From Octopus vulgaris (Eukaryota): a DNA stretch of 64,000 bases. Made by a program: the position numbers and the translations under genes. The DNA is taken from NCBI GenBank assembly GCA_951406725.2, contig OX597815.1:210242001-210306000 (forward strand), written 5' to 3'. Every line of letters begins with the position of its first letter. Within the stretch, counting starts at the first letter, position 1. This document shows, in pieces, positions 1 through 64,000 of the stretch. Under the pieces are notes generated by a model that worked only from the letters and a program-made list of their open reading frames with translations, was not told where the DNA came from and did no database searches.

Positions 1-1259
1 TAACAACGAAATCACGCACAGAGGAATATCAAACTGTTATACGCGAATCGTATCATGCTCACCTAATACTGTTGTGGGTAGGTTGTCATGTATACCGACT
101 TACAAGCCTCATGCATTCACAATTGGCATTGAATTTATGTGATTTTATTGTGTTAGCAGCCCAGACCATCCTTATATAAAATACGTCCAATATCATTCAA
201 AGGAACACGTCGGGTAGTCCGCGGCCAATATACGCATAGAGAAATTGATCATTGATCAATTGTCTTTTATGAGAAGATATTTTTCGACCAACAAACAGCT
301 GGCGACTGGCATACAATAAAAGACTGTGTGCAAGAGGAAAAGCGACTCAGGCAGACATTCACATGCATTTCTTAAAAACTATGATACGACGTTCCATGTA
401 AAACTTATGATTTACATATTTACATAAGACTCTTAAAGACAGATGTCTTTAAATGCTGAATATTAGTTCTCTTATGATATGTAATTTGCTATCAAATTAT
501 CTAGTCTCCATAGGTGTACTCAGCCACACAAATTGGTACGAAATAAAATCATGTTTCCAGTCTTCTCCGTACAGCATGTCAACAAATTCTTCTAGGCCTC
601 CGAATTATTGCTTATTAAATAACCTTCAAGTTTGCACTGTGCACCGTATTAACTTTTCACTTGGACTGGTTTTTGATATTGTGCATCATCATCTTTTAAA
701 ATCTTTCATGGCCTACCAGCAGGCTGAGACACTAATGTCTCCATGTATTTGCCGGTGATCTCATAAAATTGCTTCTTAAACATTTACATGTATCTTACAT
801 TTCAAACATGCAAATCTGACCCTTGTTTCTCAACATGCACTTCACAACTTACACATTCATACCTTATTGGTTGACGTGTGCGTACTTATAATAAAGCTTG
901 TGCTTCAGTTCATAAACATAGTGTGTACGATGGCTGTCCGCGCAATATCTATCAAGCCAATTCTTCGCAGATATTCTGTGGCCGAAGGAATTTCGTATAA
1001 TACACATTCCTATAGAAGTGAAGAATTGTATCCAATGGCTAAATTTGTCATGTATATGCATCCATGTATGTATGTTTATACTTATTTGTGTATGTCTGTG
1101 TGTGTGTGTATGTATATAAATCTATGAATATGTGTATGTGTAAATGAATTTGCATGTGAAATCATATATATGGACATATATATAGATGTACTCATATACG
1201 GGTATACACTAAACCCCTACATATATATATATATGCACACATACACACACATACTCACG

Positions 1260-1363
<104 letters not shown>

Positions 1364-2559
1364 CATATATATAAAAGAAATAGCAGTCCTTGCAAAATGG
1401 AAACATGAAAACATTTATCTTTTTGTAATTATGGAGAAAAAAGATCGTATGAATTCTTTACATTGAATAACTGAAACTTTAGAAAAGCACTGAAGGCAAT
1501 AATTCGAACAAATCAAGATTTCATTCAATGCACATAATTGGAAGATGCTTATTGATTCCACAAAGACAAGTATGAACTCACCTTTGTTACTTAACAAACT
1601 ATATGTATCTTGCAGAACCAAACAACGTCTAGCATATATATATATATATATATATCTATATATACACATATATATATTTATATGTGTGTGTGTGTGTGTA
1701 TGCAATACGAAGCCTTGAGTCTCCAGATAAAATGTTAAGATACCATCGGCAATATTATTTTGTTATGCCTTAACATAATACATGAAATTCAATGCGATTC
1801 TGCTAGATGTTATATTTATGTTTATGGAAAAGCAGCCTTCTCTGGCATTTGCTAAATCCATAGAGAACACCCAGTCGCTTTTGCATTACATTTGACGAAA
1901 ATTTAAAGCTTGCTTTTGAAACTTATTTTCTACATCTAAGAAATATACATGTTTGTGAAATGCACATAAACTTTCGATTAATTTTGTAAATATTGTAAAA
2001 TGATGAAACACGCAAAAAACACCTGTCATATAATTGAAGTTGTATATATTTGTATATGATGCTATAGTTGTTATAGAATACAAGATTTGAAAACGGATGA
2101 AAGAAAGCAATAAGAAAACGAGATAACTGATGCTGTGTCAAAATCCCATAAAATAGTTACATTTATATCATAAAACAAACCGGTTGAAGTAATTTTGGTA
2201 TTATTTGGAATATTTGTTGTCTTTTTTGAAAAACCCTTTATTCTCTTCCAAATAGGTAATTCCCAAAATTGTGGGGAAGAAAGCAGTTTAGTTACATTTC
2301 TTAGCAGGTAATTATTTTATTAACGTCTGAACACTGAACTGAAAAACGTTGCGCGTTACATCATTTGAATGCTGTAAGTTAAAGGAGGGAACAGAGCACC
2401 AAAAGGCATTTAATTCGTTGCTCTATAAACCATAACGTCAATCTCCCTCCTCTACATGGCCGTCATCCTTCTTCTCCATATCAAAATGATGATGATGATG
2501 ATGACGACGACGATGGTGTCGATGATGGTGGTGATCATGATGATATTAAAAATAACATC

Positions 2560-2649
2560 AACAGCAACAAAAATAACAACAACAACAATAACAATAATAA
2601 TAATAATAATAAAAATAATAATAATAATAAAAATAATAAAACTACTGAA

Positions 2650-2712
<63 letters not shown>

Positions 2713-2720
2713 CAGCCACA
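2560..2720 (+). repeat. (AAC)/(AAT)n trinucleotide microsatellite
   Basis: Direct reading; it produces the spurious poly-N/poly-I/poly-L ORFs. Confidence 0.95.
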
Positions 2721-3399
2721 ACAATCCTTTCTACTATAGGAACAAAACCTGAAATTTAAGGGAAGAGACTAGTCAGTGTAATCGATTCCAGTGCGTAACT
2801 GGTACTTATTTCATCGATCACCGATTGTACTTCCCGAAAACTAAAATTGATAATAAAGCAATATCAATAATAAATAGACATAGTCCTTGTACTGGTCAAA
2901 CTATGCGACGTCCTCACAAACGCAGACGGTCTGTTGATATGAACCATAAAGCGATCCAGTGCCATGATCAAGCATTGCTAGACAAGAACAATGGCAAATG
3001 TGATGCTGATCATTAAAACTTTGGAACCAACTGGGTACGATCCACATTACAGAAAACGGATTTATGTATCAGATAAAAATAATTCGGATTAGAGGTCTTC
3101 TTTATAAGACCCAGATTCAGACAATCAGGAAAGGCCACCGTAATGGTGAAGATCTCACAGAGAATAACGCAGGTGAAGATCAGTGAATGCGTAGCCAAGG
3201 TGAAGTTGTACTGGAGGAGAGGCCGGTTAATCAATATTATGTAAAAAGCCAAGAGCCGCGTACCCGAGTGATTTTTTCCATGGGAAAAATCAGCTACTGG
3301 TTCAAGTTTTCCCGAAACACAAGAGCTGGAAGTACCCCACAACCGAAATCTTCCAACAGATGGACATCCATGCTCCTCATCATATAACCAAAAGAAAAA

Positions 3400-5534
3400 G
3401 AATGAAAAGTGGTTTAGAGGAAATAATAAAGAATTTCTTAGGGCCTTCTATCATGCCGTGTATTTCCACACTAATAAATCTAAGGATGTACAAACCTACT
3501 TAAACTGGGAATAAAAGAACTTTGAAGTAAGACCCTATATAGACATTAAATTTAAGAAATGAAAGGAAAAATATATGACAACTATACTTGACATCGATAC
3601 CACCATTGAATCTATCAAGCAAAAGGTATGTGCTAAGGCTGCCCGCATAGCAAGGCGTGAAAGGCGCGTAAGATTCTCCATGGATAACAACATGTTAAAA
3701 AATAACTCAAAAAGGTTTTACAGGAAGATAGGGAAAATACAAGTTACAGTAAAGTGTGTCCCATCAAAAGAAGTGCAAGAATTTTGGAATATAATTTGGC
3801 AGGAGAAAAAAAATGATGGAAAGGCTCCTTGGATTGATAAAATATATTGAGACTTAGACTCCTTAGAAGAGCAAAAGTGGGAGGGTATCAAGGTAGAGGA
3901 TGTAAGATCTACTCTCAGGAAGTGAAGCAAATGGAAGTCTCCAGGAAAGGATAAATTTCCTAACTTCTGGCCGAATGCCTTCCCAGAGTCATGAACTGCT
4001 AACAAAACTTTACAACAATGTATTGCAACAACTTAGTATGATTTCCTTTTGGCTAGTCAATGATGCTACATTTTTACTTTCAAAACATGAAGAAACAAAT
4101 GAACCAAAAAAATATAAACCATAACCTGTTAACATGTGTCTTGACCAAGTATACCTATAGTTTTTTAATAGGAAGTGGCATATTCCCTAATGCAGAAAAA
4201 GGATGTAAACGTGGGTCCTATGGTTGTAAAGATCAGTTACTTATCAATACGATGTTCTTTGAAGATTGTCACAAACGACACAAAAACTTTCGATGGGCTG
4301 GATAGACTATAAAAAGGCTTTTGATAGTCTACCACATAGCTGGATTAAGAAATGTCTGGAAGTGCATAAAATAGCACCTACTCTGCGAAACTTCTTGTCT
4401 GTAAGTATGAGATCATGGAGAACCACACTATCTTTGAAGAGTGACAATGAATCTCTCAGTGCTGGAGACGTAAGAATTTTATGTGTCATTTTCCAGGGTG
4501 ACTCTCTATCACTACTCCTCTTTTGCCCAGCCTTAATACCTCTCTCGAAATTGCACGATGATGTACAATACGGCTATAAAATGTTTGATAAAAATAGAAA
4601 TCATCTCTCTTTGCAAGAAATGTCCAACTACAGGGTTTACTAGCGATTATTAGGCAATTTAGTGATGACATTAGGATGCAATTTAGCCACGATAAATCTG
4701 CTAAAGCTACCTTTATCAAATGAAAAATGACAAAAACACCTAATGTTAATCTTGACAAGCAGAAAGTCATAAAGGAGTTAGAACTATCGGAGAGTTACAA
4801 ATACCAAGGAGTATTTGAAGGTGATGGAATCAAACATTCAATGATGAGGGAAAGGTTCCGAAGAGGATATTATCGCAGGGTAAGGGCGATACTCAAAGCA
4901 GAGCTAAATGAAAGAATATGTGGAACTTCGAGAGTAAAACAATACCTATTTCTTTATTACCCACAAGGGGCTAAACACAGAGGGGACAAACGAGGACATA
5001 CATAAGTATTAAGTCGATTATATCGACCCCAGTGCGTAACTGGTACTTAATTTATCGACCCCGAAAGGATGAAAGACAAAGTCGACCTCGGCGGAATTTG
5101 AACTCACAACGTAATGGCAGACGAAATACCGCTAAGCATTTCGCCCTGCGTGCTAACGTTTCTGCCAGCTCGCCGCCTTTTGACTAAAACAATACCTGTT
5201 GCCATAGGTGTCTTAGGAATGATAGCAAAGGGGGCCGATTGCTAGCTAGCTCATATACCCGGAAATCCCAATATTGCAGAGATTCAAAAGTTAGTGCTCA
5301 TGGGAACTGCCCATACCCTACATAAAATGCTGTCTACGTAATCTCAAATATTAAAACAAACTCATAGTTTTCTTGTTTTCCTAAACATTCTCTAGGACAA
5401 AATTATGTGCAAAACCAAATATACGACACCCTATGTATAATACCAGCATGCACCTCTAACTTGCTATCTCTTGATGTCTCTGGGTGAGACTTGGAGTTAA
5501 CTTGTACAAATACAATGCAAAAGTCAAACATAAA

Positions 5535-5535
<1 letters not shown>
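3400..5535 (+). mobile_element. Dong/R4-clade non-LTR retrotransposon, degenerate and internally deleted (RT plus REL endonuclease end)
   Basis: Frameshifted RT motifs KGCKRGSYGCKDQLLIN, WIDYKKAFDSLPHSWI, IFQGDSLS, ESYKYQGV, RRVRAILKAELN; then a jump to the REL C-terminus (KTIPVAIGVLGMI...IQKLVLMGTAH); ends in (TAA)n. 5' boundary approximate. Confidence 0.9.
4948..5184 (-). mobile_element. tRNA-derived SINE family A inserted in the Dong LINE
   Basis: Head GGCGGCGAGCTGGCAGAAACGTTAGC, B-box GAGTTCAAATTCC; 13-bp TSD taaaacaatacct at 4935-4947 and 5185-5197. Confidence 0.9.
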
Positions 5536-5591
<56 letters not shown>

Positions 5592-5592
<1 letters not shown>

Positions 5593-6194
5593 GTTTGCCG
5601 ACAAGTGGTATAATCACCACCCTGAGGCTGTAACTGAAGGAGAAAATGTAACCATTCTGTGGGACTTTCCAGTACATACAGACCGAACCATCAAGGCCAA
5701 TAAACCAGATATTGTTGTGAAAGACCAAAACAATAAAGTATGCTTATTGATCGACATGAGCATCCCCTGTGATCATAATATCTCAGCGAAAGAGTTTGAC
5801 AAGCTCAGAAAATATAAAGACCTACTCATTGAAATTGAGAAAATGTGGCATATCAAGGCGGTTACAATACCAGTGATCGTAGGAGCACTCGGAATGATCA
5901 AGAAGGGAACCGAAAATTATATGAGAATGATCCCTGGCTTACCATCCCTGCAAGAAGTGCAAAAGATTGTCTTAACTGGTACATCACACGTATTGAGAAG
6001 AGCATTGTCGATGTGAGAACTGTTGCTGCTCATGTATTTTAATTTAACTTTAAAAAAAAAATTTTTTTTTTAATGAACGAACTACTGAGTTTGGTTTAAT
6101 GGCCTACCAATGTATACTATGAGTTTCTTTGCCCTAGGAGTCGGGAAGACACTCGGCAAGAAATGGAAGCAAATTTGAAAGAAGAAAAAAAAAG
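5592..6194 (+). mobile_element. 5'-truncated Dong/R4 LINE 3' end (REL endonuclease)
   Basis: Open frame ILWDFPVHTDRTIKANKPDIVVKD...LIDMSIP...KLRKYKDL...IPVIVGALG...QKIVLTGTSHVLRRAL; (TAA)n on both sides. Confidence 0.92.
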
Positions 6195-6288
6195 TAATAA
6201 TAATAATAATAATAATAAAAATAATAATAATAATAAAAAAAAATTAAAAAATAATAATAATAATGATAATAATAATAATAATAATAAC

Positions 6289-6852
6289 CTACATACATTG
6301 GAAGCTATGCCAACATTATGGAATAACAACAGAAAAAAGATGGTATAGGCACACATCGGAAAAGGTCACAGAAAACGAGAAAGCAACCATACTCTGGGAT
6401 ATGCCGATACACACAGATAGAGAAATTAAGGCCAACAGACCAGATATAGTTGTCAGAGATCATGAAGAAAAAAATGCTTTCTAATTGATGTATTAATACC
6501 GGCAGATGACAACGTGTCTCTAAAAGAAATGGAGAAACTCTCAAAATACAAAGACCTGGAAATAGAGGTAACTAGAATGTGGAATCTGAAAACAGAAACA
6601 ATTCCTATCATAGTAGGTGCATTAGGCATGATAAAAAAATATTCAGACAAATACATAACAAAAACACCAGGACTTACAAACACATATAACATACAGAAAA
6701 TTGCACTACTAAGCACTGCACACATCCTACGCAGAACACTTTCCATACAATAACCATCAGAGCATCACAACAAATCACAGCACATACCCAAGGCACACAG
6801 AGCTGCGCTCGGTAGTGAAGTGAAAGCACGCTATAAAAATAAAACTACTGAA
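6289..6852 (+). mobile_element. Second 5'-truncated Dong/R4 LINE 3' end, different subfamily
   Basis: IHWKLCQHYG...ILWDMPIHTDREIKANRPDIVV (frameshift) EKLSKYKDLEIEVTRMW...IPIIVGALG...QKIALLSTAHILRRTL; (TAA)n on both sides. Confidence 0.92.
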
Positions 6853-6881
6853 TAAAATAATAATAATTATTATTATAATAA

Positions 6882-6979
<98 letters not shown>

Positions 6980-7480
6980 GAGGCTAGAGAGAGGCAAGAC
7001 GTGATATGAGGACAAACCGCAGAGAGTGGTGGAGTCGGAAACTAACAAAATGCTCTGGGATTTCTCCATCGAAAGAGATCAGGTTTTAGAGTATGAGAGA
7101 CCGGACCTATTGGTAGTGGACAAGGTGCACCATATATGCTATATAGTTGATGTAGTATGTCTCTTTCACCCACGAATAGTGACGAAAGAAGGCGAAAAGA
7201 AATAGCTCGGCAATGAAAAACGAAGATGGTGCAGATACTGCCAATTATTTCTGTGTCCTTGGCAACAGCATTAGAAGGCATCAAGAGGAATATAAAGGAA
7301 AGTAGAATAGAATGCCCAGTAGAACTGTTACAAAGTTTTGCCATCATTGCACGGCCAGAATAATCAGGAAAGTATTAGATAGCTGAAAAAAACGAACAAC
7401 ATGGCTGAAGTTAGTAAGACCGCTACGCATGCAAGACTCCGGGAGCTCCAACAAAACTTGTGATAAAGAGACATGATGAC
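6980..7480 (+). mobile_element. Old degenerate Dong/R4 LINE 3' relic
   Basis: LWDFSI...RPDLLVVDK and ..RIIRKVL-like remnants directly after the (TAC)n(TAA)n tract. Confidence 0.6.
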
Positions 7481-8667
7481 AAAGATATTATGAAGAAGAG
7501 TAAGTTGACAAGATGATAAATTAAGGAAAAATGGGAATTAAAATGATAGGAAAAGTGATGGAAAGAGTTAATAGGGAAGAGTATAGAAGAATAGAGATGT
7601 GAAGGAGGAAGCTGATATTTAACTAGCATACATCATCGATTTTCGTCACATGATCTGAGTTATACTTTAACCCAATCTACTCTCTCTCATATACGAGATT
7701 TATAGAAGTGAGATCAGTGTGAATAACAGATTGCTATAGGAGAAAATGCTAACCACTCCCGTTCGCTATCATGTTGCACAGCTATAGTGTTCTTCATTAT
7801 AAAATAACTCATGCGAATCTAGCCATGCTCATGACATTGATGGAGATATTAGAATTTATTTGACTCTATTATACAATTTGGAATATGATAACGCTCGATT
7901 ATACCACATGACACGAAGGAATAGAAGTTAGTGTTAGCCTATTAAATAATCAACAATTTTTCTGCACTGAAGATAATGTTTGAATAAATGTAGTAATTGA
8001 TGGAGTTTTCAGTTTCATTGTTTATTTATTTGTTTAATTATTTTATCTACCTCCAAAACAACTGAATTCTATTCTTAATTTTAAATGTTTTATTGATGAG
8101 AAATTATATACCTGATAACATGATATAATAGAATTTAATACTCGAATATATCTTGTTTTATGTTTTAAAATGATGTATTAGAAGCTACTTTTAACTAGCT
8201 TATGAAGTCCACTTAACTTCATAAATTTCTGTCAATGCTTTAACAGCTATATCAATTAATTTTAGTAATTTGATAATTGTTAATATAACACAAGTTTTAT
8301 TTTTAATTTCTGATCCGCTAATTGCTCACTTAATGAACCTCATTTCTTATGGAAACTGATGGGATTTTTCATTCAAAATTTAAAATTCACATTGGTAGAT
8401 TACTATAAATTTCTGTATCTATTCATTCGAAAGATATTTAAAGTTACATGTTTATATATAATTACGTATGCTTACCTGCATAGATACTAATATACATACA
8501 TAAACATGAGCATACATGCATAGCCAAACTCATACATATGGTTACATATATGGAAATATATATATATATATATATATATAAATATATATATGTGTGTATA
8601 TATGTAGATATGTATATATATGTATGTCTATACATATATATATATATGTATATACACACACACACAC

Positions 8668-8730
<63 letters not shown>

Positions 8731-9237
8731 CGGAGTAAACACATAATTGTGAAACAAGGTGGAAAAATGAGTACTCAAATACCAGGGGTAGAGTATATAT
8801 ATATGCACACGCACACACATATGCATACATGTATATGACGGAAATCAAAACAATAATCATTTAGACTCCGTAAAATGAACAATTATAGATTAGAAGGTAG
8901 AAGAGATAGACTATGATGGACAATCGTCAACATGTAATCAGAACATCATTAAAATAAGAGATTTGCATGTGGTGTTGCACATTCATATAAAATGTATACA
9001 TCTTCAGCATAAGCTTTGATATCAGAAATTTCCAATATGGTTTACTTGAAGAAACACCAATTAAATTGTTAAATTTAAATATCACATTGTTATGCACATT
9101 CTTACTTTGATGTACAATTTATAATTCTTGTTCATATTCCAGTAAATGCAGAACTGGAATTTCTTATGCCATGCTAAAATAACTGGCACGCCAACATCGT
9201 AGCTATCTCTATAAAAGTACATTAGCCTGTGAATTAA

Positions 9238-11196
9238 CCTTCTGTCTACAAATGGGTTCAATGGAACCATTTCCGTTTTTCAGTTGCTTTTTCCTACTGT
9301 TTATATTATTTGGTTCTGTTGATTTCTCGCGACTCTTATTTTCTCGACTCTCTTTGACTCTCTCAAATGGGAAATTTTCCGTATGTTTATAAAAGCTAGA
9401 ATATTTCACTTTATACATCAATTATCGTATGGGTCCATTGGACCCTCGAATTAAATTCAGACAATACTCTTGTCGTTCTAAACAGAATAAAAGCAGTATC
9501 AAATATTATTTTATTAGATATTTATCAGATATAAAATAGATAAAATTGTACTAAATATATTTGCTGAATTTTAGATAGAATAGGGGAAATTATGAAAATA
9601 TTCCTGTAAAGTTGTGTGGTATTGCATCACCATCCATCTGCTAGGTTATAGGGTGATGCAATATTTCTATGTGTTGATGCAATTCTTACAATATATTGCA
9701 TCATCTTTCAGGAGAGTATAAATATGTGAGAGAGCAATAGTCTGCCTTCTATCAAGTTTCATTTGTTCAGTTGTGCTTTCCAACTGCCTAGACGTGAAAA
9801 CATGACTGAAGACCAAATATAAGAAAGGTCATTTGAATTAGATGAAGAATGGGAAGAAGATAGTAGTGATTCTTTCTATTGCTCTTAAGAGGATGGTGAA
9901 AGTGATGTTTGCTGGACAGTTTAGGGTCTGTGTCATCAGATGATGAAGACACTCAAAAACAATTACCTGCAAGCCACCCAATTGTGAATGAGCATTATAT
10001 TTCTAGAATCAGACAAGACGTTTGGCATTCTAATCCTCTTACTCAAGCAGCAGTAAGAACTCAATCTTGCAATATTGTGCACCAAGAATGTGAACAATCC
10101 CAATTTGCTAAAAGGTATTGCGATGGCATTGAAGCATGTTTCACTATCTTTATGCGCCAGAATCTTCTTGAAGTAATTCATAAATGAACAAATTTTGAAG
10201 ATCAGGTTGTTTACAGAGATAAATGGAAGAAAACTGATTACTCTGAACTAAAGAATGTTTGGACTGATTATTCTTATAAGTGTTTATAAATCTAAACCAG
10301 AAAATGTCACGCAGTTATGCAATCAAGAAGAAGGCCACTCAATATTCAACAAAATTATAACCCGGGAAAGATTTCAGCAGATTTTAGAAGTATTGCATTT
10401 TGATGATGCTAGTGCAAGAAGAATGAAGAGAGTGATGATAAATTGGAGCCCATAAGAGAAGTATTTGAAATGTGGAATCAGAATTTACAAGATGGATATG
10501 TTCCAAGTACATGTATGACAGTTGATGAACAATTAGTTTCATTCTATGATCCTATTTTATTGTCCCAAGAAAATTATGTAGTCACACTTATGAGTATAAT
10601 GCACTCTCAGCCTTCAATTGATTCAAAAAAGTGCTGAAAACAAACCTGGTTATATTCTACAACCTGATTGATATAAGTGTAGCGAATGCTTTCATTTTTG
10701 CTAAACAGCTTCACTTGCAAAGGTTCAAGAATAAAAGAAAATAGTGCCTAAGTCAGTTAGGAAAGAAACTCGCTGGGATTAATGTTAAACAAGAACAGGA
10801 TAAACAAACTTGTAGTTCTGCTAACATTTCTCAACCAAACAAGAAAAGATGTTCTTTGTGTAGCCCCCCCCCCCAAAAGACAGGAAAACTTATACCACAT
10901 GTAGGAATTGTAAAATCCATGTTTGCCAAGAACATTCCAAAGCTGTCTCTGCATTCACTGCCACAGAGAACTGAAATTCTGTATTTTTGTAATTCTTTAA
11001 ATGTGTGATATATTCTGTAAGCTGTATTTTGTTTTTTTAATTTGAGAGAAACAGTAATTCTTCACTCACCTGACAGCATATATAATGTAGCTAAGAATTA
11101 GTGGTAGTTTGAATAAAATTTAATTAAAAAAAAATGTTGGACCCATTGGACCCAGTTGGTAATTAGAGAATTACATTTTCTCTGGCAGACCAAGGG
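9238..11196 (+). mobile_element. piggyBac DNA transposon, internally deleted, pseudogenised transposase
   Basis: TTAA at 9234-9237 and 11197-11200; imperfect TIRs ccttctgtctac / ggcagaccaaggg; subterminal gggtccattggaccc-like palindromes; transposase motifs FGLIILISVYKS, RERFQQIL..LHFDD, TVDEQLVSF; C-terminal Cys-rich CSLC...CRNC...CQEH. Confidence 0.9.
9621..9724 (+). promoter_or_regulatory. Candidate piggyBac promoter: four TGATGCAAT sites plus TATA box
   Basis: attgcatca 9621-9629, tgatgcaat 9654-9662, tgatgcaat 9675-9683, attgcatca 9695-9703, TATAAATA 9717-9724, ATG near 9802. Confidence 0.55.
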
Positions 11197-11599
11197 TTAA
11201 TGTAGATAATCTTTCATTATATTTCAAACATATTTTTTGGATTGCTTCTTTTTTTATCACAATAATTGAATGAAACTCGAGAAAAGGAACTCATTCTCTG
11301 AATTTTTCGTGTCTTTCATGCGATTCATCTATGAAAACTTCCCACCTAAGAGCCCGCTTTCTTACACGATATCTTATAGCGGTAGCTTTCTTTCAAATCA
11401 CACTGTCCTTATTTTCTGTGATGAGATTACTGCTGATTGTTATTCTGACAGTACTGGAGTGTCCCAAAAGTAGATATTTCTTTCATATATTTATTTTTCT
11501 ATACATTAAAGATTCATATACCCTCATCTTCAACTACAAGCTCTTTCATTTGTTAGCGAGTTTCTGAAATTTAGCATCATCCAATTACAACGGGGGAAA

Positions 11600-12200
11600 T
11601 GCTTACGAAAGACCTGCACAACCAGCCTGGAGAATAAGCTCCGATACATCCTTCAGTGAAGTCTTACGAATCTTGCCCCTTCAGCAGCAGAAAGCAAGAT
11701 AGCTGTGCATATATATAAAACATTACCACAATTCAGTCCATATCTTCTCCTAAACTTCTACAAAGTTCCAGTGGGGCCTGCAACGAGGCAATGTTTCTGA
11801 TCAAAGTACATCCAACGATAGATCATCAAGAAGATATTCACAAACACACCCCGATTTTATCCCACAGAATTTCTACTCTTTCTACCATTTTATTTCTACT
11901 ATTGGTATCTGTTCCTCAGAGCAGGCTGGTTCCTGCCATCTCTAATCAAGCCTTCAAGCACTCCAGACTCATTCACCTCATCTTGTTATGCTATAATCAT
12001 AAGTCGTGACCCCGCACTAACCATTTGACCTCGTTTTTACAGAACGGCGGCCACCAGAAATTCATTCCTTGCTCTTGTTTTCACATAGCCGTAGACATAC
12101 AAATGCTCAAGTTGACCTTATACGACATCAGTCTCATTGGTCTTGGAGAGCCTGAGATGACCAGGAGAACATTACTCGTCCTTCACATCAATTCTTCAAA
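11600..12200 (+). mobile_element. Highly decayed CR1/Jockey-group LINE RT C-terminal relic
   Basis: Fragmentary LLNFYK..V.P, YIQR.I and GICSSEQAG resemble post-RT motifs of CR1-like LINEs; many stops. Confidence 0.4.
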
Positions 12201-13129
12201 AAAGAGAGAAAACCATCCTCTGTCTTCAACTCTCCATCATCATCATCATCATCATATTCATCATCATCATCATCATCATCATAATCATCATCACCATCAT
12301 CATCATCATAATCCCAGTCATCATTATTGCTATCATTGTAATTATTTTGTCACTTAAATTATTTGTTGTAGAATTATCTATTTGTAAATATTGTTGTTTG
12401 CGTAATTATATTTGTTTTTTTTTATTGTGTGCTCATTGTTGGTGTTCCTGTTATTCATTATGATATCTTGATGCATAGATTTGTTGTACGTGTTTTTTTT
12501 TTTCACGTTTCCTATTTCAACTTTGACAATAAGTTTTCCCATACATTTTTACGTTCATGCAAAGTTTATTTCTTCCTTGGATACATACCTTTCTTTCAAT
12601 AACAAACGATGACAGATTTGGCATTCCTACGCTGCTAATGTTGATGTTATGGTTTATGTCATAACTTCAGATGATGTTTTTTGTTGTTTTTTGCTTTGAA
12701 TGATTTTTATCCAATTTTCTTTATTACTATACTTGACATTGTTGTCACTGATTTTACTGTGAATGATACTCTTTTCACTATTTCCTTTTTTCGGTAAAAA
12801 TGCTGCATAAGTAGCTATGACATTTCTGAAAAGATGTTAAATGTTTGTAGATTTTTTTGTCTTGCATTATTTATAATTTAATCCGATTCGTTTCTCAGAT
12901 TTCTACTGCAAAATTTCAGCTTTTCTTAAATTTCATATTAAGAATTTATAAGTAAAATGCAATAAAAAGATACAATAAATTAAACGAAGCAAATAATTTT
13001 TTGTGTAGAAACTACTACGTGGTTTATTAAGCATAATAAACGCAAAACCGACTCATAAATACACACACACGGACACATATACGCACAGACACACACACAT
13101 ACACATACACACACATATATATGTATATG

Positions 13130-13365
13130 TTTCTTTATTACCCACAAGGAGCTAAACATAGAGGGGACAAACAAGAACAGACAAACGGATCAATTCGATG
13201 ATATTGACACCAGTGCGTAACTGGTACTTAATTTATCGACCCCGAAAGGATGAGAGACAAAGTCAACCTCGGCGGAATTTGAACTCAGAACGTAACGGCA
13301 GACGAAATAAGGAAGGCTACGTATTTCGCCCGGTGTGCTAACGTTTCTGCTAGCTCGCCACCTTT
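13130..13365 (-). mobile_element. SINE family A
   Basis: High similarity to the 4948-5184 copy. Confidence 0.9.
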
Positions 13366-13483
13366 CATATATATGTATATGTATATATATGTGTGTGTGT
13401 GTATGTGTGTGTTTGCATAGTTTTCATGCTTCTGGACTTATAAATTGTTTATAGGGACAAATATTCAGACGTAATTTCATAGT

Positions 13484-13526
<43 letters not shown>

Positions 13527-15374
13527 TAATTGACATCAAGAAAAGATTAGTCCCTGGATTTTGCGGACTCTAATATTTATTCCTAAAATGTTAAAAACAG
13601 TTAACCATTCTGTTTTTATCCACTTATACAAAACGACTATGTCAGAGAGCATTTTTGATATTTATTAATAAGTGGTATTTATGAGTTGATTTACGATGGC
13701 TTTTCTAAGCCTGCCTATGTGGTACATACATGTGCACTTACTCGTATATGTATATATATGTGTGTTTGTGTGTGTGTGTGTGTGTATAAATATACATGTA
13801 TATATACACAAGCATATATGCTATTTATACATACATACATGTATATATATATATATATCGTACATATATATACATATATATGTGTGTATATATATGTGTG
13901 TGTGTGTATATATATATATTATACATATATATATGCACACACACACCCATATATATATTCCAGTTTTCTCGACGTTTTGTGGATGGGAATCACTATCTAA
14001 CTTACCGGAAGCCTAGGATCACTGTAGAGAAAAATATTAAATATATTTTCGAAGGAAAAATTGTTTCTGTCTGTTCTTACCTCGTGCTGATATCGACAGT
14101 ACAGCGACAACAGATTTTTCTTTTATTATTGCACGCGGTGAAAGGCTTATTGCTAAGGCCTTGCCACCTGCGTAAATGGACGATGTATTCACATCTGGTA
14201 GGGATGCATCCTGCAGAGACAAGATACGCTATCGAATCTTATGAAAACGTATGACTGCTCCTGTCATGCTTAACTTTAATGTATTGTTTGTATTTATCGT
14301 GATATTTTAGAAGTAATTGAGGGCATGAAGGGAACAATTTCTCTGCAAGAGATTATAAGTCGACAGGATGGCAGAATCGTTAGCGGCATTTCGTCCGTGT
14401 TTGCGTTGTGAGCTCAAATTATGCCGTGGTCGACTTTGCCTTTCATCCTTTCGGGAATAATAAAAATAAGTTCCAGTTTAGCACTAACGTCGACTTAAAT
14501 CAAAATTGCTGGCCCTGTGCCTAATTTCAAATCAATATCTTGAAGGCTTTCCATGTGGGGTAATTAATTAGTGGACGGTGACTCTTCGCGATTGATTGGT
14601 TTTTGTGTCGATAGGTTTTGCAAATTGTGTCAATGTGTGTAATCTTTTGTGGAAATATTTCTTAGATTCAGTAGGTTTCGTATTAATTTCAGATTTTGCA
14701 ACAAGGCCAGCAATTTCATTGGAGGGGAGGTGAGATGATTAAATATACCCCAGTCTTCAGCTGCAACTTATTTTATCGACCGAGAAAGGCTGGAAGGCAA
14801 AGTTTGGACTCAGTACATAAATGCAGACTAAACGTTGCTAAGCATTTTGCCGGTGTGATAACGATCCTCCCAGTTCGCCGTCATATTACTACTTTGTATA
14901 GTTTTTATTATTAATGATTTGAGACACTTATTTTACAACGTTTTATGAATGGTGTATCATTGAAAGATATTGAATATACATTCATGTTTAGTTCTTAAAT
15001 CTTGTTGGTCATTGCTTGATAAAATTCATATCCAATTTAGTATGCCTCAATTACCACCTTAAGAGGAAAATAAGGGTGGAGTGAAAATGCTTGTCACTTG
15101 ATGTATATAAAAAAAAGATGGCGGGCTGTAGCGAATTTGTTGAGAATGAATGGATCCACATAGTATATCCACAAGGTTATACAAAAGGTTACAGTGGTGG
15201 CATGGGGCTTGCAGGTTCGAAGCAAAACCCGTACCCCACTTCATTGGACGTTTTATTTTTTGTTATCATCCGATTTATATAAATTGTTAACTTAAATTTT
15301 TAACTATTCATCTTTTGTAAAACCATTCGTTTTATCGACCCTCCCCTACATTTGTATCGTCCCCTCTAAGTTTG

Positions 15375-16510
15375 GGCCCTGTGGGCAATAAAAAAATAGT
15401 TGTTACAATCATCTGAAATTGAACTGTCAAATCGCGATAATCGAGCAATTTTGCTATTCAACTTCAAAAATGGATGTAAAGCAGCTGAAACTGCTCACGA
15501 TATCAACGAAACGTTTAGTGAGGAAATGACCGGTGGGTAGTCAGCTTGAAAATGGTTTCAGCGATTTTGCAGTGAAGACCTGAGCCTTGTAAATCTTGAG
15601 CGTAGTGGGTGCCCATTTGTCATCGATGACGTTCAATTAAAGATTGTCATTGAGAAAGATCCACGTAAAACCATTCGTGAACTGGCAAAAGAACTTCAAA
15701 TTAGCCAGAAAACTGCCTGCAACCATTTGCATGCTATTGTGAAATCAAAAAAGCTCGACAAATGGGTACCACACGATTTGAATGAAAATCAGGAAATGCA
15801 CAGATATGAAATTTGATCGTCGCTTCTTCTCCGCAAACAGACCGATCCATTTCTCGACTCTATTGTAACTTGCTATGAAAAGTGGATTCTGTACAATAAA
15901 AAAACATTCTTCGCGGTGGTTGGACCACAATGAGCACCGAAAACTTTCCCTAAACCCGGACTGTTCGAAAAGAAGGTTAAGATGACTGGTGGTGTACTGC
16001 TGTATTCATCCACTATAACTTATTAAAACCCGGAAAAACCTTTATTACAGAAACCTATTGTCATAAAATTGCCAAAATGAACGAAAAACTGCTACTCTTC
16101 CATCCCAGACTGTTCAACAGAAGAGGGCCGATCATTCTTCAGGACACTGCTCGACCACACGTTTCATTAATGATGCTACAGAAGTTGAAGGAATTTGGCT
16201 ACGAAGTTCTTCTTCACTCAGCTTATTCTCCAGTCCTTTCTCCCGCTGACTATCACTTTTTCAAGCACCTTGATGGCTTCCTGCGAGAGAAGGAGTACAA
16301 AAATGAAACCGATGCTGAAAGCTCGTCGAAAAAGTTCATCAGCTCCAAAACTCCAGATTTTTATGTTACCGGAATAAACTTTTAACTCGTTGGCAAAATG
16401 TGCTGCATGTAATGGTACTTATTTTGATGAATAAAATTTCCGCATTGTTGAAATATTTTGTTATCAAGTTCATGTTTCAAAACATTGCTTACTTTTTACT
16501 CAGCCCGATA
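15375..16510 (+). mobile_element. mariner (DD34D) transposon, pseudogenised transposase
   Basis: AAETAHDIN, KWVPHDL, IVTCYEKWILY, LQDTARPH, HSAYSPVLSPADYHFFKHL; right TIR-like ttactttttactcagcccgata; stops and frameshifts; left end approximate. Confidence 0.9.
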
Positions 16511-17276
16511 CCATGTTTTGCTTGTGAATAAATGAGCGTAACCTTTGCATTTGTGTATTTCGTATGTATCTTTCGGAAACGTGTCACAGCTGGATGTACT
16601 TATCACTGAATTATTCAGTGCATACTTCCTCCGGTTACCTATCCGTATGAATGTCCGCGTATTCTCCTTTATGAATGTAAACACACGAACATATGTGTGT
16701 AAATGGACATACATACATTTAACGTATAAGAATGCTAAACTCTATATTTAACAAGCATACGTTTCGTTCAGTTAGGTTCCAGATTAGAGACGAAAGGTTT
16801 TGGGGAGAAAATAACTCGATAGCTTAATCTATTATTAGACACACGCCAAGGAATAATTACCTCGAAATTTTATCTGCGACAGGCTAGTTGACTGCACATT
16901 AAAATACAAAAATGTAAACACTGTTTTGTTTTCAGTTTATATAGTATTAAATAGGGACAATATACATGTTAAATAGAAACAAAAAATTATATTATTGCAT
17001 GAAAATGGAAATCCTCAAGACAATACGAATAAAATACACCAAAGTGAGATTACAGTAATTGTTCAAATTCTGAACAGAATTTAAATCAGTTTAACTTAAT
17101 CCAGATTTGAATATATTTATTGTTATCATGTGAGATTTGTTCTAGTTTCCAGATATCAAAATATCAATAATTTTGCCTGCGCTGGTAAACAATGTTGTGT
17201 AAATAGAATTTTGAATAGAAATTGCACGAAAACATAAGATAATGGGTAACTATAAAATGATATAATACAAGTATCG

Positions 17277-17315
<39 letters not shown>

Positions 17316-17839
17316 GCTAATAATAATAATGCAAATACGCTTAAAGATGTAAAAACACTCAATACTGCAGTATATAGCAAACATTACGCTAGAAAATTGG
17401 AAAAACCCAACATACAATAGACAAAGCAGTAATGCAAACATCTGATTAAATAGCGATCAATTCTTACGTAGAATCAATTTAGTAGGAAGCAAAGCGCTGT
17501 TATGTTACCTAGTACACTGAAATTATCATCTTCTAAGGAAATGTTTTCGTCTTTAAAATATCCATCTTAATTACAAGAGTCTCAATGATGATAAAGATAT
17601 CCTGAGCTAATATTAATTTTCAAAAGAAGATAAATAAATAAACCAACATTGAATGATTGGTGTCATATGATTTCAGTAATTCTGTTCTCTGAAATATATC
17701 TCCATGAACTTTTCGGTTGGTAAATGACTTCAAAAAAATTACATTAACGACAAAAGTATAAACCGCACCTACCTCTCTCCTGAAAAGTGATCCTAATTTA
17801 TGAGGAGTAAGAAAATAAGAAACGAAATACTTAAATATT

Positions 17840-18465
17840 GGTCTCAAATTTTGGCACAAGGCCAGGAATTTTGGGGGAACGTGCTGGTCGATTGTATTGA
17901 CCCCAGTTTTCAACTGCAACTTAATTTATCGACCCCCCCCCCCCCGAAAAGATAAAAGACAAAGTCGACCTCGGTGGAATTTAAACCCAGAACGTGCGGA
18001 CAGACGAAATGCCGCTAAACATTTTTCCCGGCGTGCTAACGATTCTTATTTCTTTACTACCCACAAGGGGGCTGCACAGAGAGGGGACAAACAAGGACAG
18101 GCAAACGGATTAAGTCGATTATATCGACTTCAATGCGTAACTGGTACTTATTTAATCGACCCCGAAAGGATGAAAAGCAAAGTTGACCTCGGCGGTATTT
18201 GAATTCAGAATGTAACGGCAGACGGAATACCTATTTCTTTACTACCCACAAGGGGCTAAACACAGAGAGGACAAACAAGGACAGACATACGGATTAAGTC
18301 GATTGTACCGAACCCAGTGCGTAACTGGTACTTATTTAATCGACGCCAAAAGGATGAAAGGTAAAGTCGACCTCGGAGGAACTTGAACTCAGAACTTAAC
18401 GGCAGAGAAAATACCTCTAAGCATTTCGTCCGCCGTGCTACCGATTCTACCAGCTCACCACCTTA
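17840..18465 (-). mobile_element. SINE family A multimer or nest
   Basis: Three partial family A bodies; internal junction gaaataggtatt (minus strand). Confidence 0.88.
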
Positions 18466-19493
18466 GCAACGTAAATAAATATTAATATTCATTTGAAGCA
18501 GCAAGAGAGAGATTTATTAGAAATACTGACTTCTATGTTAAAAGCGTCGAAACGAAGCAAACAATTGATCCTTTGCGTGTTTGCTATTATTTACATCTCC
18601 ATAGATATGTGAATCGTATAATTACAATTTTATGTTATTTTAAAGACTAAAGTATTAGCCTAACAACAATGCTTTAATGAAGTATAAAACTACGATTGTC
18701 GGACGTTTATCTAAGAAATTCTCTGATTCACGTTTGGCTATCGGGCAAATTATTTCATATCAATTACTTCTTGTGTATCTGATGTTAAGATATTGGCATT
18801 ATGTCATTCGACAAAGAGAAGAAAATTTTGTGATCTTTTATCGAACCATAAAGCGTAATGGACGCAGACAACAGTACAAACACACACACACACACACACA
18901 CACACGCAACACATACACACACACATTCACACAACACACATACGCTGAAAATGGAAGAATAAGTTATGTATTACATATGTTTAAAAATGCATGGGATATC
19001 CATTATGTAGTATTGACCAATTGAGCAATTATGCGTGCTATAAAACGTGCAGTATCCAGTAGAGGAAACTGATATTGCAGAATTCCGATAACGTGACGTC
19101 AGGATGCTGACTTATCTGCTTTACTACAGGGATATAAGATTGGAATAACTGATATCGGTATTGTACCAAACAACAACAAAAAAAACCCAGCCACTTTGGC
19201 TGAACCAACTGACTAACAGAGGCCAAAATAGCTAGAAGCTATTTTAAATCTTTCCAATTTTCTTCCCTGTTTGCGAACATTTGATGTGGTAGATATGTTC
19301 TAGCCCCACGAATCTTTATCTGTTCGCAATGTGCTGTTGTGTCTGCGTACCTATGTATATCCTCGTCCAATATTATCTCGTTCAAAGCAACTCTGCTCAG
19401 GTTGAAGATTAGATTCGTGTTCAAAATATGCTTCTGAGACAATGACGAGATATCAATAGGAACGTTTTCATCACATGCACGTTCACACACTGA

Positions 19494-19531
<38 letters not shown>

Positions 19532-19667
19532 TGCACCCACAAATTCACACAAACAACCAGTAAGAACTCCAAATCTTCGTAACCACGTCCTGAATATATA
19601 TATATATTCCCAACAAATATATACATATATATATATATATATTCTCAAAAAAATGTATGTTAATGAC

Positions 19668-19767
<100 letters not shown>

Positions 19768-19795
19768 TTTGGTCAAATTATGAGCACTCGGAAAT

Positions 19796-22388
19796 AAACC
19801 AATGCACAACACAGGTGTATGCAGTGTGTGAAAAATCTTTTCTACTATAGGCACAAGGCCTGAAATCTGGGGGAGGGGGACAATCGATTACATCGATCCC
19901 AATGCTTCACAGGTAAGTTAAAAAGCAAGGTTACCTACACATGAATAGATAAATCTCATCCAAATATTGAATAAGTAAACGTTAATATTCCTTCAAATTT
20001 TGGTACAGGGTCCGGTTAAATGTTACAAAAAATTGCTGGTAGTTAACGCTATGGCGATTCTCAGCGAGCGGATATACGATTCAAGATCTTAAACTTTAAA
20101 ATCTAAACATTTAACCAATGTCTAAAAGTACGTTACAAAATGCTTATGATTGCTGAACAAGAACATGCTGTATCACTGGTTTAATTTAGTAAGATGATTC
20201 CACTTTAGAAATTAGTAATCGATAGATATGACTAAGTATTCATTGGCGAAAATATTCATCTTTAATATTTACATACCTTCTTCTTTAGCCCTCCGTCGTT
20301 TACGACGATGAGGGCCTGATCCGATCAACGGAACAGCCTGCTCGTGAAATTAACGTGTAAGTGGCTGAGCGCTCCACAGACACGTGTACCCATAACGTAG
20401 TTCTCGGGGATATTCAGCATGACACAGAGAGTGACAAGGCCGGCCCTTTGAAATACAGGTACGACAGAAACAGGAAGTAAGAGTGAGAGAAAGTTGTGGT
20501 GAAAGAGTACTGCAGGGATCACCACCATCCCCTGCCGGAGCCTCGTGGAGCTTTAGGTGTTTTCGCTCAATAAACACTCACAACGCCCGGTCTGAGAATC
20601 GAAACCACGATCCTAAGACCGCGAGTCCGTTGCCCTAACCGCTGGGCCATTGTGCCTCCACAAAACCAATGCACAACACAGGTGTATGCAGTGTGTGAAA
20701 AGTCTTTTCTACTTTAGGCACAAGGCCTGAAATCTGGGGGAGGGGGACAATCGATTACATCGATCCCAATGCTTCACAGGTAAGTTAAAAAGCAAGGATA
20801 CCTACACATGAATAGATAAATCTCACCCAAATATTGAATAAGTAAACGTTAATATTCCTTCAAATTTTGGTACAGGGTCCGGTTAAATATTACAAAAAAT
20901 TGCTGGTAGTTAACGCTATGGCGATTCTCAGCGAGCGGATATACGATTCAAGATCTTAAATTTAAAATCTAAACATTTAACCAATGTCTAAAAGTACGTT
21001 ACAAAATGCTTATGATTGCTGAACAAGAACATGCTGTATCACTGGTTTAATTTAGTAAGATGATTCCACTTTAGAAATTAGTAATCGATAGATATGACTA
21101 AGTATTCATTGGCGAAAATATTCATCTTTAATATTTACATACCTTCTTCTTTAGCCCTCCGTCGTTTACGACGATGAGGGTTCCGGTTGATCCGATCAAC
21201 GGAACAGCCTGCTCGTGAAATTAACGTGTAAGTGGCTGAGCACTCCACAGACACGTGTACCCATAACGTAGTTCTATGGGATATTCAGCGTGACACAGAG
21301 AGTGACAAGGCCGGCCCTTTGAAATACAGGTACGACAGAAACAGGAAGTAAGAGTGAGAGAAAGTTGTGGTGAAAGAGTACTGCAGGGATCACCACCATT
21401 CCTGCCGGAGCCTCGTGGAGCTTTAGGTGTTTTCGCTCAATAAACACTCACAACGCCCGGTCTGAGAATCGAAACCACGATCCTAAGACCGCGAGTCCGT
21501 TGCCCTAACCGCCTCCACAAAACCAATGCACAACACAGGTGTATGCAGTGTGTGAAAAGTCTTTTCTACTTTAGGCACAAGGCCTGAAATCTGGGGGAGG
21601 GGGACAATCGATTACATCGATCCCAATGCTTCACAGGTAAGTTAAAAAGCAAGGATACCTACACATGAATAGATAAACCTCACCCAAATATTGAATAAGT
21701 AAACGTTAATATTCCTTCAAATTTTGGTACAGGGTCCGGTTAAATATTACAAAAAATTGCTGGTAGTTAACGCTATGGCGATTCTCAGCGAGCGGATATA
21801 CGATTCAAGATCTTAAACTTTAAAATCTAAACATTTAACCAATGTCTAAAAGTACGTTACAAAATGCTTATGATTGCTGAACAAGAACATGCTGTATCAC
21901 TGGTTTAATTTAGTAAGATGATTCCACTTTAGAAATTAGTAATCGATAGATATGACTAAGTATTCATTGGCGAAAATATTCATCTTTAATATTTACATAC
22001 CTTCTTCTTTAGCCCTCCGTCGTTTACGACGATGAGGGTTCCGGTTGATCCGATCAACGGAACAGCCTGCTCGTGAAATTAACGTGTAAGTGGCTGAGCA
22101 CTCCACAGACACGTGTACCCATAACGTAGTTCTATGGGATATTCAGCGTGACACAGAGAGTGACAAGGCCGGCCCTTTGAAATACAGGTACAACAGAAAC
22201 AGGAAGTAAGAGTGAGAGAAAGTTGTGGTGAAAGAGTACTGCAGGGATCACCACCATTCCTGCCGGAGCCTCGTGGAGCTTTAGGTGTTTTCGCTCAATA
22301 AACACTCACAACGCCCGGTCTGAGAATCGAAACCACGATCCTAAGACCGCGAGTCCGTTGCCCTAACCACTAGACCATTGCGCCTCCA
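19796..22388. repeat. Tandem triplication of a ~860-bp unit (about 495 bp flank plus a minus-strand family C SINE)
   Basis: Unit start aaaccaatgcacaacacagg at 19796, 20663 and 21520; near-identical copies; SINEs at about 20290-20660, 21155-21518 and 22013-22388. Confidence 0.95.
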
Positions 22389-23311
22389 TTTACATACCAG
22401 CCTCAGGAATACGCTTAATATGTAAATAGGCATATCCAATAATTTACACCGTTGTATGCGATGGCTACATGAACAATGTGTTCGGAGGAAAATGTGGGTT
22501 ACATGAGTGCCGATGAAGGAGCATAAATCCTGAAGACTCCGATCTCATTGTTTGTTTGCATCTGGCGTCTCGATACGAAACGTTGAAGCAAAAAATGAGT
22601 GCTAGGTATAATTTCTATAGAAATAAACTTTACAAAATAATATGAAGAGCACTGCTAATGCAGTAAGTCATAGTGTTGACTCATAAAAACATTTAATATA
22701 CTTTATAGTGTGTTATGATTGCATAACAATATTCTACGTGCCTACAGGTCTTTAGTATATACTTATACACACACACACACACATACACACATATCTCTTA
22801 CTTGTCTCAGGCATTAGACAGTGGCCATGGTGGGACATTTTAGTCGAATGAATTGAACCTAGCTCTTCAGTTTCTAAGTATGGTACTCATTCCATCGCCC
22901 TCTTATTTGAAATAGCTAAGTTACGGGATCATAAAAATTCAAACAACTGTTGTCAAGCGTTGGGGAGAGACATACACAGGCATACGCATACGTAGATAGA
23001 TATGGTGAGCTTCTTTCAGTTTCGTCTACTAAATTCACTCATAAGGTTTTGGTCGGTTATACTCTTTACTCTTTTAGTCTTTTACTTGTTTCAGTCATTT
23101 GACTGCGGCCATGCTGGAGCACCGCTTTTAGTCAAGCAAATCGACCCCGGGACTTATTCTTTGTAAGGCCAGTACTTATTCTATATCGGTCTCTTTTGCC
23201 GAACCGTTAACTGACGGGGACGTAAACCCACCAGCATCGATTGTCAAGCAATGCTAGGGGGACAAACACAAACACACAAACACACACACATACATACATA
23301 TATATATATAT

Positions 23312-24082
23312 AAAATAATAGTTATCGCCATACTAATATGGCATTCTTATAAAAATAAGAATAAAGCTGTCCGCTTATTAGCTCCATGAGGCCATCGCCT
23401 TAAGTTAGCTATTTGATACACAAACTGTATCCATATAACCTTCGAACAAGGGAGGTCTGTCGCTCCACACTACTTGACCGGCAGCTACAGACGCGTTTCG
23501 GGGTATTGCCCCTTTTCAATACCTTGTTCCAAGGTTATATGGATACAGTTTGTGTATCAAATAGCTAACTTAAGGCGATGGCCTCATGGAGCTAATAAGC
23601 GGACAGCTTTATTCTTATTTTTATAAGAATGCCATATTAGTATGGCGATAACTATTATTTTCCGGGAACGCTGCCGCTGTTCTCTTTTAGAGAGACTTAG
23701 TAATTTTAATATTTCTATTATTGAAAACAAGTGGATGTATTCCACCGAAACTAGGTAAATAAAACCATCGAACAGAGATTGTCGGAAGCGACACCTACTG
23801 GCTGGCTACGCTGCATTGAAAAGGGGCAATACCCCGAAACGCGTCTGTAGCTGCCGGTCAAGTAGTGTGGAGCGACTGACCTCCCTTGTTCGAAGGTTAT
23901 ATGGATACAGTTTGTGTATCAAATAGCTAACTTAAGGCGATGGCCTCATGGAGCTAATAAGCGGACAGCTTTATTCTTATTTTTTATAAGAATGCCATAT
24001 TAGTATGGCGATAACTATTATTTTCCGGGAACGCTGCCGCTGTTCTCTTTTAGAGAGACTTAGTAATTTTAATATTTCTATT
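23312..24082 (+). mobile_element. Non-coding PLE pLTR/retrozyme-like element with direct and inverted copies
   Basis: 23522-23720 is repeated at 23884-24082 (period ~362); 23312-23520 is the reverse complement of about 23815-24024; sits in (TA)n; contains an HHR. Confidence 0.8.
23810..23851 (+). ncRNA. Minimal type I hammerhead ribozyme, U3-A8 core variant
   Basis: gctgca TTGAAAA gggg-caata-cccc GAAA cgcg TC tgtagc: stem I 6 bp, stem II 4 bp, palindromic stem III, GUC cleavage triplet. Confidence 0.75.
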
Positions 24083-27000
24083 ATATATATATGTATATAT
24101 ACGTATATATATGTATATATACGTATATACGACAGACTTCTTTCAGTTTCCGTCTACTAAATCCACTCACAAGGCATTGGTCGGCCCGGGACTATAGCAG
24201 AAGACACTTGCCCAAGATGCCACGCAGTGGGACTGAACCCGGAACCATATGGTTGGTTAGCAGGCTACTTACCACACAGCCAATCCTGCACCTATAGTAG
24301 AAGATACCTGCCCAATGTATCCCGTAGTGGAACTGAACCAGGAACAATATGGTTCGGAAGCAAACTCGTTACCACTTAACTATGTCTACATAAAATGAAA
24401 AGTATTTGCTATGAGGCATATTGTATAAATAAATGGCATACAGCTTATCGTCTGTGGAGAATCTTCCAAAACATTCTTTAGAGATTGTTTAGGCTATTAG
24501 TTCAGTTGAACATCAATTCTACATATCATCATCTTTCATGGAGGTGTTTTCACAATTAATTCCCTATAGGTTTTTTCTGAGTATCCTTCTGAAGGCCTTC
24601 TGGTACATTAGCTTCACTATGGTCTTTGCTTTCTTGCTAACTCACAAGATATTTAGCTTTCATGGTGGTGCTTGTATATTGGTTAGAAGGAGGATTAAGG
24701 GGCATGTCTTCATATTTATAGCTTGTTCTTTATTTGCGAATAAATTTAGAGCTCAACATATTTAAAGCAGATGAAATTTCACTGAAATAAATGCCTCTGT
24801 GATCTATTAGGAGAGATTTTAAATTGAAGATGTAAACTCGGGTCGCTGATTAAACTGCTTGTTCTCCAGTCACTAAATCCTAAAAGAATCCACTTTGTGA
24901 GTAAGCATATCCACTGAGGAAAGTATAAGCACCGCGTGTATTCAAATGTGAGTCGCGTGGCTTTCGCTATACATATAATTTATCGAAAGTACACCAGCAG
25001 AAATGTTTCGTTTCTGTTGACATACTATAGAAGAATATTTATTAGGTATAACGCAGGCTAGTTTAGAACAGCCAGAATCTACAATTACGTTATCTATTGT
25101 AAAATTCAATGGTATATTAACGACATTGCATAGTAAAAAGAGAGATTATGCCTTGCTCTCTGAGTTTCCATATTAATCACTAACGTCTTATGACGCGCTA
25201 CGTTAGTGGCGAGTCGCGGTAATCTCCATGTATGATTCCTATCTGAAAAGTATCTGACATGTTTTGCGTGTATGAAGTGTAGTCATACACAAGAGAATGT
25301 GTACATATGTGTGTGAGTGTTTGTTTGTGTGTGTGTGTCTGTTTGTGAGTGTGATTGCGTATATGTAACTGAGCACATACATATGTTTATGCATACACTC
25401 ATAATCCCACGCATTAAATCGTTGCAAGAGTGGTACAGTTATCAATGAACTTTGTGTATACATACCTTTATTTTAGTATTATATTTATTTTCCCCTTCTT
25501 TACATGTTTACAGTTTGTTCACAAGTACATTTTTTATTTTGAATTTCATATTTTCAAACCTTGATATGAAGGGGAATTATCTTGTCTAAACAATTTAATA
25601 ACTTTTAATCTTTCTAACATTTATCTTATTTTGTTTTATTTGATCTTTGAGAAAAAATATAAATAAAATTTATTTAAAAGAATAAAAAATATATGAAATG
25701 AATATATTTTCTTTTTCCTTTATCAAATATGTGTCAGCCATTTTCTGCAACGCGTTATTCTTCATCTGTCATTTATAAAATGTTTGTTGTAAAATAACTC
25801 AGAAAATATCATTTTTATTTTTGGTTCAATAGAATTTTATGTCGCATTTTTAATATTTCCTATTTTTAGTTTACTCTTTTTATTTCTTTTCATATTCTCA
25901 TAAATGACTAAGTAAATATTTACTATCAATAATTTCTTTGTAAAAGAGTATATTATGATATTGTATTTTTCCTCTGGGAGAAATCAAAAGAAAAATATAT
26001 TAAACTAAAATAATTATTCGAGATACTTCAAAATTAGTATTGGCAAATCTTGCTAGGTTGTCAATATGTTTCAATGAAAATTTAAACAATATTCGTTTCT
26101 TTATCATTTGTCTCAGTATTTTTCTTTGTCTTTTCAGCTCTTTTAATTTGTGATGTGTTGTTACACAAATTACATTTGTTTTGTTCTCTTGCTACATTCT
26201 CACAACGGTCTGCTTTAAGATATTTCTTTTTGGGGCTTTTAACCGTATATTTAAATAAATATAATTCTCATAATGTTGTCTTACATATTGACAATAACAA
26301 CAAAGATAACTAACTTATATATAAGCTCAAGATGTTTGGGGAAGCAGTTTAATCAATTTGAATTTTGCTTATTATATAACCCAAGAAAGATGAAGCAAAT
26401 TCAATATCAAGCTGAAATTGAACTCATATTTTAAGTAGATGTAAGAATATGTTTATTAATGATCTATCTATGTTGCCAAACACTAAATAATATGATTCAT
26501 ATATTTTGTGATAATTATGTTTAGAAAAATATATTTCAGTTTATGCACATTAAATAAATTCTAAACCGTTTTATAAACAGCATTTCTATTAATTATATTC
26601 CTTAGTATTTACGTATGTACGTTCATATAGATACATAACGGCTATTGACGAATTATGTGGAAGATTTAATACTTGATAAATGTCTTTCATTTCTTAAAGG
26701 GTTTACAATATATTGAGAGTATCTCTATATAGCTCAATCTTTATGATCAGAATATTAACACAATAAAAACATAAGTTGCTTAAAATATTCAGTTAAAACC
26801 TCTTACACATTCTTCTTAAATAATTCAATGGTTTTAGAGCGTCTCTTTCAGTGACTGATTTAAAGAGAGGTGTATAAGCGTTCAAAATATAAGCTTTCTT
26901 TCTGTTTTTTAACTAAACTTTCATTCTAAGAATGAAAGAAATTAGAACGGCTAAATACTACACATACAGATGCGCTCACATACACACGCACTTAAACGCA

Positions 27001-27231
27001 TATATATATTTGTGGGGAGATATGTCACAGAGTGTACACAATACCGGTGGGTAGGAAGCATATAATATAAATACATTTTATTACATACGTTAAACTCAGT
27101 ATCGCATATAAAAAATTTCTTTCTTTTCTATCTAGTAAAGAAAACTTACCTCAATCATCCGTTTCATTCTTGCATGCTGAAGAATTCAGGACATTCGATT
27201 CTCTAGCAAGGTAGACGGGTGTCTGTAAATT

Positions 27232-27437
27232 AGTTTCAAAATTTGGCTGATGGTGAACAATTTCGGGGGATGGGTTAAATCGATTACGTCAAACCCAGTG
27301 CTCAGCTGGTACTTATTTCATCGATCCTGAATGGATAGAAGGTAAAAATCGACCTCGTCGGAATTTGAACTCAGAGTGCAAAAACAAAGTAAGCATTTTG
27401 CCCGGCGCCGTAACGATTCTAACAGCTCGCTGCCTTT
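27232..27437 (-). mobile_element. Diverged SINE family A
   Basis: gaatttgaactcag B-box and cagctcgctgcc head remnant. Confidence 0.75.
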
Positions 27438-27509
27438 CTAATATCTCTAAATAAAATAATAATGAATTATACACAGGCATCACACACACATATGTGTATG
27501 TGTATATAC

Positions 27510-27553
<44 letters not shown>

Positions 27554-28056
27554 ATGTGTGTGTGTGTATGTATGTATGTATGTATGTATGTATGTATGTA
27601 TGTATGTATGTATGTATGTGTGTGTGTCTGTCGCTGTGATCACCATAAAAGCTTGTCACTTTCATTGAGACAGATTTTCTTGTTAGTTTGAAGTTTCTAA
27701 TTTCCTGTGGTTCTTATGCAGGGAAGTATTACACACACACACATACACACATAGAGCCGACTATAACGTCTACAAAGACTACGTCTTACAATCACTGATG
27801 ATCACCAATAGTCGTTTCGCCTTCTCAGCATAGCGAAGGTTACGTCACAGATAATGGCTTTTCTACGCCGTGTAAGAGCATTCTATAGAGCTAAATAATC
27901 ACTAATTTAATGCAGAGTTTAGATATACTCCAATAGGACGATACTATTGATATATATGGAGACATCTTATGCCACATCCAAATGAAGTTTACATGAAGGG
28001 AAAAACTCGCTTGAACTACTCTCCAGTTTCTTCCCGATGGATGTACTGTGTCCTTG

Positions 28057-28897
28057 TGGAAGCGCAATGGCCCAGTGGTTAGGGCAACGGACTCGCGGTC
28101 ATAGGATCGTGGTTTAGATTCCCAGACCGGACGTTGTTAGTTAGTTAGTTAGTTAATTTGGCTCAAAAGCAAATAGCAAGGCCATGTAGGGGGACATGGA
28201 GTTAAGTACAGGGTGGTGTTCATGTAAAGAGTTCAGGCCACTTGAGGTCCAGGGAGGCTTTGAACAAAGCGGTCGTCGGCATCTTCACCATCTCGTCTGG
28301 CAGCTTGTTCCACGGATCCGCAACCCGGACGGAGAAAGCTCCTCTCCTTCGATTGAGATGAAATCGTCGCAGGTAGAGCTTTTCGGAATTACCCCGCAGC
28401 CGACGCTCTGCAGCAGGAGTGAAGAACAGCTCTTTCGAGAGGTTACACTTTCCGCTTATGATGTTGTGGGCGAGAATGAGATCACCACGGCGGCGGCGTT
28501 TTTCAAGAGAATAAAGGTCGAGCGTCCTCAACCTTTCTTCGTAGGACAAATTTTTGAGACCATGAACCATGCGGGTAGCCAGCTTCTGGACTCTTTCGAG
28601 TCTTTATTGAGCGAAAACACCTAAAAGCTCCACGAGGCTCCGGCAGGGGATGGTGGTGATCCCTGCTGTACTCTTTCACTACTACTTTCTCTCACTCTTA
28701 CTTCCTGTTTCTGTTGTATCTGTATTTCAAAGGGCCGGCCTTGTCACTCTCTGTGTCACGCTGAATATCCCCGAGAACTACGTTAAGGGTACACGTGTCT
28801 GTGGAGTGCTCAGCCACTTACACGTTAATTTCACGAGCAGGCTGTTCCGTTGATTCGGATCAACCGGAACCCTGGTCGTCGTAACCGATGGAGTGCG
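28057..28897 (+). mobile_element. SINE family C interrupted by a CR1 fragment
   Basis: tRNA head ggcccagtggttagggc..., body homologous to the 20290-20660 copy, resuming at about 28600. Confidence 0.9.
28137..28600 (-). mobile_element. CR1-clade LINE 3' end, 5'-truncated
   Basis: [42 protein letters not shown]...FSVRVADPWNKLP...FKASLD; (CTAA)n tail. Confidence 0.92.
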
Positions 28898-31800
28898 TCC
28901 ATAAGTACTACGTTCTCTAACTATATGCCATCACGACCAAAATCAGCCACTCATATGCTGATAATACCAATTTTCATTCTTTTCTGACGCTAGTCTCATC
29001 CACTTGCATTTTATATGGATGACCACAAATCAGCACCAACTCTATGAAGGGAAAATTCCCCCATCGGTTCTTCGCGCTACGCTGTTTTCAATGACTGTTC
29101 CTGTATCCATAATCATGCAGTTATTCAACTGTGTAGCTTTAATCTGTTTCTGGACGCCTCTATGAACCATGAGTAAAACAACTTTCTCTACATCACACAA
29201 TTAAAAAATAATAATACTCTATTGAATTTGCAGTAGGAGTACCATATATGAGTAATTTCAGATAATACCTAATATCTAAAGAGGTACTATTGGGTTTTAC
29301 TACCAGGAGTTGGCCACGGATTTATGTGTGTATGAAGTGCTCGCCAATATTTTATAAGTCACACGCTCTTCACGTTGTCCATACAAAAGCAATGTAATTG
29401 TTAGTAATCCAGTCTATCTATCTATACATATGTAATGTAGGTAGTATATCTTATGAAAACAGGATTATTATTGCTGCTAAACAAATATTTCATTGAATTC
29501 AGTAATCCTTTTAATACCAGTGACTAGGGAAACCAGCTGAAATTGATTCATGAAGAAGGGTATTTCTACATGAGAAACTCTACATGGTCATAATCAAATG
29601 AATTAAGTTAAAATCTCTTACAAGAAAGCTTTTATTTTATCCAGTTAAATGTTTTGGGTCGATTCTGTTACTAAATTATCTTAATGAAAAACCGAATATT
29701 TATATATTATGAAGGCAATTTTCCCATTTAGCAGGCAGCACGCAATTTCAAGAGGATAGAGAAGTTGATTGCATGTACTTCTGTACACAACCGTTAATCA
29801 TTTATTGACTGCGAAAGGTTAAATATCGATGTCAACTTCGGTGGCGTGTGACGCACACAGCCGGAAGAAATGTCGCAAGTAATTTTGTAAGAATACTGCA
29901 GGCACACCGACTTTGAAATATGAAAATATTCGTAGCACATTTTAGCGAAAAGTCAACAAATCTAATGCAGAAAGGGGCTTTCTTAAATACCTTTGACACA
30001 AGTTAAGTACTTGACATGCCCTTATTTTATCGACCCCGAAAGATGAAAGGCAACGCTAACCTAGGTGGAAGTACAGATGGTATTCTGCCAACTAGCCATC
30101 TTGCACTATGGAAGTTAAAATGTATACATACCATTTCATAGGCAGTTCTAATTTTATAAATACAGGATCACAAATTCAGAATTTACCTCAGACAAATTAA
30201 CGTCGACTTGCTGACGTTAATACTTACTTCGGGGTTTCTCCTAAATATTTTAGGAGTTAAAACAAATATCTTATGGGTCTCAGAGTATCTCCCTTTAATA
30301 AAAGAAAATACTACCATAACTTGTGAGGAAATGTGTGATAAAGGCATATTAAAGTATCGTATTATCCTGCTCTAGTAAATTTAGTATTTGCCAAGTATTA
30401 ATAATTAGAATAGCAGATATTGACTTCTATCTGGTACATTGGTCTTGAAGATGAAATAATCATACTGATTACTTCCATAGTACTGTTAGTGAAAATGCTA
30501 TTGAAGAGACTCAATCAGCTCCGGTCAATTTGATATAGTGTCAGCTATTCAATTGATATGAGCAACTTAAATGCATAGTAAATTAATGTTTAGTAACGAT
30601 GATATAGAAATTGCCGAGGGTGATTTCAGTCACTTCATTAACATGTCTAACAATGTTATAAAACCTCACTGATTAACACATATTAGTTGTGATTTTCTAC
30701 TGATGTGTTGTAGCATACAGCAAGCAGCCTTGGATGATGCACGACCTTTCGTTTAGTCTCTTCTCTTTAAATATTTGAGAACATATCGCATTACGGCAAT
30801 AAGTTACCAAATATATTTATTTATTTGTGTATTCGAGATCTGCTCTTGCAGTTCTCAAATACAAATTTAATGGCGTGATCCTCTTTAGTAAGAAACGAGT
30901 ACATAACGTTTAGCTAATATCCAATAATTAAAATATGAAGGATGGATTGCAGTCAAACATTATAATTATATCACTGAACATTATAGCACAGTGAATAAAA
31001 CAGTCTTGGTAAAAGCCGTATTATATGCGTAATCTGATATGTGCTGAAGAAATATAATGAAGTGGGGTTGATCATTACGTTCTAGGAATGAGTGGCTGTA
31101 ACTCGAAGAATAATAATGAAACGAAGTATAAAATTTGACTTAATAGGTAAAATCTGTATATTCAACCGGTTCGCATACTATGGAAATATTTAATCGGTAA
31201 AAATATTGGAAAAGAAATGCATTTTAAAATTAAATAATCAAAATATTTATTTATAGAAAATAGGTGCTAGATACTAGAAGTAAAACTACAAAAATTTTCA
31301 TAGTGATTAGTCAGTTTTGTAAACTCTTTTAGATGCTCGAAGGTGAGGAAGATTTTGTTGTCGTTTGTTAATATCGGCAACACTAAAAACTTTAAAAATA
31401 AATTCAACATAATTATCTGAAGATGTTATTTTAATTAAATCTAATTCACGTAACGGAAATTATATTTCTTCTAAGGAATTTTATAAAAATAATACATAAA
31501 TTCAATTTTACACAGTTAAAATCAATTTGAAAACAATATGAATTATTCAAAGAATAAACGCAAAATAGATTACACACCAAAGTAGCAAAGAGAATATGAA
31601 AGTATTTTATTTTTGGTCTATTCTTTCAGTGAAAATATTTCCTAAACTTATAAATTTAGATGAAAAGAATTACAGAATTCCGAAAATATTTCAAAATAAT
31701 CATAAAATGGTATTTCTATGCATTATTTCATTTTACCAAGAAAGCTAAAATTAGATTCCTGGTATATTTACACGGCATTATCGAGGATATCATCCAGAAG

Positions 31801-32707
31801 TGTAGTTTGAACACATAAAAAATGTGTTAAACATTATAATAAAACATTGTTGTAATAATTCTAATAAATTGAATTAAATATTGATTTATAACAAATATTC
31901 CATATTTAAATAGTAGTAAAATAATTTGAATAAAGGCCCGAAGACATGGAACAAATTAAAGTAGGCTGGTTGTTTGAATTTAATGCAAATGAATTCAAAA
32001 CACTTTTGAGAGACTTGACAAGATGTATGGTCAACAAACTAACAGTACAATTTACCGTTTCTACTGTGGCCATCAGCAACAATATGTATTCTAACGAGTG
32101 TTATTTTTGTCCTTCATCAAGTTAGATCTATGAACCAAAAATGCCAATTATCTTACACATGTTTCTAGCCTTATATACTGAATGTGAGTATATCAACATT
32201 TCCATAAAATCATAATATAAATTTATACGTCGGTAAAATGGTAGTTTGAATTTCTGCATTGCTGAAATTGTAAATGACTTTTCTTCTTGTTTTTGAAAGT
32301 GCCAATAAAAATATTTACTTAAACTAATGCAGCTCATTGTCATATCTTCTTCAAATGGCGCATTGTAACATCGAACACTTCTAAATGGGTTGTTGTAAAC
32401 TAAACAATATCTTATACTGTGGATGTGTGTGGCCTAGTGATTAGGGTGCTCCACTCGTGATCACAAGATTGTGGTCTCGATTCTCAGACTGATAAAGTTC
32501 TCTGTTCTTTATTTCACGTTGCTCCAACCCACCCAGTTGTAAATGAACAAACCTATAACGGACTGCGTTTTTTCCAGATTGATATTGGCCTGTCCATCTA
32601 GCCCACTGGTTTCCAACATTTTCACACTGCTTCCCAACTGCGGTTCCAAACCCTTTTATTGAAATGAGTATTCCAACGGCCCCCTTTTTATTATATATAT
32701 ATATATT

Positions 32708-33099
32708 ACTCTTTACTCTTTTACTTGTTTCAGTCATTTGACCGCGGCCATGCTGGAGCACCCGGGACTTATTCTTTGTAAGCCCAATACTTATTCTATC
32801 GGTCTCTTTTGCGGAACCGCTAAGTGACGGGGACGTAAACACACCAGCATCGGTTGTCAAGCAATGCTAGGGGGGACAAACACAGACACACAAACACATA
32901 GACACACACGTATATATATATATATATACATATATACGACAGGCTTCTTTCAGTTTTCGTCTACCAAATCCACTCACAAGGCATTGGTCGGCCCGGGGCT
33001 ATAGCAGAAGACACTTGCCCAAGAAGCCACGCAGTGGGACTGAGCCCGGAACCATGTGGTTGGTTAGCAAGCTACTTACCACACAGCCACTGCTGCGCC

Positions 33100-33100
<1 letters not shown>
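32708..33100 (-). mobile_element. SINE family B
   Basis: Near full-length copy flanked by (TA)n. Confidence 0.9.
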
Positions 33101-33131
<31 letters not shown>

Positions 33132-33277
33132 TCTTACATATATACCATTCTGGCTAAAACAAATGGATCTACAACTTCAATATCCCTACATATCTTACAT
33201 CTATTTTCTTTCCTCCAGTCCACTCTCTATTTTTTATCCTATCTAAACTAACTATTACCTATCCATCCTATCACACC

Positions 33278-33329
33278 GTCTCCGATGAAGGGATATAATT
33301 AATAAATATCCTGGAAACATCTGTAAGAC
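33278..33329 (+). ncRNA. Hammerhead-like motif with CCGAUGA core in a (TA)n-flanked repeat
   Basis: gtct CCGATGA a gggatat...atatcct g GAAA catctg TA agac; all three stems recognisable. Confidence 0.55.
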
Positions 33330-33775
33330 CTTCTATATATAAATGTTCTAATATCTAAACAGCCTTGGTTTTTTATCTCATTACCAAAAAAATTCTTATA
33401 TATATATATATATATATATAGTTATAATTTGTCTTGAAACACATAGATAGCGTAGACGTGCTCAAGTCGAGCCTGAGGCGTTAGATAAGTATAATGGATA
33501 TAATAGAAAAGTTCAAGCCAGGCAAACTACGGTTAACACATATATATACGGATTTAATTAAGATAAAAGTAATAAATATCCAAGCTGGAACATGTTTTGA
33601 TATATTAGAGATATGAATGCTAAAAATATAGATGGAAATATAAATATATTCATATATAAACATATTAATAATGGAATATAGATAGAGACGTCTTTTTAAA
33701 TATTAAAATAAGGTACAGAGAAACGAATTGACATTAAAAAGAGTTTGGGGTTACATGTTAGAAGAAAATAAAGTA

Positions 33776-33863
33776 TTCCAACGATAGTTTCTGGAGTTCA
33801 TTCGTCCAAATAACAAATGAAACTTAAGATTCATTTACAGAGAATGTTTCCTTCATCAAGGAA
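33776..33863 (-). ncRNA. Hammerhead-like motif with extended stem II
   Basis: Minus strand: ttcc TTGATGA agga..cattc..aaatgaa/ttcattt..gaatg..tcca GAAA ctatcg TT ggaa. Confidence 0.55.
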
Positions 33864-34198
33864 AAATTATATTTACGCTCGATGTGCGTTCAATTCTTTA
33901 CCAAGGTGAGATAATAGAATGCTTTTATGGAAGAGCGAATGTAGCTATGCAAATACTGGAAGTCTTTATGAATGCTGATGGGAGTAAAATTAGATTGTTT
34001 ACTGTCTTGCCTAAAATTTATATTTGTATTGGCGGTATATTGTTATAAGCGGTAGGATGTTCAGTTGTGCAACAGAAATTACTAGGGTTATTGCTAAGTG
34101 GATTCGGATTCAAATCGTCTCCTGAAAGTTGAGTAGTATCTATGGTTTCACGAATGAATAGCGTCAGAAAGCATATCTAAAACAGTGTAATTATACAT

Positions 34199-34370
34199 AG
34201 GCGCATCAGTGGCTGTGTGGTAAGTAGCTTGCTAACCAACCACATGGTTCCGGGTTCAGTCCCACTGCGTGGCACTTTGGGCAAGTGTCTTCTGCTATAG
34301 CCCCGAGCCGACCAATGCCTTGGGAGTGGATTTGGTAGACGGAAACTGAAAGAAGCCTGTCGTATATATG

Positions 34371-34401
<31 letters not shown>

Positions 34402-34617
34402 TTGTGTGTCTGTGTTTGTCCCCCTAGCATTGCTTGACAACCGATGCTGGTGTGTTTACGTCCCCGTCACTTAGCGGTTCGGCAAAAAGAGACCGATAGA
34501 ATAAGTACTGGGCTTACAAAGAATTAGTCCCGGGGTCGATTTGCTCGACTAAAGGCGGTGCTCCAGCATGGCCGCAGTCAAATGACTGAAACAAGTAAAA
34601 GAGTAAAAGAGAGAGAG
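34199..34617 (+). mobile_element. SINE family B, full length, inserted in the PLE
   Basis: A-box tggctgtgtgg, B-box-like ggttcagtcc, internal microsatellite, aaaagagt tail. Confidence 0.92.
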
Positions 34618-35111
34618 TATGCGAAGGATAATGAATGATTCTTTTATGCACATTCTACATCTGCCTGTAACCGTATTGCACGGTGGGGCCTCATCTATAA
34701 TAGACCAAGATAATGTTTAATTATTATTCTGTAATTTTAAGTCGTCTATATATCTAGCTAGCGCTGTTGAGTTTCTGTATTTTAATATATTGAAAGAATT
34801 TAAGGTGTTCTATATCGTCTCTTAAAGTCTATAGTGCTTCGTATGTATACTCTAGCTTGATTTTTGTCGTTCGCCACATTGCATTTATAGATAACGTTTT
34901 TACGTAAACAGAAACCAGCGAACGGACACGATCCAGGGGCCCTACGATTACACGTTTTCGCATTCCTATCGATAATTTTTGCTTTATTAATGACATTTTG
35001 ATTTATAAGGTGTATCTTATGGTGATTTACGCTTTCAGTCATCTGTGGTTAAATTTTCTGTTTGTATGCTATGATGCTAAGTGTTTCCATTATTTTGTCC
35101 AATCCCTGTAC

Positions 35112-35164
<53 letters not shown>

Positions 35165-35254
35165 TATATATATACATATATATATATACATATATATATA
35201 TATACACACACACACGTACATATATATATATACATATATATATATATGTATATG

Positions 35255-35485
35255 TGTGTGTGTGTGTCTGTGTTTGTCCCCCTAGCATTGCCTGACAACC
35301 GATGCTGGTGTGTTTACGTCCCCGTCACTTAGCGGTTCGGCAAAAGAGACAGATAGAATAAGTACTGGGCTTACAAAGTCCCGGGGTCGATTTGCTCGAC
35401 TAAAGGCGGCGCTCCAGCATGGCCGCTGTCAAATGACTGAAACAAGTAAAAGAGAGTAAAAGAGAAAGTAAAAGAGAAAGAGAGT
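35255..35485 (+). mobile_element. SINE family B 3' half
   Basis: Begins in the (TA)/(TG) tract and matches 34405-34617. Confidence 0.88.
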
Positions 35486-38400
35486 AATATAAAAGCATTG
35501 ATCTAGCCAGTGGAGTGGTCCTATTAGGAAGTAATAACAATGGAAATGAAGCGCATTATGGATGGTCAGTGATGTAAAACAACATTCGATAGTCCTTACT
35601 GTGATTCAGGAATTGTATTATATTTAACTATAATGTTATTGTTTTGTTATTAACAATGACTCCTTACCTGATATTAGACGTTTCTATTTGTTTAGTCAAA
35701 CAAACTTCGAAAATCGGACCCGAATTCACGCATTTCCGAAGTGTTTGTCTTAACAACACTTGAACCATTTAAGTTAACAACGAAAAGTTTTTCTGCAAGT
35801 ATAAGAAGACTTTGCGAAGGAAGAATATTAACAGTCACAAGTTATACTGTAAGACATTTTGCTATTAGGTATGAAATATGACCATATTTAGAAATAATAA
35901 TTGTTTGCCTTAGTCAATTAGCTGTTCTGTTACGTATTCTTCCTTAAGTACTGCATACTTGCAAACATTCACAAGAAAACTCATTATAGCAGTATCGAAA
36001 TGTAAATATTTATTCTCTCCGATGTGGCTTGAAAGTTTCTGTGGGCTATTTCCCTTGGTTCTTATGTCACTTCATAAGTGACTTAACTGTGAAATATAGT
36101 TGCTGGTGTGTCTTGAATCACATGTGGTTGTCTTCATGTGCGTATATAAATTAGCCTACAAGCATACACACACACATACACATACACACGCATACACACA
36201 CACACTTATGTGTGTTTGCACACGCAAAAATGCATAAATCATATAAATCTACACATGTGTATACACATACACATTTAATGATTTCAGAGATGTATGGGTA
36301 TATATTTTCAAAATTTCTTTCCAATATGTACGTACATGACACATGTACATTACTGCTTTGTGTTGTCGTTAGGCGTGAGAGATTGTTTATATTGTATTGA
36401 TTTGTATTAGTCAAATTGATACCTAATGAAACTAAAATTAAATATTTGCCTTGGCTACATTTAACAAGACTCCAGGCTACAAAATACAGTAAAATATCAC
36501 AAAATTTTGCGTTTTCAATTTGCCTCCAAACTCACAAAATCTTCAATTAAAACACTGTTTCCTAAAGTATAAAAAAAACTAATAAGTACGATAAAATTAT
36601 GTTGGCAAATGTTCAGAATTTCAGTTTTCTGCGTGTTCGTGCATGCATGTGTACACGCACGCGTGAGTGTGCAAATGTAATTTTTATCAACATATCTGCC
36701 TTCAAGTTAAATATTTCTATTTTTCCTAACTGTATATTTATGAACTCTTAAGAATCGACTTACAAATGTTCTATGATTAGAAACAAACACTGATGAAATA
36801 AGGTTAATCATTTACTTACTGTGTTTTTGCTCTCTGAGATTCTCTTTATTCTTTTGTGTTTAAGGATCTCTTTAGAGGTTATATTTTAAAATTTTGACGG
36901 TTATAAATCTCCAATAAAACAGCAGATTACTATATTTGCTCACAAGTAATCTGGCCGCACGCAAGAACAAGGCTTAAACGCTTTACCTTCAAATTATAAA
37001 TAATCCTTTCAACTACAAGCATGATCTCTGAAATGTGTGTAGGGGGGGCTAGGGCGATTATATCAATCCCGGTGCTTAACTGTTACTTACGTCATCGTCC
37101 CCGAAACGATGGAACACAAAGTCAAATCGGCGGAACGTTAGATCAGAAACTAAAGACAAATGAAATACTTTTAAATATTTTTCCCAGTGTGTTAACGATT
37201 CTGCTAGCCCACTACTTCCTCTCTTCAAATAATAATAGAAAAACCCCTCAAAGTTCAGGTGAAATCTGTAATGAAAACCTGCTCCAACACTTCGGGAGTT
37301 GTTGTAGCCATGCATTAGAACATAGTAGAACACATCCAGTAAAGGTTGCTACGGGATTCATATGAAAACCACCACTTTCCCTTTCTCATACATCGACTGC
37401 TCTTCTTAACATTCCCTCATACCCTGGGAGCTGTGTGTCAACACCGGAGCACACTAGGCTCACTCACCTCTACTATTGCTGTCAGAATAGTGGGTTCTCT
37501 CACCCAATAAACACTGTACTGTACCCCATGATCAGTGCTTCCACTCCAAAATATCAGTCTTCTAATAATGGCTCCCTAATCAAGTCATTTCTATTGCCGC
37601 CAACTTCTTTTTCGTTTTAAGTGTTCGTTGCATGACCATCGCAGGTTATGACGTAGACTCTTCCGTAAAACTAATTTGAATTTTAAAAAAACATAATATT
37701 TTCAATATGAATATCAATTTAAATACGCCAAATACATATTGGTTTCAAATGTTAGCACAAGACCAGCAAATTGGCGGGATGGGGTAAGTCGATTACTTCA
37801 GCCGCTGATACTTTTCAGCCTCGAAAGGATGAAAGTTAAAATCCACCCTGCGGCATTCGAACATGAAGTGGGACGAAATGCTCCAAAGCAATTTTGCCTG
37901 GTGTACCAACGATTCTGCCTGCTCGCCGCATTGCGATAAATAAATATTAGTCATGTAATCCTTTTAAATACTCTTTCAAATTAAGTTTCCTGATGGGTTT
38001 TGTTGTAAGCTTTGGATGTGAATGGAACAAGAGGTTATTGTGGTTAGGAATTCCTTATAGCTCGCTCACTAAGCGCATCTAAAAATTCCTTAGAAACCAT
38101 TTGCTGCCTTCATTAGCAATTTTAGACAAAATATATTTAGTGCAAAGAGATTGTTGATGAATGTAAAAATGCACAGAAGCATGCAATCTAGCACATAAAC
38201 ACGCTCAAAGACATTTGCACAGCTATATGTAATACTCACAACTGGGTATTTGCAGTATCGTCTGATAATCCAAGATTTATATCAGCTTAGATTATGTTCA
38301 ATGTTCCACATAAGAAACAGTTGTAGAACTGTAGACACACTTCACTCCACGGAGGTTTTACGCTGACGAATGATGTTTTAAAATAACTAAGCTATATCCG

Positions 38401-38879
38401 AGCGTACTAATAAGAAAAGCCAGTCATTTCATGACATCGAAAATCAGTTCTTCGAAAACTTCTATAAATCAAGAGAGTCAAGCAATTTTTACATCTCAGT
38501 TATAACAGGAAAACGCCACATCTTGCAAAGTGCTTAGCATTAGAATCTTTAATGGCAGCTCTCGCTTAAATTGTCATCTGCCATGTTTTACTTATACGCT
38601 TTAAATCTACTGACTTCTTAATAATACCCAAGATATTTATGATTCTAGTTGAATCATTATTGTGTCCCAATAAATGAATTGTATTTTATCCGATTCCTTT
38701 ATGACTTACCAGTTATTGGCTTTAATTGGCAATTCACATTAATAGCAAATGAAAGAGATTTATAATAAAAGGCCTACAACATTATTATTCATAATAGAAA
38801 TATTCTAGACGACTGACATACGACATTTCATGTTTTACATGATTAATTTTTGTCCAGCCCTATTTCTACATATGCTGGC

Positions 38880-40475
38880 ACACATACGCACACATATACA
38901 TATATACACACACTTGAACACATAGACGGACAATAACACACATATACATATATACACACACTTGAACACATACACGGACAATAACACACATATACATATA
39001 TACACACACTTGAACACATACACGGACAATAACACACATATACATATATACACACACTTGAACACATACACGGACAATAACACACATATACATATATACA
39101 CACTCTTGAACACATACACGGACAATAACACACATATACATATATAGACACAATTGAACACATACACGGACAATAACACACATATACATATATAGACACA
39201 CTTGAACACATACACGGACAATAACACACATATACATATATACACACACTTGAACACATACACGGACAATAACACACATATACATATATACACACACTTG
39301 AACACATACACGGACAATAACACACATATACATATATAGACACACTTGAACACATACACGGACAATAACACACATATACATATATAGACACACTTGAACA
39401 CATACACGGACAATAACACACATATACATATATACACACACTTGAACACATACACGGACAATAACACACATATACATATATACACACTCTTGAACACATA
39501 CACGGACAATAACACACATATACATATATAGACACACTTGACCACATACACGGACAATAACACACATATACATATATAGACACTCTTGAACACATTCACG
39601 GACAATAACACACATATACATATATAGACACACTTGAACACATACACGGACAATAACACACATATACATATATACACACACTTGAACACATACACGGACA
39701 ATAACACACATATACATATATACACACACTTGAACACATACACGGACAATAACACACATATACATATATAGACACTCTTGAACACATACACGGACAATAA
39801 CACACATATACATATATACACACTCTTGAACACATACACGGACAATAACACACATATACATATATAGACACACTTGAACACATACACGGACAATAACACA
39901 CATATACATATATACACACTCTTGAACACATACACGGACAATAACACACATATACATATATACACACATTTGAACACATACACGGACAATAACACACATA
40001 TACATATATACACACACTTGAACACATACACGGACAATAACACACATATACATATATACACACTCTTGAACACATACACGGACAATAACACACATATACA
40101 TATATACACACTCTTGAACACATACACGGACAATAACACACATATACATATATACACACACTTGAACACATACACGGACAATAACACACATATACATATA
40201 TACACACTCTTGAACACATACACGGACAATAACACACATATACATATATACACACTCTTGAACACATAGACGGACAATAACACACATATACATATATACA
40301 CACACATGAACACATACACGGACAATAACACACATATACATATATACACACACTCTTGAACACATACACGGACAACACACACTTGAACACATACACGGAC
40401 ACACACACATATACATATATACACACACTTGAACACATACACGGACAATAACACACATATACATATATAGACACA
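38880..40475. repeat. 48-bp minisatellite, about 33 copies
   Basis: Unit cacacatatacatatata(c/g)acac(a/t)cttgaacacatacacggacaataa. Confidence 0.97.
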
Positions 40476-40629
40476 TATAGACAGGTTACAACTTTTATTA
40501 AAATGTAGTGTGGAACTCGGACTGGTGGGCGTGGATGGACGTTACCGAACGAAACATAATATAAAGAATAAAATATAACAAAACAGGTAATGTAAACAGA
40601 TGAAAAATGCAAACGTTAACGAATAATTT

Positions 40630-40853
40630 CACTCCTTTACTTGTTTCAGTCATTTGATTGTGGCCATGCTGGAGCATCGCCTTTAGTCGAGCAAATGGAG
40701 CTCAGGACTTATTCTTTGTAAGCCTAGTACTTATTCTATCGGTCTCTTTTGCCGAACCGCTAATATTACGTGGGATGTAAATACACCTGGATCGGTTGTC
40801 AAGCGATGTTGAGGGGACAAACACACACACACAAACATACACACACACATACG

Positions 40854-40889
<36 letters not shown>

Positions 40890-41052
40890 ACGGGCTTCCT
40901 TTAGTTTCCGTCTACCAAATCCACTCACAAGGCTTTAGTCGGCTCGAAGCTATAGTAGAAGACACTTGCCCAACGTGCCCCGCAGTGGGACTGAACCCGG
41001 AACCATGTGGTTCGTAAGCAAGCTACTTACCACACAACCACTCCTACGCCTG
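40630..41052 (-). mobile_element. SINE family B
   Basis: Full head-to-tail homology to 34199-34617. Confidence 0.9.
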
Positions 41053-41466
41053 TGTGTATCGATATATAATATCCTTAGAATGATTCGGATATAACCCACA
41101 ATTTGAAGTTGACATTATGCTTAGAAGATCCAGTTATCGAAAAACAAATATCTTTTGACGGAAATCATCTTCATGTACACAATTTTTTTTTTTCAGAATT
41201 CTATAATCCTAGAAGTATAAAGGTTAATGGTAGATGAGTAAATTCTCAATGGACCCTTTTAATCGTTGATAATCTGCATTGACAAAGGAGCTTATCAATC
41301 TGCATTTAATTATATAATTGTCCATAATATTTGATGCTACATACACTACATGTGGCTAACGTCAAAATCTGCACTATTTGAAAATTAGTTTTTTCACATA
41401 TATGGGGAAACGTTATTGATTTCCGTGCACTTCTCTAAAGTGAAAGAACACTGGTTATTAATACAT

Positions 41467-41514
<48 letters not shown>

Positions 41515-41649
41515 TTGAACTAATGGGCATATGTCGATTAATGTGTTGAAGTGTTGAGTAAAGCATTGCCACAGTTAATGCCACCTGGTGTCATTCGCAG
41601 TCTGGGTATATTTCCCTTGGAACTACCTCAGGAACTCCGCTGTGTTATT

Positions 41650-41879
41650 CTTTTATTCTTTTTTTCTTTTATTTGTTTCAGTCATTTGACTGCGGCCATG
41701 CTGGAGCACCGCCTTTAGGTGTACAAATCGCCTCCAGGACATATTGTTTTTCAACCTCGTACTTAGTCTATCGGTCTCTTTTGCTGAACTGCTAAGTTAC
41801 GGGGACGGAAACATACCAGCATCGGTTGCCAAGCGATGGTGGGGCGACAAACTCAGATTACGCAAACACACAAACACAA

Positions 41880-41926
<47 letters not shown>

Positions 41927-42120
41927 ATACGACGGGGTTCTTTGCTGTGCTTACGTCCCCGTAACATAGCGGTTCGGCATAAGGTCGGAATAGAATAAGT
42001 ATTTCGAAAAAGTATTAGGCTTTAAAAAAATTCTAGTGTCGATTTTCTCGACTAAAACCCTTCATGACAGTGCCCCAGCAAGGCCGCAATCAAATGACTG
42101 AAACATGTAAAAGATAAAAG
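41650..42120. mobile_element. Two family B SINE 3' halves in inverted orientation around (TA)n
   Basis: Minus copy about 41650-41880, diverged plus copy about 41940-42120. Confidence 0.75.
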
Positions 42121-44519
42121 ACGTTTGTGTAGCTTTTGAGGCTCCATGAAATCAAAATTACACAGTTAAAAACCATTTCAATAAACAGTTCTTAAATCAA
42201 GTGGCTGGTATGAAATATTTAATGTTTAAATTAAGTAAAATGAAAGGCTGTACCTGACACCAAATTGTTTTAGTTCACATATTTCTGGGGGATAATTAGC
42301 TTTTAATCCTTTCAAACTGATTCGATATATGTGCAAATAACGTGTTAGGAAAATAGATTAATATAATGACTTATAAATATAACTGTGCGCTATCGGAAAA
42401 TGATTATACGATCATATAGATTGCCTTTATTCAGCTTATCTACCAATATCCACATAGAATTTAATCAATTGTCTTCTTGTGCGTTGTTTTCAACAGTCCA
42501 CGAGCCAGTATGAGTGACCAAATTGCATAACTACAACGGTATTACCACCATGATATAAATTGCTATATCATTCAATTATATAACAATGTAATATATATGC
42601 ATCAGCATGCACTGTGTTCTTATTGTTGTTGTTTGTTATCCCAGGTCAAGCCTGATCAAGGACACCTATGACCTAAAGCATTCCTGCTGTAATCATCGCA
42701 TCTCTTCTAAAGTATAAGATTATATTTATAAGATAGAATGAGATATAGTTGAGTGTCATCAGATTGCAACTTAAAGCAGATCAAGCGACGAGTTGGGGAC
42801 CCTCTCAGTGGATTGTGCTTCTTCAGCTAAATTTCGGTGTAGGATTTAAGCTCGAAGCAAAAGTGAATGATCGATATTAGTCTATCAATTTTCTCTGGTA
42901 GAACAGAGAACCAATTACTCGCACGTTAACCCTTAATGACTACATAAATAAGAATTCTCATGTTACGTAACATTACAGCTTTGAACATATCAACGTGTTA
43001 ATGTTGACCATAAGAAAAACTATTCTATATTTCAGTCAGCATGAAATAATTAGCAACTTGTTACATATATTACAAAATCCATTTACATTTGGCAGAACAT
43101 TTTCAACTCCAAATGAATGGCTTACAGTATTTCATATCAAAATCTACTACTTCTGAAATTAAATTTAGCATTTTTAATTTTGGAAGCGTGAAAGTAAATT
43201 CTATTCCGATAATGAGGTTGATTGAAAGGAATGCTGCACATTTTTATGAAATTATGCGATCGTACGAGTATGTAAAAATCAATGATTCTAATGAGAAAAA
43301 TACGATATATCTTTGTGTGTGTGTATGTGTGTGTGTTGTGTTGATATGTGTGTATGTGTCTTCGTGTATGAATGTATGTATATCTGTATATAGGTATCCT
43401 CCTCTCCTTATCTCTTACTCTCTCTTTATAAATGCACACACATATATATATAGAGAGAGGAAGAAAGTAGGAGAGATAGTTTACTAACTATACAGATATA
43501 GAGATAGAATTGAGAAAGAGACACAGACAGATACTAAGTTACATTAAACGCTTGTGGTCTAAGTGTGTGTTAAAGCGAACGGATCCCTACATGTGGGATA
43601 CATTTAGACATTAAGTAAACCGGAAGGTCAAGTAGATGCCATGGATTTCAGAAACTTCAGAGGTTGTAACAGATTAAGTGACCTTTTCCCCCGCAAAAAG
43701 TCAATTTGTTTATAGCAATGTTCATAGATTCGGCGAATATAATGAAGGTCAGCACTCTTAAGAGAAGCATTGTTAAAGGTGGTGAGGATGCTGTCGAGAG
43801 GTGGGTGTATGGCAGTCAAGTTAAATGATTTGGAAGCATGATTAAAGGTTCTCCCTACAGTGATTGTGTCTATTGTAAGTTATGTACCAGTATCGATGCT
43901 GTGGTCTTGATAATGCTGGAAAACTGTAGTGATATTATATATCACCACAATTTCATACACATAGAATATGTACAGTGCGACATGATATCATAGTAGTGGC
44001 ATCGATATTTTTACAAAACATCGTTTAATAGTTCTCTTTAGTTATGGTTCAAATGGCAGCCAAAAACAGGATAATGTAGTATTGGTGACAGACAAGGTAG
44101 TATTGAAAGTATAGTTGTTTCTGTTGGTATTTGTAATTGTGATAACCTCGACAGATATGGTCCTGTTTCTGGTAGAAGAAATGATATTAATCTTCAAACT
44201 ACAAGTAGAAATTAACTGTTTTAAAAGGGCGCAGTTTACTTACTGGAAAAATTCTCACAAAATTGAATCTCTAACTATAGAGTATCTCACCGAAGTACGC
44301 TTACAAATATAAATTCAAATGGGCATCAACTTCTATATTTCATTAGAGATTCTTACTCAATTTATCTTAGGAAGATTCAAACTCACCGTTTGTCTCAAGA
44401 GATCTGAAACAAACATTTTAAAATACACTTTCTCTTTTAGTTCAGCGCATCAACTTTGCACACATGTCACTTTTAAAATTATTAGCTAAAACATATAATA
44501 ATATTTATAAATTGTCTTT

Positions 44520-45335
44520 AAAGTGGCGAGCTAGAAGAATCGTTAGCACGCCGGGCGAAATGCTTAGCGGTATTTCGTCTGCGTTACGTTGTGAGTTCAA
44601 ATTCCGCCGAGGTCGACTTTGCCTTTCATCCTTTCGGGGTCGATAAATTAAGTACCAGTTACGCACTGGGGTCGATATAATCGACTTAATACCTATGTCT
44701 GTTCTTGTTTGTCCCCTCTGTGTTTAGCCCCTTGTGGGTAATAAAGAAATAGGTATTTCGTCTACCGTTACGTTCTGAGTTCAAATTCCGCCTAGATCGA
44801 CTTTGCCTTTTAACCTTTCGGGGTCGATTAAATAAGCACCAGTTACGCACTTAATCCGTTTGTCTATCCTTGTTTGTTCTCTCTGTGTTTAGCCCCTTGT
44901 GGGTAGTAAAGAAATAGGTATTTCGTCTGTCTTTATATTCTGAGTTCAAATATCACCGAGGTGAATTTTGCCTTTCATCCTTTCGGGTTCGATTAAATAA
45001 GTACCAGTTACACACTAGGGTCGATGTAATCGACTTAAACCCTTTGTCTGTCCGTGTTTGTCCCTTCTATGTTTAACCCCCTGTGGGCAATAAAGAAATA
45101 AATATGTATATATAGTCTTTGAGGCGGCGAGCTGGCAGAGTCGTTAGCACGCTGGGTTAAATGCTTAACGACATTTCGTCCGTTTTTACGTTCCGAGTTC
45201 AAATTAGGAAGAGGTTGACTTTCCTTTCATCCCATCGGAGTCGATGAATTAAATACCAGTTGAGCACTGCGGATGATGTAATCGAATTAATCCCTCACCT
45301 GAACTTGCTGGCGTAGAGCCAAAATTTGAAATCAA
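44520..45335 (+). mobile_element. SINE family A trimer followed by an older monomer
   Basis: One head, three bodies joined by gaaataggtatttcgtc; separate diverged copy from 45122. Confidence 0.9.
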
Positions 45336-46182
45336 TATTTATAAATAGTGTAGCATAATTAATGTGGATAACATTCAAAAGCCGATTGAAACACTGATAT
45401 TACTGTTAATGATTCATCCGTCATTATATCACTAGGAACAGTAAAGTCTACACGTCTCTGGGGATGTTTGATATGACCGAAGCTTCTCCCAGTTTATTCC
45501 ATATTTTGCTGAAAAGATCAAAATACTACTAATCGATTATATGATTTTCTATTATTAAACACATAAATATTTGTATATAACTTTTAAACGTGCACTATAT
45601 ATATGGTGAATCTAAGTAATGTGTTTTTATTTTAATATATATAAAGACTACTGTGTCAGCAGAGAGCAACTCGAATTATGTAGTTTGAACTTCATTAGCG
45701 GTGATAAAGCTGATGAGAGACATATTCTGCTGAATATGGGTAGGATGAAATCGACTTACGATAAGCAGATGAGGATGAAATTTGTACTGTGTGATCGATA
45801 AATTAAAACTTGTGTGAATATGTGCTACATGAAAGGTGAATAATAAAGAGACTTACAAACTTTATACGCTTGATTCAAACGAGATAGGGAATATTTGGCA
45901 AATTCAATACAGTATCATTGTGCTTGTGACAGAAATACAAGCGTCTGCTCATTTCGCTCCAATGAACACCCCAGCCAAATCCTGTCATAAGACGTTGAAT
46001 AGTTGGGAAATGACTATCAATGAGCGCGGGCTACTAACCCCAAGATTCCTACGTTCACTTTGCAGCAGCAGAATTATCAGATAATAAATCCACTGTAATA
46101 TAAAACTCACCATTCTTTGTCTTTATTCTCGTTACCAATGTATCCCTATGTCTTTCGCTCTTCTTACCTCTACATATGACTA

Positions 46183-46238
46183 TGCATTCTGATGATGTCT
46201 ACCACTACAGCTGGTAAACAGAAACGATCGTAAATGCA
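46183..46238 (+). ncRNA. Type I hammerhead ribozyme with canonical core
   Basis: tgcatt CTGATGA tgtctacca-ctacagc-tggtaaaca GAAA cgatcg TA aatgca; stem I 6 bp, stem II 8/9 bp, palindromic stem III, GUA site (predicted cut after 46232). Confidence 0.85.
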
Positions 46239-46359
46239 CTATTACTGCTACGTTTCTTTATTAATTTATCAAATTGATGGCTTACTAACGCAAGCGACTA
46301 ACTTCTTCCTGTTCCTCCATTTTCTTCATGCATATATATATATATATATATATAATAAT

Positions 46360-46784
46360 GTTCGTCCTTCGGTTCGAAGATGACCAACTGACATCATCTG
46401 ATGGAACTGCCGCCATGAGACCGGAGGTGGCTGGTGAGGCCAATCCGGGCAAGGAAGCCTCTCCCACAGGTGGGGCAGAAGTGGGTAGGGGCCGTGCTAC
46501 TGGTGCAGGCGGCTCTGGCTTTACGCATCTGACGTTTCTGCTCCGCTGACCGAATCCGTCCCTCCTCGGCTGTCCCTGCTCCCACGGTGATTGCGCTGCG
46601 CCAGGATGAGCGGTTGGCAGCAAGTGTCTCCCAGGTCTCTGTTCCGATGGAGAAGTCTTTGAGAGAGACCTTGAGACTATCCTTGTAGCGCTTCTTCTGC
46701 CCTCCGACTTTGCGCCTGCCCTGGCCGAGTTCACCGTAGAAGAGCTGTTTTGGGATGCGAGTGTCGGACATGCGGGAGACGTGG

Positions 46785-46790
<6 letters not shown>
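46360..46790 (-). mobile_element. RTE (BovB-like) LINE 3' end with C2H2 finger
   Basis: AGHVSRMSDTRIPKQLFYGEL..G.R..GGQKKRYKDSLK...WETLAANRSSWR...CPTCGRGFLARIGLTSHLRSH; uninterrupted frame, GC-rich, inside (TA)n. Confidence 0.93.
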
Positions 46791-46824
<34 letters not shown>

Positions 46825-47863
46825 CATACACACATAGTCCAACGTTGTTTGTCACTTTGTTTAGGGAGTGGCGTGCCATGTGATGAAACTTGATTACCGT
46901 TTCTTTCATTATCTTGCTTATATTTTAAGTGTGATGTACTAAATACGAAATTGAGCCTTTCTGAAGCAAATTTAATTGTTTTATATGTCTGCTAAATGAA
47001 GAGCCATTATTTATTATCAATGCAGACACCATTGCAGTAATGGGAAATGGGCTTCTTATTCAAGGATTTGTAAATACAGCCTGTAAAATTACATTATCGA
47101 ATGTGCCCTTCGTTTTGTTGGATGTGGTATTTAAAGGATGTTGTTAGTATTTCTAGTGACGTTCCTGATCACGTTGAAACATTCACGTCCCCTCCTGGAC
47201 ATTTATTTTCTAAACTCTAGAGTAGTTAAAAATCAGTTCAATCAGTCAAGACAATTTTTCTGCAACAACTGGACATGTGCATATGTAAGAAATCAAAAGT
47301 TACTAATTGAAATGTCAGTAGAATTCCAGCATTTTTCTAATTTGATTTGACAGTTAGCATACCCAAAGATATCTGCCAAGAAATTAAGACGAATCATGCA
47401 TGCATTCTTACAAGTTTGATTCTGCATTGCAACACATGGAATTCAGATTGTCAAACAATTCATTCAGCTTAATAGAAATAAAAATATTTTATATAAATCC
47501 ACATTCGGATATATATACATTCCCCCCAAAATTGTTTATTTTAATCTTCCGTGAAGAAATATACGTGTATAAAGGTGCACACATATTTCTCTTCATTCGA
47601 TTAGAAATATATGCGTATCAATTTCTGCATATATAAATGAAGTTATGCATGTGTGAATAAACGTTTCTGTTTGTATCGACAGCCATTAATCTGGGCAGCA
47701 CTTTGTTCCGTTATAAACAGCCTTGCATAAAATATACATATCCCGCAATATTAGTACGGCTTAGAATGCATACACACGTATGATATGCAAATATAATTAA
47801 TGAATTCACATTACATATATAAACATATGTATACAAATGCACATTTTATCATGTATATTTTGT

Positions 47864-48490
47864 ACAGGATATTCGAGCAGCATTTGATACTTTGCATTAA
47901 AGGAAAAGAACACACAATATCCCATCCAAAAATCAAACTACTGTAATGAAAGAAAGAAAAATAATATCAACTAGATAATAGCTGAAGATAACAGTTTACT
48001 CAAAGCAGCCGTCCTCAGCTTCTTCCGTAGCCTCAAGACGTCTCCGGAACGTGGCACATGCGTTCCTCCCTGTGCTTGTGAGAAGACCTTCGAACAGAAG
48101 CTTGAACTAGGGCACGAACTCAGCGTTGGTGTTGCAGGTTAGTGCCTTTCTCAGCTTAGCCCCGTACGGAGTAATCATTGGGATTACAATTAGGAGGCCA
48201 GATACTGGTGCTGTTGAAGTCTTAGAAATCACCGACAAGTTTTAGAAATCCTCTGGAGGTATCGCAAGGAGCGGAATCCTGCTCTTAAATTCGCCGAACG
48301 TAACCCCAAAGATCACTATGTACGCAGCAAAGCTGGGAAAGACACCAACCGTTCTTCTGCCTGCAATACCAAGATAAATATTTCCGTCAAACTAAAGTTT
48401 CACCGACTGAAGGGGTAAAATTTCCATGCAGAGACCAGCAGTATTCAGTCATTAATGTTGTGTTCCACCTGCCTTGATACTTTGCCCCCA
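47864..48490 (-). mobile_element. Tc1/mariner-superfamily (maT/DD37D-like) transposase relic
   Basis: Minus strand QDSAPC, WPPNCNPNDYSVRG, ACATFRRRLEA...GCFE*. Confidence 0.7.
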
Positions 48491-49841
48491 TGGTGTCGAT
48501 GTCTTGGACAAATCTTTCCTCTTGCTCACTAATCACTTATTGCACTATGATTTTCAATGAAGTAGTCAAGATGACTATGCAGAAAGAGTACAACAGGGGT
48601 CGCCACCAGCCCCTGTCGGAGCCTCGTGGAACTTTAGTTGTTTTCGATCAATAAACACACACAACGCCCGATCTGGGAATCGAAACCGCGATCCTCGGCT
48701 GCCCTAACCACTGGGCTACTACTGCACTACCACATTTCTGAAATACAAAACATCTAAACATATATTCAATGCAATTTTCACCTAGGAAAAGTATTTTCAG
48801 AATCGCCAACATTTGTAAAGTAAGCAAATGCAGATTTGTGATGGTAAAGTTCAATAAATAGCATACATACCATGACGTTCTTTCTCCAGGTCTTGACAAA
48901 TGTCACCTTGACCCATATGACTTTAGAATTAGAAGATCAAAGGCGCATTCAAAATGCCAATTTTCATCATAGACATTCAACAAAACATGTCTCACTTAGT
49001 CTTCAATGTTAGCCATTCTGACTAAATCAAGCACAGTGTAAGCATATGTATAGTCAAATTATACAAATATGAGACGTATGATATCAAGAACCACAGAAAT
49101 GTGTTGCTTATTAACATCGATTTGCTTATATGTCGATTTTTATCTACATTATTTACAATTGACGGATATTTGTCCTCATCATGTATGGTATTAACACAAT
49201 GTTTCGGCTAATATAACATCCAGCTTTTATGAGATCCTGCGTTCTCATTCCAAAAGTATTTTTCGATGTTATTGTTATTATTATTATTATTATTATTAGT
49301 AGTAGTAGTAGTAGTAGTAGTAGTAATACTATACTTATTATCATTATTATTGCCTGGAATCGACAATCTTGGGGTTAGTAGCCCGCGCTCTTAACCACTA
49401 CGCCATATGCCAGTGGGCGATTATGGAGTGAATTTTAGAGCTTATAAATCTAATATTCTCTTATCCTTCCTTAATACCCGTTCCCATATGCTGTTCATAT
49501 CTGCACTCGGTCTGCTTAGGAGGTTGTTGTGTCCTAGCATATGTGTTGCTTCTTTTAGTTTTCGTATTTTCCAGTGGTGTTATGTGTCTATTATTTTAAC
49601 TTCATCCCACAAGGGGAGTTACTCTCTATTTTTCCATACATGATCAGCTATACCCGATTTATCAACATTTCCCCATGTCACAGCCTTGCGATGCACCTCT
49701 AACCTTATTTTGTGGGGTGGCATGTTTCGCCTTTGTATAACTAATCTCAGCTGCACGCAGTTCTTAGTCATATTCGTTTCTAATGGTGATTTTACTCGAA
49801 GGAGATAAGCTCTAAAATTCACTCCATAATTGCCTACAGGC

Positions 49842-49901
49842 ATATGGCGTAGTGGATAAGAGCGCGGGCTACTAACCATAAGACTCCGATTTCGATTCCT
49901 G
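49842..49901 (+). promoter_or_regulatory. tRNA-like Pol III (A/B-box) head inside the PLE pLTR
   Basis: A-box TGGCGTAGTGG, anticodon-arm-like gggctactaacc, B-box-like TTCGATTCC; inverted copy at 49354-49408; partial copy at 46021-46060. Confidence 0.7.
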
Positions 49902-49914
49902 AATAATAATAATG

Positions 49915-49971
<57 letters not shown>

Positions 49972-50027
49972 TCTACACCAACAACACCATCGAAAAATAT
50001 TAGAACCCAGACTCGAAATTTCCCCAA

Positions 50028-50073
50028 GACACCTGATGAAGGCTGGAGGGTATATCAGCCGAAACGTTGTGTT
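50028..50073 (+). ncRNA. Minimal type I hammerhead ribozyme
   Basis: gacac CTGATGA a ggctg-gagggtatat-cagcc GAAA cg TT gtgtt; palindromic AACGTT stem III as in PLE minimal HHRs. Confidence 0.78.
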
Positions 50074-50515
50074 ATCAACAATCAAGATGATGACAAATAT
50101 CCGTTAATTATAAATAATGTAAATAATGTACATAATTCTTCATCTCTTAAATATAGAATATGTCGTTTCTGATATTAGCATGGCATTTAGATCTTCACTG
50201 AATATAAATAAATAAAACCTTAGAACAGGCGGTCAACAGCTGGACTCGGCTGCTCCACACTGATAAGGAGAAACTACCCCGAAACAGTTGTGTAGATGTC
50301 AAGCCAGTACAGGAAAGCTGATGACCTCCCCTGTGCGAAGGTTTTGTAGACAGAGATTTGTGCATCATATAGCTAGCCAGAGGCGATCGCCTATAGGAGC
50401 TAATCAACAGCAGCATTCGTTCTATTTATCTGAACTGCCACGTTATCCACCCCAAAATTCGCTGTTTCAAAATTCATTCTTTTGCTTCCTTGCATATATA
50501 TGTGTATATATATAT

Positions 50516-50803
50516 TGATAAAAATGGTTAGACAACAAAAGAAAGAATGAGACCTCGATATTATGTAAATAGAGAAATTAATCGGTGAATGTAATTTGTG
50601 ACAATTATTCGGTAGCTACGATAAAACTCCGAGTTCCGGATACCGAGGCGGAAACGCGTGCCGCCATCTCTTCAGTTATCCGGCCCTCGGAAAAATGCCC
50701 ATGGCCGGATAACTGAAGAGATGGCGGCGTGAATTTCCGCCTCGGCATCCGAAACTCGGAGTTTTATCGTGGCTACCGAATAATTGTCACATATTACATT
50801 TAC

Positions 50804-50806
<3 letters not shown>
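50516..50806. mobile_element. Palindromic HHR-bearing repeat, copy 1, inside (TA)n
   Basis: About 100-bp inverted arms 50585-50685 / 50703-50805; homologous to 60631-60942. Confidence 0.85.
50708..50768 (+). ncRNA. Type I hammerhead-like ribozyme
   Basis: gataa CTGAAGA gatg gcgg...ccgc...catc c GAAA ctcggag TT ttatc. Confidence 0.68.
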
Positions 50807-50841
<35 letters not shown>

Positions 50842-51727
50842 TATCGGGAACAATTAATTCTTGCCGTGCTCTCGTAGTCATAGATGTTATACTCAATGTT
50901 TTGTAGAACTTATGTTTTTCTGTAGTTCATACAAAATATGACCTTCGCTGAAGAACTCATAATACTCAATAATAGTACTCATATTCTAATGTCGCAAGAA
51001 TTCTATTTCGTCAACTATTTCCTTCAGATGACTGCAAATAAGATGAAAAATAACAAAAGCGAACACTATTGAACCGTTTGGTATTCATCACTTGGCGCCA
51101 ATGGAAGTTTTGGTGAAAAATCTACATGAAAACAATCATTCCATTATTGGAATGAATCTGATTTCCCGATTAATATAGCGTGATATTGATTAAACATTCC
51201 TAGTCTCCGCTTATTTTAAACAGTAGAACATCTCATATTTCGTATAATTTACCAACGATATATATTTCACATATATGACAACTGCATATATTTCACAGGT
51301 TTATATAACAGAACAACGACATCTGGTTTTAACAAATACTTAGCTTTCATATATTGATAATTTCATCTGCTTTGGTTATTACAATTCCCTACAATTCATT
51401 TCTGATAGGGAACGAAGTGAGTAGGGAGTAATTCAATTAAATAAGACTACAGATAGTTAACTTAGTGATTCATGATCCATAACTTGGAAAGACAATTTGA
51501 TTTAGATTTGGAACATGCTAGTGATGAATGGCACTATCTTAATTCATAAAGTCAATATAAAACTATAAGCATGAAGTCGTAGTGGATACCTATGACATCG
51601 ATGAATACTTAGTATTCTAATTTATCGACTGTATCAGGGGGACATGAAAGGGTGAAGCCGGTGGGTTTGAAATTGAAATATAGATGAGCAATCCTTAACG
51701 TTGACGTATTCAATATATTATTTTACC

Positions 51728-52665
51728 AAAGGTGGCGAGCTGGCAGAAACGATAGCATGCCGGGCTAAATGCTTTGCGGTATTTCGTCTTTAGGTTCTGA
51801 GTTCAAATTCCATCGAGGTCAAATTTGACTTTCATCTTTCGTGGTCGATAAATTAAGTACCAGTTGCGCACTGGGATCGATTTAATCGACTAGCCCCCTT
51901 CCCAAAATTTTCGAGCCTTATGCCTAGAGTAGAAAAGAATGTATTATTTTATCAAAGGCGGCTAGCTGGCAGAAACGTTAGTACGCCGGGCGAAATGCTT
52001 TGCGGTATTTCGTATGCTGTTACGTCCTGAGTTCAACTTCCACCGAGGTCGACTTTGCCTTTCATCCTTTCGGGGTCGATAAATTAAGTACCAGTTACGC
52101 GCTGGGGTCGATATAATCGACTTAATCCGTTTGTCTGTCCTTGTTTGTCCTCTCTGTGTTTAGTCCCTTTGTGGGTAGTAAAGAAATAGGTAATTCGTCT
52201 GCCGCTGCGTTCTGAGTTCAAATTCCGTCGAGGTCGACTTTCATCCTTTCGGGGTCGATAAATTAAGTACCAGTTACGCGCTGGGGTCGATATAATCGAC
52301 TTAATCCGTTTGTCTGTCCTTGTTTGTCCTCTCTGTGTTTAGCCCCTTGTGGGTAGTAAAGAAATAGGTAATTCGTCTGCCGCTGCGTTCTGAGTTCAAA
52401 TTCCGTCGAGGTCGACTTTCATCCTTTCGCGGTCGATAAATTAAGTACCAGTTACGCACTGGTGTCGATATAATCGACTTAATCCGTTTGTCTGTCCTTG
52501 TTTGTCCTCTCTGTGTTTAGCCCCTTGTGGGTAGTAAAGAAATAGGTAATTCGTCTGCCGCTGCGTTCTGAGTTCAAATTCCGTCGAGGTCGACTTTCAT
52601 CCTTTCGCGGTCGATAAATTAAGCACCAGTTACTCACTGAGGTCGATGTAATCGACTTAATCCGT
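51728..52665 (+). mobile_element. SINE family A monomer plus tetramer (178-bp period)
   Basis: Head at about 51957; body junctions at 52189, 52367 and 52545. Confidence 0.93.
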
Positions 52666-53492
52666 CGATTAAACCTAATGTACGCATAATCTAACCACTG
52701 AATTTCTGAATGCCTAGAATATTGCTCTCGTGCTCCTATAAATCTTCACGTGTTTTAGAAAATAACAATTTGAAAATACTATAGAATTTTAGCAAATAAC
52801 ACAACTAGCACAAAATATACCAGGAATTCTCGGCGAAAAAGCTGCTAATACGATATGAATTCTAAACAGAGCAAATGATTATTATGTAGTGGAGAACGAT
52901 TTTTACATTACTTACATTAAAGAATTAAGCTAGAAGGAAAGTATGGTAGTTTAGGGAAAGTTTATACTTCCAGCTGTAATTTGCACGACTAATAAAAATA
53001 AATAGCCATTTCTGAAGAGAAAATTGCCAAGTTTACATCTAACGATTCACATGCACAATTTATTAAATATCGATATCATAAAATATTGTTTCACTCTTCT
53101 CACACAACATGTCTTACTCTAGAACATTTTTTTCCCTACTTTAATTTCAGACATTTTAAATCCTGAACACTGACTTTTATCTTAAATATCATTTTAAACC
53201 CTGAATACATCATACTTATTTCCTATTGAGCATTCTTAGCCATGTTTAAAGTGAATAGATATGTTCACTATCATTCTCCATAATGTATCTACAATTTGCT
53301 TCTCACGATACATTTTCACAACTTCAAATGTACTCTTAATATATTTTCACACTTCAATAATAAAAATGATTTTTACTTTATTAAACATGACGCTAAAAGC
53401 ACTTTTATGATCATGTTGTTTTGTTGTTGTTTTTATTTGTCATTTACAAAAGGGAAAATTATCTATCCCCAGTACAAATGATGACTGCTTAC

Positions 53493-53560
53493 CACTTCAG
53501 GAATGGTCAAAACACCTGCCGCCTTTTGAGTATCATCTTCAAAACAAGCACTTGTATATT
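53493..53560 (-). CDS. Candidate internal coding exon (xYTSACFEDDTQKAAGVLTIPEV), product unknown
   Basis: Acceptor cttattccttctttacag, donor gtg|gtaagc, one open frame; family not recognised. Confidence 0.35.
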
Positions 53561-55072
53561 CTGTAAAGAAGGAATAAGCGATGGCACGTGAAATAACTAG
53601 CTAATGAGAATGTTATTTCTTTGGAGATATAGATGGCTCGTTAAGGATGCAGGCTGCTAAGAAAATTATGGTAGGCCACTAATGTGGATAACTGATGCGC
53701 AACAAATGAGAAAAAAAAAGAATATAATAAAACAGGAAATTAGGAAACTCTTTATGATTTCGATTATTAAAGAGTTTAGAAGTTGGTAGGATATATATTT
53801 TATAAATATTAACAAAGGATCATTTCATACAGTACTGTGGAAATGAAAGGAAATGACAAAAAAAGAAAGTTGAGTTCAGTATAAGAATTCATAAGTGAGA
53901 GGTAAGGCAATGAAATATATATGAAGGAAAGCAAGGAAATTATAATAGCAGTCAGAAAAATATATTTGGAAATGCAGATAGTAAGCAAACAGCAACAGAT
54001 AAGAAATTTACCTTCCAAAAGAAAAAAAAAATGAATTGAGTAATGAAAACAAGAATGGAACAAAGGAGATGTAAGTTGAAAAGAGAAAAAAACAATTGTT
54101 ACCTCTAGACCGGAAAAAAGCTAGGAACTTACTACGCAGTATTTCTGCTTGTTACAAATGAAACTAAGTTCTTCTAATTCGTACGTTAATATGTTAAAAA
54201 ATAACATGGTAAATTACACATTATATGCTGCTTCAGGCTACAGACTATAAACGCTATAGACTATATACATAACAGAATTTTAGCGAACATTGAGTGCACA
54301 GGGAGATGTAAACCCAATGGCTTTGTATACAATATCTTTGGCGACAAAGAGGTTATGGGATTCCATTATCGATTGAACAGATTCATTGGCTGTTCACGGA
54401 CAGACTACTTATAAATTCGCTGTTGATAAGAGCTTAAGTAAATCGGAGAAACCAATTTACAAATATAAAGTATTCTTACAAGTTAGTTCAAGTAATAAAC
54501 GGTGACTGAATATAGTTTTTAACTGTCCACAAACATTGACAAAGTGTTTTCACTCGTCCAGACGTAGAGAGATGACTTAAAAATGTACACATATGTTCTG
54601 CTATAGAGTAATGTATTAAAACAAAATAGTGTTAACCTACAAAATTTATGCAATTTGGTGTGATGATGGAGTTATATACCTAAACGATTTATTTTCTATG
54701 CTATTTACTCTCGCCCTTACAAACAGTGTGGTTAGAAACCGTGTTTCAGCGGATAGTAAGAGTGCACCATTCGCTACTGAAATCTTACCAGAGGGTCGGA
54801 CCTAACCAAGCTAATATCTCTTTTCTCTGCACAAAGATATTGTAGATGTTTATACAAAGATTCATTCATTTACTTTAGCTAAAAATATTTAACTATGCAA
54901 CTATCGCAGTATATGTATATATATATATATATATATACATATAATATACACACACACATATATATATGTATATATATATGCATATATGTATATATGTATG
55001 CATATATATATATATATATATATATTCGACAATATATTCGTAATTATACGACAATATATTCACCACACCTTG

Positions 55073-56100
<1,028 letters not shown>

Positions 56101-56103
56101 CTC

Positions 56104-56161
<58 letters not shown>

Positions 56162-57293
56162 TTCTGTAGTAAAGAATGGTTCTTAAGCAAGAAGAATTTT
56201 CCGTCGGTAATTGTGAAACATAGTCTTGGCACAGTCTTAGATGTTATGTAAAATCCCTATGGTAACGAATGAATCGTTCACGATTGTAGATCTATTAGGA
56301 ACTAGAGAAAACTTAGGGATAAATAATAACAACAACAGCAACAGCAAAAACCACTACTACTACTACTACAACACAACGCTGAAAGAACCACAATCAGCCG
56401 TGCATGATAACTCCGATAATCTGGTGATGATATTTGGGAAGGTGTGTTAAAAATTTATTCGTTGATTAGGTGCATGTAATACATTTATTACAAGAGTCGT
56501 TATTAAAGCAACTTTACCAAACACTTCCACTAGAAAAGTTCGAACCGCTATGATTACGGAAATCAATTACAAAAAAGCGAGCCACGTAAATGAAATATCG
56601 GGTAGCCATCAAAAACAAAACAAATTCTGGCAAAAATTAATTATCGTCATGTTTGATATTATTTTATTTCATTTGTCGTTTTTATTTAGATTACTAAAGC
56701 TCTGTGACTTTCAATTCAATAAATTCTAATTTCCTGTTTGCTTCTAAATTTCGTTTTGTTTCTAAATATACGCTTTGACAAAGTATTCCCGAATTATCGT
56801 TGGGCATCCTATTGAATTAAATGTATTTAGATAACATTTCTAAAATTTAAAACTAATTAAAGATCAAACATGAAGTCCTCCTATTAGCACTTGTCGAAAC
56901 AGAAAGGAGTGTATATTCATATTAAAATTTTAATTTGGTGTTTACATGAGAAGAAAAATCGGTGGAAAAAAACCCAATAAATTATTTAACAGATTATTAC
57001 TAATAATATATAGTAATTATTAGAAAAACGCACATATATTTATTATAAGTGTCCATTTCTAACACTCACATATGTGTGTGTATATGTATAAGTGAGTGCT
57101 TGCATGTATGTATATATGTGTGAGTGTGAAAGTGTGTAGATAAGTGTGTGTATATGCGTGCATAAGATTATTGAAAAGTAGTTAGAGAAGAATCTAATTC
57201 ATATACTTATATATATATATATGTGTGTGTGTGTGTGCATATGTGTATATGTTTGTGTTCGTGTGTGTGCGTGTTTGTAGTGGATGACTAAAT

Positions 57294-57358
57294 ACAGCTT
57301 GTCTAAGAAGATTTTGGCGACAAATATTTTGTCGCCAAAATCTTCTTAGACAAGCTGT
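57294..57358. repeat. Perfect 31-bp inverted repeat with 3-nt loop
   Basis: acagcttgtctaagaagattttggcgacaaa tat tttgtcgccaaaatcttcttagacaagctgt. Confidence 0.95.
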
Positions 57359-57469
57359 GTCGACGGAGACGGTCAATATCACAGCATATATAAAGCATTT
57401 GTGTTGTCGAGTATATTATGATAAAGTACAGGTTGTATATGTATGTATTTATGTATGTGTGTATGTATG

Positions 57470-57678
57470 TGTGTGTATCTGTTTGTGTGTGCGTGTCTCC
57501 CCCAAACCGCGTGACAAACGTGCTGGTGTGTTTACGTCCTCGTAACTTAGCGGTTCGGCAAAAGAGACTGATAGAATAAGTACTAGGCTTACCAAGAAAA
57601 AGTCCTGTGGTCCATTTGCTCGACCAAAGGCGGTGCTCCAACATGGCCACACTCAAAATGATTGAAACAAGTAAAAGA

Positions 57679-57680
<2 letters not shown>
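57470..57680 (+). mobile_element. Diverged SINE family B 3' half
   Basis: gctggtgtgtttacgtcc...gaaacaagtaaaagagt. Confidence 0.8.
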
Positions 57681-57709
<29 letters not shown>

Positions 57710-57712
<3 letters not shown>

Positions 57713-59277
57713 CCTTTTTCGTCTTTTTTCCCTCACTTAACTTGTCTCTTCCTCTCTCTCTCCCCCTCACTGTTCTTCATGGTCTCCTCGCACCATTCCC
57801 CTTCTTCTCTCTCTTCCTCTTGCTCCTCCTCCCCCATTCCCGTCGTCCATCTGCGACGTACTTCCGTCGTAACTGCTATCCCGTCCTTTCTCGCCTGCCT
57901 TCTAAGGCCACTGGTCGACATCTTCCTCTCTCGTCGTCCACTATAATCCAGCGTTTGCAATACTTTTTTCGTCTGGCGTTAACTGCCCTTCTTATCTTGT
58001 TCTCCTTGTCCTGTCTCTCACTGTTATATATTTATTTTTCCACTGTTTATATATATATATTTTACTGTTTATATGTTTGTACTGTCGTTACCGTCTTGCT
58101 TTTTTTACCCCTCTGCGAAAAGATCTCAGAATTTTAATTGATTTGCTTTTCGCAGGAAGGAATTTTTCATTCGAAGTATACGTCTCGCTTTTATCCTTCG
58201 AAACGTTTAGTAGATGAAACTTTAGCGACTGAAGAAGGGGATTTTTCGTTGTGCTTATTGTCCTGTATCTCCTTTTTTTTTTGCCTGTCTTGTTCCTTGG
58301 TTTGTGTCTATGTTTTTCGTCTCTCTATGTGTTCGACGTCTTTTTGGTGTCCTGTACACATATATGCGTGTATATGTACATGTAGAGGTAGGTACGTACA
58401 TATATGTTTATATATATGCATATATTTTATTAACATATTATACGACTAAACGCACGCACCCTATTAAGTAAGATTGTTCTGTTTATCAAGTTCGCCTTGA
58501 TATTAACTCTCACGCGACTCTGCATCTTTCTTTCTTTCTCTCCCATTCCCTTTTTCGTCTTTTTTTCCCTCACTTAACTTGTCTCTTCCTCTCTCTCTCC
58601 CCCTCACTGTTCTTCATGGTCTCCTCGCACCATTCCCCTTCTTCTCTCTCTTCCTCTTGCTCCTCCTCCCCCATTCCCGTCGTCCATCTGCGACGTACTT
58701 CCGTCGTAACTGCTATCCCGTCCTTTCTCGCCTGCCTTCTAAGGCCACTGGTCGACATCTTCCTCTCTCGTCGTCCACTATAATCCAGCGTTTGCAATAC
58801 TTTTTTCGTCTGGCGTTAACAGCCCTTCTTATCTTGTTCTCCTTGTCCTGTCTCTCACTGTTATATATTTATTTTTCCACTGTTTATATATATATATTTT
58901 ACTGTTTATATGTTTGTACTGTCGTTACCGTCTTGCTTTTTTTACCCCTCTGCGACAAGATCTCAGAATTTTAATTGATTTGCTTTTCGCAGGAAGGAAT
59001 TTTTCATTCGAAGTATACGTCTCGCTTTTATCCTTCGAAACGTTTAGTAGATGAAACTTTAGCGACTGAAGAAGGGGATTTTTCGTTGTGCTTATTGTCC
59101 TGTATCTCCTTTTTTTTTTTTTGCCTGTCTTGTTCCTTGGTTTGTGTCTATGTTTTTCGTCTCTCTATGTGTTCGACGTCTTTTTGGTGTCCTGTACACA
59201 TATATGCGTGTATATGTACATGTAGAGGTAGGTACGTACATATATGTTTATATATATGCATATATTTTATTAACATA
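57710..59277. repeat. Tandem ~837-bp pyrimidine-rich unit (about 1.9 copies) between (TA)n tracts, possibly PLE pLTR/retrozyme
   Basis: 57710-58545 is repeated from 58546 with very few differences; each copy has GAAA...CTGAAGA boxes. Confidence 0.9.
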
Positions 59278-59296
59278 TATATATATATATATATAG

Positions 59297-59618
59297 GTGA
59301 GGGCGCGTGGCTTAGTGGTTAGGGCATTCGGCTCATGATCGTAAGGTTGTGAGTTCGATTCCCGGCGACGCGTTGTGTCCTTGAGCAAAACACTTTATTT
59401 CACGTCGCTCCAGTCCACTCAGCTGACAAAAATGAGTTGTAGTTGTATTTCAAAGGGTCAGCCTTGTCACTCTCTGTGTCACGCTGATTATCCCCGAGAA
59501 CTACGTTAAGGGTACACGTGTCTGTGGAATGCTCAGCCATTTGCACGTTAATTTCACGAGCAAGCTGTTCCGTTGATCGTATCAGCTGGGGCCCTCGTCG
59601 TCGTAACCGGCGGAGTCT
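59297..59618 (+). mobile_element. tRNA-derived SINE sharing the family C 3' body but with a different head
   Basis: tggcttagtgg A-box, gagttcgattcc B-box, tail gagaactacgttaagggtacacgtg... Confidence 0.85.
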
Positions 59619-60573
59619 TTAAAATATATATATATATATATATTTGTATATATATAAAATGTCGACTGGGATGCCAGCACCAACATCTTTGTCTTCTGAC
59701 TACTATGGAAATTGTTTGTAGTGAAATATGATTAAAAACAGCACAGATATCTTCTATGTATGTGTGTGTGTGTGCGCGTGTGAATGTTTGTGTGTGTGTG
59801 TGTGTGTGCATGTGTGTGTATATGTGTGTGTGTATAAAGTCATCGCTATATCCATGCGTTTTTTTATCTCTATTCGTCACAATCGCATACATACAGAGAT
59901 ACATGATCTGCTTCATGCGTATGTATGTATGCGTGCGTATGTTTGTGTATGCGTGTGTGTTCTTATGTGTGCGTGTTTGTATGAGTGTGTATGTTGGTGT
60001 GTGTCTGAATGTGTGTAATATTACCTGTACCATTGCACAATTGCACAGTTTTCTTTTATACAAATTACATCACATGCGTATTTACATGAGTGTATGTAAT
60101 TGAATAATGTTTGTAGAATTCACGGCTATTTCTTCGCTCGAGAGGTGAAATTCTCTACATACATTAGTTTAAAACTTAATTTTCATTTATTCATTGGTTT
60201 TATTAATTTCAGAGAGAATGTTATACTACATTGAGTAAATATATCTATGAGTACAGAACATAATCTACAGAGTTTCCTCCACTGAAAAGATTCATTTTCT
60301 TGCAGAACAGCATCCGACCAATAACTGCGATAAAGATTTGAAAATGCAAGCGATTTCTGACAAGAATATATCTAGAAAATGTTCGTAAAACTCTATCGAG
60401 AATAATTATATTCTCTGATTTTATAAATGTTACGGGAAATAATTTCATTCAAGATAGCATTTGACGAAGAGAAACTAGATGCATTTTCGCCTAAAGATCT
60501 ATGAATTTCGATTTACTCCCTTTCTCTCCCTCTCTCTCTTTCTATCTCTTTCTATCTCTCCCGTTATATATAA

Positions 60574-60630
<57 letters not shown>

Positions 60631-60633
<3 letters not shown>

Positions 60634-60942
60634 ATAAAAACAGTAGGATAACAAAAGAAAGAAAGAGACCTCGATATTATGTAAATAGAGGAATTTATCT
60701 GTAAATGTAATATGTGACGATTATTCTGTAGCCATGAGTTTTGTATGCCGAGGTGGAAATCCACGCCGCCATCTATTCAGTTATCCAGCCATCAGAAAAA
60801 CGCTATGAACGGTCATTTTTTATAGCGTTCTTCCGATGGCCGGATAACTGAAGGGATGGCGGCGTGGATTTCCACATCGGCATCCGAAATTCGGAGTGTT
60901 ATCATGGAAACCGAATAATTGTCACATATTGCATGTACAGGT
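60631..60942. mobile_element. Palindromic HHR-bearing repeat, copy 2, with degenerate cores
   Basis: Same leader (ttgataaaaa...gagacctcgatattatgtaaatagag) and inverted arms as 50516-50806; core CTGAAGG and GUG site. Confidence 0.85.
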
Positions 60943-61278
60943 ATATATATATATATATATAATGGACGTACACGGAATTTGTCAGTGTAGAATCAGTCCA
61001 TATAAGCGAGATATTTAGTCACTGATTAATACTCAGCAATCAACTACTAGATACATATTACAATCTTCAGATATATATTCCCGTATTTCATGAAAAAAAC
61101 ATGCAAAACTTTAAAATATATTTACCTTCATTCATCCACATCAATTCACAATTCAAAGTACTGAAATATTATCCAAAATAGAGTGAAAGAAAAAGTTATG
61201 CTTTTGTTCACAATTCAACATGCTTCAAACCTGCCGTTGAGACGACGGCGGCAAATTATATATATATATATATATATA

Positions 61279-61668
61279 AGAGGGGAGAGAGCAGTTAAAA
61301 AAATTATATCCCATGCGAATTGAATGATCGATGCTTAAATAAGAACCCGACAGTTTACCTTGATACAAAATGATTGTAGAAAGCGGGCGTATGAATAAAG
61401 TTTATTTTAAAATTACGGTGGTTAGTACAGAACCAGTTTCGTGTTTCATGCGCAAACTAAATAAATTAATTTTTAAAATTAATTTAATTTAAATTTGATA
61501 CATATTACAAACTAGTTCTGTATTAACCACCGTAATTTTAAAATAAACTTTATTCATACGCCCGCTTTCTACAACTATTTCGTATCAATATAAATTGTCG
61601 ATATTTTATTTAAACATTGATCATTCAACATGCATGGAAAATAAGGTTTTAACTGATCTCCTCCTTCT
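61279..61668. mobile_element. ~390-bp fold-back (MITE-like) element
   Basis: Arms inverted across the whole length, centre near 61472; near-perfect core ttgtagaaagcgggcgtatgaataaagtttattttaaaattacggtggtta; flanked by TA/GA microsatellites. Confidence 0.85.
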
Positions 61669-61681
61669 ATGTATCTGTCCC

Positions 61682-61737
<56 letters not shown>

Positions 61738-64000
61738 GGGAGTGTGAGATAGAGAGATAGATATATAGATGTTTACAGACATACACACGCCCACACATAA
61801 TATTTGTGTAATAATATTCGCGATGTGGTTGGGGTGATCTTTTGTTTGTCATAAGGTCATCGGTGGAATTCTTTGCCTGGGTGGTCTTTCATTTCGGATT
61901 GTTCCAACTCCATTAGAGTAACTCTAGTATTGAATATTATGTTGCAGTTTCTCTCCACAGTTTGAAAATTTCCCGCAGTATAATGTTACATTTTATTGTA
62001 GCTGTGTATAGAATCATTGTCTCAAAGAAGCACCAGGTGTCGAGTTTTCAATGAATTGGAAACATACGCCAGTAACTTTGAGCTGCAGAGATAAAATATC
62101 TTAAAACTATTCCTAGTATTATGTTTATACCTGCAACTTTGTTTCTGCTAAGTGTCGTGACAATAATTAAACATTAGCGAGACATTAATGATAGTTTGTG
62201 TAATAACTAAGGTGATGTATTTTTCTGCTTACTTTTATGACAGACAACTTTAGGAAAAAATGGCTTTTGCAAGGAGTTGCCGTAATTTAAACAAGATATT
62301 GTGCTGACAATTACATTGTAATGATACGGTGAAATTTAAACAGAACTAATTGTATTGTTTGTACTTTTATATTGTAAACGATGGTGTTTGTCTTGGCATA
62401 ACAAAAGGAAGTAACTTGTATATGTCTCTATGTAGTTGTTTGCTTTATATGAACATGTACGCTCCATTTCCTTCAAATGTAGTGTAACCGTTTCTATTGT
62501 TTAGTTTGTGCAAACTTTACACTTTATAATTAAGATAAGTGAAAATAGTTTGCAAATTTATGGGACAAAGGTTATTTAAAACACAAGCGTGGAATCAGTA
62601 TGTATAGAATCGGTGTTTATTCAAAATGTATTTGTATAAAGTTTGGAAGACTAATTGTTAGTTAAATTTTAACTACAATTATGAAGACAATAATGTAAAT
62701 TATGGTGAATTATGGTGGGCATCAATTTTGTTTTCTAGAAGTTGTTTGTTTCAAGAATTAGGTTAACGTTTTAATGATTTGGAAGGGGTGTACTATAGAA
62801 TTAAATATGCTGTCTCCTGGGGTATATTATGACATTCAAGCACTCAAATTGTTTTTACGTTTTATATCCATAATAAAAATAAGAATTTTTTCCGACTTGC
62901 TTTTTCTTTGTTAATTCTTTGCTTGTTGAATTACATATGTTCTGCATGGATTGTATGAGTTTTATTCTGGCTCGATGCTTTAACTTTCGTTATTATAGCA
63001 TTGCAAGTGATATGTAATATTATCGTCTTTGTTTCTTGTTTACATACGTGTGTGTGCAAGGAAGTGCATTTACTTTTGTCAATATTTAGGAATGCATATG
63101 CATGCTGATCATAAGATATTTTCAAAATATTAGTTTTGTTGCCTCTATATCTGTTCCCTAATGTTCGATATTATTGTTCATTAGTTATAATGTCTTTAGG
63201 ATACACAGTTTTACATTAAAAGCCGATTCTACTCTTCGTGAAATTACAATTTTTAAACACAGCAATGGGAAACTTCGTAGCATTTATTTGAAATAGATGA
63301 GGCGTGCTAGCAAAGTTTGATATGATGAAACATGACAATCTGTTAACTTTTTTGGTTAAGTTTTAGTGATATTTTTGAATTAGAAAACACTTTCGTATTA
63401 ATTTAAAAACTATATTAGCTAAAGAAGATTATTTTCTTCGATTTTAAAAATGTAATTAAAAGGTTGTTACGTTTTCTGTTATTTTGTGTGAAGATCATGC
63501 TTCCCCTTCAATATGCTTTATTCTTTGAATATACAGCTTCTTTAAAGGTTTCACATAAACTGACCATTGAGACAGTATAATAGATGGATTTGTAACAATA
63601 TATGTTAATATTTCGCGATGATTCTTAATTATATGCTTAAGTGTTTTATTTTGTTTATGATAAAGATGAAATAGTTACTGTTTAAATCCAAGGTAGCATA
63701 CAAACATTTGTTTGCTGTGGTATCCTGATTGGTTGTTGCATTAAAGAAACATATTTTGTAAAAAAAAAATCATGGTTGTTTTTCTTTTGCTCCAGCTATT
63801 AAAGACAGATGTTTAACATTAGGAGGTCGTCCTCTTGACAAATGCTAGCCTCAGTTATTTGGATGTTGTAGCCTAGCTTTTGCGTAAGACACAAACATTC
63901 CGAAATCTGTTATCTCAAATTAATAATGTGCTTTTCTAATAATTGAAATGAAATTCCCGAAGGCTTCTTTAAAATTCAAAACTTCATTTTAAACTTTCTC

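Follow-up and report, generated by a model that had tools for sequence, protein, structure and literature searches.

The window analysed here is a stretch of 64,000 nt from the genome of Octopus vulgaris (contig OX597815.1), and its interval 49128-50165 is a single old insertion of a Penelope/Poseidon-type element. On its minus strand lies the end of an ORF truncated on the 5' side; an inverted arm, tails of unequal length and a target-site duplication of 7-8 bp complete the insertion. An 8-bp direct repeat flanks the whole structure, which therefore represents one event: the copy is truncated at its 5' end and carries an inverted arm. Since both arms belong to this one insertion, they do not constitute independent evidence. 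Its features are listed below, with positions -33, +58 and +90 counted from the first base of the tRNA-derived head or from the hammerhead cut, as indicated.

49128..49135, no strand: left copy of the target-site duplication, ATATGTCG, 7-8 bp, direct repeat
49140..49197, minus: minus-arm tail, whose end lies +58 nt beyond the hammerhead cut, at the first 3'-end cluster of the family
49192..49235, minus: decayed hammerhead, core CTCATAA, 5' side of stem I deleted
49269..49351, minus: (TAA/TAC)n array of the minus arm
49352..49412, minus: minus-arm head of tRNA origin, with an intact A box (49405-49395) and a B box disrupted by a deletion
49413..49444, minus: ORF stop codon and spacer ahead of the head; predicted to pair with the head start as the 5' arm of a hairpin
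49445..49807, minus: broken, 5'-truncated C-terminal part of a Penelope/Poseidon-type ORF (endonuclease region)
49805..49837, plus: start of the inverted arm, a spacer beginning at position -33 relative to the head
49838..49900, plus: tRNA-derived head of the plus arm; A box at 49845-49855, B box damaged, 3' end of the head deleted
49902..49969, plus: (TAA)n array of the plus arm
49970..50027, plus: linker, in which the family's first in-frame ORF ATG sits; this ATG is deleted in the window copy
50028..50073, plus: minimal type I hammerhead motif with palindromic AACGTT and no stem III loop, an architecture as in PMC4209133
50074..50158, plus: tail of the plus arm, the 5' part of the ORF, ending +90 nt past the cut, the second 3'-end cluster of the family
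50158..50165, no strand: right copy of the target-site duplication, direct repeat

Over 325 aligned columns, the two arms share 76% identity (E 1e-61 in a within-window comparison), and the minus arm, separated from the left duplication copy by four unmatched bases, carries its parts in the same order as the plus arm. An earlier reading of the window made from its letters alone (the sequence-only reading) had proposed this order of tRNA-like head, (TAA)n array and hammerhead for both arms; the order stands, although the B boxes are damaged in both. In the plus arm, the A-box-like 11-mer TGGCGTAGTGG occupies 49845-49855 and a B-box remnant, TTCGATTCC, lies at about 49890-49899. Relative to the family-majority B box, GTTCGATTCC, the plus arm has suffered a G>T change and lost the 3' end of the head, whereas the damage in the minus arm is a deletion. 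The plus-arm hammerhead features stem I GACAC/GTGTT, CTGATGA at 50033 and GAAACGTT, with a predicted cut after 50068 at the triplet GUU, and the description of this motif as intact at 50028-50073 and of its minus-arm counterpart as decayed near 49192-49235 is borne out. The plus arm was also correctly said to lack TTTT between head and hammerhead, as no run of at least four T residues occurs from 49837 to 50170; the minus arm contains one TTTT, at 49255. The ORF piece between the arms, previously described as a GIY-YIG fragment, does resemble the C-terminus of a Penelope-type protein (19/40 positions identical to P0003), but Pfam called no GIY-YIG domain on the family frames tested, including those from the ORF end.

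A one-sided tail is typical of Penelope-like elements (PMC8557442), and the different ends of the two window arms, at +58 and +90, fit this pattern. Sequence from upstream of the head is present in both arms, as far as -33 and -410, so the window copy is linked to the ORF and is not one of the short copies that start at the head. Neither ARAGORN nor Rfam called the head or the hammerhead in the window, and no tRNA or hammerhead was called by them in a second locus (L024) either. Chance is nevertheless excluded for both features, since exact 35-mers from them match the genome 2,568 times (head) and 2,631 times (hammerhead), compared with no matches for reversed controls.

Other repeats were noted in the window. 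A lone 28-nt piece of the same head lies at 46022-46049, and further tRNA-like SINE heads are found at 59300-59375 (plus) and 48655-48730 (minus). The segment 50562-50826 is a MITE-like inverted repeat, with 129-nt arms that are 85% complementary, lie 7 nt apart and are flanked by (TA)n, while 51712-52698 holds four to six 178-nt SINE-like units in tandem.

The element family and its tRNA-derived head

By every sequence feature tested, the family is a Penelope-like element, and the domain order and motifs point to the Penelope/Poseidon clade. A natural 569-residue frame at locus L183 matches RVT_1 in Pfam (E 2.7e-6); of the 7,999 candidates scored against it, 2,744 are relatives at E<=1e-30, and some of these carry GIY-YIG (PF01541). 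Across copies, the family ORF comprises 827 codons and starts at an ATG just upstream of the hammerhead; it features DKG at 298, YVDD at 527 and, toward the C-terminus, VYSI/YKGET at 718-729. A frameshift near codon 139 of the majority sequence was rejected as an artefact of an A-run, most natural copies being in frame. In copies that retain an upstream repeat, the tail passes directly into the ORF and is therefore its 5' part; locus L317 holds a full-length copy with direct repeats. Among 70 loci picked by the hammerhead, 33 contain inverted pairs and just three contain same-strand hammerhead pairs within 900 nt. The motif itself occurs as CCTGATGAA in 125 and as GAAACGTT in 106 of 259 copies, the commonest variants lying at CpG. 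Rfam returned no hammerhead match in the sequences tested, and the putative ribozyme is identified by its motif.

The family tail (50107-50156, plus strand, in the window) contains a GT...AG stretch of 38 or 47 nt behind an ATG. Its removal would fuse the ATG-led frame to the ORF, and the unspliced RNA is also in frame from the ATG ahead of the hammerhead; a 9-nt indel within the stretch preserves the frame. No splice joint for it was present among the matches listed, and the reference copy is deleted at this point. At L299:1198-2229, four to five units of ~250 nt are arranged head to tail, each consisting of linker, hammerhead, tail and ORF start without the tRNA-derived head, and the minimal hammerheads in this tandem could pair as dimers. 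At five loci (L068, L070, L093, L140 and L144), pieces of another LINE lie directly behind the (TAA)n array; they look like R4/Dong, a TAA-repeat targeter, and the one at L068 includes a 447-residue frame with a weak zf-RVT match. A non-coding repeat that recurs among the copies has inserted into the array at L072, L138, L170 and L407. The family is also found in sequencing data sets from five organisms, and the two RNA runs examined cover its ORF, head and hammerhead.

The tRNA-derived head belongs to the autonomous element itself. Among 20 loci anchored by the last 44 residues of the ORF, the window copy included, the head or at least its A-box part follows the ORF stop in 17, and the other three end earlier; the earlier proposal that the head was copied as part of the element is thus upheld. 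The majority head has full tRNA length and is collinear with tRNA-Arg(TCG), its best match (score 15.5, z 7.1 against shuffles) among the genome's tRNAs compared, almost all of which were Arg, Ala, Cys, Thr or Lys tRNAs, so its tRNA-like character was rightly recognized. The SINE head at 59300-59375 (plus) aligns to it better than any tRNA compared (score 20 versus 15.5); for this reason, and given the few isotypes in the comparison, the donor may have been a host SINE. The majority A and B boxes match the Pol III consensus. The acceptor and T stems are mispaired or decayed, and the head is not an intact cloverleaf by ARAGORN, which called none of 161 head copies at its default score and four at 90%. 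At non-CpG sites, conservation among copies is 0.91 for the A box, 0.96 for the B box and 0.91 for the remaining head positions, so the boxes do not clearly stand out. Each of the 30 copies selected with the 5' half of the head continues into the B box and (TAA)n array, and 25 reach the element body. A separate SINE joining the same head to a different body was considered and rejected, as none occurred among these 30.

Ends of the copies

The pile-up of copies at the first base of the head is new here. Genome-wide, the 2,568 exact matches of the 35-mer from the 5' half of the head compare with 440 for a 35-mer just upstream, 20 nt away, and with 42 for one spanning the tail-ORF junction, all 35-mers being CpG-free or CpG-tolerant. 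By a rough estimate, the genome holds 17,000 copies of the head and 2,500 that are linked to the ORF, with a wide error (exact-match rates of 4/78 and 9/51).

Individual 5' ends were placed relative to the first tRNA base in three samples. The first consists of 93 of the first 100 listed matches of an exact 35-mer from the 3' half of the head (856 matches in total); 24 copies start inside the head, 51 at -8..+5, nine at -13..-22, and nine extend into the ORF. Hence, 60 of the 69 head-reaching copies stop at the head start, nine of the 60 being fold-backs judged by eye. The second sample, 73 copies in 70 loci, was chosen through the hammerhead alone. A head on the same strand is present in 40 of them, whose starts fall inside it in 11 cases, at -17..+5 in 20 and in the ORF in nine (two of these nine are a duplicate pair); 20/29 head-reaching copies thus stop at its start. 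In the third, 30 copies picked by the 5' half of the head, with five loci shared with the earlier samples, two start inside the head, 25 at its start and three in the ORF, so that 25/28 stop. Some rows in these samples are the two arms of one insertion. Positions were measured on a separate alignment; the pile-up majority lacks 9 spacer nt from the backbone copy. The stop rate per nucleotide is 7.6% and 5.0% at the head start, compared with 0.5-0.8% within the head and 0.06-0.5% upstream of it. The commonest single 5' end is the tRNA first base (10/93), and 22/93 ends fall 1-8 nt upstream, at -1..-8. At +9..+11, the 3' foot of the predicted hairpin, none of the three samples has an end.

The fold-backs are informative on the upstream side, since the template bases -8..-14 are missing from every one of the 17 head ends that have an inverted A box (9 loci), and their templates therefore ended by about -7. 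Junction-bearing copies that reach the head start pass it in 3/5 cases, compared with 9/69 (Fisher p 0.028; small numbers), and some long RNAs therefore begin upstream of the head. Within the junction-bearing copies, 6/66 have a 5' end within 5 nt of the cut site, where a rough estimate predicts about three. Short and ORF-linked copies are equally diverged (0.93 versus 0.93), the exact-match samples showing no age bias, and no fixed diagnostic base separates 147 head-start from 97 ORF-linked copies in 264 columns, a small sample relative to the thousands in the genome.

At the other end, 77 of the 93 copies of the first sample reach the element body; none of the 77 ends within 5 nt of the hammerhead cut, and 73 pass it by more than 15 nt. 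Similarly, none of the 73 copies of the second sample ends at the cut site. The 3' ends instead form two clusters inside the ORF start, about +50-62 and +90-105 beyond the cut, which recalls the two RT start sites of PAc. Two copies (L313 and L314) begin at the head, at -3 and -4, and extend 510 and 340 nt into the ORF. Because no copies of the two samples end at the cut and these two run through it, the RNA that was copied carried an uncut hammerhead. Self-cleavage may still yield a 230-nt product, but such an RNA is not the mobile unit. Hammerheads without a stem III loop are described as not cleaving as monomers and cleaving little as dimers (PMC4209133).

Relation to known elements

The closest parallel is the PAc element of Anolis carolinensis. 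Like PAc and other Penelope/Poseidon elements, the octopus family has RT followed by a C-terminal endonuclease region in one ORF, and it shares with PAc the partial tandem pseudo-LTRs, the inverted 5' arms, a minimal hammerhead overlapping the ORF start, inside which the PAc ORF begins, and two 3'-end clusters ~40 nt apart in the ORF start rather than at the cut site (PMC11167929). Unlike in PAc, the pseudo-LTR of the octopus family contains a complete head of tRNA origin, A and B boxes included, and most head-bearing copies start there; the available text of PMC11167929 and PMC4209133 does not report such a head in a pseudo-LTR.

A Pol III-type promoter followed by a hammerhead is known from the SINE-like SM-alpha and Sj-alpha repeats of Schistosoma; SM-alpha is non-coding and tandem, with cleavage freeing units from multimers (PMC6765202). 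In the octopus family, by contrast, the promoter lies in a protein-coding element, most copies occur singly or inverted, and the RNA that was copied is uncut; unit ends set by cleavage and tandem multimers of the SM-alpha type were not found in the two samples of 3' ends or beyond the three loci with same-strand pairs. Animal non-LTR retrozymes are likewise short hammerhead-bearing units thought to be moved by Penelope-like elements, and they feature tandem arrays, canonical hammerheads and circles (PMC7229834), whereas the octopus family has a minimal motif and a leading tRNA head.

A small-RNA-derived Pol III promoter within the terminal repeat of a retroelement is also found in the TRIMp3 elements Cassandra, Helenus and Ajax, for which an origin by SINE insertion has been proposed. 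These are non-autonomous LTR elements, whose autonomous partners are expected to depend on Pol II and not to carry the same repeat (PMC10886601); in the octopus family, it is the autonomous, non-LTR-type element itself that bears the head. With tRNA-derived SINEs, the short copies share a 5' tRNA head, a simple repeat, a 3' part in common with an autonomous partner and copy numbers in the thousands. They differ in being identical in sequence to the partner's own repeat, with no lineage of their own among the 147 and 97 copies compared. The family shows how a SINE-like population of thousands can arise from the repeat of an autonomous element without a separate SINE lineage, and such repeat-derived short copies are a plausible first step toward tRNA elements mobilized by Penelope.

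Our literature search retrieved no report of a tRNA head in the repeat of an autonomous Penelope-like element, although Repbase, Dfam or supplementary libraries may already contain the family. Such a head is unmentioned in the available main text of a 2026 octopus repeat annotation (PMC13282606) and of PMC7229834, PMC4824008 and PMC8490949. Transcription of Penelope-like elements, and where their template RNA starts, are poorly known. The usual view places the promoter in the upstream repeat (PMC6765202), and Pol II is assumed to transcribe autonomous non-LTR elements (PMC10886601). A sharp 5' end at a captured tRNA promoter, recorded in the copies themselves, is a direct test of the usual view of Penelope transcription. 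The family is also the second to provide genomic evidence that the hammerhead leaves the copied RNA uncut.

Origin of the copies

We consider it somewhat probable that most head-bearing copies begin at the head because Pol III starts their RNAs there, and that these RNAs pass the hammerhead uncut and are copied by the element RT. To this extent the Pol III start put forward in the sequence-only reading gains support, as most head-bearing copies begin at the first bases of the head, where Pol III transcripts would. In the element, head, (TAA)n array, hammerhead and tail follow the ORF stop, and the tail of the upstream repeat continues into the ORF; the 5' ends gather at -8..+5 of the first tRNA base and the 3' ends in the two clusters past the cut. 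In source elements, Pol III would initiate in the upstream repeat, at the head or up to about 7 nt before it, and would encounter no T4 stop within the ORF. For PAc, reverse transcription is placed 111-118 nt inside the ORF; it depends on the first 172 nt of the ORF, and insertion does not require hammerhead cleavage (PMC11167929). By analogy, the octopus protein, presumably made from a separate capped transcript, would bind the 5' region of the ORF, and cDNA would start internally in the tail and run off the 5' end of the RNA, giving copies of 250-450 bp, about half of them with an inverted arm. Short copies would mostly be dead ends rather than masters, because the downstream binding region expected from PAc would be missing. 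A Pol III start would account for the position of the ends, with the tRNA first base the commonest and the 22/93 ends upstream of it resembling a short leader; it also fits the intact majority boxes beside decayed stems and fold-backs that end by about -7. Counting against it are the 3/5 junction-bearing copies that pass the head start and the box positions, which are not clearly better conserved than their surroundings in the head.

The majority unit of 2,610 nt contains no run of at least four T residues (P 0.013 in mononucleotide, 0.063 in dinucleotide and 0.03 in synonymous shuffles), which would permit Pol III read-through. This scarcity is only suggestive, since G4 is likewise absent from the unit and other LINE frames in the same loci, with 1.1 T4 runs per kb, serve as the comparison for the 0.43 of the family copies. 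A more far-reaching version, in which the template RNA is wholly Pol III-derived, starts at the head, reads the 2.6-kb T4-free unit into the next repeat and yields both short and full-length copies, seems to us distinctly unlikely; if true, the family would be an autonomous retrotransposon that codes for protein and yet replicates from Pol III RNA.

The alternative that survives best, which we regard as unlikely yet deserving of weight, is that the head plays no part in transcription and is a passenger, derived from an old tRNA or SINE that became trapped in the 3' UTR; all copies would then derive from long tandem Pol II transcripts, on which RT stalls or folds back at the spacer-head hairpin. 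At -10.8 kcal/mol, the hairpin predicted at -14..+9 ranks second in strength among the 30-nt hairpins of the scanned region and is stronger than hammerhead stem II (-8.4 kcal/mol), and fold-backs are centred on its loop in 9 loci; that short and long copies show no sequence difference also agrees with stalling. However, RT is expected to stall at the 3' foot of a hairpin, and the observed ends lie on its 3' arm and loop, with none at the foot. Moreover, not one of the 17 fold-back ends keeps bases -8..-14, and the junction-bearing copies pass the spot more often than others, in the small comparison given above. Stalling is in keeping with RNA-seq of a related organism, in which no discrete RNA start at the head was seen (two runs of one study, ~6% read, unstranded-looking). 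In these two runs, strand depth is equal, 73-77% of reads continue into other sequence and the depth profile resembles that of DNA, indicating passenger transcription only. Depth at the head rises just 1.6-2-fold in RNA and contigs, compared with 5.8-fold in the exact counts; at the 82% likeness used for this profile, a head so short and so rich in CpG may be under-counted.

It is quite improbable that the short copies are a true SINE, that is, that Pol III transcribes intact head-TAA-hammerhead-tail copies which the element RT recopies without the ORF. The short copies are indeed discrete insertions, with a 5-9 bp duplication at both ends in 4/16 of those without an inverted arm, and they exceed ORF-linked copies about 5-fold. 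However, the lack of any fixed difference from ORF-linked copies and their equal divergence speak against an independent lineage, and thus also against the ribozyme-SINE system suggested from the sequence. A skew in the 9-bp tail variant is not significant once biased loci are excluded (14/34 versus 3/17, p 0.12), no transduced flanks were noticed, and PAc requires ORF sequence beyond its RT start sites (PMC11167929).

Still less can be said for cleavage by RNase P, the tRNA-processing nuclease, which would set the 5' end by cutting long Pol II transcripts at the first base of the head: this base is the commonest single end and the head covers the whole tRNA length, but the acceptor and T stems are mispaired, ARAGORN calls no copy at its default score, and the 22/93 ends at -1..-8 lie upstream of such a cut. 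Equally hard to maintain is the ~230-nt Pol III RNA with a 3' end self-cleaved at 50068 that the sequence-only reading had proposed as the mobile unit; it has in its favour the order of parts, the T4-free stretch from head to hammerhead on the plus arm and the SM-alpha precedent (PMC6765202), but it is already contradicted as the source of the genomic copies by their 3' ends, and the motif is of the loop-less type described as inactive in monomers (PMC4209133) and rarely occurs twice on one strand.

The strongest predicted 30-nt hairpin lies within the ORF, ~360 nt from the linker start (near 1590-1620 in L313), with -14 to -16 kcal/mol. It is a candidate protein-binding or RT-stop site and offers a natural control for stalling at the spacer-head hairpin.
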